The position numbers and the translations under genes were made by a program. Source: an uncultured Gemmatimonadales bacterium (GTDB lineage: Bacteria > Gemmatimonadota > Gemmatimonadetes > Gemmatimonadales > GWC2-71-9). From it: a stretch of 64,000 nt of DNA. The notes beneath the pieces are model-generated. The model was not told the origin of the DNA and did not search any database. It was given only the letters and a program-made list of their open reading frames with translations. Location: positions 1,728,001-1,792,000 of the forward strand of contig CAVZZO010000003.1 of the NCBI GenBank assembly GCA_963779755.1, in the 5' to 3' direction. Shown here in pieces: positions 1 through 64,000 of this stretch (position 1 is its first letter; every line of letters begins with the position of its first letter).

Positions 1-1121
1 GTGGCGTGCATCACGCCGGAGAGCCCGCCGATGATGAACATGGCGATGAATCCCAGCGCAAAGTACAGCGGCGTCTTCATCTGGAGCGAGCCGCCCCAGA
101 GGGTCCCGATCCAGTTGAAGATCTTCACTCCCGTGGGCACCGCGATCAGCATGGTGCTGACGGCGAAGACCGAATCGGCGATCGGCCCCATGCCGGTGGC
201 GAACATGTGGTGGGCCCAGACCCCAAACCCGAGAAAGGCGATGAACGCGCCGGAGAAGACCATGGCCGCGTAGCCGAACAGCGGCTTGCGCGAGAAGACC
301 GGGAGAATCTCCGAAACGATGCCGAAACTGGGCAGGATCAGGATGTACACCTCGGGATGGCCGAAGATCCAGAAGAGGTGCTGCCACAGAATGGGATCGC
401 CCCCGTTCGCCACCAGGAAGAAGTTCGTGCCGAACGTCCGGTCGAGCATCAGCATGATCAGCGCGACGGTGATCACCGGGAAAGCCAGCAGCAGCAGAAT
501 CTGGGTGATGAAGCTCATCCAGGTGAAGATGGGCATGCGCATGAGCTTCATGCCGGGGCCGCGCAGGTTCACGATGGTGGTAAAGAAGTTCACCGCCGCC
601 GCCAGCGAGGCCACGCCGAGGATCTGCAGGCCAATCACCCAGAAGTCCACATTGGGACCGGGTGAAAACGGCCGCTCGGTCAGGTTGGCGTAGCCGAACC
701 AGCCGGTGTTGGGCGCCGCGTTGAGCAGGAAGCTGAAGTTGAGAAACAGCCCGCCCAGAATGAAGACCCAGTAGCTGAAGGCGTTGAGCCGGGGGAAGGC
801 CACGTCCCGCGCCCCGATCTGCAACGGGATCATGTAGTTGAAATACATGGCCGACAACGGCATCACGGCGAGAAAGATCATCGTGGTGCCGTGCATCGTG
901 AACAACTGGTTGTAGGTATCGGGAGAGAGAAACGTGTTTTCCGGCGCCCCCAGCTGGATGCGCACCAGCAGCGCTTCGATGCCCCCGATCAGGAAGAACA
1001 CGAACGCCGAGACCCCGTACAGGATGCCGATGCGCTTGTGGTCGACCGTGGTAATCCAGCTCCAGAGCCCGGTCGGATGGGCGTGTGCGTGGGCGTGCTG
1101 CTCCAGGACCGTGGTTGCCAT
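1..1121 (-). CDS. ctaD: Cytochrome c oxidase subunit I, type A1 (3' end beyond window edge)
   Basis: Manual minus-strand translation from ATG 1121: MATTVLEQH...TTVDHKRIGILY, FTMHGTTM, HLFWIFGHPEVY, WAHHMF, PTGVKIF; downstream of subunit II. Confidence 0.95.
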   Translation of the reverse strand, partial: MATTVLEQHAHAHAHPTGLWSWITTVDHKRIGILYGVSAFVFFLIGGIEALLVRIQLGAPENTFLSPDTYNQLFTMHGTTMIFLAVMPLSAMYFNYMIPLQIGARDVAFPRLNAFSYWVFILGGLFLNFSFLLNAAPNTGWFGYANLTERPFSPGPNVDFWVIGLQILGVASLAAAVNFFTTIVNLRGPGMKLMRMPIFTWMSFITQILLLLAFPVITVALIMLMLDRTFGTNFFLVANGGDPILWQHLFWIFGHPEVYILILPSFGIVSEILPVFSRKPLFGYAAMVFSGAFIAFLGFGVWAHHMFATGMGPIADSVFAVSTMLIAVPTGVKIFNWIGTLWGGSLQMKTPLYFALGFIAMFIIGGLSGVMHA

Positions 1122-1185
1122 GCGTCTCGTTCCTCGAACGTGAACTGCGAGTGCCGGGGCCCGCCTGCGGCGGCCCCCCGAGGTC

Positions 1186-2259
1186 CTACTTGTGAGCTTC
1201 CAGGTAGGCCACCAGCGCCTTGACCTCGTCGTCGGTCAGGGGGCGCGGCAGCTTCATCAGCGCGCCGGGCTTCAGCGCCTGCGGGTTGTGCAGCCAGCGC
1301 GAAAGATTCTCCGGTGTGTTTTCCAGCATATCGGCCACGATGTGGGTCCGGCTCCCCACGTGCGAGAGATTCGGCCCCATCATGGCCATCACCCCGGCCG
1401 TGGGCGTGCCCATCATGGCGTGGCACCCGATGCAGCCGGCCGAGAGGAACAGCTCGCCCCCCTTCGCCCGGGTGGCGCTGTCGGCGATGGTCGCCATGAC
1501 GCTGTCGGAGACCTTGCCGTTGTTCACCATGGGCGAGCCGATCTGCTCGTTCTGCACCCAGGTGGCGAAGGAGTCGGGCGAATCCACCTTCACCCGGAAC
1601 GCCATGCGCCCGTGCTCCTCGCCGCAGAATTCGGTGCACTGCCCGGTGTAGGTGCCGGTATCGGGCGAGGTGAACCAGAGCGTATTGAACCGCTTGGGGA
1701 AGACGTCGCGTTTGCCGGCCAGGCGCGGCAGCCAGAAGCTGTGCACCACGTCGGCGGAGGTCATATAGAGGCTGACTTCCTTGCCCGCGGGCACATGCAG
1801 CTCGTTGGCGGTCACGACCTTCAGATCGGGATAGCGGAACTCCCACCACCATTGATGCCCCACCACTTCCACCCGGACGGTGTTCCGGGGCCGCTCGTAG
1901 GTCTGGAAGATGGCGTTGATGGTGGGAACCGCGATGATGGCGAGAATGACGGCGGGAATGATGGTCCACACCACCTCGACGGTGGTGTTGCCGTGCGTCT
2001 GCACCGGCTCGGGGTCGTTATCCCGGCCCCGGAACTTGAAGATGGCAAACAGCAGCGCGCCTTCCACCAGCACGAACACCAGGGCCGCCCACTTGACGGT
2101 GGTGAAGAAGACGCCGTCCAGGATGGACGTAAAGTCGGTCTCGGGTCGCAGCGAGCTCTGCGGGTAATGAGAGGCGCAGGCCGCCACCAGCAGGACGGCG
2201 ACGAGCGGCACCCAGCCCCGGCCAAGGGCCGGTGCGATACTCACCTTCCGGAGGGACAT
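1186..2259 (-). CDS. ctaC: Cytochrome c oxidase subunit II with C-terminal cytochrome c (caa3 type), lipoprotein
   Basis: Lipobox LVAAC; VEVVWTIIP; GHQWWW; CuA ligands VVHSFW...CTEFCGEEHGRM; heme c motif CIGCH. Confidence 0.95.
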   Translation of the reverse strand: MSLRKVSIAPALGRGWVPLVAVLLVAACASHYPQSSLRPETDFTSILDGVFFTTVKWAALVFVLVEGALLFAIFKFRGRDNDPEPVQTHGNTTVEVVWTIIPAVILAIIAVPTINAIFQTYERPRNTVRVEVVGHQWWWEFRYPDLKVVTANELHVPAGKEVSLYMTSADVVHSFWLPRLAGKRDVFPKRFNTLWFTSPDTGTYTGQCTEFCGEEHGRMAFRVKVDSPDSFATWVQNEQIGSPMVNNGKVSDSVMATIADSATRAKGGELFLSAGCIGCHAMMGTPTAGVMAMMGPNLSHVGSRTHIVADMLENTPENLSRWLHNPQALKPGALMKLPRPLTDDEVKALVAYLEAHK

Positions 2260-2539
2260 GAGGCGTTCACCCTGACGAGAAGAGCTACGCTGACGGAAAA
2301 ATCGTGCGGCACATTACCTACGAAGCCCCGCCTCGTCAAGCACTTAGGCCGGAATGGCGGGGCCGGAAAGACGGCCCCGAAGGCTCGCCTTCCCGGCCCC
2401 GGGCCGCGGCGGCGGAACAGGAGGACATTAGATACGCGGACAGGAAAGGACAACGCCCCCCCGGCCCCGCGGCGGGGAGCCCCGGGCCCGGTTTCTCAAT
2501 TCCGGCTGAACGGCTATCTTGGAGCAGTCACTCCGGCAC

Positions 2540-2575
2540 CCCGGGCGGCCCCGCCGTCCGGGTTACCCTTTTTTT
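2540..2575 (+). terminator. Terminator/attenuator-like hairpin in greA leader
   Basis: 10-bp stem CCCGGGCGGC-ccc-GCCGTCCGGG, then TTACCC and T7, ending 11 nt before the greA ATG. Confidence 0.45.
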
Positions 2576-2586
2576 GTGCGGTCAGC

Positions 2587-3063
2587 ATGATCCAGGAACT
2601 CCGGGACAAACTGGGCAAGGAAATCGAGGCGTTGACCTACGAGCTCAACGTGATGCTGCCGCAGGCGATTGCCCAGGCCGTGGAGCTGGGCGACCTGCGG
2701 GAAAACTCGGAGTACAAGGCCGCGCTCGAGCGGCAGCAGTTCGTGCAGGCCCGCCTGGGGCAGCTGCATCAGCGCATGAGCCAGCTGCACCAGATGAGCA
2801 CCTCCGCCCCGACCGACCGGGCCGGGCTGGGCTCGCGCGTGACGGTCGAAGACCTGAAGACCGGCGAGAACGAAACCTACGTCCTGGTCCTGGGCGAGAT
2901 GGCCGATTTCGACCTGGGCCATGTGTCGCTCGCCTCTCCGATCGGCCGGGCCCTCAAGGACCGGCAGCCCGGCGACGAGGTCGAGCTGCAGCTCCCCACC
3001 ATGAGGCGGCAGCTCCGGGTGGTCGAGGTGATCACCGTGCACGATACCGCCCCGAAGCAATGA
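2587..3063 (+). CDS. greA: GreA/GreB family transcription elongation factor
   Basis: GDLRENSEY motif; C-terminal VSLASPIGRAL...GDEV. Confidence 0.9.
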   Translation: MIQELRDKLGKEIEALTYELNVMLPQAIAQAVELGDLRENSEYKAALERQQFVQARLGQLHQRMSQLHQMSTSAPTDRAGLGSRVTVEDLKTGENETYVLVLGEMADFDLGHVSLASPIGRALKDRQPGDEVELQLPTMRRQLRVVEVITVHDTAPKQ

Positions 3064-3440
3064 CCGACCCGGGCGAATTCCCCGGCCAGAAGCTGGTGGT
3101 GGTGGGCGACCGGGTGCTCATCACCCCCGAAGAGGGGGACGACCGTACCCGCGTCGGCCTCTACCTGCCCCCGACCGCGCTCGAATCCCAGCAGGTCCAG
3201 AGCGGGCTCATCATCGCCACCGGCCCCGGCGACCCGGTGCCCGACCTGGGCAGCTTCGACGAGGAACCCTGGCGCGCCGGCGAGCGGGAACTGCGCTACC
3301 GCCCCATGCAGGCCCGGGTGGGCGACCACGCCATCTTCTTCCGCAAGGCCGCGGTGGAGATCACGTTCGAAGAGCGGAAATACCTCGTGGTTCCCCAGGC
3401 GGCCATCCTGGTCCTGATCCGCGACGAGCTGCCCCTCTGA
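3060..3440 (+). CDS. GroES/Cpn10-like co-chaperonin (orphan, with insertion)
   Basis: VVGDRVLI...GLYLPP...ATGPG...VGDHAIF...KYLVVPQAAIL; ATGA overlap with greA stop. Confidence 0.8.
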   Translation: MTDPGEFPGQKLVVVGDRVLITPEEGDDRTRVGLYLPPTALESQQVQSGLIIATGPGDPVPDLGSFDEEPWRAGERELRYRPMQARVGDHAIFFRKAAVEITFEERKYLVVPQAAILVLIRDELPL

Positions 3441-3492
3441 GGGGCCAGGAGTCAGGAATCGGGAATCAGGGCCGCCTTCCCCCTCCGGCACC

Positions 3493-3885
3493 ATGACGAG
3501 CAGCGCCGCGCGATCCTACCGCCTGGGAATGTGGCTCTTCCTCGGCCTCGGCCTGGTCCTGCTGGGGCTGGCCATCCTGGGCGCCCGCATCGCCGCCGCG
3601 CGAAGCATGGGGCTCCTGGCCCTCGCCGGCTTCGTGGTCTGCCTCGGCATTGCAGCCATGCTCGCCCTCCACAGCCGGCGCGCACTGGTCGAACAGCGTG
3701 AGCACACCGCCCGTATGTCCACCCTGGTGATCATGGCCGGCATCCTCCAGCGCGAGAGCGACGAGACGCTGGAACGGATCGCGGCATCGAGCGGCCCCGC
3801 CGCCGAGGCCGCAACCCTGTTGTTGAGCAGGCGGAGTGGGGAGGGTAGGCAGAGTCGGCCGAGTGGGCAGGACCAGATGTTGTAA
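3493..3885 (+). CDS. Hypothetical membrane protein
   Basis: Two hydrophobic N-terminal helices; same strand as neighbours. Confidence 0.6.
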   Translation: MTSSAARSYRLGMWLFLGLGLVLLGLAILGARIAAARSMGLLALAGFVVCLGIAAMLALHSRRALVEQREHTARMSTLVIMAGILQRESDETLERIAASSGPAAEAATLLLSRRSGEGRQSRPSGQDQML

Positions 3886-3908
3886 GCCGACGATCAGCGG
3901 CCAGACTC

Positions 3909-3932
3909 GTACCGCCTTACCGCCCTACCGCC
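3909..3932. repeat. Three degenerate octamers (GTACCGCC family)
   Basis: gtaccgcc ttaccgcc ctaccgcc, the reverse complement of the GGCGGTAC unit at 28.8 kb. Confidence 0.6.
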
Positions 3933-3945
3933 TAGCTTCCCCTCC

Positions 3946-4485
3946 ATGTGCTACTTCGTCTATCTCGCGACGCCGCTCACCCTGAGCGAGGTGCGGGCCA
4001 TGCTGCCCACCGGGTTGGCCGCCGACGCCCTCCCGATGGAGGAGCAACGCCGGTTCCGCCGCGCGCATCCCGATGCGGCCACCGTCGCGCGGGTACTGCA
4101 CGGCGCCTGCTCCTGCGACCTGGTGCGCGACCGGCAACCGGTGCCCCGGGAAGACGAAACCCATCTCCGCCGCCGGTTCCGGACCATGGGCGTGCCGCGC
4201 GACGAGGTACTCCAGGCGCTGGACGTCCACCGGCGGCTGGAGAGCGACCGCCCGCGGCCGCCGGGATACTGGCAGCAGGCCTTCGCCCGGTTCGTGGCCG
4301 AGCATGCCCGGAACGCCGGCCCGACGCTGTACGCGCTGCATTTCACCCCGGGCGGCCGCGACCGGCCCAGCCTGGAAGGTGACCCGGTCGTCCGCACCGC
4401 CACCGAGGTGCGGGCGGACCCCGCCGGCTGGCTGCAGGAAGCCCGGCCCACGCTGGTGCTCCCGGATCCGGCGCCGGTACGCTGA
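3946..4485 (+). CDS. Hypothetical protein, possible metal binding (MCYF...HGACSC)
   Basis: 179-aa ORF with globular composition; 3 nt before next gene. Confidence 0.65.
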   Translation: MCYFVYLATPLTLSEVRAMLPTGLAADALPMEEQRRFRRAHPDAATVARVLHGACSCDLVRDRQPVPREDETHLRRRFRTMGVPRDEVLQALDVHRRLESDRPRPPGYWQQAFARFVAEHARNAGPTLYALHFTPGGRDRPSLEGDPVVRTATEVRADPAGWLQEARPTLVLPDPAPVR

Positions 4486-4488
4486 GTC

Positions 4489-5421
4489 GTGACCAGCCTC
4501 CCGCCCTCCCGCCTTCCCGCCCTTGATGCCGTCATCGTGGGCGCCGGCCCCGCGGGCCTGAGCGCGGCCTTGATTCTGGGGCGCTGCCGCCGGCGGGTCC
4601 TGGTCTGCGGCAGCGGGCCGCAGCGCAACCTGCTCGCCTCCCACCTGCACGGCTATCTGACGCGCGACGGCATCACGCCGGCCGAATTTCTGCACCGGGC
4701 CCGCATGGACCTCGAACCATACCAGTCGGTGGAACTGCGCGACGCTGAGGTGGTCGAAGCCCGCCGGATCGGCGCCGGCTTCGCCGTCCGTCTCAAGGGC
4801 GGCGAGCGCTTCGAGGCGCGGCGGCTGCTGCTGGCGACCGGGGTGGTTGACGATATTCCGCCGCTGGAAGGGATCGAGTCGCTCTATGGCCGCAGCGTGT
4901 TTCACTGCCCCTACTGCGACGGCTGGGAACTGCGCGACCGGCCGCTGGCGGTTTACGGCCAGCCCGGGCATGCGGCGCTGCTGGCCATGACGCTGCGAGT
5001 CTGGAGCGGCGACCTGGTGGTCTGCACCGGCGGCGCGTCGCCCGAGGCCGAGCACTCGGCCCTGCTGGCACGTCACGGCATCGCCGTGCGCGAAGAGCCG
5101 ATTGCGCGGCTGGAAGGCAGCAACGGGCAGCTCGAGCGGATCGTGTTCGCGAACGGCGAGGGGCTGGCGCGCGAGGCGCTCTTCTTCAGCACCGGCCAGC
5201 GCCAGCACTCGCCGCTCGCCGCCCAGCTGGGCTGCAGCTTCAACCGGAAGGGGGTCGTGAAGACCGGCCGTTGCGAGGCGACCAACGTCCCGGGGCTGTA
5301 TGTCGCCGGCGATGCCAGCGAAGCCACGCAGTTCGTCATTGTCGCGGCGGCGGAGGGCGCCATGGCGGCGTCCGATATCAACGAATCGCTGGAAGAAGAG
5401 GACCGGATCGATCCCGCCTGA
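4489..5421 (+). CDS. Thioredoxin reductase-like NAD(P)/FAD-dependent oxidoreductase
   Basis: GAGPAGLSAA; LLLATG; HCPYCDGWE; TNVPGLYVAGD. Confidence 0.9.
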   Translation: MTSLPPSRLPALDAVIVGAGPAGLSAALILGRCRRRVLVCGSGPQRNLLASHLHGYLTRDGITPAEFLHRARMDLEPYQSVELRDAEVVEARRIGAGFAVRLKGGERFEARRLLLATGVVDDIPPLEGIESLYGRSVFHCPYCDGWELRDRPLAVYGQPGHAALLAMTLRVWSGDLVVCTGGASPEAEHSALLARHGIAVREEPIARLEGSNGQLERIVFANGEGLAREALFFSTGQRQHSPLAAQLGCSFNRKGVVKTGRCEATNVPGLYVAGDASEATQFVIVAAAEGAMAASDINESLEEEDRIDPA

Positions 5422-5508
5422 CCGGCATTCCCACCTGCGCGTTGCTCTCGATTTCCTGAACCAGAGTCTGTCTTACTCGTGTAAGGCAGCACCCGACACG
5501 ACAACCCC

Positions 5509-5524
5509 TGTGACTACAGTCACG
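5509..5524. promoter_or_regulatory. CRP/FNR-family-like palindrome upstream of second oxidase operon
   Basis: TGTGA-ctacag-TCACG, 9/10 match to TGTGA-N6-TCACA. Confidence 0.45.
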
Positions 5525-5594
5525 GCATCGTGTGCACAATCTCCCGCATTTACGCGGGGTGACGGTACAGAGAAGGTTTCCGCATTCCCGGGGC

Positions 5595-6608
5595 GTGCGC
5601 ATCGCTCCTGCGTGCCGGGTCCCGTTCCTTCCGCTACTGGCCACACTCCTGGTCGCCGGCTGCAACAGCCCAAGCTTCATGCGGCCCGAAGGATCGATGG
5701 CGCGGTCGGAGGCGCACCTCGGCTGGTTGCTGCTGATCATCGCCGCGGCAGTCGAGCTCGTCATCTGTGTGCTGGTTCTGCTCGCCCTGTTCCGCCGCCG
5801 CGACTACGGGCTGGGCCTGTACCGCGGCACCGGCACGGGCGTTCGCTGGATCACCATCGGCGGGGTGCTGGTGCCGGTGATCATCCTGGCAGCGGTCTTC
5901 ATCGTGAATCTGTTCACCCTCAGGGCGGTGGCCACCCCGCCGCCGTCGCCCGATCTGCTCACCATCACGGTGACGGGTCATCAATGGTGGTGGGAGGTGC
6001 AGTATCCGGCGGACGGCCCGGGCGAAGCGTTCGCCACCGCTAACGAGATCCACATCCCGGTGGGCAGGAAGGTGCGGTTCCAGCTGCAGACCGCCGACGT
6101 GATCCACAGTTTCTGGGTCCCGCGGCTGGGCGGCAAGACCGATCTCATACCGGGCCAGCGCAACGTGACGTGGCTGGAGGCCGACAGGGCCGGCGTGTAC
6201 CGGGGGCAGTGCGCCGAATACTGCGGCGCGCAACACGGGCACATGGCCTTCGTGGTGGTGGCGCAGAGCCCGGACGAGTTTGCCGAATGGGAGGCCGGCC
6301 AGCGCCGGCCCGCCGCGGCACCCACCGATCCGGTGGCGCTGCTGGGCCGCCGGGTCTTCGAGAACGGCCCCTGTGTCGTCTGCCACACGATCCGGGGCAC
6401 GGGAGCCCAGGGGACGGTGGGGCCGGACCTGACCCACCTGGCCAGCCGCCGCACCATCGCGGCGGGCACCATTCCGAACACCCGCGGCTACCTGGCCGGC
6501 TGGGTGGCCAATTCCCAGGGCATCAAGCCGGGGAACAAGATGCCGCCGATGGCCCTGGCGCCGCAGGAGCTTCAGGCGGTGATCACGTATCTGCAGAGCC
6601 TGCAATAG
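5595..6608 (+). CDS. Cytochrome c oxidase subunit II with cytochrome c, second copy (start uncertain; ORF opens at 5532)
   Basis: Lipobox LVAGC; GHQWWW; VIHSFW...CAEYCGAQHGHM; CVVCH. Confidence 0.92.
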   Translation: MRIAPACRVPFLPLLATLLVAGCNSPSFMRPEGSMARSEAHLGWLLLIIAAAVELVICVLVLLALFRRRDYGLGLYRGTGTGVRWITIGGVLVPVIILAAVFIVNLFTLRAVATPPPSPDLLTITVTGHQWWWEVQYPADGPGEAFATANEIHIPVGRKVRFQLQTADVIHSFWVPRLGGKTDLIPGQRNVTWLEADRAGVYRGQCAEYCGAQHGHMAFVVVAQSPDEFAEWEAGQRRPAAAPTDPVALLGRRVFENGPCVVCHTIRGTGAQGTVGPDLTHLASRRTIAAGTIPNTRGYLAGWVANSQGIKPGNKMPPMALAPQELQAVITYLQSLQ

Positions 6609-6618
6609 GGGGAGGGAC

Positions 6619-8514
6619 GTGGCCACATCCATTGCGGCCCCCACCGTAGCCGAGCGACTGGAAGAACTCTGGCGCACCGAACCGGGCCTGGTCGGGGCGC
6701 TCACGACGGTGGACCACAAGAAGATCGGCAAGCGGTACCTGGTGACGGCGCTGCTGTTCCTGGTGCTGGGCGGCTGCGAGGCGCTCATCATGCGGCTGCA
6801 GCTGGCCGGCCCCAACGAGTCGCTGCTCACGCCGGACCAGTACAACCAGCTGTTCAGCATGCACGGCGTGACGATGATCTTCCTCTACGCCTCGCCCATC
6901 CTGAGCGGCTTCGGCAATTACCTCTGGCCCATCGTGGTCGGCGCCCGCGACATGGCGTTCCCCCGGCTCAATGCCTTCAGCTACTGGAACTTCCTCTTCT
7001 CGGGGATCTTCATCTACACCGCGCTGGTGATCGGGCAGGCTCCCAACGACGGGTGGTTCAACTACGTCCCCTTTGCCTCGCTGACGTACAACCCCGGGCT
7101 GAACATGGATTTCTACGCCCTGGGCCTGATCTTTCTCACCATCTCGACCACCGTCGGCGCGATCAACTTCATCGTCACCCTGTTCAAGCTGCGGGCGCCG
7201 GGCATGTCCATCAACCGGCTGCCCATCCTGGTCTGGGGCACCCTCAGTACTTCCTTCGCGATCCTGGCCAGCCTGCCCGCGCTCACCGCCGCCTGCCTGA
7301 TGCTCTATCTCGACCGGCGGTTCGGCATGCATTTCTTCGACGCCAACCAGGGAGGCAGCCCGCTCCTGTGGCAGCATCTGTTCTGGATCTTCGGCCATCC
7401 CTGGGTCTATATCATCGTGCTGCCGGCCATGAGCATCGCCTCGGAGATCACCCAGACGTTCTCCCGGCGGCCGCTGGTGGGCTATGTCTTTCTGGCGCTG
7501 GCCACGGTGGCCACGACCATCCTGGGCTTCGGGGTCTGGGTCCACCACATGTTCGCCACCGGGCTTCCGGCCATCTCGACCACGTTCTTCAGCGCGGCGA
7601 GCTTCATCATCGCGATCCCCAGCGCGGTGACCATTTTTGCGCTGATCGCCACCATCTGGCACGGCAAGCCGGTCTTCCGGACGCCGCTGCTCTTCGTGGC
7701 CGGCTTCATCGTGCTGTTCGTGCTGGGCGGGGTGAGCGGCGTGGCCACGGCGGCGGTGCCGTACGACTGGCAGCTCACCGACACCTATTTCGTGGTGGCG
7801 CACATCCACTATGTGCTGATCGGGATCAATCTCTTTCCCGTGATCGGCGGGCTGTACTACTGGGTGCCCAAGTTCACCGGCCGCATGATGAACGAACGGA
7901 TGGGCCGCTGGAACTTCTGGACCATGTTCATCGGCTTCAATCTCGGCTTCTTCCCCATGCATATCGCCGGGCTGCTGGGGATGCCGCGGCGGATCTACAC
8001 CTACCAGGCCGGCCTGGGCTGGCATGCCGTGAACCTGCTCACGACCCTGGGCGCGTTTCTCTTTGCGTTCGGCGTGCTGATGTTCTTCGTGAACTTCTTC
8101 TACAGCCGGAAGCGCGGCGAACTGGCGGGCGAGAACCCCTGGGACGGCCCGACGCTGGAATGGGCCGTGCCCTCGCCGGTGCCGCCGTACAACTTCGCCG
8201 AGATCCCCACGGTTCACAGCCGGCTGCCGCTGTGGGAGGGCCGGCTGGACGGCACCAGCGGGATCGTGCACGAGCTCCCGCCGCTGGCGGAGGGCCATGA
8301 GACGATCGGCACCACACCGCTGGATGCCGAAAAGCAGCAGATCCTCCACATGCCGGGCGATTCCTGGTGGCCGCTGCTCACCACGCTCGCGATTACGGCC
8401 GTCTTCTACGGGCTGGTCGGCCGGATCTGGTGGCTGGCGATCGCCGCCGGGGCCATCATGCTGCTGTGTACCGCCATGTGGCTCTGGCCCACGCACGTGC
8501 TGGAGGAGGGCTGA
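6619..8514 (+). CDS. Heme-copper oxidase subunit I, atypical A-family (GHPWVY)
   Basis: TVDHKKIG, SMHG, GARDMAFPRLN, GHPWVY, VHHMF, VVAHIHY, MPRRIY; two extra C-terminal TM helices; RBS GGAGG before GTG. Confidence 0.95.
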   Translation: MATSIAAPTVAERLEELWRTEPGLVGALTTVDHKKIGKRYLVTALLFLVLGGCEALIMRLQLAGPNESLLTPDQYNQLFSMHGVTMIFLYASPILSGFGNYLWPIVVGARDMAFPRLNAFSYWNFLFSGIFIYTALVIGQAPNDGWFNYVPFASLTYNPGLNMDFYALGLIFLTISTTVGAINFIVTLFKLRAPGMSINRLPILVWGTLSTSFAILASLPALTAACLMLYLDRRFGMHFFDANQGGSPLLWQHLFWIFGHPWVYIIVLPAMSIASEITQTFSRRPLVGYVFLALATVATTILGFGVWVHHMFATGLPAISTTFFSAASFIIAIPSAVTIFALIATIWHGKPVFRTPLLFVAGFIVLFVLGGVSGVATAAVPYDWQLTDTYFVVAHIHYVLIGINLFPVIGGLYYWVPKFTGRMMNERMGRWNFWTMFIGFNLGFFPMHIAGLLGMPRRIYTYQAGLGWHAVNLLTTLGAFLFAFGVLMFFVNFFYSRKRGELAGENPWDGPTLEWAVPSPVPPYNFAEIPTVHSRLPLWEGRLDGTSGIVHELPPLAEGHETIGTTPLDAEKQQILHMPGDSWWPLLTTLAITAVFYGLVGRIWWLAIAAGAIMLLCTAMWLWPTHVLEEG

Positions 8515-8516
8515 CC

Positions 8517-9110
8517 ATGGCGACCGCGCAGGTGTATGATCTTCCCGTCAATGCCGAAGGCCGCCGCAACGTGGGCTTCTGGGGCATGATGCTGTTCATC
8601 AGCACCGAGGCGGCGTTGTTCGCCTTCCTGCTGTTCAGCTACTTCTATCTCGGCTCCAAGGCCCGGGGGCCGTGGCCGCCCGACGGCCCGCCCGACCTGC
8701 GGCTGGTGCTGCCCAACACGTTCATCCTGCTGCTGAGCAGCGCCACCTACTGGTGGGGCGAGCGGGGAATCAAGCTGGGACAGCAGTGGCGCCTCAAGGC
8801 GGGGCTGTTCATCACCTTCCTGCTGGGCGCGGCGTTCCTGGTCATCCAGGGCATCGAGTACAGCAATAAATCGTTCACGCCCGCAAGCCACGCCTACGGG
8901 TCGCTCTTCTTCACCATCACCGGCCTGCACGGCACCCACGTGTTCGTGGGCCTGCTGATGAACGTCTTCGTGCAGCTCCGCGCCTGGGCCGGCCACTTCA
9001 CGAAGGAGCGGCATCTCGCCGTCACCAACGCGGGCTGGTACTGGCACTTCGTGGACCTGGTGTGGATCGCGGTGCTGACCAGCCTCTATCTCTCGCCGAG
9101 GTTCGGATGA
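8517..9110 (+). CDS. Cytochrome c oxidase subunit III
   Basis: FISTEAALF; LPNTFILLLSS; FFTITGLHGTHV; WYWHFVD. Confidence 0.93.
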   Translation: MATAQVYDLPVNAEGRRNVGFWGMMLFISTEAALFAFLLFSYFYLGSKARGPWPPDGPPDLRLVLPNTFILLLSSATYWWGERGIKLGQQWRLKAGLFITFLLGAAFLVIQGIEYSNKSFTPASHAYGSLFFTITGLHGTHVFVGLLMNVFVQLRAWAGHFTKERHLAVTNAGWYWHFVDLVWIAVLTSLYLSPRFG

Positions 9111-9526
9111 CGGGCGCCGGGGCCATGAGCGCCCCCTACCGTGGCCGTGCCGGCAACGCGGCGCTCTGGTTCGGCGTGTTCGGCGCGCCGGCCGCCTGGA
9201 GTCTCCACACGCTGGTCGACTATCCCCTGGTGACGTACGGCTGCTTCCCCCGGAACGTACTGCTCCAGCATCCCGCCTTCGGCGGACTCCTGCCCCTGGC
9301 ACTGATCATCAGCGGCGTGCTGATCCTTGCCGGCCTGGCCGCCTGGTGGACGGCCTGGGTCTGCTGGCGCCGTACCGACGGCGACTTCGCCGATGCCGAA
9401 GGCGCCAGGGAAGCCATTCAGGGCCGGGTGCGCTTCATGGCGTATGCGGGGCTGCTGCTGAGCGCTGTGTTCACCCTGGGCATGCTGTTTACCACCCTGG
9501 GACTCATCCTGGTCCCGCCCTGCTGA
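9107..9526 (+). CDS. Membrane protein of alternative oxidase cluster
   Basis: Three hydrophobic helices; ATGA/TGATG coupling on both sides. Confidence 0.7.
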   Translation: MTGAGAMSAPYRGRAGNAALWFGVFGAPAAWSLHTLVDYPLVTYGCFPRNVLLQHPAFGGLLPLALIISGVLILAGLAAWWTAWVCWRRTDGDFADAEGAREAIQGRVRFMAYAGLLLSAVFTLGMLFTTLGLILVPPC

Positions 9527-10857
9527 TGCCCCGAATCCGTGTCGCCGCGCTCGCCGCCGCACTGCTGGCGCTCCCGGCCCCTCTCTGGGCGCACGGCGGC
9601 CACGCCGAGGCGCTGGCCTGGCAGGCCGATCCGCCGATCGTGATTCTGCTGGCAGCCGGCGCCGCGCTCTACGCCGCCGGGATCGCCCGGTTGTGGCGGG
9701 AGGCCGGCATCGGCACCGGCGTGCCCCGGTGGCGGGCGGCCTGCTTCACCGGCGGCCTGCTTGCGGTGGTGCTGGCGCTCCTGTCGCCGCTCGACGCCCT
9801 GGGCGACCAGCTCTTCGCGGCGCACATGATCCAGCACCTGGTGCTCATCCTGATCGCGGCGCCGCTCCTGGTCCTGGGCGCGCCGGCGCTGGTCCTGCTC
9901 TGGGCGCTGCCCGGCGGGGCCCGGCGGCGCACCGGTGAGTGGTGGCGCACCGGGCCGCTTCTGCCCCGGCTCATCCGGGTGCTCACCCGCCCGGCGGCGG
10001 CCTGGGGCCTGGCCGTCGGTGCCCTGCTCTTCTGGCACATGCCGGGACCGTTCCAGGCCGCGCTCGGCAGCGACACGGTGCACGCGGCGGAACATCTCAG
10101 CTTTCTGGGGACCGCCGCGCTGTTCTGGTGGGTGGTGCTGCAGCCGGTGGGCCGCCGGCAGCTGGGCCACGGCGGCGCCATCCTCTACGTCTTCACCGCG
10201 GGCCTGGTAAGCAGCGGCCTCGGCGCCCTGCTCACCTTCGCCGTCCGGCCCTGGTACCCGCTGCAGACCGGCGGCTTCGCCCGCTTCGGACTCACACCGC
10301 TGGAGGACCAGCAGGTGGCGGGGCTCGTCATGTGGATTCCCGCGGGCCTGATCTACCTGGGAGCGGCGGCCTGGCTGTTCGTCGCATGGCTCCGCGCCGA
10401 CGAGCGGGCCGACGAGCGGCGCGAACGGAGTTTCCATCCTGCATTGGGGGAACGGATGACCCAGCAGCAACGACCCCGCAGCCGCGCGGTGGTCCTGGCC
10501 TGGGCCGCGCTGGCGCTCGCCGGCCTCGGCACCAGCAGCTGCGGCCATGAGATTCATGCCGCGCGATCGGTTGAGGGCGGCGATCCCGCGATGGGCAAGG
10601 CGCTCATCGTCTCCTACGGCTGCGGGGCCTGCCACGTCATCCCGGGCGTGGACAATGCCCACGGCATGGTGGGCCCGCCGCTCACCCATTTCGGCCAGCG
10701 GGTGTATATCGCCGGCGAGGTGGCCAACACGCCGCAGTATCTGATCCGCTGGATCACCGTGCCACAGGCCATCGAGCCGGGCACCGCCATGCCCAACCTG
10801 GGCGTGACCGATGCCCAGGCGCGGGATATCGCGGCCTACCTCTATACCCTGCAATGA
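9526..10857 (+). CDS. CtaG-type oxidase assembly protein fused to a class I cytochrome c
   Basis: LSPLD...AHMIQH...APLL; WH-P; DQQVAGLVMWIP; then CGACH...PGTAMP in the same frame. Confidence 0.85.
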   Translation: MPRIRVAALAAALLALPAPLWAHGGHAEALAWQADPPIVILLAAGAALYAAGIARLWREAGIGTGVPRWRAACFTGGLLAVVLALLSPLDALGDQLFAAHMIQHLVLILIAAPLLVLGAPALVLLWALPGGARRRTGEWWRTGPLLPRLIRVLTRPAAAWGLAVGALLFWHMPGPFQAALGSDTVHAAEHLSFLGTAALFWWVVLQPVGRRQLGHGGAILYVFTAGLVSSGLGALLTFAVRPWYPLQTGGFARFGLTPLEDQQVAGLVMWIPAGLIYLGAAAWLFVAWLRADERADERRERSFHPALGERMTQQQRPRSRAVVLAWAALALAGLGTSSCGHEIHAARSVEGGDPAMGKALIVSYGCGACHVIPGVDNAHGMVGPPLTHFGQRVYIAGEVANTPQYLIRWITVPQAIEPGTAMPNLGVTDAQARDIAAYLYTLQ

Positions 10858-11564
10858 GGAAGCGCTTCGCCGCCGCCTTCCTGGCCCTGGCCCTGGCCCT
10901 GGCTCCCGCCGGGCTATGGGCGCAGTTCGATTCGCTGTCGCTGCAGAGCGCCGTCGATTCCGCCCCCCTCAAGGTCAATGAGGAGGGCCAAGCGGCCCGG
11001 CTGCCGCCCCTGCCCGCGGGAATGACGCTGGATATGATCCGGCGGGGTGACTCCCTGTTCCACGGGCCGGGAGGATGTTTCGTCTGTCACGGGGTGGAAG
11101 CCGAGAGCCGCCCGGGCGCGGGCGATGCCCTGACCACGGCGCTCACCTACGTGCCCTACCGCTGGGATTCCATCGACAGCCTCATCAATCACGGCATTCC
11201 GGACGATATCACCCGCAGCGGGCTTTCGATGCCGGCGCGGGGCGCCCGGTCCAATCTCGATTCCCTGCAGGTGCGCGAGGTTTCGGCCTACGTCTGGGCC
11301 ATCAGCCAGACCCGGGGCGAGCCCTGGCCCGGCGGGCATGCGAGCCATTTCGCCATGGTGCCGGTTGGGGCCAGCAGCGGCACCGACGCGGCCTATGCCG
11401 GGGGCGGCGCGGCCAACCCCGGGCAGCCCGGCACCGGCACGTCCAGCACCGGGGCCGGCCGCCAGGCGATGGCAATCACCTGGTCGCTGGTGGGGGTGTC
11501 GCTGCTGGTACTGCTGGTGATCAATTTCGAGGTGATCAAACCGAGACGGAGTCGTAAGACGTGA
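10854..11564 (+). CDS. Exported c-type cytochrome with C-terminal membrane anchor
   Basis: Signal peptide; CFVCH; SMPARG; hydrophobic C-terminus with basic tail. Confidence 0.85.
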   Translation: MRKRFAAAFLALALALAPAGLWAQFDSLSLQSAVDSAPLKVNEEGQAARLPPLPAGMTLDMIRRGDSLFHGPGGCFVCHGVEAESRPGAGDALTTALTYVPYRWDSIDSLINHGIPDDITRSGLSMPARGARSNLDSLQVREVSAYVWAISQTRGEPWPGGHASHFAMVPVGASSGTDAAYAGGGAANPGQPGTGTSSTGAGRQAMAITWSLVGVSLLVLLVINFEVIKPRRSRKT

Positions 11565-11574
11565 GATGTGAGAT

Positions 11575-12033
11575 GTGAGTCGCGATCTGCTGCCGGCCCG
11601 CCGTAACCCCGTCGCCCGTCTGTTTCTCCGGGCCCTGCGCCGCCGCTGCCCCGCCTGCGGCGGGAGACCGCTGTTCGTCACCTGGTTCCGCATGGTGCCG
11701 AACTGTCCGGTGTGCGGCCTGGAGCTGGAGCGGGGTGAGCAGGGGTACTGGCTGGGGGCCTACTTTTTCAACCTGATGGCCATGGAGGTGGCGTTCGTCG
11801 TCTTCCTGGGGCCCGCGCTGATCCTCACCTGGCCCCATCCTCCCTGGCAGCTGTTGAAGTATCTCTCGCTGGCGCTGATGGTGGTGGTGCCGGTGGCGTT
11901 CTTTCCCTGGTCCAAGACCCTGTTCCTGGCATTCGACCTGATGGTCCGTCCGCCGGAGCCGGGAGAATTCGAGGCGCCGCGGGAGGCTCCCCTCAACCGG
12001 CCCTGGCGCCGGGGTCCGCCCGAACCCGGCTGA
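11575..12033 (+). CDS. DUF983-like zinc-ribbon membrane protein
   Basis: RCPACG...CPVCG...ERGEQGYWLGA; two TM helices. Confidence 0.75.
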   Translation: MSRDLLPARRNPVARLFLRALRRRCPACGGRPLFVTWFRMVPNCPVCGLELERGEQGYWLGAYFFNLMAMEVAFVVFLGPALILTWPHPPWQLLKYLSLALMVVVPVAFFPWSKTLFLAFDLMVRPPEPGEFEAPREAPLNRPWRRGPPEPG

Positions 12034-12080
12034 TCCTCACGGGCCACCCTGATCGTAGCCCGGCCGGCGGCCCCAGCGCC

Positions 12081-13640
12081 TCAGGTGCCCACCGACCGCA
12101 GCTGTACCGGCTCCTGCTCCTCGCTGCTCTTCAGGTAGGCGGTGGGATCGTGCATCAGCGCGCCCTCGGGGAGATGCTGATAGAGAGGTCCCAGCTCCTT
12201 TTCGATCCGCTGGCGGTAGAACTCCGGCAGATCCGTCGTCTCGCCCTCAAAGAAGTCCCGGACCGAGCGGTCGGTATCCAGCAGGCGCCGCATCATGGTG
12301 TGATAGCGGATCCGGCCAAAGCCCTCCGACGACACCGCGCGCACGAAATTCATCCACTTGGGGATGGCCGTGGCGGTGGCGGGAATGCGCCGGGCGATGG
12401 CTCGCCAGGAGAAGGAATGGCGGCTCACCTGCACCACGGCGTCGTAGAATTCCGTCCAACTGTAGTTCAGCGGCCGGACGTTCATCGCGTGGTTGTTGTT
12501 CAGGAAATGGAAGGGGAATGGCAGCACCCGCCCGGCCCGCTGGTAGTCGAGATTGAGCGGGGCGGCCCGCCCGAAGGCCGACAGCAGCGAATAGGCCGGG
12601 AAGGCGCCGGGCGAGAGCTCGATGAACTTCTGCGTCAGCTCGAACGGCTCCGGCCCATCGTCGGTGTCCATCCCCAGCACGAAATTGGTCTGGATGTAGG
12701 GGATGTACCGCAGGATCATGTTGACGTGGTCGGACACCTGGCGGACCTTGTCCATGCCCGTGCGCCGGGTCTTGGATTTGTTCCCCAGGTCGTACCACGA
12801 TTCGATCCCCGGCAGGATGGCGCGGAAGCCGTTGTCGCGCAGCCGCTGCAAGTGCGGCTCCGACAGGAGCGACAGGCTGCTCTCGGCAATGTGGCGCATA
12901 CGCCCGCGCGGCACGGCCGCCTCGATGGCGTCCATGTAGTCGTTGAAGCGGACTCCGAAATTCGGATCGTGCCAGCCGACAATCGGGTTGCGAAACTTCG
13001 TCAGCAGGAACTTGAGGTCGGCGCTCATCTGCGCGAAGCTGAGCGGCTGGTATTCCACCGTGGAATCGATGCAGAAACAGCAGGTGTAGGGGCACCCCAG
13101 GCTGCCGATCATCGGGACGATCTTGATGGTAGGCGCCTTGGCCAGGGTGGCCTCGACGAACTTCCAGCGCCGCTGCAGCGTGGGGAGCTCCACCGGCTGC
13201 CGCGGCGCCGAGATCTGGACGCCCATGGGGCGGTGCGGCTCGCAGTCGCGCAGCAACTCGTCAATCGCGTTCCGGTCGGTGAAGCCCAGGACATAGTCGA
13301 AATATTTCTGAGCGTCTTCGGGGTAGCACCGCGCGTGCGGCCCGCCGATGGCGGTCACCGCCCCCCGGCTGCGATACAGATTGCTGAGCGAATAGGCCAA
13401 CTGGGCCGACTGGGTAAAAGCGCCAATGAACAACAGATCGAGATCGGCGGGCAGCTCCCGCCCCAGATCTTCGATCCCGGTATAGCACACCAGCGTGACG
13501 TCGTGCCCCAGCTCCTCGCACCAGACGGCGACGACCTGCGGCATGATGCTGGCAAGATTGGCGTTCATGATACGCCCGTACAGCGATGGGCGGGGACTCT
13601 TGGTCACCAGGTCTAGAATGCCGATGCGGAGCCTGCGCAC
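12081..13640 (-). CDS. B12-binding-domain radical SAM protein (start uncertain)
   Basis: IGGPHA B12-domain motif; SLGCPYTCCFC (CxxxCxxC); DPNF; GIES; FVLGMD. Confidence 0.88.
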   Translation of the reverse strand: MRRLRIGILDLVTKSPRPSLYGRIMNANLASIMPQVVAVWCEELGHDVTLVCYTGIEDLGRELPADLDLLFIGAFTQSAQLAYSLSNLYRSRGAVTAIGGPHARCYPEDAQKYFDYVLGFTDRNAIDELLRDCEPHRPMGVQISAPRQPVELPTLQRRWKFVEATLAKAPTIKIVPMIGSLGCPYTCCFCIDSTVEYQPLSFAQMSADLKFLLTKFRNPIVGWHDPNFGVRFNDYMDAIEAAVPRGRMRHIAESSLSLLSEPHLQRLRDNGFRAILPGIESWYDLGNKSKTRRTGMDKVRQVSDHVNMILRYIPYIQTNFVLGMDTDDGPEPFELTQKFIELSPGAFPAYSLLSAFGRAAPLNLDYQRAGRVLPFPFHFLNNNHAMNVRPLNYSWTEFYDAVVQVSRHSFSWRAIARRIPATATAIPKWMNFVRAVSSEGFGRIRYHTMMRRLLDTDRSVRDFFEGETTDLPEFYRQRIEKELGPLYQHLPEGALMHDPTAYLKSSEEQEPVQLRSVGT

Positions 13641-14020
13641 AGAGAAGCACCTCGCGATGGGGAAAACCCCGCGCAACCTGCCGGGGTTTCAGTACGATGG
13701 ACACGGTCAGGCAATTGGCCCACGAATGCGCGGACGCCGTTCCGTTGGCGTTTCCTGTCCGTTGGGGCGAAACAAGGGGGTCCCACCGCCGGGCGGCGGC
13801 TCATTCTGACCCGATAAGGCGCGGATCGTCCTCCAGCGAAGCCCGCGAAATACCTGCAGGACCGTTTCGCGGTGTAGGGATATTCACCCCCACGTCCCCG
13901 GTCTGTCAACAACCCACGTCACATCCGGCCCCGGGGGGCCGGTCTAGCCTGTCCTTCTCGCAGGTCAGATTTTCATGGAAGCAGGCCGCCGGAGCCTCAG
14001 CGAGAGGGCGGGCGCGAGCG

Positions 14021-14064
14021 CTGAGGACTGAGGAACTGAAGAGTGAGGAGTGAAGACTGAAGAC
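14021..14064. repeat. Heptamer array (CTGAGGA-type); inverted partner at 14323-14347
   Basis: ctgagga ctgagga a ctgaaga gtgagga gtgaaga ctgaaga vs tcctcag tcctcag tcccagg. Confidence 0.7.
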
Positions 14065-14073
14065 CCGGCGGAG

Positions 14074-14313
14074 TTAGCAGCCGACCGGCCACCGCTCCAC
14101 CCGGAAGTCGTAGCCCATACCGTCGAAAGCATCCAGGCTGAGCAGGAGCCGGCGATCCAGGCCCACCCTGAAGGCTCGCAGACATACCCGACGGGCCCCG
14201 TGGCCGCTCGCCACCTCGGCGTGGATCGGATGCCCCCCGATGGGCGAGCGCCGGGTCGCACGAACTGCCCGGCCTTCCCGGGTTGACATGCTGATCACGC
14301 GATACGCATGCAT
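14074..14313 (-). pseudogene. Short DUF1203-like ORF, apparently internally deleted
   Basis: VRATRRSPIGGHPIHAEVASGHG...CLRAFRVG.DRRLL joined directly to GYDFRVER; RBS GAGGAG; follows ada. Confidence 0.5.
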
Positions 14314-14325
14314 TCTTCCCGCTCC

Positions 14326-15390
14326 TCAGTCCTCAGTCCCAGGTCCCTTCTGCTCCAGCTCCAGCAGCCACCTCTTCCGCCACAGCCCCCCGCCGTAGCC
14401 GGACAGGCTGCCGTCGGCGCGGACGACACGGTGGCAGGGAATGACGATGGCAATGCGGTTGTCGCCGTTGGCGCGCCCCACCGCCCGCCGCGCCAGCGGC
14501 CGCCCGATGGCGCGCGCCTCGTCGTCGTAGCTGCGGGTCTCGCCATAGGGGATGTTGCGCAGGAACGTCCACGCCTGGCGCTGGAACGGCGTTCCGCCGA
14601 GCACCAGGGGCACGGTGAATTCCCGCAGCGCGCCCTGGAAATAGCGGGCCAGCTCCCCCTGGAGACGCGCCAGGTGCGGATGATCGCCGGGTGCGATGGC
14701 GGCGTCGAGCGCCTTGCGGATGCGGCGCACCTGGGTCTCCAGCATGGGGCGATCGGCGAACTCGAGCAGGCAGATCCCCTCATCGCTCGCCCCGGCCACC
14801 ATGGGGCCAAGCGGCGTGGCCACCCGGGTAAGAACCACGGGGGTGGTGCCCCGGCTGCGGCCCGGGGTCTCGCCGAACAGCTGCTCGAACGCGTCGCGGA
14901 ACCCGCTGGGCGACTCGTACCCGTGCTCGTAGGCCAGGCGGGTGAGATCCTCGCCCTGCTGGATCCGGCCCATGGCCAGCCCCAGACGGCGGGCGCGCTG
15001 GTAGGCCTGGAAGGTCATGCCGTGGGTGGAGCGGAACCAGCGGCGCACCCGGGCAGGTTCCAGGCCCAGCGTGCGGATACCCTGATCGGTGATCCGGCGC
15101 GCGGGGTCGTGTTCCACTTCAGCCAGCAGCGGGCGGAGCCACTCCGGTGCCGTGCCGTTCGGCTCCATGGGCCGGCAGCGCTTGCAGGGCCGGTAGCCGG
15201 CCAGCAGGGCCTCGCGGGCGCTGGGGTAGAATTCAATGTTTTCGGGCTTGGGCCGACGGGCCGGGCAGGTCGGCCGGCAGAAAATACCGGTGGTTCGGAC
15301 GGCGGTGAGAAAGAGGCCGTCCCAGGCCGGGTCGCGCTCTTCGAAGGCGCGGAGCATCCGGTCCGATCGGGGCAGAGTGGCGCTGGTCAT
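14326..15390 (-). CDS. ada: Bifunctional Ada: Zn/AraC regulator plus methylated-DNA-protein-cysteine methyltransferase
   Basis: TTGIFCRPTCPARRP; GYRPCKRC; AraC HTH GYESPSGFR; IPCHRVV. Confidence 0.95.
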   Translation of the reverse strand: MTSATLPRSDRMLRAFEERDPAWDGLFLTAVRTTGIFCRPTCPARRPKPENIEFYPSAREALLAGYRPCKRCRPMEPNGTAPEWLRPLLAEVEHDPARRITDQGIRTLGLEPARVRRWFRSTHGMTFQAYQRARRLGLAMGRIQQGEDLTRLAYEHGYESPSGFRDAFEQLFGETPGRSRGTTPVVLTRVATPLGPMVAGASDEGICLLEFADRPMLETQVRRIRKALDAAIAPGDHPHLARLQGELARYFQGALREFTVPLVLGGTPFQRQAWTFLRNIPYGETRSYDDEARAIGRPLARRAVGRANGDNRIAIVIPCHRVVRADGSLSGYGGGLWRKRWLLELEQKGPGTED

Positions 15391-15493
15391 GGCTCGGAAT
15401 CTAGGGCCAGGGCGTATCCGCGCTACCGAAAAATGAACAGGGAATCCACAGGATACGAATGTACACCGATGTCGCCGATTGATCCGGCGCGTC

Positions 15494-15964
15494 TCACCGT
15501 CCGGTTCCATCGCTGGCCCCGCGGATCGGGACTGCCACGGTGCCCTCCCCGGCCCTGGCGAAGTCGAGTTCCACCCGGACACTGTCCCCGGCCGCGAGCC
15601 GGGCGCCGGGGAGGGTAAACATGATATGGCTGCCGCCCATGAGAAGCTGGATGATCCCCCCCGGGTTGATGGGACGGGGCAGGTCCGGCACCATAGTCAT
15701 CATTCCGCCGGCCTCACGCATGTCGTGCAGCATGGCCGGGGCGCCGTTCACCCGCACGGCCTCCAGGGTGTCGGCGGTGACCCCGTGGTTTGCCATGGTG
15801 AAAAAGACGGTCCCCTCGTCCGGAAAGCTGAGCCGGGCAAAGGCGTCCCGGATCTCGATAGGTCCGATGGTTCCCTGCCCCGTAGCGGGGGCTCGATGAC
15901 AGGCCGCCAGAAGCAGCAGCGTCATCCATCCGGAGAAGGACCGGAAGCGCGGATGAGAAGCCAT
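15494..15964 (-). CDS. PCu(A)C family periplasmic copper chaperone lipoprotein
   Basis: Lipobox LAAC; LHDM...GMMTM...GGSHIM copper-site pattern. Confidence 0.8.
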   Translation of the reverse strand: MASHPRFRSFSGWMTLLLLAACHRAPATGQGTIGPIEIRDAFARLSFPDEGTVFFTMANHGVTADTLEAVRVNGAPAMLHDMREAGGMMTMVPDLPRPINPGGIIQLLMGGSHIMFTLPGARLAAGDSVRVELDFARAGEGTVAVPIRGASDGTGR

Positions 15965-16077
15965 AGGTATGCCCCGTTCTTGAAGTTATGCGGACAACGG
16001 CCCCGGCGCCCCGATGCGCCTCCGGGAAATCCGGGCTATTATGGATCGGGCTGTCTCCATCCGGTCTCCGGCGAACG

Positions 16078-16683
16078 ATGCCTCACTCCACCTCCCCATC
16101 CGTCAGTCACCTGCTCCGGGAGCTGCGGGCGGGGAACCGCGCTGCATTCGACGAGCTCCTTCCGCTGGTCTATGACGAGCTGCACCGGCTGGCCAGCCGC
16201 CAGCGGCGCCGGTGGGAGGGCGACGAGACGCTCGACACCACCGCCCTGGTCCATGAAGCCTATCTCAAGCTGGCCGGCCAATCGGCCCCCGAATGGCAGA
16301 ACCGTGCCCATTTCCTGAGCGTGGCCGCGACCGCCATGCGGCAGATCCTCATCGACTACGCCAAGCGGAAGTGCGCCGCCAAACGCGGCGGCCAGCGGCC
16401 GCATGTGCCCCTGCACGAGCTCGAGTCCGTCCTGCTCCAGATGGAGCCCTCGTCCGAAGTCTGTGACGAGATCCTGGTCGCGCTCGACGAGTCGCTTCGC
16501 CGTCTGGAGCGGAGCAACCCGCGGCAGATGCGGATTGTCGAGTGCCGGTTCTTCGGCGGCATGTCCGTCGAAGACACCGCCGAGGCGCTCGGCGTATCGC
16601 CCGCGACCGTGAAGCGCGGCTGGGGAATGGCCCAGGCGTGGCTATATCGCGACCTCAAACAGACGGTTGAGGGCGCCCGGTGA
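16078..16683 (+). CDS. ECF sigma factor, kinase-associated (ECF43/TIGR02999-like)
   Basis: LLPLVYDELHRLA; TLDTTALVHEAYLKL; AMRQILIDYA..K.AAKRGG; VECRFFGG. Confidence 0.9.
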   Translation: MPHSTSPSVSHLLRELRAGNRAAFDELLPLVYDELHRLASRQRRRWEGDETLDTTALVHEAYLKLAGQSAPEWQNRAHFLSVAATAMRQILIDYAKRKCAAKRGGQRPHVPLHELESVLLQMEPSSEVCDEILVALDESLRRLERSNPRQMRIVECRFFGGMSVEDTAEALGVSPATVKRGWGMAQAWLYRDLKQTVEGAR

Positions 16684-19600
16684 CCGAACGGGAAGTGGGA
16701 CCCGGGGAGCGGGCCAACCCCGAGCGGCTGGAGGAGCTCTATGAGAGGGCCCGCGAACTGGGTCCCGAAGCCCGAGCCGCGTTCCTGAGCGAAGCCTGCG
16801 GCGGCGACTCCCGGCTGGAGCGGGAGTTGAGTTCGCTGCTGGCGCACGGAGAAACGGGCGAAGCGTTCTTCGCGGGTCTGGCGGAGGTCATCGTTTCGCC
16901 TGCCGTAGGGCACCAGGTTGGCCGCTACCGCCTGATCGGGATCCTGGGAACGGGAGGTATGGGAACGGTCTACCGGGCCCATGACACCCGGCTCGACCGG
17001 GTGGTGGCTCTGAAGTTCCTCCCCTCGTATCTGAGTGCGCAACCGGAAGCCCGGGAGCGGTTCCTGGTAGAGGCGCGTGCCGCGGCGGCCCTGGACCACC
17101 CCAACGTCTGCAGCATTCATGAGATCGGCGAGACCGCAGACGGCCGGCCCTTCATCGCCATGGCCTGTTACGAAGGCGAAACACTCAAGGAGCGGCTGAG
17201 CCGGGGACCCCTGCCGCCGGCGGAAGCGGTACGAATTGCGCTCCAGCTGGCTCGCGGCCTGGGGGCGGCGCATGACCGAGGGATAATTCACCGGGATGTG
17301 AAGCCCGGAAACGTGGTGCTCCCGGCCGACGGCATGGTCCGCTTGCTCGATTTCGGATTGGCCAAGGTGTCGGACGTCAGCATCACCGGCCCCGGCGTCA
17401 CTCCAGGAACAATCGCGTATATGTCGCCCGAGCAGGCGCGGGGCGATCCGGTGGATCCCCGGACCGATCTCTGGAGTCTGGGCGTCGTCCTCTACGAGAT
17501 GCTCACCGGGACCCGTCCGTTCCGGGGCGGGAATGACCGGGTCGTAATCCAGGCGATCTTTCATGAATCTCCGGATCCGCTGCACAAACGAATGCGCGGC
17601 GGCCCCTCCTCCTTGGCGCGGACGGTGGAGCGCCTGCTGCAAAAGGCGCCGGAGGACCGCTATCAAAGCGCGGACGAACTGGCGCGCGATCTGGCCGGGG
17701 GTACTTCCGCCGGCCGCATGGCGGCGGTGCGCGATTGGACGCGGAAGCACACCCGAACGGTTGCGGTAGCCGGGGCGGGGCTCATCGGCGTCATCGCACT
17801 GCTCTCTCTGGGATGGCTCGCCCACCGGCCCGGAAATCTGACCGCTGCTCCCGATTTGAACTCCTCAACTCCCACCATCGCCGTCTTGCCCTTTACCGTG
17901 CGCGGGCCGGGGCTCGAGGTCTGGCACGAGGGCATGGTGGATCTCCTCTCGATGGGACTCGACGGGGCGGCCGGGATCCGGACAGTCAACAGCCGTACCC
18001 TCCTGGCGAGGTGGCATCAGGAGGTCGGGGACCGGGCTCATTCCGATCTCCCGCTGGCCCTGGGCGTCGCCCGCCGCACCGGGGCGCGGTACGCGCTGGT
18101 CGGCTCGGCGGTCGCCGCAGGGGGGCAGATCCGGCTGGGCGCGCAACTCTACGAGGTCGGGAGCGGCCGGGTGTTGGGGCCGGTCCAGGTCGAGGGACCT
18201 GCCGACTCGGTGCTGTCCCTGGTAGACCGCCTGGGAGTGCAGACCCTGGGCCTCATTCCGGAAAAGGATCCTGGCGAGGTTCCTGCGCTCAACCTGGCCA
18301 GTATGACTACCAGTTCACTCGTTGCGCTCAAGGCGTATCTCCAGGGCGAGGATCATTATCGCCGTTCCGAGAACCGCGAGGCCGCCGAGGCCTGGGAGCA
18401 GGCGGTGCGCGCCGATACCCTGTTCGCGCTGGCCTACCTGGGTCTCGCCGATGCCTACGCCTGGCTGGCCAATTATACCAACGCGCTCCGCATGCGGTTT
18501 GTGGAATCGCTGGAGCATGCCAAGGCGATGGAGCAACGCCTCCCCGGCCGTGAGCGGACCACGATGGAGATCCGCTGGGAGCGGCTGACCGGGGTGCGGG
18601 CGGTGGTTCCCACGATCCGGGAGGCTCTCCGGAAATATCCGGATGCCGCCGATATCTGGTATGAGCTGGGCGAGGCCTATCTGCATGATGCGGTGGCAAT
18701 GAGTGGCCCGGAGCAGGCCGAGGAGGCCTTCCGGAAAGCGGCCGGGCTCCAGCCCACCATGGCGCCATACCGTATGCACCTACTCGACTTGGCGTTCAAC
18801 TGGCACGCCGATAGCGCGCAGGTTGCGCGGGAGCTCGAAGCCGATGCCCGGCTTGCCCCCGACGCCCCCAGGACCCGGGGTGGCCGGATCGCATTTGCGC
18901 TGGCCTTCGGTGACAGCGGCGCCCGCGCCCGCGCCCGCGCCGAGGTCCTCACGCTGGATAGCGAATCCGCGGCACAGGTGTATTTCTTCCTCGCCCACCC
19001 GAGGTTTGCCCAACTGCGCGACGCGGTCTACCGGACCATCCTCCCGCGTCTGGACGAAAGCGACCGAATGGCAGTTCAGGAGACGCGCTTCAGGGTCCTC
19101 GGCCTCATGGACGGACGCGTTCACGACGCCCTCGCGACACTGGATGAGCCCGGGACTCCTGGCTTTCTGCGCTACGTCGGCCCCCTCTACCTCTCCATGC
19201 GGGGTATGCCCGTACCGGAAGAACTTCTGAAGCGGACGCTCGCCGCCGCGCGGAAAGACAGTTCCCTCTTCTCGACCCGGACCGCGGCGATGTTTGCTGC
19301 CGGGACGGCCGCCCGCCTGGGCGATTGGAGCGGATACAACGACCTGGTTTCCCGCATGCGTGAACTCGCCGCGCGGGGCCGGGCTGCCGGCGACACGGCG
19401 AGCGCCGGGTATTGGGACTGGGCCGTCCAGGGAACGGAGGCGCATGGGCTGTGGCGACAGGGCCGGAAGGAGGAGGCCCTGCAGGCATTCGAGAGCACCC
19501 TTCCATTCGGTCAGGGTTGGTTCACGCTCTGGAACGTCGGACAGCTTTCGCTCGAGCTCGGCCGCCTGGATCAGGCGGAGCGCGCCTTCCGGGCGCTCTG

Positions 19601-19784
19601 GGGCCAGGACGCGACGCCGGCCTATCTGCAACTGGCTCGAATCCTGGAACGAACCGGACGGCTGCCCGAGGCACGCGAGGCCTACCAGTTCGTCGCCTAC
19701 GCCTGGCGCCATGCGGACCCGGAGCTTCAACCGCTGGTCGAGGAGACGCGCCAGGTGCTGCTGCGGCTGCCGAAGCCGGACTAG
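16680..19784 (+). CDS. Membrane Ser/Thr protein kinase with TolB-N-like and TPR C-terminal domains
   Basis: GTGGMG; VALK; HRDVKPGN; DFG; YMSPEQ; TM helix; IAVLPF; GTGA overlap with sigma stop. Confidence 0.93.
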   Translation: MTEREVGPGERANPERLEELYERARELGPEARAAFLSEACGGDSRLERELSSLLAHGETGEAFFAGLAEVIVSPAVGHQVGRYRLIGILGTGGMGTVYRAHDTRLDRVVALKFLPSYLSAQPEARERFLVEARAAAALDHPNVCSIHEIGETADGRPFIAMACYEGETLKERLSRGPLPPAEAVRIALQLARGLGAAHDRGIIHRDVKPGNVVLPADGMVRLLDFGLAKVSDVSITGPGVTPGTIAYMSPEQARGDPVDPRTDLWSLGVVLYEMLTGTRPFRGGNDRVVIQAIFHESPDPLHKRMRGGPSSLARTVERLLQKAPEDRYQSADELARDLAGGTSAGRMAAVRDWTRKHTRTVAVAGAGLIGVIALLSLGWLAHRPGNLTAAPDLNSSTPTIAVLPFTVRGPGLEVWHEGMVDLLSMGLDGAAGIRTVNSRTLLARWHQEVGDRAHSDLPLALGVARRTGARYALVGSAVAAGGQIRLGAQLYEVGSGRVLGPVQVEGPADSVLSLVDRLGVQTLGLIPEKDPGEVPALNLASMTTSSLVALKAYLQGEDHYRRSENREAAEAWEQAVRADTLFALAYLGLADAYAWLANYTNALRMRFVESLEHAKAMEQRLPGRERTTMEIRWERLTGVRAVVPTIREALRKYPDAADIWYELGEAYLHDAVAMSGPEQAEEAFRKAAGLQPTMAPYRMHLLDLAFNWHADSAQVARELEADARLAPDAPRTRGGRIAFALAFGDSGARARARAEVLTLDSESAAQVYFFLAHPRFAQLRDAVYRTILPRLDESDRMAVQETRFRVLGLMDGRVHDALATLDEPGTPGFLRYVGPLYLSMRGMPVPEELLKRTLAAARKDSSLFSTRTAAMFAAGTAARLGDWSGYNDLVSRMRELAARGRAAGDTASAGYWDWAVQGTEAHGLWRQGRKEEALQAFESTLPFGQGWFTLWNVGQLSLELGRLDQAERAFRALWGQDATPAYLQLARILERTGRLPEAREAYQFVAYAWRHADPELQPLVEETRQVLLRLPKPD

Positions 19785-19868
19785 ACCCCATCCGAAGGGT
19801 ATAAGACCGATCGGCAGCCCGGTCAGCGCGATATGCCGGTGCGGCAGACCCCTGGGCCGTCCTGGGCT

Positions 19869-20411
19869 TCAGGGCACCGGACAGTCGGGAACACTCCCGT
19901 GGGTCTGCTCCACGTAGACCAGAGCGAAGGGGCCCAGGCCGTGGACCTGGACCTCGGTGCGGCCGCGGGCTTCCACGTAGTGAGGCGCGTACGCGGGCGC
20001 AGTCACGAAGCCGTCCTTGCCATACGCGGTCATGCTGCTCTCGTCGAAGTGGTCTCCCAGGCCGAACAGGAGCGTCCCGCTCAGGACGGTCACGTTCTCG
20101 TCGGTGGGATGCCAGTGCGGGTCGACCACATAGCCGTCCGGGAACAGCAGTCGGACGGTCCAGACGCCTCCGGCTTCCGCGGGATTGCCCCCGATCAGGG
20201 CCAGATCCGCTCCTGGCAGGAAGCAGGGAAGCGCGGGTCCCCACTGAATCTGCTTGCCGTTGATGAGCGAGTGGTCGCCCCCGCTGCTGGCCGCCGCGTC
20301 GGCGCGCGGAGACTCCCCGGCGGGCGCCTCCGGCGTCGTGGTGTCCTCGCAGGCCACCAGGGCCAGCAGGAGGGCCAGCGTTGTGGTCGCGGCGCGTGCA
20401 TGCATGGACAT
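19869..20411 (-). CDS. Cupin-domain lipoprotein (DUF4437-like)
   Basis: LALVAC; PHWHPTDENVTVLSG; PAYAPHY. Confidence 0.8.
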   Translation of the reverse strand: MSMHARAATTTLALLLALVACEDTTTPEAPAGESPRADAAASSGGDHSLINGKQIQWGPALPCFLPGADLALIGGNPAEAGGVWTVRLLFPDGYVVDPHWHPTDENVTVLSGTLLFGLGDHFDESSMTAYGKDGFVTAPAYAPHYVEARGRTEVQVHGLGPFALVYVEQTHGSVPDCPVP

Positions 20412-20869
20412 TCGGACCTCCCTCTGCTCTCGGGAGCATGCTCCCTCGGTTCGCGTGACGGACCGATACGGAGCGAGGCCGCCTGGCCCTCGCCCGCGGT
20501 CCGTGTCTTCACCTGCCCCATCCCGAGGGTGGCCATCGCCCGGAGAGCCACAGTCAGGAGCAGCGCATCCAATGGAAGGCCCCTCGAGCGGCGTGCCCGA
20601 ACACCCAGAGTCCTCGGGCCTGGGCGCTCCGGGAGGGACGCCAGCGACTCGGGTGGAGCACCACCGGCCCAGTGGTAAAACCCGGTGGTGAGGTTCCCGG
20701 CCTGAATGTGCTGTATCTCTTATACGAGAAAGCGGGTCGGACAGGGCTCATGGCGCCGGTGGTGGACCCGGGAGGGAAGGGGTCCGACCACACCGCCACG
20801 GTGGCCTGACGAATCGGGAGGGGAGGAGCGAGTCAACCGCGGCGAGGCTCTACCGGGGCTTCAGCCGAC

Positions 20870-21391
20870 TCACACGGCATACTTCTCCCGCAGCATCCGC
20901 AGATGGTGCCGCTCATGCCCCGCCATGATGTACACCAGCGCGCGAGCGCTCACCGGATACCCGCTGGCCGTGCCCTGCCGCGCCAGTGCCTCGGCCGACA
21001 GGCTCCCGGCCAGAGTCAGGGTGGCCGCACGCACCGCGTGATATTCCGCCAGGATGTCGGCCAGGGAGCGGCGGTCGGCCTCGGAGGCGGGCGCGTAGCT
21101 ATCCTGCTCGAAGCCGGCCAGCGGGGTGGTATCGCCCCGGGCGATCCGCAACAGCCGATAGGCAAAGATGCGCTCGGTATCGATGACGTGGACGACCAAC
21201 TCCTTGATGCTCCACTTCCCGGGCGCATAGCGGTGGCGCGCCCGCTCGTCGCCCAGCGGGCTCAGCAGATCGTGAATCTCCCGCTCCCCGCGCTCCAGCA
21301 GGTCGACCGGATCGGCGCCGCCGGGGAGCTGATCGAGGTAGCGGCCATAGTACGGGTTGTACTCGGAAGGGTCGGGGCGGGCGATGGCCAT
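20870..21391 (-). CDS. DinB family protein
   Basis: YAPGKWSIKELVVHVIDTERIF; AGHERHH. Confidence 0.9.
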   Translation of the reverse strand: MAIARPDPSEYNPYYGRYLDQLPGGADPVDLLERGEREIHDLLSPLGDERARHRYAPGKWSIKELVVHVIDTERIFAYRLLRIARGDTTPLAGFEQDSYAPASEADRRSLADILAEYHAVRAATLTLAGSLSAEALARQGTASGYPVSARALVYIMAGHERHHLRMLREKYAV

Positions 21392-21412
21392 GGGAGGCTC
21401 CGGAAAAAGGCA

Positions 21413-22363
21413 CTACGGCAGCGGAATCTCTCCCTTGTGCTTCCCCAGCCACGCGTCGAAACTCTGCAGCTCGGGATTGAGCTTCCGGGCGAAGGCCACA
21501 TCCCGCGTGCGCTGGAAGTGGTCCTCGAAATCACGATAGAACTGGAACATGTTGCCCAGGTCATCGGCACCGGGGAAGCCAAGCCCGCGGTAGAACTCGG
21601 GGGTCACGGCGTTGTATCCGATCTTCTGGCCCAGGGCCTTGCTGAGATCGGCGGCCATTTCGGCGCCGGAGAGGTGCTCGCCGGCGATGCCCACGGTCTT
21701 GCCGATATACTCCTTGCCGGCCTTGAAGATGCCGTAAGCGCACTTGCCGATGTCGACCACGGCGATCCCGGCCATCCGCTTGTCGCCCAGAGGGAACACC
21801 AGCGCCAGCGAGCCGTCGGGCAGGCGCTGCGGGCCGGAGCCGAAATGGATGAAATTGTCCCAGTAGAACGTGGTGAGCAGGAAGGTGGTGGGGACGCCGG
21901 CATCGGTGAAGAAATGATCGGCCTCGCCCTTGGCGTCGAAGTGCGGCACCTTCCACTTGCCGTGCAGCGTAGGCATCTGGTCCGAGTCGAGCGGGACGAA
22001 CTTGCGGGTATCGTCCAGGGTGGACCAGATCACGTGCTGGAGCTTCGCCGCCGCGGCCGCGCGGGCAAGGTTGGCCGCCTGGGCCAGCTCCTTCTCCGGC
22101 GAGAAATGCTCCCAGAAGTTGGTGACGCAATAGGCGCCGTACGCCCCCGCAAAGGCCCGCTCCAGGCTCTGCTCGTCGTTCAGATCGGCCTGCACCACTT
22201 CGGCGCCCGCCGCCGCCAGCGCCCGGGCCTGATCCGATCCGGGGTTCCGGGTGATCGCCCGGGCGGCGAAGCCCCCCCGCTGGTCCGCCAGAATAGCGCC
22301 TACCAGCCCTCCACCCTGGGCGCCGGTAGCGCCGGTGACGGCGATGATCCTGGTCGCGGGCAT
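21413..22363 (-). CDS. NmrA/HSCARG family NAD(P)-binding protein
   Basis: VTGATGAQGG; VPHFDAK; RBS GGAGG. Confidence 0.92.
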   Translation of the reverse strand: MPATRIIAVTGATGAQGGGLVGAILADQRGGFAARAITRNPGSDQARALAAAGAEVVQADLNDEQSLERAFAGAYGAYCVTNFWEHFSPEKELAQAANLARAAAAAKLQHVIWSTLDDTRKFVPLDSDQMPTLHGKWKVPHFDAKGEADHFFTDAGVPTTFLLTTFYWDNFIHFGSGPQRLPDGSLALVFPLGDKRMAGIAVVDIGKCAYGIFKAGKEYIGKTVGIAGEHLSGAEMAADLSKALGQKIGYNAVTPEFYRGLGFPGADDLGNMFQFYRDFEDHFQRTRDVAFARKLNPELQSFDAWLGKHKGEIPLP

Positions 22364-22541
22364 ATCCACCTCCGGGGCTGAAGGGAACAGGGGAGGTAAC
22401 ATAGGCGGGAAGTCGGGAAGGCGGAAAGTACTCCGAGCCTGGGGCCGGGCCGCTTCGGCTGGGCGACACCCGGGAAGCGGCCGTCTATGGCGCCCGGCGG
22501 TCCCGATTCCTAGCTTCAGGGGATACCCTGGAGGACGACGC

Positions 22542-24716
22542 ATGGCCGAAGCCCCCCCGCCCATGCCCGACCTGGTCGACCCGTTGCTGGAATCGCTGCG
22601 GGAGGCGACCATCGGCGATTATGAAGTCCTGGCCGAGCTCGGCCGGGGCGGCATGGCTGTGGTGTACCTGGCGCACGACCTGGCGCTCGACCGCAAGGTG
22701 GCCATAAAGGTCATGCTGCCGGCCCTGGTGCAGAGCGAAGGTTCCGCCGAGCGCTTCAAGCGCGAAGCCCGCACCGCAGCCTCGCTGACCCATCCGAACA
22801 TCATTCCCATCTACGCGGTCCGGCACCAGGACGTGCTGCTCTACTTCGTCATGCAGTTCGTGGCCGGGCGCACGCTCGATTCAATCATCGAGGAGCGGGG
22901 GCAGCTGCCGGTGGCCATGGTGCAGGACATCCTCACCCAGGTGGGCGACGCGCTGGCCTACGCGCACCGGCGCGGGGTCATTCACCGGGATGTGAAGCCG
23001 GGCAACATCCTGCTGGATGAAGACGGCCGAGCCATCGTGACCGATTTCGGCATTGCCAAGGTCAGTTCGGCCGAGAGCCTCACCCAGACCGGCGGCGTGG
23101 TCGGCACCCCTTCCTATATGAGTCCGGAACAGTGTACCGCCTCGACGGTCACCGGGGCGTCCGATCAGTACTGCCTCGGGCTCATCGGCTACGAGATGCT
23201 CACCGGGAAGCAGCCCTTTACCGGCGCCACCGCGGTCCAGCTCATGTTCAGCCGCTGCACCGAAGACCCACCGCCTCTCGAGAAGGCGCGGCCTGATTGC
23301 CCCCACCATATCACCGAGGCGATCACCCGGATGCTGGCCCGGGAAGCGGCGGATCGCTGGCCTCACATGGCCGACGCGGTGGCGGCGGTCGGCAGCCCGT
23401 CCACCGGGGAACGCGAGCCCATTCGCCAGGAGATGGCGACGCTGGCCCGTACCGGAACCTCCGCGCGGATCTTCAAGGCCATGCGGACGCCCACCAGCCC
23501 GATCCCGGCCGCGCGCGCGACCAGCAGCAGCCCGGCCGTTCCCGCAACCAGCACCGCGGCCGTGGCTGTCCCCCGGGCCCTGCTGTATGCGTTTCCGGCC
23601 GTACTGCTCCTGGCCGTTGCCGGGTGGGTCCTGCTGCGGGGGCGCGCGCCGGCCCCGGTGCAGGCGCCCGCCCCGGCGGTGGCCGCCGATACTTCCGACC
23701 CTGCCCCTGCCCCTGCCCCGGCAGCGGCGGTGGCGCGTGTCCGCCTCTCGCCCGCCGGGGCAGTGGCACTCGAGGCCGGAGGCACCGTCCAATTGTCCGC
23801 TACCGCCCTGGATGCTTCAGGGAAGCCGGTTCCGGACGCGGGCATCGAGTGGGGATCGAGCGATTCGTCGGTCGCGGTCGTGTCGCCGGCGGGTGTGGTG
23901 CGGGGAACAGGTCCCGGCATAGCTACGCTGACGGCGCAAAGCCGCGGGAGCATCAGCGCAACGGCGGTCACGGTCCGCGGGCCGCCGGCTCCGCCGCCGG
24001 CGGCCCGCCAGGCGCCGGCGCGCCCGGCAGCTTCCACCGTGGCGGCGCTGAGCCTGGTCGCGCCGGCGGAAACGCTGGGAATCGGGGGCGTAATCCGACT
24101 GCGGGCCACCCCCGAGGACGAGGCGGGCCGCGCCCTCGAGGGGCAGGAGTTCTTCTGGTCCTCCAGCGCGCCACGGGTCGCCAGCGTGGGCGAGGACGGC
24201 ACCGTGACTGCGCAGGGCGCGGGCAGCGCCACCATCACGGCCACCACGGGCGGCGTCTCCCGCAGTGTGAAGCTGACCGTGCTTCCGGGCGCGGCCCCGG
24301 CGAAGCCGGCGCCGGATACCGCCACTTCAGCACCCGTGGCGGCCGCGACGCCGCCGCCAGCCGCTCCCCCTGTGGCCACCGCGGAGGAAAACCGCCGGGC
24401 CATCGCCACCGTTCTCGCCGCCTTCAGGACGGCCGTGGTCTCCCGTGACATTACCCGGCTGCGGCGAGCCTATCCCGGCATGACCCAGCCGGAAGAACAA
24501 GCCTATCGCGAGCTGTTCCAGAGCGGCGGCCAGTTCGATCTCGAGCTGGCGTCGGAGACGCCCGACATTCAGGGCACGACCGCGGTGGTGACCGGCACCG
24601 CCCAGTACCACTATACCGAGCCGCGGAAGCTGGAACAGGCGTTCAGCTACCGGGCGGTACTCGACGGCTCTTCCGGAAACTGGCGACTGACCTCGATCGT
24701 TTTCGCCCAGCAGTAG
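22542..24716 (+). CDS. Membrane Ser/Thr kinase with two extracellular Ig-like (Big_2) domains
   Basis: GRGGMA; HRDVKPGN; DFG; TM helix; WGSSDSSVAVV and WSSSAPRVASV repeats. Confidence 0.92.
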   Translation: MAEAPPPMPDLVDPLLESLREATIGDYEVLAELGRGGMAVVYLAHDLALDRKVAIKVMLPALVQSEGSAERFKREARTAASLTHPNIIPIYAVRHQDVLLYFVMQFVAGRTLDSIIEERGQLPVAMVQDILTQVGDALAYAHRRGVIHRDVKPGNILLDEDGRAIVTDFGIAKVSSAESLTQTGGVVGTPSYMSPEQCTASTVTGASDQYCLGLIGYEMLTGKQPFTGATAVQLMFSRCTEDPPPLEKARPDCPHHITEAITRMLAREAADRWPHMADAVAAVGSPSTGEREPIRQEMATLARTGTSARIFKAMRTPTSPIPAARATSSSPAVPATSTAAVAVPRALLYAFPAVLLLAVAGWVLLRGRAPAPVQAPAPAVAADTSDPAPAPAPAAAVARVRLSPAGAVALEAGGTVQLSATALDASGKPVPDAGIEWGSSDSSVAVVSPAGVVRGTGPGIATLTAQSRGSISATAVTVRGPPAPPPAARQAPARPAASTVAALSLVAPAETLGIGGVIRLRATPEDEAGRALEGQEFFWSSSAPRVASVGEDGTVTAQGAGSATITATTGGVSRSVKLTVLPGAAPAKPAPDTATSAPVAAATPPPAAPPVATAEENRRAIATVLAAFRTAVVSRDITRLRRAYPGMTQPEEQAYRELFQSGGQFDLELASETPDIQGTTAVVTGTAQYHYTEPRKLEQAFSYRAVLDGSSGNWRLTSIVFAQQ

Positions 24717-24737
24717 CCACTCTCAAGCGGGGGGTAC

Positions 24738-26075
24738 ATGCGCCGTCCAGCGCTCGTCCTGTTCATCCTGCTCTCTGCGGCAGCAGGCCTCCACGCCCAG
24801 GATCAGACTCTGCGGGATCGTATCACCGGGTTGTTCATCTTCGGGCCCGGTGAAGACCCGCTCTTTCTGGCCGGCACCGCCGATCCGGACAATCCCGCCT
24901 CCATTCAGGCGCACGGGAGCCATTTCGTTCCCTCGGCGGTCAGCGCCAACGGCAGCCTGATCCTCTTCCTGGGCAGCGCCATCGGCGCCAATATCGGGAA
25001 CCTGCCCATCAGCGCCACCAGCAGCGGCACCACCTTCCGCCTTCAGGCCGGGGTTCCCGTGCCCACCAGCACCTCGGCGGGCCCGATCTTCGCCGAGCGG
25101 GCGCAGACCATGGGCCGGGGGCGGGTGTTCGTGGGCGCCGGCGTCAGCGTGTTTCATTTCAAGAGCCTGCGGGGCGTGCCGCTGGACAACGTGCACCTCA
25201 ACTTCACGCACGTGAATGCCGACTTTCCAGGTTGCGACAGCGTCTTCGGCGGGGACTGCTCCAGGATGGGTATCCCCCAGTTGGAGAACGATGTCATCGG
25301 GCTCGACCTCAACCTCGGCGTCAATGTCCGGGCCACCACTCTGGCGCTGACCTACGGCCTCACCGACCGGATCGATATCGGCGTGGCGCTGCCGCTGGTG
25401 ACCGTTTCGGTTCAGGGGGTCAGCAACGCCCAGGTTATTCCCTTCGGCCCCAACATCGCCCACTTCTTTGCCGGTACCGTGGACAATCCGGTATTGACGG
25501 CGAGCCGGTTCGAAGAGGGATCGGCCACCGGCCTGGGAGACGTGGCGGTGCGGGCGAAGCTCGGGGTGAGCGAGTCGGCCCGGGCGCGCTTCGCCATCCT
25601 GGCCGACGCCCGGCTTCCCACCGGCAACAAGGACAATTTTCTCGGATCGGGGAACTACGCCCTGCGGGGGGTGGGCATCGTGTCGGCCCAGTTCGGCAAC
25701 TTCTCCCCGCACGCCAATGTGGGCTACCTCTACCGCTCGGGGGCCCTCAACAACGACTACTTCCTGGCGACCGCCGGTTTCGACCATCTGCTCGCCCCCT
25801 GGGCGACGCTGGCGGTGGATCTCGTCTCCGAGCTCCAGGTCGGCGTGAACCGCCTGCGGTTACCGGGGCCGGTGGTCTACGATGCGCCATTTCACCGGAC
25901 GGTGCAGCCCAGCTCCATTCCCAACAGCCCGGACGACCTGATCAACGGTGCCGTGGGGTTCAAGTTTCTCACCGGGCCGGGCCTCACCATCGTGACCAAC
26001 GCCCTCATCCCGCTCAACCGGGGCGGGCTCCGGCCCGACGTGGCCTGGACCGCCAGCCTGGAATACAACTTCTGA
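24738..26075 (+). CDS. Outer-membrane beta-barrel protein (MetA-pathway/transporter-like)
   Basis: Signal peptide; YGLTDRIDIGVALP; GLGDVAVRAK; LPTG...LGSG; C-terminal LEYNF. Confidence 0.75.
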   Translation: MRRPALVLFILLSAAAGLHAQDQTLRDRITGLFIFGPGEDPLFLAGTADPDNPASIQAHGSHFVPSAVSANGSLILFLGSAIGANIGNLPISATSSGTTFRLQAGVPVPTSTSAGPIFAERAQTMGRGRVFVGAGVSVFHFKSLRGVPLDNVHLNFTHVNADFPGCDSVFGGDCSRMGIPQLENDVIGLDLNLGVNVRATTLALTYGLTDRIDIGVALPLVTVSVQGVSNAQVIPFGPNIAHFFAGTVDNPVLTASRFEEGSATGLGDVAVRAKLGVSESARARFAILADARLPTGNKDNFLGSGNYALRGVGIVSAQFGNFSPHANVGYLYRSGALNNDYFLATAGFDHLLAPWATLAVDLVSELQVGVNRLRLPGPVVYDAPFHRTVQPSSIPNSPDDLINGAVGFKFLTGPGLTIVTNALIPLNRGGLRPDVAWTASLEYNF

Positions 26076-26521
26076 TGACCGACACCTCCAGGAAACCGCG
26101 AGTCAGCGCCGAGGTACCGCGCGACCAGTCCGAGGCAGCCCGGGCCAGCTTCGAGCGGTGCTGCGCGTCGCCCGATTTCATCCCGACCTTCTATCACCTC
26201 TTCTTCACCGCGTGCCCCGAGGCAAAGGCACGGTTCGAAGCGACGGATTTCTTCCGCCAGCATCAGCTGCTGCGCCACGCCCTGCGGCTGCTGCTGCTCT
26301 ACCCCAACCGCCCCGAAGCGGAAGGCCACGACCTGCTCCGGCGGGTCGCCGAGCGGCACAGCCGCCGCGACCTGGATATCCCACCGGAGCTCTACCCGCC
26401 CTTCGTGGACAGCCTGATCCGGGCCGTGGCGCGGTACGATCCGGAGTGCAACGAGGGTATCGAGGCAGCCTGGCGGGCAACCATCCGCGGTGGGGTGGAG
26501 TACATGAAATCGCGGTACTAG
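26075..26521 (+). CDS. Single-domain globin
   Basis: SFERC...FYHLFF...F..TDF.RQ..LL...AERHS..DLDIPPELY; TGATG coupling. Confidence 0.8.
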   Translation: MTDTSRKPRVSAEVPRDQSEAARASFERCCASPDFIPTFYHLFFTACPEAKARFEATDFFRQHQLLRHALRLLLLYPNRPEAEGHDLLRRVAERHSRRDLDIPPELYPPFVDSLIRAVARYDPECNEGIEAAWRATIRGGVEYMKSRY

Positions 26522-27801
26522 TCCGCGCTCCTCAGTTCCTGCAATCGCTCCTCCAGGAACCGGCGCTCCGGTTCCTGTGCCGCAAGATCCAGGGCCCGCT
26601 GGAACGCGGCGGCCGCTTCGTTCCTGCGACCCAGCCGGCGGAGCAGCTCTCCCCGGGCGGAGTGGGCCAGATGATAGGCGCCGAGCTCCCCCCGGTCCAG
26701 GATGCCGTCAATGAGCCCGAGCCCCGCTCCTGGCCCGTCGCGCATGGCGATGGCCACCGCCCGGTTGAGCTCGACCACCGGCGTGGGCTCCACCCGGAGC
26801 AGCACATCGTACAGACCGGCGATCTGCGGCCAGTCGGTAGCATCCGGTGTCGCGGCCTCCGCGTGCAGCGCCGCGATCGCCGCCTGCAAGGCATAGGGCC
26901 CCGCCCGTCCCGACCGCAGCGCCCGCTCGACCAGCGACGTACCTTCGGCAATCTGCTCCCGGCTCCAGAGGGTGCGGTCCTGGTCTTCCAGAAGCACGAT
27001 GGTGCCGTCGCCGCTCGTGCGCGCCGGTCTCCGGGAATCGTGCAGCAGCATGAGCGCCAGGAGACCCAGGGTCTCCGTGTCGGGCAGCAATTCGACCATC
27101 TCCCGCCCCAGCCGGATCGCCTCCACCGCAAGGTCGGTTCGCGTCACCGCATCTCCTGCGGTGGCGGCGTAGCCCTCGTTGAAGACGAGATAGATCACCT
27201 GGAGGACCGCGTCGAGTCGCTCCGGCAGTTCGGCCCGCGAGGGGACCTCATAAGGAATGCCCGCATCACGAATCTTGGCCTTGGCCCGGACGATCCGCTG
27301 GGCGATGGCCGGCGTCCGGCTGAGATAGGCCCGGGCGATTTCCTCGGTCCGGAGCCCGCAGACCTCCCGGAGCGTGAGCGCGACTCGCGCCTCGGGCGAC
27401 AGGGCCGGATGGCAGCAGGTGAAGATGAGGCGGAGCTGGTCGTCCCGCACCGCCTCATCGTCCACCTCCGGCGGCGGCCCGGCTTCGCTACCCAGGCGAT
27501 CGGCGATCGCCCCCCGGGCGGCATCGAACCGCGCCGCCCGTCGCAACCGGTCGATCGCACGGAACCGCCCGGCGGACACCAGCCAGGCGCGGGGGTGGGC
27601 CGGCACGCCCTCGGCCGGCCACCGCTCCACCGCGGCGGCAAAGGCTTCCGCGAGCGCCTCTTCGGCCAGATCAAAATCGCCGAGCAGGCGGATGAGGGTC
27701 GCCAGGATCCGCCGGGACTCGGACCGGTAGAGCGCACCGATCCGCTCGGTCAGGTCACTCCCGGGACACCGGCCCGGGCCGCGAAGGGAGACAGACGGCA
27801 C
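26518..27801 (-). CDS. ECF42-type sigma factor with C-terminal TPR extension
   Basis: DDQLRLIFTCCHPAL; EIARAYL; YLVFNEGY; GPYALQAAIAALH; TDWPQI; VVELNRAVA. Confidence 0.9.
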   Translation of the reverse strand: MPSVSLRGPGRCPGSDLTERIGALYRSESRRILATLIRLLGDFDLAEEALAEAFAAAVERWPAEGVPAHPRAWLVSAGRFRAIDRLRRAARFDAARGAIADRLGSEAGPPPEVDDEAVRDDQLRLIFTCCHPALSPEARVALTLREVCGLRTEEIARAYLSRTPAIAQRIVRAKAKIRDAGIPYEVPSRAELPERLDAVLQVIYLVFNEGYAATAGDAVTRTDLAVEAIRLGREMVELLPDTETLGLLALMLLHDSRRPARTSGDGTIVLLEDQDRTLWSREQIAEGTSLVERALRSGRAGPYALQAAIAALHAEAATPDATDWPQIAGLYDVLLRVEPTPVVELNRAVAIAMRDGPGAGLGLIDGILDRGELGAYHLAHSARGELLRRLGRRNEAAAAFQRALDLAAQEPERRFLEERLQELRSAD

Positions 27802-27803
27802 GG

Positions 27804-28160
27804 CTACTCCACGCTGAACTCCCGGATCGGCCGCACCTCGACACTCCCGAAGCGGGCGGACGGGATGCGCGACGCGACCTGGATGGCATCGTTCAGGTCC
27901 CGCGCCTCGATCAAGTAGAAACCGCCGAGCTGCTCCCGGGTCTCCGCGTAGGGACCGTCAGTGGTGGTCGCCTTCCCGTTTCGCACCCGGATGGTGGTCG
28001 CCGTCTGGACCGGCTGGAGGGCCTCACCACCCAGATGGTGGCCGCTCTTCATGATGTCCTTCGTGTAGGCCACGTACTCCTGGTGTATCGCCTCCCGGTC
28101 GGGCCCGGACATTCCGTTGATCGTCGCTTCGTTGTCATAGATCAGGCACAGGTATTTCAT
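27804..28160 (-). CDS. YciI/DGPF domain protein
   Basis: MKYLCLIY; TDGPYAETREQLGGFYLI; VEVRP. Confidence 0.92.
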   Translation of the reverse strand: MKYLCLIYDNEATINGMSGPDREAIHQEYVAYTKDIMKSGHHLGGEALQPVQTATTIRVRNGKATTTDGPYAETREQLGGFYLIEARDLNDAIQVASRIPSARFGSVEVRPIREFSVE

Positions 28161-28204
28161 GGTGTCCTCCAGAGGAGAGATCAGGAACCGTCGGACACCA
28201 GCTA

Positions 28205-28231
28205 GTCGACTGGCGAGCCACCATTTCGACA
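28205..28231 (-). promoter_or_regulatory. ECF42-type promoter 1 (yciI-sigma)
   Basis: TGTCGA-aatggtggctcgccagt(17)-CGAC. Confidence 0.8.
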
Positions 28232-28296
28232 CACCGGCTCCAGGAATTCCCGCCAGCCTGGAACGGCTCCGATACTGCAATGGGCTAGAGCGTTCC

Positions 28297-28326
28297 CCTG
28301 ATTCCCGGTTCCCGATTCCTGATCCC
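28297..28326. repeat. Heptamer array (CCTGATT-type); related arrays at 29030-29053, 3451-3470, 42709-42735
   Basis: cctgatt cccggtt cccgatt cctgatc. Confidence 0.6.
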
Positions 28327-28820
28327 TATCCACCCCACCCCTCATCCGCGGTCGGACCGTACATCGACGGCACCGGTATATCCAGCAGCCGCAGATACAT
28401 GCCGAGCTGGGCCCGGTGGTGCACCAGGTGGCTGATGTGGTTGCGCACGATGACGGCTCGCGGCGCCGAGAAGAGCACCTTGTCACCATGCCTGAGCGAC
28501 CAGGTCACGCCGTAATCGCCGTCCGCCGTCGAGGCGATCGCCTCCCTGGCTTCCCGTACGTTCTGGTCGAACCCGGCCAGCAGCGTCTCCGTCTCCTCCA
28601 TGCTGTACCCGGCCGCCTTCGCCAGATCGAGCGAGGTCTCCTTCAGCGCGTTGGCGATCCAGCCCGGCATCCAGCTGACCAGCTGCGCCAGGTGGGCCAG
28701 GCAGAACGACTTGGAGTGCGGCTTCCACTCTCCCTTGTCGCTGGGCACCCGTTCCAGCACCCGGCGGGTGGTGGCCATTTCCTGGTCGAATTCGGGGAGG
28801 AGGGTCTGGGAGAAGGGCAT
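28326..28820 (-). CDS. DinB family protein
   Basis: EFDQEMATTRRVLERVP; WKPHSKS; HLVHHRAQLGMYLRLL..PVPSMYGPTADE. Confidence 0.9.
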   Translation of the reverse strand: MPFSQTLLPEFDQEMATTRRVLERVPSDKGEWKPHSKSFCLAHLAQLVSWMPGWIANALKETSLDLAKAAGYSMEETETLLAGFDQNVREAREAIASTADGDYGVTWSLRHGDKVLFSAPRAVIVRNHISHLVHHRAQLGMYLRLLDIPVPSMYGPTADEGWGG

Positions 28821-28836
28821 GGAGCCTCCATTCAAA

Positions 28837-28981
28837 GGCGGTATGGCGGTATGAGGCGGTACGGCGGTACGGCGGTACGGCGGTACGGCGGTACGGCGGT
28901 ACGGCGGTACGGCGGTACGGCGGTACGGCGGTACGGCGGTACGGCGGTACGGCGGTACGGCGGTACGGCGGTACGGCGGTA
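28837..28981. repeat. Octamer microsatellite (GGCGGTAC)n
   Basis: 15 perfect copies from 28855 plus a 7/8 copy, preceded by two GGCGGTAT. Confidence 0.97.
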
Positions 28982-29060
28982 AATGAGTACAGATCGGGGC
29001 ATACCGGGGCAAGGTACCCCGGTTCTGGTCCCTGATTCCTGACTCCTGATCCCTGCGGCA

Positions 29061-29087
29061 TGTCGATTTCCGCCCTCCCGGTTCGAC
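29061..29087 (+). promoter_or_regulatory. ECF42-type promoter 2 (BNR-MoaD)
   Basis: TGTCGA-tttccgccctcccggtt(17)-CGAC. Confidence 0.8.
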
Positions 29088-29123
29088 GATATATTGAGAC
29101 CCCCCAACCCCGAGGAGCGTACC

Positions 29124-30239
29124 ATGGCCGGAGTCCGGGTACTGGTCGGCACGCGCAAAGGCGCGTTCATCCTGACCTCCGACGCGAAACGTGCAAAGTG
29201 GAACATCAGCGGGCCGGAATTCGCCGGCTGGGAGCTGTACCACCTCAAGGGCTCGCCGGCCGACCCCGACCGGATCTACGCCTCCCAATCGAGCGGCTGG
29301 TTCGGCCAGACGATGCAGCGATCCTGCGACGGGGGGAAAACCTGGGAAACGGTGGGCAACAAGTTCGTCTACGACGGGGTGCCCGGCACCCACCAGTGGT
29401 ACGACGGCACCGCGCATCCCTGGGAGTTCAAGCGGGTCTGGCACCTGGAGCCTTCGCTCACCGATCCGGACACCGTCTACGCCGGGATCGAGGACGCGGC
29501 CCTGTTCAAGTCCACCGATGGCGGCCAGAACTGGGAGGAGGTCTCCGGCCTCCGGAAGCACAGCACCGGCTCGGCCTGGTCGCCGGGTGCGGGGGGCATG
29601 TGCCTGCATACCATCATCCTCGATCCGGTGAACCCCGGGCGGATCTTTACCGCCATCAGCGCGGCGGGTGCCTTTCGCTCGGACGACGGAGGCGACACCT
29701 GGAAACCCATTACCAGAGGACTGGTTTCCAGTTTTCTGCCGAACCCCACCGCCGAGGTAGGCCATTGCGTGCACCGGATCGCGCAGCATCCCTCGCGGCC
29801 CGACACGCTGTTCATGCAGAAGCACTGGGACGTCATGCGCAGCGATGACGCGGGCGACAACTGGCACGAGGTGAGCGGCAACCTGCCGACGGACTTCGGC
29901 TTTGCCATCGATGTGCACGCCCACGAGCCGGAGACCATCTACGTGGTCCCCATCAAGAGCGACGCCGAGCACTTCCCGCTGGAGGGCAAGCTCCAGGTGT
30001 TCCGGAGCCGGAGCGGCGGCAACGAATGGGAGCCGCTCACCCGGGGCCTGCCCCAGCGTAACTGCTACGTCAACGTGCTGCGCGATGCCATGGCGGTAGA
30101 CCGGCTGGACGACTGCGGCATCTATTTCGGCACCACCGGCGGGCAGGTGTACGCCTCGGCCGATTCGGGCGACAGCTGGACGCCGATCGCCGAGCACCTG
30201 CCGCCGGTCTTGTCGGTCGAGGTTCAGACACTGCAATGA
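29124..30239 (+). CDS. BNR/Asp-box beta-propeller protein (sialidase-like fold), no signal peptide
   Basis: [10 protein letters not shown]; repeated SxDGGx[10 protein letters not shown] boxes. Confidence 0.88.
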
Positions 30240-30532
30240 TCCACGTGGTTCTGCCGGAGCCGCTCCGCAACCTGGCGCGGATCGAGAGCGAAGTCACCGT
30301 CGAGGCCGACGGTCCGGTTACCCAGCACACGGTGCTCTCCGCGCTGGAAGCGCGCTACCCCGCCCTGCGCGGCACCATGCGCGACCAGGTCACCAGGAAG
30401 CGCCGGGCCTTTCTCCGCTTCTTCGCCTGCGGCCAGGACCTCTCGCACGAGGATCCGGACGCGCCGCTGCCGGAGGCGGTGGCCAGGGGCGAGGAGCCCT
30501 ATCTGGTCGTGGGGGCCACGGCCGGAGGCTAG
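30236..30532 (+). CDS. MoaD/ThiS ubiquitin-like beta-grasp protein
   Basis: [10 protein letters not shown]...RFFACGQD; C-terminal ATAGG; ATGA overlap. Confidence 0.88.
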
Positions 30533-30555
30533 CCCGGAAGAACGGAAACATGAAG

Positions 30556-30593
30556 AAAGGACTGAGAGAGGGCGCTTCTCTCTCAGTCCTTTT
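30556..30593. terminator. Bidirectional terminator-like hairpin; related copy at 33751-33801
   Basis: AAAGGACTGAGAGAG...CTCTCTCAGTCCTTT. Confidence 0.75.
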
Positions 30594-30671
30594 GCCTTCT
30601 CTCTCCCTTGCTATACCGGTGCCGCCCCCCGAGATTTCGGTTTCTCCCCACATCCCCTAGAGGTCGGCAGG

Positions 30672-33620
30672 ATGGAAGCCGCAATGCGCACCTGTCCCTC
30701 CTGTAGCTCCTCGTTGCCCGACGAGGCGCAATTCTGTATGAAGTGCGGCTTCGCCACACCCACCGATCCCGGCGTCCCGCCGCGGACCCAGGCAACGGGC
30801 GCCTTCGAGGTCGGGCGGGTGAAACGCGCGCTGGGCGACCCATACCGGGTGGACCGGATTCTGGGCGAAGGGGGAATGGCCACGGTCTACCTGGCCGAAG
30901 ACCTCAAGCACCGGCGCAAGGTGGCGGTGAAGGTCATGCGTCCCGAACTGGCCGCCACCCTGGGCGCCGACCGGTTCCTTCGTGAAGTCGAAATCGCCGC
31001 CCAGCTGAGCCATCCCCACATCCTGGCGGTGTACGATTCGGGCGAGGCCGAGGGCGTGCTCTACTACGTGATGCCCTACGTGGAGGAGGGCAGTCTGCGC
31101 GAGCGGCTGGAGCGCGAGGGCCAGCTGCCGGTAAAGGAAGCGCTCCGGCTGGCCCGGGAGGTCGCCGAGGCGCTGGCCTATGCCCAGGCGCGCGGCATCA
31201 TCCATCGCGACATCAAGCCGGGCAACATCCTGCTGGGCGCCGGCCACGCCCAGATCGCGGACTTCGGCATCGCGCGGGCCCTCGACAGCGCCGGGGAAGC
31301 GATCACCCGGACGGGGCTCGCGGTGGGAACGCCGCAATACATGGCGCCGGAGCAGGCCATGGGCGACCGGGACGTGGATGGCCGCGCGGACGTCTATGCC
31401 CTGGGTGCGGTGCTCTACGAGATGCTGGCCGGCGAAGCGCCCTATACCGGTCCTACCGCCCGCGCCATCATGACCCGCAGCATGACCGAAAGGCCCCGCC
31501 CCCTCTCCAGCGCCCGGATGGGCCTGCCGCCCACGGTGGACTCCACCGTTACCCGGGCACTCGCCCGCAACCCGGTGGACCGCTATCCCACGGCGGCCGC
31601 CCTGGCCGAAGCGCTGGAGAACGCGCAGGATACCAGCCAGAGCGGCGCGATGCAGGCCGCGGCCGGGGCGGGGCCGTCGCCGCTGGCGGTGTGGGGCCTT
31701 TTCGGCGCCGGCTCGGTGGCCATGCTGGCGATAGTCTACAGTCTCACCCGGCGGTGGAACCTGCCGGTCTGGACACTCGGGCTCGCGGTGCTCCTCCTGG
31801 CCGTCGGCGCCGGCGTGCTGGTGCTCACGGGGAAGATCGAGCGCCGCCGGCGGGCGGGCGCCGGCACCGGCGGAATCACCGGCCTCTTCACCTGGCGCAA
31901 CGCCACGCTGGGCGGCGTGGGCGCGCTGGTCCTGTGGGCCGTCATGGCCAGCGTGATGGCCGTCCGCGCACCGGCCGGCGCCGCGGGAGCCGGGGGGACG
32001 CGCGTGGCGGTGCTCCCGTTCGAGAACCAGGGGCCGGCGGCGGATGCCTACTTCGCCGACGGGATCTCCGACGAAGTCCGGGGCAAGCTGGCCCAGATCA
32101 ACGGGCTCATGGTCATCGCCTCGACCAGCGCGGGCCAGTACCGGTCCACCACCAAGAGCCCCCAGGAGATCGCGCGCGAGCTGGGAGTGAACTATCTCCT
32201 GGTAGGGAAGGTGCGCTGGGCCGACTCGGCGGGCGGACACCGCCGGGTGCAGGTGGTGCCGGAGCTGATTGATGGACGGACGGGGGCGATGACCTGGCAG
32301 CAGTCGTTCGATAACGACCTGACCGACGTGTTCCAGGTCCAGTCGGACATCGCCACCCAGGTGGCCGGCGCGCTGGGCGCCCGGCTCGGCACCCAGGAGA
32401 AGAACGAACTGACCAGGCGGCCTACGCAGAACGTGGCGGCCTACGATCTCTATCTGAAGGCCAAGGCGCTCACCGGCCGCGATCCGGCGACGCAGCGCCT
32501 GGCCGGGTCTTACCTGGAACAAGCGGTGGCGCTGGATTCGAATTTCACCGACGCCTGGGCCCTGCTGTCCACCGCGATGACGCTTACCTATACCAATGGA
32601 GGGCGGGACCCGCTCGCCTCGAAGCGCGCCCGCGAGGCAATGCAGCGGGCGCTGGTATTGGATCCGCGGTCGGTGGCCGCCAATCTGGCCGCGGCGCGAT
32701 ACTACCGCCTGGTCGCCAGCGACCCTGCCCGAGCCGACAGCCAGATTGCCGTCGCGCTCGAGGTCGCGCCCAATGATGCCGACGTACTCAGCACCGCGGC
32801 CGGATCGGATCTGACCGCGCTCCGCTACGATGCCGGGCTGGCCAAGCTGGAGCGGGCACGCCAGCTCGATCCGCGGTCGGAGCAGACCCTGACGGCTCTC
32901 CTCCCGGCCTATGTCTCGATGCGCCGCTTCGCCGAGGCGCTCACGGCGGGAGAGACGGCGCTATCGTTGTCGCCCGGCAACGTCAACACCATCGAGTGGA
33001 TGGCGATTGCCCATGTGGCGCAAGGTGATCTGTCGGAGGCCCGGCAGGTGATCAGGGATGCGCTCGGTCGCGGGGTGACGGCACCGGAGCTGGCCGCCTA
33101 CTTCGGGGGATACCAGGAGCTCTCCTGGGTGCTGGAGCTGCCACAGCGGCAACTCCTCTTCCGGCTGACCCCCGCCGCCTTCGACAACGACCGCGGCTGG
33201 TGGGGCCAGACCATGGCCACGGCCTATTTCCAGCAGGGTAATCGGGCGATGGCGCGCGCCTACGCCGATTCCGGCCTGGCTGCCACCCGGGCGCAGTCGG
33301 CGGCGAATCCGCGCGACGACCAGAATCACGTGCTCTATGGCCTGCTGCTGGCCTACCTCGGCCGCCGGGGCGAGGCACTGGCTCAGGCCGATACCGCGAT
33401 GGCGCTGCTCACCTCCACCACGGTGCAGCCGCAGTACACCCGGCTCCAGGTGGTGCGCATCCACCTGGCGCTGGGCAATACGGACGCCGCCCTGGACGAG
33501 CTCCAGAAGCTGCTCAACAGCCACTACTACATCACGCCGGCCTGGCTCCGGATCGATCCGACCTTCGCGTCGCTGCGCGACAATCCCCGGTTCAAGAAGC
33601 TGGCGCAGGGAAATAACTGA
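30672..33620 (+). CDS. Ser/Thr kinase with N-terminal zinc ribbon, 3 TM helices, TolB-N-like and TPR domains
   Basis: CPSC..FCMKCG; GEGGMA; HRDIKPGN; DFG; VAVLPFEN...YFADG; WLRIDPTF. Confidence 0.93.
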   Translation: MEAAMRTCPSCSSSLPDEAQFCMKCGFATPTDPGVPPRTQATGAFEVGRVKRALGDPYRVDRILGEGGMATVYLAEDLKHRRKVAVKVMRPELAATLGADRFLREVEIAAQLSHPHILAVYDSGEAEGVLYYVMPYVEEGSLRERLEREGQLPVKEALRLAREVAEALAYAQARGIIHRDIKPGNILLGAGHAQIADFGIARALDSAGEAITRTGLAVGTPQYMAPEQAMGDRDVDGRADVYALGAVLYEMLAGEAPYTGPTARAIMTRSMTERPRPLSSARMGLPPTVDSTVTRALARNPVDRYPTAAALAEALENAQDTSQSGAMQAAAGAGPSPLAVWGLFGAGSVAMLAIVYSLTRRWNLPVWTLGLAVLLLAVGAGVLVLTGKIERRRRAGAGTGGITGLFTWRNATLGGVGALVLWAVMASVMAVRAPAGAAGAGGTRVAVLPFENQGPAADAYFADGISDEVRGKLAQINGLMVIASTSAGQYRSTTKSPQEIARELGVNYLLVGKVRWADSAGGHRRVQVVPELIDGRTGAMTWQQSFDNDLTDVFQVQSDIATQVAGALGARLGTQEKNELTRRPTQNVAAYDLYLKAKALTGRDPATQRLAGSYLEQAVALDSNFTDAWALLSTAMTLTYTNGGRDPLASKRAREAMQRALVLDPRSVAANLAAARYYRLVASDPARADSQIAVALEVAPNDADVLSTAAGSDLTALRYDAGLAKLERARQLDPRSEQTLTALLPAYVSMRRFAEALTAGETALSLSPGNVNTIEWMAIAHVAQGDLSEARQVIRDALGRGVTAPELAAYFGGYQELSWVLELPQRQLLFRLTPAAFDNDRGWWGQTMATAYFQQGNRAMARAYADSGLAATRAQSAANPRDDQNHVLYGLLLAYLGRRGEALAQADTAMALLTSTTVQPQYTRLQVVRIHLALGNTDAALDELQKLLNSHYYITPAWLRIDPTFASLRDNPRFKKLAQGNN

Positions 33621-33662
33621 GGACTGAGTAAGGCGGCAGGACGGCAGCCCGCGGCGCGCCGC

Positions 33663-33758
33663 GTGAGCCGCGGAGGGGCCATCGAGCCCCGCTGCATCCC
33701 GACCTTCGCGCCGCTCAGGGGGCCTCCGCGGTTCGAGAAGCTGGCGAGACAGGACTGA
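33663..33758 (+). pseudogene. 3'-end remnant of a paralogous kinase-TPR gene
   Basis: 33696-33758 translates IPTFAPLRGPPRFEKLARQD*, matching the C-termini of the kinases at 30672 and 55841. Confidence 0.65.
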
Positions 33759-33790
33759 GAGCAAAGGGCTGGGAGAAAAGCGCTTTTCTC

Positions 33791-35071
33791 TCAGTCCTTT
33801 TGTCCTTTCTCCCTATTCCGGCATTCCGTGGCGCGCTGGAGCAGGAGCCGCCGCTCCCGCTCATTTTTCGTCAGCTTCGCCGCCCGCTCGAATTCCTCAC
33901 TCGCCTCGACATTCCGCCCCAGCTTCTGCAGCAGGTCGCCGCGCACGCTGGGGAGCAGGTGATAGTTCCGTAGCGATTTCTGCTTCGTGAGCGGTTCCAC
34001 CAGCGCGAGCGCGGCCTCCGGGCCTTCGGCCATACTCACCGCCACCGCGCGATTGAGCTCGACCACGGGGGAGGGCATGAGCTGCGCCAGGGCGCCGTAG
34101 AGCATCGCGATTCTGGCCCAGTCCGTTTCCTGCGCCGAGCGCGCCCGCGCGTGGCAGGCGGCGATGGCCGCCTGGAGTGCGTAGGGGCCGGCAGCGCCGC
34201 CCAGCGCGTCCACCCGCTCCAGCGCCGCCAGACCACGCTGGATGAGCAGGCGGTCCCAGCGGCCCCGGTCCTGATCCAGCAGCAGTACCGGCTCGCCGTC
34301 GGGGCCCACTCGCGCTCGGAGACGGGAGGCCTGAATCTCCATCAGGGCGATGAGCCCGTGTACCTCTGGCTCCTCCGGCGCCAGGGTCGCCAGGATGCGC
34401 CCCAGCCGCATCGCATCTTCGCAGAGGCCGGGCCGGACCCAGTCGTCACCCGCGGTCGCGGCATACCCCTCGTTGAAGATGAGATAGATCACCTCGAGCA
34501 CCGAGGCGAGCCGCTCACTCAGGTCGTCCCCGCGCGGCACCTCGAAGGGCACCTTCGCGTCCGCCAGCGTCTTCTTGGCCCGGACGATCCGCTGCTGCAG
34601 GGTGGGAACGGGAATCAGAAACGCGCGCGCGATCTCCTCGGTGGTGAGGCCACCCACCAGCCGCAGTGTCAGGGCGACCCGGGCTTCGGCGGAGAGCAGC
34701 GGGTGACAGGCGGTAAAGATCAGGCTCAGGAGATCGTCACCGATGGCGTCGTCCAGCGCCGCCGCCGTCTCGACCTCCCGCTGCTGCTCCTCCTGCAGCT
34801 CGCCGCCCAGCTGCTGGTGCTTGCGATCCAGCATCTGGTGGCGCCGGAGCTGGTCGATCCCCCGGCGCTTGGCCGCGGTCATGAGCCAGGCACCGGGGTT
34901 GTCGGGAATGCCCGATGCCGGCCACTGCTCCAGCGCAGCCAGCAGCGCGTCCTGGGCCAGATCCTCGGCCTGGCCCACGTCGCCTACCATGCGCGCCAGC
35001 CGGGCAATGATCTTCGCCGATTCCATGCGCCAGACGGCGTCGATGGTGGCGTGGATATGCGCGACCGTCAT
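33791..35071 (-). CDS. ECF42-type sigma factor, second copy
   Basis: DDLLSLIFTACHPLL; YLIFNEGY; GPYALQAAIAACH; TDWARI; VVELNRAVA. Confidence 0.9.
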   Translation of the reverse strand: MTVAHIHATIDAVWRMESAKIIARLARMVGDVGQAEDLAQDALLAALEQWPASGIPDNPGAWLMTAAKRRGIDQLRRHQMLDRKHQQLGGELQEEQQREVETAAALDDAIGDDLLSLIFTACHPLLSAEARVALTLRLVGGLTTEEIARAFLIPVPTLQQRIVRAKKTLADAKVPFEVPRGDDLSERLASVLEVIYLIFNEGYAATAGDDWVRPGLCEDAMRLGRILATLAPEEPEVHGLIALMEIQASRLRARVGPDGEPVLLLDQDRGRWDRLLIQRGLAALERVDALGGAAGPYALQAAIAACHARARSAQETDWARIAMLYGALAQLMPSPVVELNRAVAVSMAEGPEAALALVEPLTKQKSLRNYHLLPSVRGDLLQKLGRNVEASEEFERAAKLTKNERERRLLLQRATECRNREKGQKD

Positions 35072-35126
35072 AGGTCACGATTAGACCATGGCGGCGCTCG
35101 CAACGCAAGGGAGGGACAGGCGGTAC

Positions 35127-35224
35127 GGCACAAGGGACAAGGGACAGGGGACCCGATTAAGGACTACGCAGCCTATCCCTGTCCCGATCCCCGCTGCGAC
35201 CCCTTGTCCCTTGTCCCCTGTGCC
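35127..35224. repeat. Inverted heptamer arrays (CAAGGGA / TCCCTTG)
   Basis: ggcacaagggacaagggacagggg ... cccttgtcccttgtcccctgtgcc, 24-bp arms with 2 mismatches. Confidence 0.8.
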
Positions 35225-35232
35225 TGTCGGCC

Positions 35233-35727
35233 TTACATCCCCGCCTCATCCGCACTCGGACCGTAGACCGACGGAAGGGGGACATTCAGCAGCCGCAGGT
35301 AAACGGTGAGCTGCCCGCGATGGTGGTACCAGTGGTTGAACAGGATGGTGCGGAGGACACCGCTCCGGGGGAGGGCCATGACCTCCCTCTCGCCGTCCAC
35401 CATGCGCCAGGGCAACGCCAGGTCGGAGTCCTTCATGGCCCCGAGCAGCGTCCGGGCCTTCTCCACGCTCTGGTCGTAGGTGCTCATGAGCTCGTCCGCG
35501 CCGCCCGGGCTGGGCCGCGGGATCCGCGTCTTGACGTCGAACGTGGGCTTCCCCGCCATTTCGCTGATGGCGCCCGGCAGCATGGCCACATGCATGGCAA
35601 GCTGCCCCAGGGTGAACGATTTCTCGTGGGGGCGCCAGTCGTAGCGGTCCGGCGGTACCCGCTCCAGCACGCGCCGGGTCGCCTTCGCTTCCTGGTCCAG
35701 CTCCTGCATCAGCTCGGCGATAGTCAC
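35233..35727 (-). CDS. DinB family protein
   Basis: ELDQEAKATRRVLERVP; WRPHEKS; NHWYHHRGQLTVYLRLL; SVYGPSADE. Confidence 0.9.
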   Translation of the reverse strand: MTIAELMQELDQEAKATRRVLERVPPDRYDWRPHEKSFTLGQLAMHVAMLPGAISEMAGKPTFDVKTRIPRPSPGGADELMSTYDQSVEKARTLLGAMKDSDLALPWRMVDGEREVMALPRSGVLRTILFNHWYHHRGQLTVYLRLLNVPLPSVYGPSADEAGM

Positions 35728-35790
35728 TGTGTGGCCTTTCGTAGCGGACGTTTGGACCCGGTCAAGAGGGTCGAGGGACAGCGATCGTGG

Positions 35791-36204
35791 TCATCCGGGT
35801 GCCCGCTCATACAACAACATCCACGAGGTCCCGAACCGGTCGCGGAGCATCGCGAAGCGGTGGGCGAAGAACGTCTCCGCCATGGGCATGAAGATCTCGC
35901 CCCCTTCCCGCAGGAGCGCATAGACCCGCTCCGCCTCCTCCACGCTGGACAGCGAGAGGCTGAGATAGGCGCTGCGCATCGGCTGGAAACGGTCCGGGGG
36001 GATATCCGCTCCGAACAGACTCGTGCCTCCCAGTTCGATCCGGGCGTGCAGCACTGCGTTCCGCCATTCCGGCGGGACCTTGTCTGCCTCCGGTTGCTCG
36101 GCATGGGTCGCCAGCATGGTGATGCGACCGCCCAGGCGCTCGGCGTAGAACTCGAACGCCTCCCGGCAGTTGCCGCCGTAGTTGAGATAGGTATTGAGCT
36201 GCAT
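35791..36204 (-). CDS. VOC/PhnB family protein
   Basis: YLNYGGNCREAFEFY; VLHARI; ETFFAHRFAMLRDRFGTSWM. Confidence 0.92.
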   Translation of the reverse strand: MQLNTYLNYGGNCREAFEFYAERLGGRITMLATHAEQPEADKVPPEWRNAVLHARIELGGTSLFGADIPPDRFQPMRSAYLSLSLSSVEEAERVYALLREGGEIFMPMAETFFAHRFAMLRDRFGTSWMLLYERAPG

Positions 36205-36297
36205 CGTATTCCCCGATACTGGTCTTCGGTCATTGAAGGCGCGACACGGGCGGCGGCCCTCGTCTCAATATGTCGCGGAGCTGCCCGTACCGGCGAC

Positions 36298-36741
36298 TCA
36301 GAAGGTAGAACCCGTGGGCACCCTGAGATCGAGATTCAGTGGCAGGGTGATGCCGGACCAGGAGCGCCGGCCGCGAATCACCACCATCAGCAGGACACCC
36401 ACCACGAAAGGCGTGGCGGCCATGGCGGGCCCCATCCGCAGAATTGTCGTCACGACGGCGCCGATCATGATGATGACGAGTCCGGCCGCCGCCAGCGGAG
36501 TAAGGCCCCGGCGAACGCGGAAGATACCGGGGAGAATGAGGCCCAGGGCCCCCAGGCCCTCACACACGGCGATGAAGCGCATGAACCCCGCGGAGAGGCC
36601 TGACTGCTGGACCAGCGCCTGGGCAGGCATGGTCAGCTTGGCGAAGGAGGCGAAGAGAAAGAGGGCGGCGAGCAGGCCCTGGATCGTCCAGAGCAACACG
36701 TTGCCGATCTTGCGGTTACGGCTCCGGGTGGGGGAAGACAT
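36298..36741 (-). CDS. DoxX family membrane protein
   Basis: LWTIQGLLAALFL...KL; EGLGALGLILP; LTPLAAAGLVIIMIGA. Confidence 0.88.
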   Translation of the reverse strand: MSSPTRSRNRKIGNVLLWTIQGLLAALFLFASFAKLTMPAQALVQQSGLSAGFMRFIAVCEGLGALGLILPGIFRVRRGLTPLAAAGLVIIMIGAVVTTILRMGPAMAATPFVVGVLLMVVIRGRRSWSGITLPLNLDLRVPTGSTF

Positions 36742-36803
36742 GGTCGGGCTCCTCTCGGTTCGGGTTCTGGTGCCGGGAGCCTGTCTCCCGGCTTCACAGA
36801 AGC

Positions 36804-36830
36804 GTCGACCGGGGAGGGGCGGGATCGACA
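36804..36830 (-). promoter_or_regulatory. ECF42-type promoter 3 (doxX-VOC-dinB-sigma)
   Basis: TGTCGA-tcccgcccctccccggt(17)-CGAC. Confidence 0.8.
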
Positions 36831-36840
36831 TCAAGCAGAC

Positions 36841-36916
36841 CTCGACCCTCTCGACACTCTCGACCCCCTCGACCTCTTCAGTGGTCGAGAGGGTCGAGGG
36901 GGTCAAGAGAGTCGAG
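36841..36916. repeat. Inverted nonamer arrays (CTCGACCCT x4 / AGGGTCGAG x4)
   Basis: Four 9-mers followed by four reverse-complement 9-mers, 4-nt centre. Confidence 0.85.
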
Positions 36917-36937
36917 AAAACCCTGGGCGCCGTCGAC

Positions 36938-37348
36938 TTACTTCAACCGCTCCCGCAGCTTTGCCTCCCGCTCCTGCAGCTCGGGCGTAAACTCCTCGCC
37001 GAAATCCTCGAGTTCGAAGAAGGGGCGGATTTCCACCGTCTCCCCCTCTTCGAACGGCGCCCGCTTGAGCCATTCCACCGCTTCATCCACGGACTTGACC
37101 TGCCAGATCCAGAATCCGGCGACCAGCTCTTTGGTCTCCGCGAAGGGGCCGTCGATCACCCGCGGCTTCCCCGAACCGAACCGGACTCGTTTGCCCTTCG
37201 AGCTGGGTTGCAGACCGTCGCCCGCCAGCATGATGCCGGCCTGGACCAGCTTCTCGTTGAACGTCCCCATCTTCTCCAGCAGTTCCCGCTTCGGCATTGC
37301 GCCGGCTTCGTATTCCTTGTTGGCCTTGACCAGCACGATGACTCGCAT
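36938..37348 (-). CDS. YciI/DGPF domain protein
   Basis: GDGLQPSSKGKRV; IDGPFAETKELVAGFW; EIRPFFE. Confidence 0.92.
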   Translation of the reverse strand: MRVIVLVKANKEYEAGAMPKRELLEKMGTFNEKLVQAGIMLAGDGLQPSSKGKRVRFGSGKPRVIDGPFAETKELVAGFWIWQVKSVDEAVEWLKRAPFEEGETVEIRPFFELEDFGEEFTPELQEREAKLRERLK

Positions 37349-37411
37349 GATGCGGTCTCCTTGCAGCAGGTCGCTTTCCCGGCCGGGATATCTTCCCGGC
37401 TTCACTCCTGC

Positions 37412-37438
37412 GTCGATCGGGCGGGAGCGGAATCGACA
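37412..37438 (-). promoter_or_regulatory. ECF42-type promoter 4 (yciI)
   Basis: TGTCGA-ttccgctcccgcccgat(17)-CGAC. Confidence 0.8.
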
Positions 37439-37560
37439 TCCCCGCCGGGGAGCGGACACCGTCTTGTCCGGTCTCTTCATCCCGGGTTCCCGCTCTCTTC
37501 ACGTTCCCGCCGGTAAGTTTAGCCCTGTCGTTCCGTCGCCGTGCACGGCGGCGGGCGGCC

Positions 37561-37830
37561 GGTGGGGGAGTTTCGCAGAACCCCACCCGCATCAGGCCGG
37601 CGTGCTGATGCGCCCTATCGGATCCAGGATGCGACCTGGCGACCGACAGCGCCCGCAACGGAACCCCGTGTACCGTAAGGTCAACGCGGGAACCGGTGCC
37701 TCCAAAGCCCACCGACGGATCCTGTACGGGGTCCGGCGAAGCGGAGGAGAGAAGAACGGAGCCCAAACCTCCGACCCGGATGACCGATGCGCATCGGGGC
37801 GGCCCGTCAGAGACGAGCCGCCCCGATGAT
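37561..37830 (+). ncRNA. Candidate structured RNA (unassigned)
   Basis: Six consecutive hairpins, including a GTAA tetraloop and G-U pairs favouring the + strand; ends in a strong hairpin at 37792-37828. Confidence 0.3.
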
Positions 37831-37985
37831 TTATGTCCGCAGATTACACAGAAATCGGTCCCACAGATTACGGGATTGATTCCGCCCAGCGGTCGTCTCC
37901 GATGCGGCCCGCGGCCGGCCCTCCTGGGGGGTGGACTCATGTTTCGCCCTTCGGCCGCTGAGCGAAGCCGCGACAGACTCCTCCC

Positions 37986-38470
37986 GAAGATGATCCGGTA
38001 TGGGGCGCAGCTCTGCGGAGCGAAGAACGAGGCTCGGAGCAATCTGTGTAATCCGTGGATCACACATGATAAACTGTCTTCTCAGAAGATGATCCCGGTG
38101 TGGGGCGCAGCTCTGCGGAGCACGAACGAGGCTCGGAGCAATCTGTGTAATCCGTGGATCACACATGATAAACTGTCTTCTCATAAGATGATCCGGTATG
38201 GGGCGCAGCTCTGCGGAGCACGAACGAGGCTCGGAGCAATCTGTGTAATCTGTGGATCACACATGATAAACTGTCTTCTCAGAAGATGATCCGGTATGGG
38301 GCGCAGCTCTGCGGAGCACGAACGAGGCTCGGAGCAATCTGTGTAATCTGTGGATCACACATGATAAACTGTCTTCTCAGAAGATGATCCGGTATGGGGC
38401 GCAGCTCTGCGGAGCACGAACGAGGCTCGGAGCAATCTGTGTAATCTGTGGATCACACATGATAAACTGT
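37986..38470. repeat. Tandem array, 5 x 98-99 bp
   Basis: Units start at 37986, 38085, 38184, 38282, 38380; near-identical; no unique spacers. Confidence 0.97.
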
Positions 38471-38616
38471 GATCTCACACCGGACCCATCCTTCAAGTCA
38501 CCGGACTGCCCGCCCACCCCAGGACAACAGCAACGGATCACCCGGAGAAACCCGGGTGACCCGTCCAGAGGTGAAGCAATCCAGATATCCGGGGATTGCT
38601 CCGGCAGAGCTCTGTT

Positions 38617-39342
38617 TTACATCTTCTTCGGCGGCAACAGCACCGCGTCAATCACGTGAATGATGCCGTTACTGGCCGGCACGTCGGCGGCGATCACGTT
38701 GGCGGACTTGTCGCCCACATGGACCTTGTCACCCGCCAGGTGAATCCGCAGATCACTCCCCTGCACCGTCTTGAGCGTCACGTACCCGTCCTTGTCTGCC
38801 CGGGTCTTGAGGTCGGCGGCGGTGAGGCGGCCGGCCACTACATGATAGGTCAGCACTGAAGTCAGCGCGGCCTTGTCCTGGAGCAGCCCGGCCAGAGTGC
38901 CTTCCGGCAGCTTCGCAAAGGCGGAGTCGGTCGGCGCAAAAACGGTGAACGGTCCGGCGCTGTTAAGCGTCTCCACCAGGCCGGCCGCGGTCACCGCGGT
39001 CACCAGCGTATTGAACTGGCCCGCCCCCACCGCGGTCTCTACGATCGTTCCGGGCGGCGCCATGTCCGGCATCTGCGCCTGCGCCGGCGTCACTGCAACC
39101 AGCGCCAGCAGGGCCGCGGCTGCCATCGCTGGGGCGCGTCTCATCCAGCGCTGCTGAATCGCCTTCCACTGGAACACCTGCCAGACCGCCGAAACACCCA
39201 CCAGCAGATACACGACCCGGCTCAGGGCGCTGCCGGTGCCGAAGAGCGCGCCCACCACATCAGGCCCGCCCGCCCCGATCAGCCCCCAGTTCAGACCGCC
39301 AATCACTAACAGCACGGCGGCCAGGATATCGAGCTTCTTCAT
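38617..39342 (-). CDS. DUF378 membrane domain fused to fasciclin (FAS1) domain
   Basis: [13 protein letters not shown]...VYLLVG (DUF378); [32 protein letters not shown] (FAS1). Confidence 0.88.
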
Positions 39343-39372
39343 GATTACAGCCCCCTTTTTGTGGTAAACGTT

Positions 39373-39470
39373 CGTCTAGCTCCTGTCCAAGAAACTAAGC
39401 CGAGTAGCTGGTAATGTCAAGCATTTGTTTAACTATTTAGCTTGACATGAGTTAGACGGCAGCGTATTAT
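39373..39470. promoter_or_regulatory. Divergent sigma70 promoters with CarH-type 11-bp-spaced operator repeats
   Basis: Plus strand TTGACA(39442)-N17-TATTAT(39465); minus strand TTGACA(39420)-N17-TAGTTT; TnnAC(A/G) pairs 11 bp apart. Confidence 0.75.
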
Positions 39471-39477
39471 TGCCACC

Positions 39478-40422
39478 ATGAACGACATGCCAACATCCGA
39501 CCGTCTGTTGCCCCGGCATCCCGTCCGCGTGGTGGCCAACCGCAGCGGCCTCTCACCCCACGTGCTCCGGGCCTGGGAGCGGCGCTATGGCGTGGTCGTG
39601 CCGACCCGCAGCGAGGGAGGGCAGCGGCTCTATAGTGATGAGGACCTCGAGCGGCTCACCCTGCTCCACGGCCTCACCGCCGACGGCGCCGCCATCAGCC
39701 AGGTGGCCCGACTCCCCCTGGCCGAGCTGCGCCGGCTGGCCCTGGCGCGCCCGGCCCATGAGGCCGCGACCGATGGCGAGGACCTGGCCGCGGCGCGCAC
39801 GGCTGCGCTTGAAGCGGCGCAGGCACTCGACGCCGCCCGGCTCCGGCGCATGCTGGAGCGGGGCGCCGTCGTGCTGGGAGTCCCCACGTTGCTGGAAGAG
39901 GTGGTGGGTCCGCTGCTGGTGCAGATCGGTGAGCTGTGGCATGCCGGCCGGATGACCATCGCCCAGGAGCACTTCGCAACCGCGGTGGTGCGCCGGATGC
40001 TGGGCTGGATCTTCGAAATGGCCCAACCCGACACCTCGGCACCGGTGCTGCTATCGGCGACGCCCGAGGGCCAGATCCACGAGGGTGGAGCCCTGCTCGC
40101 CGCCGCCACGGCGGCCGGAGCGGGGTGGCGGGTGATCTACCTGGGCGCCGCGCTCCCCGCCGCCGAAATCGCCCGGGCCGCGGCAGGCACCGCGGCGCGG
40201 GTGGTGGCGCTGAGTCTGGTCTATCCTGCTGCTCTCCCGGAGACCGCCCGGGAGATTCGTGCCTTGCGTGCGGCCCTCCCCGCCGGCACCATCCTGCTGG
40301 TGGGCGGCAGCGCCGCCCCCGGGTATGCCGAAGAGATCGCGGAAGCCGGGGGGCAGGTCATCGCCGACCTGCCCGGCCTGCGCGCCGCGCTGCATACGCT
40401 GCGGAATGGCGCGCGGCCGTGA
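39478..40422 (+). CDS. CarH/LitR-like MerR regulator with cobalamin-binding domain
   Basis: LRAWERRYG..PTRSEGGQRLYS; W-x8-EH spacing in LWHAGRMTIAQEH; QIHEGG; YLG; VALS; VGG. Confidence 0.88.
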   Translation: MNDMPTSDRLLPRHPVRVVANRSGLSPHVLRAWERRYGVVVPTRSEGGQRLYSDEDLERLTLLHGLTADGAAISQVARLPLAELRRLALARPAHEAATDGEDLAAARTAALEAAQALDAARLRRMLERGAVVLGVPTLLEEVVGPLLVQIGELWHAGRMTIAQEHFATAVVRRMLGWIFEMAQPDTSAPVLLSATPEGQIHEGGALLAAATAAGAGWRVIYLGAALPAAEIARAAAGTAARVVALSLVYPAALPETAREIRALRAALPAGTILLVGGSAAPGYAEEIAEAGGQVIADLPGLRAALHTLRNGARP

Positions 40423-41885
40423 CCACTTCCCGCCTGGTCCTGCTCACCGGTGCCACCGGTTACGTGGGCGGCCGGCTGCGCGCCGCACTCGAAACGCAGG
40501 GGCGCCCGCTCCGGTGCATGACCCGCCGTCCGGAACACCTGCGCCCCAGGGTGGCAGCGGCTACCGAGGTGGTGGCCGGCGATGTCCTGAACCCCTCCTC
40601 GTTGCCGGCCGCCCTGGCGGGGGTGGATACGGCGTACTACCTGGTCCACTCGATGGAGACGGCCGGCTCGTTCAGCGAGGCCGACCGCGCCGGCGCTCGC
40701 AACTTCGCGCAGGCCGCCCGCAACGCCGGCGTGCGGCGCGTGATCTATCTGGGAGGACTGGGCCGGGGCGAGGCGCTCTCCACTCACCTGGACAGCCGGC
40801 AGGAGGTGGGCCGCATTCTGCGGGACGAGGGCGTGGACACGATCGAGCTGCGCGCCTCGATCATCATCGGCTCCGGGAGCGTCTCGTTCGAGATGATCCG
40901 CGCGCTGGTGGAGACGCTGCCGGTCATGGTGACGCCCCGCTGGGTGGGGACCCTCACCCAGCCCATCGCGATCGAAGACGTGATCGCCTATCTGATCGAG
41001 GCGCTGGGTCTGGAGCGCGCCGGGAGCACCATCTTCGAGATCGGGGGCCCCGACCGGGTGTCCTACGGCGGCCTGATGCGGGAGTACGCCCGGCAGCGGG
41101 GGCTCACCCGGTACTTCATTCCCGTCCCCGTGTTGACCCCGCGCCTCTCCAGCCTCTGGCTCCGGCTGGTAACGCCGCTCTACGCCCGGGTGGGTCGCGC
41201 GCTGATCGAGGGGCTGCGCAACGAGACGGTGGTGCACGACGAGGCCGGGCTGCGCACCTTCAGTATCACGCCGCTGGGGATGGCCGCCGCCGTCGCCCGG
41301 GCCTTGGTGAACGAGGACCAGGCCTTCGCCGCCACCCGCTGGTCGGATGCGTGGCCGGCAGCCGGCTTCCGCCGTGGCTGGGGCGGCGTGCGCTTCGGCA
41401 CCCGGCTGGTGGATTCCCGGTGTGCCGCCGTGGCGTGCGATCCCGCCGCTGCCTTTGCGCCGGTCCGGCGGATCGGCGGCGACACCGGCTGGTATAACGC
41501 CGGCTTTCTCTGGCGACTGCGCGGCTGGCTCGACCTGCTGGTGGGCGGTCCCGGCATGCGCCGCGGCCGGCGCGATCCGGAGCACCTGCAGCCCGGCGAC
41601 ACCCTGGACTTCTGGCGGGTGGAGACCTGCGAACCCGACCGGCTGCTAAGGCTCGCCGCCGAGATGCGGCTGCCGGGCCGGGCGTGGCTGCAGTTCGAGG
41701 TGAGCCCGAACGGCCGGGGCAGTACCATCCGCCAGACCGCCATCTTCGATCCCGCCGGGCTGGCGGGGCAGCTCTACTGGTACGGGCTCTGGCCGCTGCA
41801 CCAGCTGGTGTTCGGGGGAATGCTGAAGGCGGTGGCCCGGGAGGCGATGGCTCAGGCCGTTCCCGCCGCCGGATCCTGCCGGTAG
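40419..41885 (+). CDS. SDR/NAD(P)-binding protein with DUF2867 (YbjT-like)
   Basis: LTGATGYVGG; YYLVHSM; LRLAAEMRLPGRAWL; YWYGLWPLH; GTGA overlap. Confidence 0.9.
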   Translation: MTTSRLVLLTGATGYVGGRLRAALETQGRPLRCMTRRPEHLRPRVAAATEVVAGDVLNPSSLPAALAGVDTAYYLVHSMETAGSFSEADRAGARNFAQAARNAGVRRVIYLGGLGRGEALSTHLDSRQEVGRILRDEGVDTIELRASIIIGSGSVSFEMIRALVETLPVMVTPRWVGTLTQPIAIEDVIAYLIEALGLERAGSTIFEIGGPDRVSYGGLMREYARQRGLTRYFIPVPVLTPRLSSLWLRLVTPLYARVGRALIEGLRNETVVHDEAGLRTFSITPLGMAAAVARALVNEDQAFAATRWSDAWPAAGFRRGWGGVRFGTRLVDSRCAAVACDPAAAFAPVRRIGGDTGWYNAGFLWRLRGWLDLLVGGPGMRRGRRDPEHLQPGDTLDFWRVETCEPDRLLRLAAEMRLPGRAWLQFEVSPNGRGSTIRQTAIFDPAGLAGQLYWYGLWPLHQLVFGGMLKAVAREAMAQAVPAAGSCR

Positions 41886-42703
41886 ATCCCACGCAACTGG
41901 CGGTACAGTTCCTCGTACTCCGCTTTCAGCTCCTTCGGCCGTTCGAAGAACGCCTCGGTGGCCACCGCGAAGAACTCCGAGGGGTTGGTGGCGCCATACG
42001 GGTCGAGCACCGAGTCCGCATGGCCGGCCACCGCAATACAGTGCCGGTCATAACTCTCTCCCAGGATGCGCCGCCACTCCGGCCGGTCGGCCCCGCTTGA
42101 GGGCGCCAGCAGGCTTCCCTGCTCCGTCAGATGAAGCTGGAAGTTGATGAGATGGGCAAACTCGTGGATCACCACATTGTGCCCGTCGGAGGAATCTCCC
42201 CCTCCCAGCATGGCGGCATCCCAGGCGATCACCACGTTGCCGTTGTTCCATGCTTCGCCCAGTTCGCCCAGCGGCGGCTCCGGGACGCTGCCGCCGTGCC
42301 ACTTGCGGGGGTCGGGTGCGCGTTCCGCGAGGAACGCCGAAGGATAGACCAGCACCGTCCGCAGCCCCGGGTAGGCCTCGCCCGGCATCTCCAGGGTGAG
42401 CAGACACGCCTGAGTGGCGATAACCAGCTGCATATCCCGGGTGAGGGTGAGCCCGCCGGCGCCCGCCCAGTCGCACCCCGCCATCAGATCGCGCGCCGCC
42501 TGCAGCAGCCGTTCCCGCTGGCCGGCGGAGAGCGCCCGCACCGCGGCCACCTTCTCCCCCACACCGCTGATCCATGCCTGGGGCATCGGTTCGCGGTATT
42601 CGCGCACAGCTCGCCGGACCACCAACCGGCGGATCGGCGGGCCCAGGAGATACAGAGCGGCGCCGAAGAAGAGGGCGACGAGAAGGGCGAGGAACCAGGC
42701 CAT
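41852..42703 (-). CDS. MtfA-like zinc peptidase (M90)
   Basis: VLVYPSAF; GEAW; DGHNVVIHEFAH; DPYGATNPSEFFAVATEAFFE. Confidence 0.9.
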   Translation of the reverse strand: MAWFLALLVALFFGAALYLLGPPIRRLVVRRAVREYREPMPQAWISGVGEKVAAVRALSAGQRERLLQAARDLMAGCDWAGAGGLTLTRDMQLVIATQACLLTLEMPGEAYPGLRTVLVYPSAFLAERAPDPRKWHGGSVPEPPLGELGEAWNNGNVVIAWDAAMLGGGDSSDGHNVVIHEFAHLINFQLHLTEQGSLLAPSSGADRPEWRRILGESYDRHCIAVAGHADSVLDPYGATNPSEFFAVATEAFFERPKELKAEYEELYRQLRGIYRQDPAAGTA

Positions 42704-42770
42704 GGAGAGGAGCCGGGAGCCGGGAGTCGGGAGTGAAGGGTTTCAGTCCAGGGCCGGCAAGGACGCCGGC

Positions 42771-43070
42771 TCAGCGATACAGTATGCTCACGCTTTCGAT
42801 GTGTTCCGACAGATGGCGGTCCAGGTATCCGATGAACGACTGCAGCAACTGCCACTCCGACTCCTCCGGACTGACCACCTCGGCGACGAGAATGCCTCCG
42901 GGCACCGACTCCCACTTGATCGAGCCTTTGTAGGTCTTGTGCTGCCACCTGCCCGGTGCTTTCCGGAAGAAGGTCGTCCGGGACCCGCGCAGTTCTCTTT
43001 CCTTGGCATTGAGCAGGGACTTGAGTCGCCCTTCGATGTCCCGGCGAGGTACCACCTGCAAGATCTTCAT
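42771..43070 (-). CDS. Hypothetical protein
   Basis: RBS AAGGAG; MKILQVVP...EWQLLQSFIGYLDRH...SILYR, protein-like composition. Confidence 0.7.
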   Translation of the reverse strand: MKILQVVPRRDIEGRLKSLLNAKERELRGSRTTFFRKAPGRWQHKTYKGSIKWESVPGGILVAEVVSPEESEWQLLQSFIGYLDRHLSEHIESVSILYR

Positions 43071-43256
43071 TCGGAAGCTCCTTTGCAGTACGGGTGACCC
43101 GGGTATTCCGGCGGCGGCATGGGATTGCTCAAGTCTTTCACGGAAATCCTGTTGCGCAAGCACCTTTCGGGTCATATTCGGCATGCGGTGGAGCCTCTGA
43201 TCCGGTGCTCGGGCCGTTCCGTTTCTATTATCATTAGCCCCAACCCCCGGCCATCC

Positions 43257-44078
43257 ATGCCTGCTGATCAAGCCACCAGGGCGCTGCGCTTCCAGGCGCT
43301 CCATGCCCGCCCCGCCGCGTTCATCATCCCCAACCCCTGGGACGCCGGGTCGGCCCGGATTCTCCAGTCCCTGGGATTCGAAGCGCTCACCACCACCAGC
43401 GCCGGAGCGGCCTTCGCGCTGGGAAAGCGGGACGGGGAGATGACCCGGGCCGAAGCACTGGCCAACGCGAAGATGATCGTAGACGCCACCGACCTGCCGG
43501 TCGCGGCCGACCTGGAAAACGGCTACGGCGATACGCCCGGCGACGCGGCCGATACGATCCGCCGGGCGGCCCAGGCCGGGCTGGTGGGAGGGTCGATCGA
43601 GGACTTCAGCCGCGACCGGGCCCGGCCGATCTATGATCTCCAGCATGCCACGGAGCGCATCGCCGCCGCCGCCGAGGCGGCGCACGCGTTGCCTTTCCCC
43701 TTCATGCTGGTGGGGCGGGCGGAGAACTTCCTGCACGGCCGGCCCGATCTGGACGACACTATCCGGCGGCTCCAGGCGTACGAAGCCGCCGGCGCCGACG
43801 CGCTCTTCGCTCCCGGCCTCACTACGGAAGCACAGATTCGTACGGTCTGTGCGTCGGTGACCAGGCCGGTGAACGTGGTCATGGGCCTGCGCGGCTCGCC
43901 CCTCTCGGTTGCCCGGCTCGCCGAGCTGGGCGTGCGGCGGATCAGCCTGGGCTCGACCCTGGCCCGAGCGGCCCTCGGCGCCCTCATTGGTGCGGGGCGT
44001 GAAATGATGGACGAGGGAACGTTCACCTTTGCCGAAGCGGCGCTGCCATTCGCTGAGGCGAGCGCGCTCATGGCCTGA
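43257..44078 (+). CDS. Isocitrate lyase/PEP mutase family protein
   Basis: PNPWDAGSA; TTSAG; ADLENGYG; SIED; AYEAAGADALFAPG. Confidence 0.92.
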   Translation: MPADQATRALRFQALHARPAAFIIPNPWDAGSARILQSLGFEALTTTSAGAAFALGKRDGEMTRAEALANAKMIVDATDLPVAADLENGYGDTPGDAADTIRRAAQAGLVGGSIEDFSRDRARPIYDLQHATERIAAAAEAAHALPFPFMLVGRAENFLHGRPDLDDTIRRLQAYEAAGADALFAPGLTTEAQIRTVCASVTRPVNVVMGLRGSPLSVARLAELGVRRISLGSTLARAALGALIGAGREMMDEGTFTFAEAALPFAEASALMA

Positions 44079-44145
44079 GGCGCGAATTGTTCGCCTGCGC
44101 GAGGGGCATTATGCTCCACCCGACTTGCCCCTGCGAACGAACACC

Positions 44146-46167
44146 GTGAATCCCTCTGCCCTGCGCTCCTCCCGCATCTGGCTTCCGGCCGCCCTGGCCC
44201 AATTCATCGTCGCTATCCCCGCCCTGGGGCAGTCCTCTGCCCCGTACCCGTTGGGCGAAATCGTCGTCTCGGCCGAGCGCCCGGTGTCGGAAGCGGCCAG
44301 CACGGTGCGGACCATCAGCCAGGCTGAGATCGAGGCGCTGGGTGCCCGCAACCTGGACGAGGCGCTGCGGCTGGTGCCCGGCCTGATCGTCCGCCACGGC
44401 GCCGACGGCACGCCGAGGGTGGACATGCGCGGGTTCCGCACCCGGCAGGTCACCCTGCTCCTCAACGGGATCCCGTTCAACGCCACGGACGACGGACAGT
44501 TCGACCCCGGCCTCATCCCGGTGGAAGAGATCGCGGCCATCAAGGTGACGGGCGGCACCGGATCGGTCCTTTACGGCCAGGGCGGGCTGGGTGGAGTGAT
44601 CAACGTGATCACTCCCGGGGGTGGCGGCCCTTCCCACGCCTCGCTCCGCGCGGAGGCGCGCCAGACGGGCAGCCAACTGGCCCGGGGAACCGTGTCCACC
44701 GGCCATGGCCGGCTGTCGTTCTTCGCCTCGGGCAGCGTGCTGCACTCGAACCTCTATCCTTCCTGGAACGCCTCGCCCACACTCGAACCGGTGTCGCCGG
44801 TCCGACGGATCAACAGCGACCGCGAGCGTACCAACGGCTTCCTCCAGGCCGGCTACGAGCTGGGGCATCGCGGCAGGCTCGGGCTCACGCTCAACTCGGT
44901 TACCGGCTATCAGGGAAAGCCGCCCAGCATCGTTGACGATCCCGCCGACCCGTTTGCCAACCGGGTGGTGTATGATCGGATCGGTCGTCTGACGGGATTT
45001 GCCGCCCAGGTGGGCGGGAGCTATGACTTCTCCCCCGGCTGGGGCGTCCGCGCCTGGGCCTTCCGCAATCTCCAGCGCGACACCACGACCCGCTACGCTG
45101 ATGCAACCCTGGACCCGGCCACGGTCCTCGCCGCCGCGGGCACCTCCCGCGATTTTACCCGCACCGTGCTCGCCGGCGGCGGCGCCCAGATCCGTCTGGG
45201 CATCGTTCCCCTGGGCCGCCTCACCCTCGGGCTCAACGCCGAACACGACGGCTGGCAACAGGAATCGCAGGCTGCGACCAGCGGCGGGGGCGGGGGCGGC
45301 GGTGGTGGTGGTGGGAGCGGCTCCGTCACCATTCAGAACACCGCCACCAGCGAGACGCTGGCCCATTACGGAGTGGCGCTGGAGTATCAGATACATCCCG
45401 TCCCGCGACTCGGTCTGGTGGCCGGAGCGCTGCACGGCTGGCTGGCGAGCGGCGGCGTCCGCCAGGAGGCGAACGGGTACTCGCTGGGGGCGGCGTATCA
45501 GCTCTCCCGCAACGATCGCCTCCGCGCCGATGTGGCTCACCGGTTTCGCTTTCCCACCCTGCGCCAGCTGTACGACCGCTCCTTCGGCAATCCGGCGCTG
45601 CGTGCGGAGGAGGCCGGCCTGTACGAGCTGGGTGCGGAACACCGGGTGGGCCGGGCCGGCTTTCTGGGACTGACGCTGTTCCAGACCGATGCCCGTGACT
45701 TCATCGAGCGCCTCGGGAGCGGCGGCTACGCCAATGCGGAACGCTATCGCTTCCGCGGGGTGGAGCTGACGGGCACGATACAGCCGGTGCGGCGTGGTAT
45801 TCTACGAGTGAGCTACGCCTTTCTCGATGCCGACAACCAGTCCGCCGGGGCCGGCGGCGCGACCCTGCAATACCGGCCCCGCCACCGGGTCACCGCCCTG
45901 GCGCGATATTCCGCGCCTTGGGGTAGCGCCGCCGCCCTCGATCTGGAATACGTGGCGGGAGAGGTCTATCTCCCGAGGCGGGGCTCGTTCGCCGCGCGCA
46001 ATCTGCCGGACTTCGCCGTCGTGGGTATCCGGGTGGAGCAGCGGATCAGGCGCGTGCTCGGCATCTACGGCGGCGTGAATAATCTGCTGGATCAGGCCTA
46101 CGAAGAGGCCTACGGCTTCCCCGCGTCGCGGCGCACCGCCTATCTCGGGCTCGACGCCCGGATCTGA
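44146..46167 (+). CDS. TonB-dependent outer-membrane receptor
   Basis: TonB box EIVVSA; LVPGL; MRGF; LLNGIP; SVLYGQGGLGGVINVIT; FRFPTLRQLY; GVNNLLD. Confidence 0.9.
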   Translation: MNPSALRSSRIWLPAALAQFIVAIPALGQSSAPYPLGEIVVSAERPVSEAASTVRTISQAEIEALGARNLDEALRLVPGLIVRHGADGTPRVDMRGFRTRQVTLLLNGIPFNATDDGQFDPGLIPVEEIAAIKVTGGTGSVLYGQGGLGGVINVITPGGGGPSHASLRAEARQTGSQLARGTVSTGHGRLSFFASGSVLHSNLYPSWNASPTLEPVSPVRRINSDRERTNGFLQAGYELGHRGRLGLTLNSVTGYQGKPPSIVDDPADPFANRVVYDRIGRLTGFAAQVGGSYDFSPGWGVRAWAFRNLQRDTTTRYADATLDPATVLAAAGTSRDFTRTVLAGGGAQIRLGIVPLGRLTLGLNAEHDGWQQESQAATSGGGGGGGGGGGSGSVTIQNTATSETLAHYGVALEYQIHPVPRLGLVAGALHGWLASGGVRQEANGYSLGAAYQLSRNDRLRADVAHRFRFPTLRQLYDRSFGNPALRAEEAGLYELGAEHRVGRAGFLGLTLFQTDARDFIERLGSGGYANAERYRFRGVELTGTIQPVRRGILRVSYAFLDADNQSAGAGGATLQYRPRHRVTALARYSAPWGSAAALDLEYVAGEVYLPRRGSFAARNLPDFAVVGIRVEQRIRRVLGIYGGVNNLLDQAYEEAYGFPASRRTAYLGLDARI

Positions 46168-46181
46168 GCCCGTCTCTCCTG

Positions 46182-46805
46182 ATGCCTACCCGGCCTCCCC
46201 ACTCCCGCTCACTGGCGATTGACCCGCGGCTGCAGCAGGCGGCGCGGCTGCCTTCGCTGACCAAACATGCCGCGTCGCCGATCTCGCTGATCGAGGCCGC
46301 GATTCTCTTCCTGGCCGGGAGCGCCGCCTCCGCCCTGACCAACCTGCTCCGGCTCCATCTGGGAGTTCCGGGAAGCAGCATCGTGTACGCCGCCTTCCCG
46401 CTGGCGCTGGGGTTCGCCCTGGTGCCGCGTCGTGGAGCCGGATCGGTAATGACCGCCGCCGCCCTGCTGGCCAATGTGGCGTTTGCCCTGGCGGGCGCCC
46501 GGCTCGACGGTGTCGGCGCCCAGACCAGCCTGCTGCTCACCGGCCCGCTCCTCGATCTGGCGCTCCGCCGTTCCGCCGGCGGCTGGCGTCTCTATGCCGC
46601 GTTCATTGCCGCCTGCACCGGCAGTAACGCCGCGGCCTTCGTAGTGCGCGCCATGGCGCGGGCAGCGGGCCTGCACGGCACCGGTATGGGAGGTGGGACT
46701 CTCGCTACCTGGTGGCCCCACGCGATCTGGACCTATGCCGCGGCCGGCCTGCTGGCGGGGCTCATCAGCGTAGCGGCCTGGTTTCAGCTCCGGCCTGCCC
46801 GGTGA
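46182..46805 (+). CDS. Multi-pass membrane protein (possible substrate-capture/S-component-like)
   Basis: About 6 TM helices; LHLGVPGSS...LVPRRGAGSVM; follows receptor. Confidence 0.6.
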   Translation: MPTRPPHSRSLAIDPRLQQAARLPSLTKHAASPISLIEAAILFLAGSAASALTNLLRLHLGVPGSSIVYAAFPLALGFALVPRRGAGSVMTAAALLANVAFALAGARLDGVGAQTSLLLTGPLLDLALRRSAGGWRLYAAFIAACTGSNAAAFVVRAMARAAGLHGTGMGGGTLATWWPHAIWTYAAAGLLAGLISVAAWFQLRPAR

Positions 46806-47506
46806 TTTTTCTGGGCATTGACGACACCGACATGCCCGGTACGCCCGGCACCAACCAGCTGGCCCGCCGCCTCGCGGCGGTTCTCCCGGGCGGCTTCACC
46901 TGCAGCATGATTCTGCGGCACCAGCTGCTGGATGATCCGCGGGTGCCCTGTACCAGCAGGAACGGCTCCGCTTCGCTCGCGATCATGCACCAGACAGGAC
47001 GCGAACCCGATGAGCTGCTTCCCCTGGTCCGGGACACCATGCGGGAGTGGCTGGTGCCCGGGAGCGACCCGGGGTTCTGCCTGGGAACGGTGGTCCCCGC
47101 GATGGTGACCGCGTTCGGGCTCCGGTGCCAGCGGGAGCTGGTGACGCGGGAAGAGGCACGCGCGCTCGGCCGTGAAGCGGGACTGCGTCTGGAAGGCCTG
47201 GGCGGCACCGAAGGCGGTGTCATCGGCGCACTCGCCGCCGTGGGGCTCCTGGCGGGAGGAAACGATGGGCGGGTGGTACACCTGCCAGGATGGACCTGGC
47301 CGGACACTTTTGCGGGCTGGCAGCATTACGAGGATGTGAAGGAGCGGGGAGTGGAGGAGGTCCGTACCGGTGAAGGGGACACGACGGTATTCGCCGGCAT
47401 GATCCACATCGGCAAGCACCTGCGACCGAACTATCGCGACGGGCGGGTTGTGCTGTTCGTGGAGCCGGCGGGCGAAGGAAGGTGGCGGGCAGTCAGGAAA
47501 CTCTAG
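46802..47506 (+). CDS. TiaS-N/methanogenesis-marker-11-like protein (GIDDTD family)
   Basis: GIDDTD..GT; RHQLL.DPRVP.TS.N; SDPGFC; GGVIGALAAVGL; GTGA overlap. Confidence 0.7.
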   Translation: MIFLGIDDTDMPGTPGTNQLARRLAAVLPGGFTCSMILRHQLLDDPRVPCTSRNGSASLAIMHQTGREPDELLPLVRDTMREWLVPGSDPGFCLGTVVPAMVTAFGLRCQRELVTREEARALGREAGLRLEGLGGTEGGVIGALAAVGLLAGGNDGRVVHLPGWTWPDTFAGWQHYEDVKERGVEEVRTGEGDTTVFAGMIHIGKHLRPNYRDGRVVLFVEPAGEGRWRAVRKL

Positions 47507-47517
47507 ACCGAGCCGCT

Positions 47518-47548
47518 CACCACCCCGGCGCATGCCGGGGCGGTGGTG
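47518..47548. terminator. Hairpin after receptor operon
   Basis: CACCACCCCGGC-gcat-GCCGGGGcGGTGGTG. Confidence 0.5.
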
Positions 47549-47715
47549 TGTCGGAGTTTCTGCCACACTGTGGCGCAATCACACGCTTGCGCTGCCGCCG
47601 GGTGCGCCTCACTTTATTGACACTACTCTCACCCCGACCCAGGTCTGTTTGCGGCAGCCATGGCCCTTGAGCCCAGGCTGTCTGCCTGCAGGCTTTTCCC
47701 TTGGTGCCGAGAGCC

Positions 47716-50700
47716 ATGTTCGCTGCGGTCCGCCGCTTACGCGGCATGCCGCCACCCGCCATCGTCCTTCTCGCGGCGGGCCTGGCGGTGGCGTGTCACT
47801 CCGATTCTCCCACCGGCCCCGGCCCCCAGCCGGAGGTTGCCGGCGTGGTGGTGACCGCCCTCCGCCAGCTGCTGGCGCCGGGAGATACCCTACAACTGGT
47901 TGCGCAGGTAATGGACTCGGCCGGCCGGGTGCTCCCCACCGAACCGGTGTCCTGGACGTCCAGCGATCCGGGCGTGATTCAGGTGGACGGGCAAGGGATG
48001 GCCACGGCCCAGTCGGTGGGCAAGGCCATCATTACCGCCAGCTCCGGCAGTCACACGGGAGCGGTGAGTCTCGAGGTCGGCGTCTCCCAGTTGTGCCCCT
48101 GCACCAGAATCATCGACTCGACGTCGGTCGCGCTGGAGTCGCGCGACGACTCCACCGGCGTCTACGTCTTCCGCATTCTGCGCGGCCCGCCACCCGACGT
48201 GGATTCGGGCTCCATCCTGGTCGGCGCCGAGGGCGAGGGGTACATCCGCCGGGTGCAGCATGCGTCCCTGGCGGGCGACGTGCTGACGGTCCAGACTACG
48301 CAGGCGTACGTGGAAGAAGCGGTGCAGGAGGGCGGTTTCTCCACGACCGCGTTCAGCGATTCCTCCGAAGGCGTGCCGGCGCCCGGGGGCGGCGCGTGGC
48401 TGGGACCGTGGAAGACGGTCTACATGGCGCCGGGCGTCAGCCTCAACCGGGCCGGGCTCTGCTGTACGCTGGACGGCCTCTCGTTCTCCATCAAGGTCAC
48501 GCCGTCGGCGAGTGCACCGGTCTCCGGCCAGGTGGACTTCACTATTGACAAGGGCGACATCGATTTCTCCCCCCGGACCTCGATGGTGACGAAGGTCCAC
48601 CTGAGCAAACTGGTGAAGTTCCAGCACGTGCTCCGCGGGAATCTTGCCCTCAACATCGATCAATACACGCTCAAGGTCGGTGTTACCGGCAGCCAGGGGC
48701 TGACCGTCCTCAAGAAGGAAAGCCAGAACTTCATCATCCAGCAGCGGCCCTATGCCACCTTCATCGGCCCCATGCCGGTGCTGGTCATCTTCACCAAGAA
48801 GATCTCGCTCGACATCACGCCCAGCGTGGGCGCCAGTGTCACGTTCACCGGCTCCTACCACGCCTCGCTGGGGATCGAGGCGGGCGCGCGGTGGACCGAC
48901 CCCGGCGGCTGGAAGCCGGTCTTCAGCGCGACCTCGTCACGCGACGCCACCGCGCCGAAGATCGCCGGAGTGGAAGGCACCGCGGCGGTCAAGATCGCCG
49001 TGGTGCCGGAGTTCAACATCCTGCTCTACGGTGTCGTGGGCCCGTACATCAACCTGGAGCCCTATGCCAACGCCTCGGCGTCCAGCGTGCTGGGGCTCTC
49101 GGGCGGAACGCCCACCGGCCTGGATTGGGAAACCGCGATCGACCTCGGGCTCAATCTCAATGGTGGCGCCAAGCTCTCCGTGATGGGACGGAAGGACCTG
49201 TTCGAGTTCGGCTACACCGTGCCCCTGATCAAGCCGAAACGCCTGGTGCGGGACTTCAGCGACGGCCAGCTCACCATCCGCAGCATCACTTCCGGCCAGG
49301 ATACCCCATCCACCTTCGGGGTCCAGCTCCGGCCGGCGTTCGTGGACCAACTGCCGCTCCTGGGGATCCGCGATCTCCAGTACGACTCGGTGGACAGCAC
49401 CATCGCGCCCAACGGGACCCTGGTGCTGGACAAGATCCGCTCGGGCACGGGCTATCCCCACCGGCTGGCGCTCACCCAGATCGCCGGGAACTGCTATGAC
49501 AGTCTGCCCAACCCGGATACGGTCGCCATCGGCTCGCATGCCTTCATTGCGCTGGGCGGCGCCGCGACCGACACCCTGTTCCGGGTGAACTGTATCCCGC
49601 TGGGCGATCTCGATGTCCAGACCAGCGTCAGCGGCCCCAGCCCGCCCCCGCGCTTCCGGGTGATTCTGCTGCGGCGGGACACCGTCGGAGTGGGCCGGGC
49701 GGACACGCCCGATACGGTGGACATCCCCGGAGGCCACGCGCCGGCGGATACGGTGCTGGAGAAGTTCATCCCGGTCAATCCCCGCCGGGGGGAACCGGCC
49801 GGCTGGACGCGACGCTGGAAACCACCCGGCGCAACTGCGCCGTCGCGCGCCCGTCCACCAGCCAGCTGGTGATCCAGTCCGGGGATACGGTCGCCACCCA
49901 GTACCTGGTGACCTGCGTCCCGCTGGGGAGCATCATGATGTCGGCGGCCACCTTCGACCCGGATCCGCCACCCGGGCAGAGCAGCCTGGTGTACCAGCCA
50001 CAGGTGGCGCCGCTGGCCGTGCAGGACAGCGTGGCGCTGCCGCCCGGTCCGCTCACGGCCGGCGACAGTACCATGGTGGACAGCCTGGTACCGCTCTACA
50101 ACGCCAGCGGCGCGCCCGGGAAGTACACCACCCAGCTCACCGGGGCGCCGAACCGGTGTTCCGATCCCCAGGGGCTGGCCCGCTCGGTCACGGTGCTGCC
50201 GGGCGACACGGCCATCACCGCCTATTCCCTGCATTGCGTCGAGCGGCTCCATGTCGTCACCACGACCCTGGGCCCCGGCACCGATGCCAACGGCTATAGC
50301 ATCGTCATCCTGCACCCCGGCGGTACGGTGGACACGCTGGCCGCCGGCCCCGACGATACCGTGCCTGTGGCCGGCCTGGCGCCGGGCCAGCATATCCTCA
50401 AGCTGGCGGATGTCGAGCCCAGCTGCATCGCCCCGGCGGCCGATACCGTGATGGTGAGCGCCACCGATTCGACCCTGGCCCGGTTCTTCGTCTCCTGTCC
50501 GGCACCGCCGCCGCCCTCCGGGCTGATGGCGACCACCGTCACGACCTCGCAGATCGACCTGGCCTGGCGACCGGCCGGACCGGACAGCGTGATCGCGAGC
50601 TATCGCCTCTATCGCAACGGCGCGCAGTACGACTCCACCGCCGATACCACCTTCAGCGATGCCGGCCTGGCACCGTACACCCAGTTCACCTACCAGGTGG

Positions 50701-51311
50701 CATCGGTGAACCATGCCGGCCTGGAAGGGCCCCTGAGCGGGCCGCTGGCCGTCCGGACGCTCGATGCCACGCCGCCCACCGCACCGCAGAATCTCTCGGC
50801 GGCGGCGGCCGGCGGGTTCCAGGCCAACCTCACCTGGAGCGCGGCGACGGATCCCGAAACCGGCATCGCAGGCTACCGGATCTATCGTGGCGGGGTGCTG
50901 GTAGACAGCACCTCCGGCACCGCGTACGCGGACACCAGTCTGGCGCCCAATACCACCTACAGTTGGGAAGTGTCGGCGGTGAACGGGCAGGGACAGGAGG
51001 GTCCCCGCAGTACGCCCGCATCGGCCACTACCGCTTCCCTCACAACCACGGGTGAGATCCGCGTCACCGTGGTCACCTCGGGCGTTATTCCGCAGTCGCC
51101 GTTCGAGGTACTGCTGGAAGGGCCGGACCGGCTCACCGGGCCGGTAGCGCCGAACGGAAACGCGATCTTCACCGATCTCACACCCGGCTCGTACAGCGTC
51201 CTGTTGCGAGGGACGCCCGTGACCTGCACTATCACGGAGCCCAATCCCCGGACCCTGGGGGTCGTGGCCGGCCAGCAGGCGCAGACCAGCTTCACGGTGG
51301 TATGCCAGTGA
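47716..51311 (+). CDS. Large surface lipoprotein with Big_2 and fibronectin type III domains (frameshift at G6 49787-49792)
   Basis: LAVAC lipobox; WTSSDPGV; FN3 motifs IDLAW..YRLYRNG, LAPNTTYSWEVSAVN; one extra G joins ORFs 47701-49872 and 49869-51311. Confidence 0.75.
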
Positions 51312-54251
51312 TGGACAGACGCCGCCGGCGGCCTCGTCTCTGGGCCGCCCTCGCCTTCCTCGCGGCGGTGGCCTGCCACTCCGATACCACCGGACCGGCC
51401 GGACCGCCGTCCGCATCGCGCTCGTTGGTCGAGGTGACCAACGGCGTGGTCGCCTCGGGGGAAACCACCAGCGTGCAGCTCGTCCTGATGGACGCCGGCG
51501 GAAACCGGGTGGAAGCAGGCGGCAATACGGTGGCCTTCGGATTGATGGCCGGCACCAGCGGTGGGACGATGGGGCCGGCCCTCGATCTGGGTAACGGCAC
51601 CTATACGACGACCTTTACCGGCATCGTCGCCGGCACGCCGGCCACCGTGACCGCTTCAATTGACGGTTCGCCCGTTACCAGTCCGCTGCCGACCATCCAG
51701 GTAGTGCCGGGCCCCGTTTCGCTCGCGGTATCGGTGATTGACGTCTCACCCGGCACGGTGACCCGCGGCGGTCAGGCAACGATCACGCTGGACACGCGCG
51801 ACGCCGCGGGCAATCCGCTGGGGAAGGGCGGTCTCGGCGTGGCCTTTGCCGCCGGCGGAGGCACCGCGACCGGCACCATGAGCCCGGTGACCGATCAGGG
51901 CGACGGGCATTACACCGCCGTCTTCACCGGCACCGGCCTGGGGAGCCCCCTGACCATCGGCGGCACGGTGGACGGCATGCCGCTCACCAGCGCATTGCCC
52001 ACCCTGTCCGTGGCCTACGGCGTCGCGGGCGATTCGTCGGTCATCTCCGTTTCGTCCGACACCGTCTCCGTCAACCAGGGCATCACCCTGACGCTCCAGG
52101 TACGGGACTCGGCCGGGGTCGCCAGAACGTCGGGCGGCGATACCGTCGCCTTCAGCTTCCAGAACACCGGAGCCGGCGACGGTACCATCGACAGCACCAC
52201 CGACCTGGGCGATGGGAGCTATACCGCCAGCTTCACCGCCTCGCAGGCGGGGGCGGTCATTATCGGCGCGACGCTCAACGGCCGGGCGGTAGGCGGCACC
52301 CAGCCGATGGTGAGCATCCTCGGCGCGTCGGTCAACCCGCAGAACTCCGGCGTCAGTGTCTCCCGCGATACCGTCGCGGCCGGCGACAGCGCCACACTGA
52401 CCCTGACGGTCCGGGATCTCGACAGCAACCAGACCGCCGCCGCCGGGCTCAGCATCGTCTTCACCGCCGGGGACGGCACTACCGGCGGCGGCACCATCGG
52501 GCCGGTGACCGACCACGGCGACGGCACCTATACGGCGCAGTTCACCGGCATGCGCGCCGGACCGGCGGCGGAAATCGGGGCGGTGATCAACGACACCGGC
52601 CAGGTGCAGATGCTGGATTCCACGGGCGCCTCGCAGCTGCCTACGATTACCGTCATCCCGGGGCCGGTGGCGCCGGATTCGTCGGTCTTCAGTGCCAGCC
52701 CGTCCCGGGTGAATGTGGGGGATTCCGCGCTCCTGCGGCTGGACACGCGAGACGGCTACGGAAATGCGCTCCGGCAAGGCGGCCTGGCGGTGAGCTTCCA
52801 GCGTACCGGCGGCGCCGGCGTCAGCGTGGGCCACCTGGGCGCGGTGGCGGACCAGGGCGACGGGACCTACCTGGCGCATTACTTCGCCGATACCGCCGGC
52901 GTGGGCGACACGCTGAGCGCCCTGATCGGCGGGGTGCCGGTCACGACCGCCATGCCGGTCATCGAGGTGACCTGCACGGCGGGCCCGGTGAACCTGCAGC
53001 AGTCCGTCATCACCGTCAACGACACCACGTCCCTGCAGTCGCCGTCAAGCCAGGTCGCCCTTCCCTCCGGGGTGACCACGACCATCACGCTCCAGCTGCG
53101 GGACGACCACGGGTGTGCCGTCACCGCGAGCCATAGCGTGAGCTTCAGTGCGACCGGGGGGACCAGCACCGGCCAGCTGGGAGCGACGGTGGACCAGGGC
53201 GACGGCAGCTATACCGCCACCTTCACCGGCATGCCCTGGCGGGGACCGCGCTGGACAGTGCGGGGCCACCGTGGACGGCAATGCGGTGACCTCGACTTCA
53301 CCCACCATCACCGTGATTCCGGGCGATATCTCGGCGCAGACCTCGTTCGTCACGCTTACACCTGCGGCACTGGATTCCGGCGCGCACAGCGCCGCCACAC
53401 TCCATGCGCGGGACGCCGCCGGGAATGTCCTGGTGACGGGTGGGCGGAACGTGGTCTTCAGTGTGGCCGGCACCCCGGCGCACGGGTCGGTAGGGCCCGC
53501 GACCGATCCGGGGAACGGCACCTACGTCGCCGTCTATACCGCCACCGCGGTGGACCCCGCCACCCCCGACTCGGTGACCGCCTTCATCGAAGGCACGCCA
53601 CTCCAGATGACGCCCCCCACGGTCCTGGTGGTGGCGGGTACTATCTCGCCCGATCAATCGCTGGTATCGCTGGGAGGGACGACCGTCGCGGCGGGGGATT
53701 CGGTGCTGCTTACCCTGACCGGCAAGGACGCGGCCGGACGAGCACTGGTCACGGGCGACCGGACCACGGCGATCGCCTTTACCCAGGCCGGGCCGGGCAC
53801 CGGCGTGGTGGGAACGTTGCAGAACCCGGACGACGGTAGTTATCACGCCTGGTTCTACGGCCGCAGCGCCGGCGGGCCGACCACCATCGGCGCCCTGATC
53901 GGCGCCGCCGCGGTCACCACCCCCCTGCCCACGCTGAGCGTGGTAGCCGGCCCCGCCTCCCCGGCGACCTCAACCGTCACCGCCGCGACGGACAGCCTCG
54001 ACGTGGGCCAGACAACCACCGTCGAGCTGCAGGTGTCCGATGCCTACGGGAATCCGGTGAACAATGCCGGGCTCTCGGTGGCGTTCACCGTCAGCCCCGG
54101 CACGGTGGGGACGGTCGGTGCCGCATCGTACGTGACGGGCAACACCTGGTCCGCCACCTTCACCGCGGCCGGATCGGGGACCGCGGATGTGGGCGCGACG
54201 ATCAACGGGGTGGCGGTGACGACGCCGCCGGCGGTGATCGGGGTGCCCTGA
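51311..54251 (+). CDS. Invasin/Big_1-like Ig-repeat lipoprotein (frameshift near 53230-53270)
   Basis: AAVAC lipobox; about 8 repeats of D.G(D/N)G(T/S)YTA.F with RDAAGN; two ORFs continue the same repeat. Confidence 0.8.
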
Positions 54252-54255
54252 CCCC

Positions 54256-54307
54256 GCAGGGCGACGCGCAGGGGCGACGCATGCGTCGCCCCTGCATGCG
54301 TCGCCCC
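54256..54307. repeat. REP-like palindrome nested in a second copy
   Basis: Perfect 28-bp GCAGGGGCGACGCATGCGTCGCCCCTGC (54268-54295) flanked by gcagggcgacgc and atgcgtcgcccc. Confidence 0.85.
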
Positions 54308-54316
54308 CGACGCGGT

Positions 54317-54869
54317 TCATAACCGCCGCGGGTTTTCCCGGATATACCGCCGGACCCGGTCCAGCATCCGGTCATCCCGGATGATCCATTCGTGGTAATT
54401 CCGCTGCCATAACCTGGCCCCTGGCGTCCCGCACCATTGGTTGACCCGCCTGGTCACGGCGGATTTGTACGATCCGACGATGGCCCCGACGGATCCCGGC
54501 GGCGCACCGGATGGTCGGGACCGCAGGGGCGACGCATGCGCGCGCCGCGGGGGCATGCCTCGCCCCCGCGGCGTCCGGAGCCATCCATCCCCCGCCAACC
54601 AAAATGATCCCGTGCACATGGTCCGGCATCACCACGAATTCGTCCAATGTCACGCGCGGGAAATGGTGGGGGATCTGATGCCACACGTTCAGCGCGATTC
54701 GGCCGGCGGCGCTCAACACCACCCTACCCGGAACGCGGTGTCCGAACAGCCGGCGGCGGCCATGCAGGCAGATGGTCACGAAATATCCGCCCGGCCGCGT
54801 GTAATCGTATCCCTTCAACCGGGTGGACCGGCGGTGATATCGCTGGCGGGCATAGCGGTCGTACACCAT
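54317..54869 (-). mobile_element. REP-associated tyrosine transposase (RAYT, Y1/IS200-like), frameshifted
   Basis: RRSTRLKGYDY; YFVTIC; HUH motif VMPDHVHGI; then other frame IVGSYKS, WQRNYHEWIIR, YIRENP. Confidence 0.88.
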
Positions 54870-54978
54870 GACGGAGCATCATGGCGAAAGACCGTGCCCT
54901 CGGGATCCGAAAGTCGCGGAGAGGAGCGGAATCGCCCAACAGGGCATCGCCAACCCGCAACGCAGTTATCATCGGGAC

Positions 54979-55821
54979 ATGATCGTCCACCTGATCGACG
55001 GCACCTACGAGCTGTTTCGCCATTTCTACGGCCTGCGCCGCTTTACCAAGGGCAAGGACCGGCCCTTTGGCGGCGTCATCGGCGTGCTCCATACCGTCTT
55101 CCAGATCCTCGAGGGCGGCGGCACCCACCTGGGTGTCGCCACCGACCACGTGATCGAATCCTTCCGCAACGAGCTGTATCCGCGGCTACAAGACGGGCGA
55201 AGGGATCGAGCCGGCCCTGTGGGCGCAGTTCCATCCGCTGGAGGAGGCGCTCCGAGGCGCTCGGCATAGTGGTCTGGCCCATGGTGGAACTGGAGGCGGA
55301 CGACGGTCTCGCCTCGGCCGCCTCCATCGCCGAACGGGACCCGCGGGTGGAGAAGATCTGCATCTGGACTCCGGACAAGGATCTGGGTCAATGCGTACGG
55401 GACGGTCGCGTGGTCCAGATAGACCGGCGGGGCAAGAAGATCCTGGACGAGGAAGGGATCCGGAAGAAGTTCGGCGTGCTGCCGACTCTCATTCCCGATT
55501 ATCTCGCCCTGGTAGGCGATGCGCAGGACGGCTATCCCGGTGTTTCCGGCATCGGAGCGGTCACGGCCGCCCGGCTGCTGAACCGGTATGGCCCGATCGA
55601 GCAGTTCCCGGCGGAGGTGCTGGGAGGCAGGAGTAAGGAGGCGCTGCTGTTCAAGCGCCTGGCGACATTGCGGACCGACGCGAAGCTCTTCCGGAACGTG
55701 GATGAGCTGGAGTGGAAGGGGCCGACGCCGGTATTTCGCGGAGTGGGCGAAGAAGATGGGACAGGAGCGGATGGTGGATCGGGCGAAGAAGGCGGCGGTG
55801 CGGAAAGAAGGTGATGAGTAA
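54979..55821 (+). CDS. 5'-3' exonuclease/flap endonuclease (three apparent +1 frameshifts)
   Basis: LIDGTYELFRHF; SFRN; EADD; DKDLGQ; DYLALVGD..DGYPGV.GIG; breaks near 55182, 55252, 55735. Confidence 0.85.
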
Positions 55822-55840
55822 GGATCGGACGCCTTACGTC

Positions 55841-58486
55841 CTATTTACCGCCCACCAGCCGCTCGAATCGTGGGTTACCCCTGAGCGGCGCAAACGTCGG
55901 GTCGATCCGCAGCCAGCCGGGCGAGAGATAGTACGGCATCTTGAGCAGCGGCTCCAGCAGGTCCAGCGCCTTTTCCGGTTCACCCACGAGCAAGTAGATG
56001 CGAACCAGCTGGTGCTGGTTGTAGGTGCCGCCAAACGCTTCCTGACTGGGCGGCGAAAGCGCGAGTCCGCGTTTGCCTTCGGCGATCGCCTCCGCCTTCC
56101 GGCCGAGATAGGCCAGCGCCAGTCCCAGGAACATGTGTCGCTGGGCATTGTCCGGCGTTGCCTGCAGCTGCTCCACGAAGGCCTGCCGGGCAGAGTCGGC
56201 GTAGATCCTGGCCTTCCCGAGGTTCCCCCGGACATACTCGGTCTCGGCCCGGACGATGCCCCAGGTGGCCCGGTCGTTGTCAAAGGCGCTCGGGGACAGA
56301 GTGAGGAGTTGCTGCTGCTGGGCATCGTCCAGCACCCAGTAGAGATCCCAGAAGTTGCCGAAGACGACGAGCAGAGAGGCAGAATCGGTGGTGGTCAGGG
56401 CCGAGCGCACTATCTCCCGGGCACCGGGAAGGTCGCCCTGGGCCAGGTCCAACATCGCCCGGTTCTCGATGACCGCCAGGTTGGCCGGGGCAAGCGCAAG
56501 AGCCCGATCCATCCAGGACCTGGCCTCGTCGTAGCGGCGCAGCCAGAGCAGCGTAAACCCGGTACGCCGTACCGTGACGGCCGAGCGCGGGTCGAGGGTT
56601 CCTGCCCTGATGAAGTGCTCCCGCGCCGATTCCCAGCGACCCAGACTCTGCTCCGCCAATGCCGCGCTTCCCAGCAAATCCACATTCGCGGGCGCCAGCT
56701 TGAGCCCAGCCTCAAATGCCTGGAGGGCGCGCCGGCTGTCGCCCGACACGAAGGCATAGTAGCTCCCGAGCGCCAGTTGTCCCTCAGGACGGGCGGGCCC
56801 GAGCTGCTGCGCCCGCTCGGCCGCGTTCCGGGCTTGCTCCGCCAGCGCCGGCAGGGGCGTGCTGTTGGTGTAGAGGAGCGATCTTGCCCGGGCCAGTTGA
56901 GCCCAGGCCGGAACGAACGACGGGTCGAGGTTCACCGCCTGCTCGTAGGAGGCAATCGCTCGCCGCAGGCTCGGCACATCGCTGGCCGACATGGCCTGTG
57001 AAGCCGCTTCACCTTTGAGGAACGCATCGTAGGCGGCGAGATTCGCCGTGGGCTTGGCCGCCAGCTCCTCCCGCACGCTGTCGCCCAGCGCCACATTGAG
57101 CGCACTTGCTACCCGGCCGGCGATGTCGGCCTGCACCTGAAACACGTCGGTGAGCGAGGCGTCGAATGCCTGTTGCCACTTGGTGGTGGGCGTCGCCCCC
57201 GGCTCGACCTGCACCAGTTCCGGACTCACCCGCACCCGGCTCGGACCATCGGCCGGCTTCTCCCAACGCACCGTCGCGGTCAGAAGGTACTCCGCGCCCA
57301 GCTCCCGTGCGATATCCTGGGGGGACTTGCCGCTATGCCGGTATTCGTTGGAGCTGGCCCGCGCGATCACGGCCAGACCAGCGAGCTGAGAAAGCTTCCC
57401 CCGCACCTCGTCGGTGATCCCGTCGGCAAAGTAGGCGTCGGCCGAATCGCCCATATTATCGAAAGGCAGCACGGCGATCCGCTTCGGCCCCAGCGCGCTG
57501 CTCGAGCCGCCCCGGCTGCTGCGCCAGGCGAAGAGCACGCCCACGCCAATCAGAAAGCCGAGCAGGAGCAGCATCGCCGCGGTGGGCAGGCGTCGCTGTC
57601 GGCCCTGGCCTGGTGCGGAGACCGGCACGGGAGCGGCGGCCTTCGGGACCGTGCCGGCGGGGAGCCGGAGTGCGCGGGCCAACTCCCCGGCGCTGGCAAA
57701 CCGGTCGGCGGGAAGCGTCGCCAGCGCCCGCTGAATCGCCTGATCCACCGCCTCGGGCACGCTGGCGCGCAAGCTGTGCACGCTCGGCGCCTCCTCGGTC
57801 AACCGCCGGGCGATGATCGCCTGGACGGTGGGGCCGCTGAACGGCGGCTCGCCCACCAGCATTTCATAGAGCACACAGCCCAGGGAGTAGATATCGGTCC
57901 GGACATCCAGCGCATGCTCGCCGCTCGCCTGCTCCGGGCTCATGTAGGCCGGGGTGCCGATGCTGATGCCCGTTTCGGTCAGCCGCTCTCCACCCGCCAC
58001 CGCCCGGGCAATCCCGAAATCGGCCACCAGAGTGGATCCGTCCCGGGTGAGCAGGAGGTTCTCCGGCTTGATATCCCGATGTACCACCCCGTGCTCGTGG
58101 GCGTACTGCAGCCCCTGGGCCGCCTCCCGGGTGATCCGCAGGGCTTCCTCCACGGAAAGCTGACGCTCCCGGTGCAGCCGGTCCCGCAGCGATTCACCCT
58201 CCACGAACGGCATGGTGAACCAGAGATAGCCTGCCGTCTCCCCCGAATCGTGAACCGCAAGGATATGGGGGTGCTGCAGCCGGGCGGCCAGCCGGATCTC
58301 CTGCTGGAACCGCTCGGGCCCCAGGGTGGCGGCGAGCTCGGGGTGCAGGACCTTGAGGGCGACCGGGCGGTCATGCTTCAGGTCGTGGGCGAGATAGACC
58401 GTGGCCATCCCCCCGCGCCCAAGCTCACGCTCGAGGCGGTAACGGTCGCGAAGACCCTCGGCCAGTGCCGCAGGTAGCTCGTTCAA
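55841..58486 (-). CDS. Ser/Thr kinase with TM, TolB-N-like and TPR domains (paralog of 30672; start uncertain)
   Basis: GRGGMA; HRDIKPEN; DFG; IAVLPFDN...YFADG; WLRIDPTF. Confidence 0.93.
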   Translation of the reverse strand: MNELPAALAEGLRDRYRLERELGRGGMATVYLAHDLKHDRPVALKVLHPELAATLGPERFQQEIRLAARLQHPHILAVHDSGETAGYLWFTMPFVEGESLRDRLHRERQLSVEEALRITREAAQGLQYAHEHGVVHRDIKPENLLLTRDGSTLVADFGIARAVAGGERLTETGISIGTPAYMSPEQASGEHALDVRTDIYSLGCVLYEMLVGEPPFSGPTVQAIIARRLTEEAPSVHSLRASVPEAVDQAIQRALATLPADRFASAGELARALRLPAGTVPKAAAPVPVSAPGQGRQRRLPTAAMLLLLGFLIGVGVLFAWRSSRGGSSSALGPKRIAVLPFDNMGDSADAYFADGITDEVRGKLSQLAGLAVIARASSNEYRHSGKSPQDIARELGAEYLLTATVRWEKPADGPSRVRVSPELVQVEPGATPTTKWQQAFDASLTDVFQVQADIAGRVASALNVALGDSVREELAAKPTANLAAYDAFLKGEAASQAMSASDVPSLRRAIASYEQAVNLDPSFVPAWAQLARARSLLYTNSTPLPALAEQARNAAERAQQLGPARPEGQLALGSYYAFVSGDSRRALQAFEAGLKLAPANVDLLGSAALAEQSLGRWESAREHFIRAGTLDPRSAVTVRRTGFTLLWLRRYDEARSWMDRALALAPANLAVIENRAMLDLAQGDLPGAREIVRSALTTTDSASLLVVFGNFWDLYWVLDDAQQQQLLTLSPSAFDNDRATWGIVRAETEYVRGNLGKARIYADSARQAFVEQLQATPDNAQRHMFLGLALAYLGRKAEAIAEGKRGLALSPPSQEAFGGTYNQHQLVRIYLLVGEPEKALDLLEPLLKMPYYLSPGWLRIDPTFAPLRGNPRFERLVGGK

Positions 58487-58718
58487 GGGGAAGAGGTGGA
58501 GATGACTGGAATATGCACGCAGCCCATGGCCCGCCGCCACTTTGGGCTGGACAGCGGCAGGCGGGGGAACACCCGGTTCGTAGCCGCCTGGCCCGCCGGC
58601 CACGAGGATTCACCAGTGTGCGGGGATCATCATACCGGTTTGCAGGTGGCGTTGGACTGAACACCCCTCACCCCGGCGGGGGGTTGTCCGGCCACCTGGT
58701 CCGTCGCCATGCAGCCGC

Positions 58719-61701
58719 CTACCAGCTCTTGTCCGCGCACGCCACCTTCACGCCGGCCGGCTGCTGCCCCGCCAGCGTGGTGCAGGACCCCCACCCGATC
58801 ACCTTCCAGTCGTCGTAGTTCCGGTAAGGCAGATCGGCGATGCCGTCGGCATGGGGGCGCACCGTCACCTGGTACAGCGAGTTGGGATGATCGCCCGCGT
58901 TGGGAATGGCATAGGATTGGGCGGCGCGCAACGCGACCTCGCCCGGTTGGAGCAGATCCACCCCGAAGGCAAAAGACCAGATGTTGTCGAACCACGAATC
59001 GAGCCCGATGCGCAGGGTACCCGCGGCGTCCACATAGGACATCTCCATGCGTACCGGATCGGGATTGCTCGCGCCCTCCACCGGATCCGCGTAGCGGATA
59101 TAGAGGATGTAGAGCCGTCCGTAGGTCGAGGGCACTGCGGTGGAGAGGGGTGAGGCAAGCACAGCCGGGCTCACGGGGCGCGGCCGGTCCGCCGCCCGGT
59201 GCGCCGAGTCTGGGGGTGCGGCAGCCGGCCGTCCGGCGCCTGGGGCGACGGCGAGATCGCCAGTCGACGAAAGCGTGTTGCCCGGAGCCGCGCCCACCCA
59301 GGCCAGCGCCGGCCTGCCGGTGGCGCCCCACATGGGGCCGTAGGGAATGCCGAGGCGCGCCCACCCGTGCGCCGGCAGCTGGCCCGGCGCGTAGAGCTGG
59401 ACGTACCGGTTGGTGTCGATCACCGCTGCCACCAGATGCTCCCGCCCGGCCGCCAGCCCGATGGGAAGCCAGGTGAACGCCAGGGCGGGCGAGGCGGTGG
59501 GCGACATTACCAGCGGCTGCCCGCCCACCGTCATGGTCTGCTCGGCCTGGAAGGTGGCGGGCGAGCGGTAGCGATAGCGCACCACGTTGTCCTGACCCCG
59601 ATAGGCCAGCACCACGGTCTTGCCGTCCGCCGAGACGGCAAGCGACGGCTCGCCCGCGGCCGGAGCGGCGGGAATGGAGTCCACCGCTCCCCAGACGAAG
59701 AGCCCGCCCTGTTCCTCCACCCAGGTTTCGAAGAGCGATCCGTTGGGCCGGATGCCCACGATGAGAATGAGCGGGCGGTTGTTCACCCGGATGGTGGCGG
59801 CATCCACCGCGGTCATCGCACCCAGGTCGCGCACGCCGGGCGTCACGAAGGAAAGGTTGGGGCAATCGTCCACTGCATTGCAGGTATAGGGGGTGGGCGT
59901 GTAGCTGAACGCCAGCTTGCCGGCCAGCGTCACCGAGAATACCCAGAGATGGTCCCGGAACCGCACCAGCGCCGGGCCGGCCTGGCTCAGCATCCCCACC
60001 TGCGTCTCGCCTTCGCGGGTGAATTCGCAGCCGCCGCCGTTCCCCGGCTGCAGGTTGGCGTAGGCCCGCACCGTAGCGCCGGCCGGCGCGAATTGGTTGT
60101 CGCGGTTCCAGTCCACGCTCCCGGTGGCCGAGTCCACCTTGTAGTAATATTGCTGCACCAGGGTACGGAGCAGCCCGCCGTAGGCGGCGTCGATCGCGCC
60201 GGTCTCCGTCAGGGCATGGTTGTTGAGGGTGGGGAACTTGCTGCCGTCCGAGAACTGCCACAGTCCCGAATTGAGGTAGGCGTAGTTCATCAGGCTGGGG
60301 TAGTTCGGCTTGCAGTTGGGCTCGTGCAGGCCGTTGGGCCCGTTGTGATCGAGGCCCAGCGTGTGGCCGAACTCGTGCGCCGAATTGCCGGCGTTCGCCA
60401 TGTTGAACCCGCAGGCGATGCCGTAGCCGCAGGAGCCGCCGCCGGTGGTGTAACCCAGCACATAGTGGAACATGCCCCAGCGCCCGGGGCTCATCTCCCG
60501 GGGCCAGGCGCCGCCCGGCGTCTGCGGCTGGTAGTTCCCCTGGGCATCGGGCACCGCGTCAACCGCGGTATATCCGCCCCAGTCGCCGTAGATCGTGGCA
60601 TCGGCCGGCGTGAGCGGCGGCACGCCGGTATCGAGGTGCAGGCTCACCCCGGGCCGGCGGTCGGGGTTGTTGACGCTGAGGGAGTGTACCACCTGGAGCA
60701 GCGGATCGGTGGTGGCGGTATCGGCGTAGATCCCGGCCATCTGCCGAGCCACCATGGGGCTCATGTGCTCCGCCACGCCGTTGATGCTGTCTGCCTGGGT
60801 CAGGCGGCGGAAATCCACCTCGGCGAAGATGTCCTTGTGCCGGGGATCGGCGCCCCAGGCGGGGAGCGCTACGTCTTCGTGAACCCGGGCCCCGGCGGGA
60901 TTGGTGTATACGGTATCCCGGCCCAGGACCTCCCAGCCGTCCCACAGGCCGTCGCCGTCGGTGTCGCGCGGATCGGGGATATCCCTGCACTCCACCCCGG
61001 CCACCGAGCCGCTGGTCGAGCCGCAGGTACCCAGGGCAAACTCGAGTGCGTCCCCCAGGCCGTCGCCGTCGCTGTCGTGGCCGGCGTCGTTGCGGTAGAC
61101 CGTGATGGGCGCGTCGGCGGCCGGGAGGCGGGTTCCGTACACCAGTTGCACGTTCCGGCCCTGGGGGAGGGGCAGCCGAGTCGTGCGGCCGGCCGCGCGG
61201 GAGAGAATGTCCAGCCCATCCGCGCTGGTCAGGTATGCCAGGTGGCTGGGCGACCCGTTGGGCGGCTCGATGCCCCGCGCCTCCTCGCCCGACGCGATGC
61301 CGGTCAGGGCGATCACCGCGCCGGAGGAGAAGGGCAGCGCGGCCTGGATCCGCCGGCCGTCCAACCAGACGTCGCCGGTCTGCACCGCGTCCGGCGTGCG
61401 CGAGCGCACCACGATGGTCACCGTCCCGGTGGTGCTTCCGGGGAAGGAAACGCTCAGTTGCCCGTTGCTCGCGACGCCGCGCGCCAGTTGCGCGCCGGAA
61501 CCGGCCAGAGGAGTTGAGCACCGGATCGGCCGCCGCGGTGAAGTTGCGCAACTCCACCAGGTGCTGCCCGGACTTCGCATGGAGGGTTGGCCATACTTCG
61601 CCCACGGGCGGAAGGGGCGAGACATTGAAGATCCTCGTCTGGGCCGCCAGCGGCGACACGGCGGCGGCCAGCAGGAGAAGAAGCGGAAACGTGCGCGGCA
61701 T
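58719..61701 (-). CDS. Secreted metzincin-type metalloprotease with Ca-binding repeats (frameshift near 61510)
   Basis: Signal peptide MPRTFPLLLLLAAAVSPLAAQ in adjacent frame; DSDGDGL, DTDGDGL; HEFGHTLGLDH; Met-turn YPSLMNY. Confidence 0.8.
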
Positions 61702-61904
61702 GACTTCTCCCGGGCAGGCGGTGTTGTTCGCGGCAGGAAAGCCGATCCAACTGGGAAGAGTGGCTCTAATCTTCAATCGGAAACGGGGGGCGCAAGGGGC
61801 CAGGGAATGTGACCGTCGCATTTCCCGGCCGGAGGCCTGCGAGCCGGTTGCTCCCCGGTTGAAATAGATGTCGTGCGCCGCTGCCTGTTCGGGGAGGCGC
61901 ATCT

Positions 61905-63950
61905 CTACCGTGCCGTTTCCTTTCCGGCCTGCCGCGCCGCCCGCCATTCGTCCCGGGCGAGACGTTTCACGTCAATCCCGTGCTTCAGTTTCAGCGTGGC
62001 CTCGGTCATGAACAGGGCGGCGTCCACTCCCGTCTCCACCGCCAGGTAGTCGTCGATCCATTGCTGGCGTTCGGGGTACTCGGCGGTCAGGATCACGTTG
62101 AGCAACGCGACCTGCAGGAACCCGATCTGGGTGGAGGTCGGCGGGTACTCGGTGACCGCCCGATCCAGGTAGAGCCCCCGGCGCCTGGCCATCCGCAGTT
62201 CCGACCGGCGGATCATGAGGTCGTCCCGGCTGTCGTCGTCCGCCTCGCAGGGGAGCGGATCCGGATTCGGAGCCGGATCGGGCAGCGAGAGCGGCGCGTC
62301 GCTGCGGGGGGCTGTGAGCGGCAGCAGCTTCAGGAAATCCGCGGCGGCCTGATCCCGGTCGGTGAGATGCCCGATCCCACACAGGGTCTCCACCGTTTTC
62401 AGCATGGAGGTGTGATCGTAGGTGGTGTGGTCGATCACGCCCCGGCGGGTATAGGGCGAGATCACCAGGGCGGGCACGCGGACGCCGAGCTGGTCGAACT
62501 GGAAGCCGAACTGCGAGTAGGCCGCCGTCTCCAGGTCGCCCGGGGGCACCGCCGGCCCCGGCGGGGCATGATCGAAAAACCCTCCGTGCTCATCGAAGGT
62601 GACCAGCAGGAGGCTGTGCTCCCAGTGCGGCGAATTGCGGATCGCCTCGTAGACGTCCTTGATGAGGCGCTCGCCCCGGGTCACATCGTCCAGCGGGTGC
62701 ATCGAGTTGCCGCAGGCAAAGTCGCCCGGGCCGGTGACGTCGAACTTGTGGGCCCCGTACTTCGGCTCGATAAAGACGAACTTGTAGCCGAAGGCCTCCG
62801 ACTGGACCTCGGACGCGAAATCCTCGAAGTCCTTGAAGCGCCCCTGGAGCCGGTTCAGGTTCATGCCCTTCATGGCGAAACTGACCGGGAAATCGTCCCC
62901 CTCATAGATCCGCCAGGGAATGCAGTTGGCGTCCAGCAGGTCGAAGATGTTGCCGTTTTCGAACCGGTACCCTTCCACCGTGGTGGAGGTCACCACGTCC
63001 CACTTGTCCGGACTCCCGTCCAGGCCGCCCGAGGTGCCTGCCAGCAGAAAGAAGCGGTTGGGCCAGGTGGGCCCGGGCAGCGAGGAGAACCACTGGTCGC
63101 ACACCGCGAACTCCCGGGCCAGGCGGTTGAGCACCGGCAGCTGCTCGGGGGAGAAGCAGCGCATGATCCGTTCGGGGGTGGGCGATCCGTTGTCCCGGTA
63201 GTTGGCGATGAACCCGGAGTTGTTCACCGGAGGATACCCGCCAGGCACCGGGTTGTAGACGGCCCCCTCCCCGCACAGCGCCACCACCGTCTCCTTGAAC
63301 TCGTGGCCCGGATCCTTGTCCACCCCTTTCAGCTGAAAATCGGCCGGGCTGCTGACCAGCACCGGCAGCCCCGTGATGGGGTTGATGTTGCTGGTGGCGA
63401 GCGGGTCGAACCCGGGGTTGAATACGGTGGGATTGCCGTCGGGATCCACTCCGGCGATGCCGCTGAAGCCCAGCATGTGATCGAAGCTCCGGTTCTCCAG
63501 CATCAGGACAAAGACGTGCTCGATGCGCGGCGGCCTCCCTTTCCCCCGTCCGAAGAGCGACCCGATCGCGCGGATCAGTCCGAGCAGGGCGCACCGCAGC
63601 GTGTCCCACGCCACGCAGACCAGCTGCAGCGCCCACGAGAAGACGACGCAGAACGCCTTCACCACCCAGGCGAAGGCCTTGCAGACCCACTTCGCCACCC
63701 AGTACCAGGCCTTGCACACCCACTTGGCCACCCAGTAGTACGCCCGGCAGAAGAACCCGGCGATACAGTTCCACGGCGTGTACCAGTGGCACTTCTCCCA
63801 GGACGTACAGTGACTCGACCCCTCGTCGGCCCATTCCGAGCACTGATTCGACCCTTCGTCGGCCCAGCTGGTGCACTCGTAATCGACCTGCGAACTCCAG
63901 TTCTTGCAGGTAATGACGAAGGTGTCGACCCATTTGGTGCAGGTGGCCAT
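61905..63950 (-). CDS. Phosphoesterase (phospholipase C/AcpA-like) with Cys/Trp-repeat N-terminus
   Basis: IEHVFVLMLENRSFDHMLG; CDQWFSS.PGPTWPNR; TFDEHGGFFDH; LGVRVP; YDHTS; RBS AAGGAG. Confidence 0.9.
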   Translation of the reverse strand: MATCTKWVDTFVITCKNWSSQVDYECTSWADEGSNQCSEWADEGSSHCTSWEKCHWYTPWNCIAGFFCRAYYWVAKWVCKAWYWVAKWVCKAFAWVVKAFCVVFSWALQLVCVAWDTLRCALLGLIRAIGSLFGRGKGRPPRIEHVFVLMLENRSFDHMLGFSGIAGVDPDGNPTVFNPGFDPLATSNINPITGLPVLVSSPADFQLKGVDKDPGHEFKETVVALCGEGAVYNPVPGGYPPVNNSGFIANYRDNGSPTPERIMRCFSPEQLPVLNRLAREFAVCDQWFSSLPGPTWPNRFFLLAGTSGGLDGSPDKWDVVTSTTVEGYRFENGNIFDLLDANCIPWRIYEGDDFPVSFAMKGMNLNRLQGRFKDFEDFASEVQSEAFGYKFVFIEPKYGAHKFDVTGPGDFACGNSMHPLDDVTRGERLIKDVYEAIRNSPHWEHSLLLVTFDEHGGFFDHAPPGPAVPPGDLETAAYSQFGFQFDQLGVRVPALVISPYTRRGVIDHTTYDHTSMLKTVETLCGIGHLTDRDQAAADFLKLLPLTAPRSDAPLSLPDPAPNPDPLPCEADDDSRDDLMIRRSELRMARRRGLYLDRAVTEYPPTSTQIGFLQVALLNVILTAEYPERQQWIDDYLAVETGVDAALFMTEATLKLKHGIDVKRLARDEWRAARQAGKETAR

Positions 63951-64000
63951 GGGCTACTCTCCTTCCGGAGCGAATCGGAGACGCAGGCGGCGATAGAGCA

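Follow-up and report, generated by a model that had tools for sequence, protein, structure and literature searches.

A clade of caa3-type oxidases with tryptophan at the D-channel glutamate site and a small residue at the K-channel lysine site

Introduction

No residues have been studied more for their part in cytochrome oxidase proton pumping than the glutamate at the top of the D channel and the lysine of the K channel (R. sphaeroides E286 and K362), and whether the glutamate is essential or merely convenient has been debated for decades. An operon in a 64,000-nucleotide stretch of DNA from an uncultured Gemmatimonadales bacterium, hereafter the window, encodes an A-family oxidase with a tryptophan at the first of these positions and a threonine at the second. 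The question raised by this locus is whether such an enzyme is a decaying paralog, a catalyst of some other reaction, or a functional oxidase that moves its protons by another route.

The oxidase operon and the canonical genes beside it

The features of the operon and of the neighbouring canonical oxidase, in window coordinates, are as follows.

5595..6608, + strand: coxB, subunit II (CuA) with a C-terminal cytochrome c fusion (PF00116, PF00034) and a lipoprotein-like N-terminus
6619..8514, + strand: ctaD, A-family subunit I, 631 aa, 14 predicted TM helices (12 core helices and a 2-helix C-terminal extension)
7402..7404, + strand: TGG codon of W262, at the D-channel Glu position (R. sphaeroides E286)
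7630..7632, + strand: ACC codon of T338, at the K-channel Lys position (R. sphaeroides K362)
8517..9110, + strand: coxC, short five-helix subunit III, 197 aa (PF00510, matched at profile positions 78-255 only)
9131..9526, + strand: small membrane protein, ~131 aa, start uncertain (the ORF opens at 9062)
9526..10857, + strand: Caa3_CtaG assembly factor with a C-terminal cytochrome c fusion (PF09678, E 1e-60; PF00034)
10854..11564, + strand: monoheme cytochrome c with a C-terminal membrane anchor (PF13442, PF00034)
11575..12033, + strand: DUF983 protein (PF06170, E 1.5e-9)
3..1121, - strand: canonical A1-type ctaD paralog (GHPEVY, VPTGVKIF), its 3' part beyond the window
1186..2259, - strand: coxB-cytochrome c of the paralog, membrane Glu kept (VEVVWT)

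Both large subunits score above their family cut-offs, CtaD at 693.2 for TIGR02891 (cut-off 670.75) and CoxB at 184.7 for TIGR02866 (cut-off 147.7), and a profile search matched CtaD to PF00115 with an E-value of 5.8e-151. The AF2 model of CtaD (pLDDT 94.3) has 2yev_A as its top Foldseek match (TMq 0.88), and every one of the 48 matches listed is a cytochrome c or quinol oxidase of aa3, caa3 or bo3 type, ba3 entries being absent from the list. Residues 579-623 of the C-terminal extension show a weak match to PF12270 (E 8.7e-4, 19.8 bits) that lies below the 26.9 cut-off. The small membrane protein, for which no Pfam or NCBIfam match was found, is probably a fourth oxidase subunit. The DUF983 protein is possibly COX-associated; it was found in 1 of 80 related loci and is not conserved with the clade described below. 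Domain matches and synteny both agree with an earlier, sequence-only reading of this DNA, which had credited the oxidase with its own CtaG and two extra cytochromes c.

Channel residues and metal ligands

The CtaD translation of 6619-8514 contains ...LFWIFGHPWVYIIV... and ...IIAIPSAVTIFAL..., and its channel motifs read GHPWVY, with Trp as residue 262, and IPSAVTIF, with Thr as residue 338, just as the sequence-only reading had it for the codons at 7402-7404 and 7630. The Glu of XGHPEV, which defines A1 oxidases, is absent from GHPWVY. The compensating YSHPXV motif of A2 oxidases is absent too, a point also made in that reading, because F-G and no Tyr-Ser stands ahead of HP in WIFGHPWVY. Although both canonical channel residues (Glu or Tyr-Ser; Lys) are missing, the D-channel entrance and stem are kept. 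The residue check located the metal ligands and cross-link Tyr (H82, H260, H309, H310, H395, H397 and Y264), together with D111, N100, N118, N183 and the R457-R458 pair, and the CuA ligands of CoxB (H171, C206, C210, H214 and M217), which also has a CXXCH motif; the His ligands, cross-link Tyr, D-channel entry, RR pair and CuA are thus intact, as had been claimed.

Subunit II was said to lack the Glu found in VEVVWT of the paralog, and the alignments concur. HMMER pairs R. sphaeroides E101 (chain 1m56_B) with the Thr of CoxB VRWITIGG, MAFFT pairs the paralog Glu with the Ile neighbouring that Thr, and across subunit II positions 85-99 (target numbering) none of 73 clade sequences has an acidic residue, be it Glu or Asp.

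Conservation, descent and distribution

The substitutions are conserved among homologs. Trp occupies the Glu site in all 123 aligned clade members and in all 119 nearest homologs, which is far beyond chance, and the Lys site holds a small residue in 121 of the 123 (A 84, S 23, G 8, T 6; the others are V 1 and Q 1). The Trp motif also occurs as AHPWVY, and clade counts are therefore alignment-based. Among the 25 closest pairs dN/dS ranges from 0.06 to 0.20; close pairs alone were used, as the all-pairs median of 0.23 is unreliable owing to saturated dS. With Trp invariant and close-pair dN/dS this low, the oxidase is a selected, intact subfamily and not a case of decay, in line with what the intact ligands had earlier suggested. 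A Mg-site His-to-Thr change (T387), considered as a clade signature, was dropped because the canonical paralog has Thr too.

Descent was examined with a FastTree phylogeny of 134 subunit I sequences, rooted on the B-type enzyme of the same genome (21 low-coverage sequences were dropped and the outgroup retained). The Trp-bearing clade is monophyletic (SH-like support 0.999), so that the earlier suggestion of a distinct subfamily stands, and its sister is a clade in which Lys is replaced by Gln. Both fall within a Lys-less superclade (support 1.0) nested inside the A family, whose sister group contains the canonical paralog (3..1121), beside the A1 group. The basal member of the Trp clade, P0154, combines the Trp with a Gln at the Lys site. 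Loss of the Lys preceded that of the Glu. The sister clade has lost the D-channel Asp and Asn residues. The Trp clade was found in at least 590 species genomes, from Gemmatimonadota, Alpha-, Beta- and Gammaproteobacteria, and Bryobacterales, and a canonical A-family oxidase is also present in 5 of 5 other carriers examined.

Relation to known oxidases

With the A1 aa3 and caa3 enzymes (R. sphaeroides, P. denitrificans and the window paralog) the clade shares the fold, six His, the His-Tyr pair, the D-channel Asp and Asn, the Arg pair and CuA, but differs in the replacement of Glu by Trp and of Lys by a small residue, in the missing subunit II Glu, and in added invariant residues (T178, T296, T299, T377, N404 and W103). 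Of these, T178, T377 and N404 are clade-specific, with N404 replaced by T in P0154, and the T178 position is Ile or Leu in canonical enzymes; T299 is found in 123 of 123 clade sequences and 11 of 17 from the sister clade, whereas all 41 Glu/Lys enzymes have Ile there. The A2 oxidases (T. thermophilus and Rhodothermus caa3) likewise have no Glu atop the D channel, have the same caa3 architecture, and supply the top structural match, 2yev_A. In contrast, they carry a Tyr-Ser pair where the clade has F-G, and they keep the Lys (VPTGIKIF-type motifs of YSHPAVY representatives).

B-family ba3 oxidases, including the copy in this genome (C3:1469626-1471353), resemble the clade at two places: the Glu-site residue is hydrophobic or aromatic, and helix VIII carries Ser...Thr in place of Thr...Lys. 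In the genome's own enzyme the Glu site is Ile and the Lys site Thr, with FPSLATAF where CtaD reads IPSAVTIF. The likeness is not one of descent, as that enzyme (HCO4) roots the tree on a long branch, and the clade differs from ba3 in keeping the D-channel residues and in lacking the subunit II entry Glu.

Acidophilic Fe(II) oxidisers have A-family oxidases that are likewise Lys-less (Degli Esposti et al. 2020/2021). In these enzymes too, K354 and COX2 E78 are both substituted while the Tyr and metal ligands are kept, but they belong to other clades with another operon context (rus) and have I, L, M, V or F at the Lys site, versus A, S, G or T here. A further counterpart is the caaBAC(+caaP, caaC) system of B. 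cenocepacia H111 (PMC11742914), whose gene architecture is identical to that of the B. multivorans clade member L087 (FAHPWVY, IPSAVAVF), the comparison being one of architecture and not of H111 sequence. Subunits I and III are fused in the H111 enzyme, which was treated as an ordinary caa3 oxidase and whose reporter gave no signal unless nutrients were limiting on solid medium (PMC11742914), so that physiological importance is unproven.

Gene order and linkage to PQQ dehydrogenases

Among the 80 related loci coxC is present in every one, CtaG and/or its cytochrome c domain lies near the operon in 79, and the small membrane protein is found at the same place in 52 (tblastn). Homologs of the monoheme cytochrome c (10854..11564) occur in only 2, both from Gemmatimonadales. 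A PQQ dehydrogenase of the methanol/ethanol family lies beside the oxidase in 68 of the 80, and in 48 of the 53 with full flanks. All 6 linked dehydrogenases tested score above the TIGR03075 cut-off, and the Asp of the lanthanide type (D-x-D motif) is present in all 63 that were aligned. As a control, 9 canonical, A2 or bo3-like oxidase loci of the same genomes were inspected, and none has a PQQ dehydrogenase beside it. Pfam searches of hand-picked ORFs identified the dehydrogenase in 9 of 14 loci, and tblastn adds 3 of those 14. In most carriers, then, the oxidase genes lie next to the gene of a PQQ alcohol/methanol dehydrogenase of the lanthanide type. Twelve of the 80 loci have no PQQ dehydrogenase within reach, the Burkholderia multivorans locus likewise, and in the present genome neither the window nor the 300 kb around the operon contains one, the best homolog (C3:1394377-1395939) being 333 kb away.

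The operon matches two arrangements already in print. One is COX operon type a-II, often with an adjacent PQQ dehydrogenase (Degli Esposti et al. 2014, PMC4013037; Degli Esposti 2014, PMC4986455), with which it shares the COX2-cytochrome c fusion, a five-helix COX3 and a caa3-type CtaG in the cluster. The taxa listed for type a-II overlap those of the related loci (Devosia, Hyphomicrobium, Aurantimonas, Methylocella, Methylobacter and Betaproteobacteria). The COX1 of type a-II carries a C-terminal COX4-like extension, whereas the extension here is of two helices with its PF12270 match below cut-off, and the dehydrogenase that often adjoins type a-II is missing from this window though present at most related loci. 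Proton channels are undiscussed in the type a-II texts (channel, E278, E286 and K354 have 0 occurrences in PMC4013037), and type a-II was later filed under 'A1 oxidases' (PMC6431628), a filing that is impossible for the present enzyme because it lacks the defining Glu.

The second arrangement is the XoxF3-associated Cox cluster of Acidobacteria and Gemmatimonadetes, given in the available part of PMC10875860 as CoxII, CoxI, CoxIII, a hypothetical protein of ~110-130 aa, CtaG and CytC beside XoxF3, XoxG and XoxJ. The 80 related loci have the same arrangement, and the small membrane protein at 9131..9526 matches the hypothetical protein that sits between CoxIII and CtaG. Oxidase residues go unmentioned in that part of the source. 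The Trp variant (HPWVY/GHPWVY) and the combined loss of channel residues are likewise unmentioned in the literature searchable as full text, although subscription work (Sousa et al. 2012; Degli Esposti 2020 BBA) may bear on novelty.

Proton handling and alternative explanations

The reading that we regard as probable, on the strength of residue patterns and gene context, is an O2-reducing caa3-type oxidase that serves a PQQ-dehydrogenase branch, uses hydroxyl and water proton routes, and probably pumps less than its relatives. The locus would encode a functional cytochrome c oxidase of A-family descent and of the COX operon type a-II lineage, in which, judging from domain content, electrons would pass from cytochrome c donors to the subunit II c domain, CuA, heme a and the heme a3-CuB site. 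In most carriers it may be a terminal oxidase dedicated to a periplasmic PQQ methanol/ethanol dehydrogenase of the lanthanide type, with its XoxJ-like protein and XoxG-like cytochrome c, a role suggested by gene linkage; the two gene sets lie apart in this genome. The D channel would run from its invariant entrance and stem, with extra hydroxyls at T178 and, in most members, at S96 and S99, to an invariant Trp in place of the Glu. In the K path a small residue stands in for the Lys, and helix VII has new invariant Thr residues, T296 and T299, at a matching depth in the membrane; the positions of T178, T296, T299, T377 and N404 relative to W262 and the K path come from helix register only, and depths from DSSP helix limits. 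With no entry Glu in subunit II, protons may move along chains of water and hydroxyl groups with neither a Lys nor a carboxylate as relay, in the way of B-family oxidases, and pumping would be reduced or absent while membrane potential would still arise from charge separation. Loss of the Glu alone does not imply loss of pumping, since the A2, B and C families pump without it. A more pointed version, which we put forward tentatively, is that this A-family lineage reduces O2 with no carboxylate topping the D channel and no Lys in the K path, with Trp as a gate or plug, and that it evolved as an electron sink, weakly coupled or non-pumping, for periplasmic alcohol/methanol oxidation that depends on lanthanides.

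Among the alternatives, the one that survives best, while still unlikely, is a fully coupled pump of near-canonical stoichiometry, in which another group or a bound water cluster replaces the Glu and the Trp only shapes the cavity. A2 enzymes pump without the Glu by means of a Tyr-Ser pair, and in the clade the D-channel entrance and stem are invariant or nearly so (D111, N118, N183 and T178 in 123 of 123 sequences, N100 in 122, S176 in 120 and T177 in 115), while polar residues of its own (T178, T377, N404 or its Thr in P0154, S96 and S99) accompany the Trp. However, none of the clade-conserved positions in the membrane core is a relocated Glu, Asp or Tyr, and the Lys and the subunit II Glu are gone as well. 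The helix II Tyr and Ser (Y90 and S92) were rejected as a stand-in for the Glu, as they are unconserved in the clade (B. multivorans has Leu at 92) and the Tyr also occurs in a canonical Mycobacterium enzyme.

It is more doubtful that the enzyme works with a single channel in the manner of the B family, a K-path analogue (S335, the small residue 338, S328, S275, Y264, T296, T299 and waters) carrying all protons. The conservation of the D-channel residues, which could be structural, would then be structural only. The Ile and Thr of the genome's own B-family enzyme speak for the idea, as does the near-invariance of the proposed path in the 123 sequences (S335 in 121, S328 in 122, and S275, T296 and T299 in all). 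Yet B-family enzymes keep the subunit II entry Glu that is missing from all 73 clade sequences, Ala occupies position 341 in 120 of 123, and the D-channel Asp and Asn are invariant here despite their loss in the sister clade, which argues that they have a function.

The NO or peroxide chemistry raised in the sequence-only reading, or any other non-O2 activity, is highly improbable. The His-Tyr cross-link, the three CuB His, CuA and a Cu- and heme-a-type assembly context are hallmarks of an O2 reductase, and all are kept here, the Tyr and three CuB His invariantly and with Caa3_CtaG in the cluster; moreover, the genes to which the locus is linked are those of an aerobic periplasmic dehydrogenase and not of denitrification. 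In favour of such chemistry are only the unusual channels and the inefficient NO reduction ascribed to A-, B- and C-family oxidases in the available part of PMC11214002. The same part of that source describes NO reductases as lacking the Tyr cofactor and having altered metal ligands; the CuA of the clade is a further difference, as cNOR and qNOR have none. Finally, an inactive paralog or a sequencing error at both codons, to which the canonical A1 oxidase next door and the scant laboratory expression of the Burkholderia homolog might point, is for practical purposes refuted by conservation, given an open frame with all ligands, the same substitutions in independent assemblies of all 119 nearest homologs, the low dN/dS and the conserved synteny.

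Implications for oxidase biology

Replacement of the Glu by Trp and of the Lys by a small residue, kept under strong purifying selection in hundreds of species, amounts to a natural test of proton handling, and values of turnover and H+/e- for a single member would put current gating models to a direct test. The clade lives in culturable, genetically tractable bacteria, with Methylocella, Aurantimonas, Caenimonas and Paraburkholderia among its non-pathogenic carriers. Where genome inventories give its genes the label 'A1 aa3-type, proton-pumping, low affinity', the label is probably mistaken. The clade also provides a candidate terminal oxidase for XoxF3-type systems, which are abundant in soil Acidobacteriota, Gemmatimonadota and Proteobacteria, and, if the proposed proton routes prove true, it would represent a third solution to proton delivery in A-type oxidases, beside the Glu of A1 and the Tyr-Ser of A2.

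The oxidase operon and its proton-channel residues

The target oxidase is encoded within a single plus-strand operon that spans 5595-12033, while a second, paralogous oxidase occupies the minus strand at the window start. Gene identities in the operon are from Pfam and NCBIfam.

Genes of the target operon and of the paralogous oxidase
5595-6608, plus, coxB fused to cytochrome c (TIGR02866, 184.7 against a cut-off of 147.7)
6619-8514, plus, ctaD, 631 aa (TIGR02891, 693.2 against a cut-off of 670.75)
8517-9110, plus, short coxC (PF00510, profile positions 78-255 only)
about 9131-9526, plus, small membrane protein without a family (Pfam/NCBIfam)
9526-10857, plus, Caa3_CtaG-cytochrome c fusion (Pfam/NCBIfam)
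10854-11564, plus, membrane-anchored cytochrome c (Pfam/NCBIfam)
11575-12033, plus, DUF983 gene (Pfam/NCBIfam)
1186-2259, minus, paralog coxB-cytochrome c
3-1121, minus, paralog ctaD, which runs on beyond the window

Translation of the target ctaD yields LFWIFGHPWVY and IPSAVTIF, confirming W262 (codon 7402-7404) and T338 (codon 7630-7632, both numbered by motif indices) where the paralog has GHPEVY and VPTGVKIF. No Tyr-Ser precedes the HP, so the A2 YSHP motif is absent, as the sequence-only reading had held. The metal ligands and other landmarks said to be intact were all found: six His, the cross-link Tyr (Y264), D111, N100, N118, N183, and R457-R458 in CtaD, with the CuA ligands and CXXCH of subunit II. 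Subunit II also lacks the Glu of the paralog's VEVVWT; R. sphaeroides E101 (1m56_B, the column being confirmed by the E101A entry 6ci0_B) pairs with the Thr of VRWITIGG by HMMER, and the paralog's Glu pairs with the adjacent Ile by MAFFT. The target sites are labelled by the names and roles of E286, K362, and E101, which we take as established. Numbering was cross-checked on P0238, a cluster representative from the subunit I homolog search with Glu 278, Lys 354, and Asp 124, the P. denitrificans numbers.

By the names of the nearest database matches, the organism belongs to Gemmatimonadota. Its genome (G000; 4.23 Mb, 4 contigs, 97% complete) holds five subunit I genes: the canonical neighbor, the target, a third A-type, a B-type, and one without the cross-link Tyr. 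The third A-family gene (G000:C1:749989-751815, minus) keeps GHPEVY, reads IPATIATL, with Ala at the Lys site, and has Gly at the Mg-site Asp; it is another Lys-less A-type enzyme of the same genome. In the fifth homolog, the one without the cross-link Tyr (G000:C3:28279-30000, plus), IIGHGTQQ replaces GHPxVY, and its product may belong to a recently described NOR-like HCO family. A thioredoxin-reductase-like flavoprotein gene (Pyr_redox_2, 4489-5421, plus) is immediately upstream of coxB on the same strand and is not conserved among 80 related loci, and a 378 aa ORF (2304-3440, plus) with a Cpn10 (GroES-like) match confined to residues 265-311 may have been called too long or may be an unusual fusion.

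A conserved subfamily among Lys-less oxidases

The 120 best matches listed by a search of 5.8 billion proteins were the target and 119 others at 64-71% identity, and these were aligned (MAFFT) with three 50%-cluster representatives. Trp occupies the Glu site in 123/123 of the aligned sequences, and the Lys site is mostly small (A 84, S 23, G 8, T 6, V 1, Q 1), with the Thr of the target found in 6/123. The subunit II Glu is missing in 73/73 sequences (72 loci and the target), none of which has Glu or Asp at positions 85-99. NG86 dN/dS was computed on 77 sequences, the target and 76 of the 80 loci; no HPWVY frame of >550 aa with a DHK start motif was found in the other four. It is 0.04-0.20 in the 25 closest gene pairs, and 0.06-0.20 where dS is below about 1.1.

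Searched exhaustively with HMMER, 1.84 billion cluster representatives yielded 21,180 relatives. A FastTree phylogeny was built from 134 full-length sequences; 21 sequences did not pass the coverage filter, and all of these but the B-type outgroup were left out (20 sequences). The Trp clade is monophyletic (28 tips, support 0.999) and nested in a superclade of 57 tips, none with Lys (support 1.0), whose sister is an A1 group that includes the window's paralog (support 0.937). The invariant Trp, the low dN/dS, and the monophyly bear out a distinct subfamily, and decay of the target oxidase is excluded. Elsewhere in the superclade, the Glu site is mostly Glu or Asp and the Lys site Gln or His, and P0154, a cluster representative basal in the Trp clade, combines Trp with Gln. 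Because the superclade lacks Lys and P0154 pairs Trp with Gln, the order of events was loss of Lys, then Glu to Trp, then Gln to a small residue.

Remodelled channels

Beneath the Trp, the D-channel is retained (D111 in 123, N100 in 122, N118 in 123, N183 in 123, S176 in 120, and T177 in 115 of 123) and has gained hydroxyls, with T178 in all 123, where canonical enzymes have Ile or Leu, and S96 and S99 in 120 each, the target having Gly at the latter site. In helix VII, T296 and T299 are invariant across the 123 sequences; the T299 site is Ile in 41/41 Glu/Lys enzymes and Thr in 11/17 of the sister clade, and T299 thus tracks the loss of Lys. T377, I403, N404, and W103 co-occur with Trp in the same alignment, and nowhere in the membrane core does it show a conserved acidic residue or Tyr that has been relocated.

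In the sister Glu/Gln clade (for example L088:5962-7881, a Sinorhizobium medicae plasmid locus, and the representatives P0131, P0133, and P0144), Glu is kept and Gln or His stands for Lys. Unlike that of the Trp clade, its D-channel is differently remodelled, lacking N100 and N118, with N183 changed to Glu in 16/17 and a helix II Glu in 16/17.

An AF2 model of the target CtaD (pLDDT 94.3, pTM 0.94) has 14 helices and best matches T. thermophilus caa3 (2yev_A, TMq 0.88), the remaining matches listed being cytochrome c or quinol oxidases of the aa3/caa3/bo3 kind. No solved structure comes from the Trp clade, the best sequence match being Mycobacterium CtaD 8hcr_F. Estimated from helix limits alone, T299 and T296 would lie ~15 and ~20 Å below the CuB histidines, about the depth of the missing Lys. 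By the same estimate, N404 would lie ~12 Å beneath the helix X histidines that ligate heme.

Linkage to PQQ dehydrogenases

The 80 related loci share the gene order coxB, ctaD, coxC, small protein, CtaG/cytochrome c: coxB occurs in 79 of them, coxC in all 80, and the small protein in 52, while 79 have either CtaG or the cytochrome c domain fused to it. The oxidase does have its own CtaG and, in the window, two extra cytochromes c, one CtaG-fused and one membrane-anchored. Just 5' of ctaG, 16/80 loci (e.g. L009:4709-5272) carry an HbpS-like/GlcG gene (PF03928), the named ones being mainly gammaproteobacterial. Pfam places a PQQ β-propeller dehydrogenase among the flanking ORFs of 9/14 loci, and tblastn (HSP >200 aa, E ≤ 1e-10) finds one near the oxidase in 68/80, or 48 of the 53 with full 7 kb flanks, with a MoxJ-like binding protein in 51 and a cytochrome c in 64 of the 80. 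All six dehydrogenases tested exceed the cut-off of TIGR03075 (methanol/ethanol family), and the MoxJ-like protein exceeds that of TIGR03871. D-x-D is present in 63/63 aligned dehydrogenases (62 from loci and the genome's own), at the site of the extra Asp in lanthanide enzymes. The available text of PMC9291206 speaks of a 'Ln-coordinating aspartate'.

As a control, the surroundings of other oxidase genes in five further carriers of the Trp-type enzyme were searched (eleven segments of 20 kb), and a PQQ dehydrogenase was found at 0/9 canonical, A2, or bo3-like loci and at 1/2 Glu/Gln loci. The Sinorhizobium medicae Glu/Gln operon also adjoins one; in all, 2/3 loci checked in that sister clade do. 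In the window's genome the usual cluster is split: the best PQQ dehydrogenase homolog (54% identity, DYDA motif; C3:1394377-1395939) and a XoxG-like cytochrome c beside it (C3:1397034; the pair at G000:C3:1394377-1397291) lie on the same contig, 333 kb from the oxidase operon.

Distribution

A one-genome-per-species scan found at least 590 relatives, the best 80 of which include Gemmatimonadota, Alphaproteobacteria (Rhizomicrobium, Aurantimonas manganoxydans, A. coralicida, Devosia, Hyphomicrobium, Microvirga, Methylovirgula, Phenylobacterium), Gammaproteobacteria (Steroidobacteraceae, Dokdonella, Methylobacter), Caenimonas terrae, and a Bryobacterales MAG. Plasmid and chromid records add Burkholderia multivorans (FAHPWVY, IPSAVAVF), B. 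cenocepacia, Paraburkholderia, Caballeronia, Mesorhizobium, Methylocella, and Methylocystis. Within the window's phylum, the DNA pattern W-x-F-[G/A]-HPWVY occurs in 24/401 genomes, all in two families; the other ten families (141 genomes) gave no match, nor did the reversed control pattern give any. Some Gemmatimonadota genomes, G004 (L092, L097) and G338, hold two Trp-type copies, one of them fused to subunit III. Since each of the five other carriers examined has a canonical Glu/Lys or A2 oxidase as well, the Trp-type enzyme looks like an accessory, patchily distributed oxidase.

Novelty and proposed mechanism

Both the operon type and its linkage to XoxF are already known. In the parts available, PMC4013037 defines 'COX operon type a-II' as having COX1 fused to COX4, a COX3 of five helices, and, frequently, PQQ dehydrogenases, PMC4986455 lists a-II for Devosia, Hyphomicrobium, Aurantimonas, Methylocella, Methylobacter, and Betaproteobacteria, and PMC6431628 moves it under 'A1 oxidases'. 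The accessible text of PMC10875860 reports XoxF3 clusters of Acidobacteria and Gemmatimonadetes with CoxI, CoxII, CoxIII, a ~110-130 aa hypothetical protein, CtaG, and CytC. Proton channels are not discussed in the available text of PMC4013037 or PMC4986455, the former nowhere containing channel, E278, E286, or K354. PMC8239418 and its preprint, in their accessible parts, list A-family oxidases without the Lys from Fe(II) oxidisers and state the D-channel to be unchanged in that set; the table seen has no entry from the genera found here to carry the Trp clade, its sole Burkholderia row being a canonical a-III enzyme with Lys. According to passages of PMC11742914, the caaBAC-caaP-caaC operon of B. 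cenocepacia H111, which shares the architecture of the B. multivorans clade member, shows expression only when nutrients are limiting on solid medium; those passages do not mention channels. A full-text search for HPWVY/GHPWVY returned no paper. The novelty of the oxidase thus lies in its proton-channel residues, the Trp and the combined loss of three such residues being, as far as searched, undescribed in searchable text; subscription literature may bear on this.

The observation behind the sequence-only reading stands, and its interpretation is partly supported. No support was found for NO or peroxide chemistry. Parsimony favors an O2-reducing caa3-type oxidase, one that would take electrons from the cytochrome c of a PQQ-dehydrogenase branch. 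Four features suggest that protons may move on water and hydroxyl wires with neither an acidic nor a basic relay: the invariant D-channel stem, the hydroxyls gained there, the strictly small residue at the Lys site, and the new pair of Thr. In sister lineages without the Glu, that site drifts (A, L, Q, P, R, S), and the invariance of Trp argues for a specific role: it could plug the channel against back-leak or donate a hydrogen bond to a water. Reduced or absent pumping seems likelier than full pumping. The finding is relevant to oxidase bioenergetics and to lanthanide methylotrophy.
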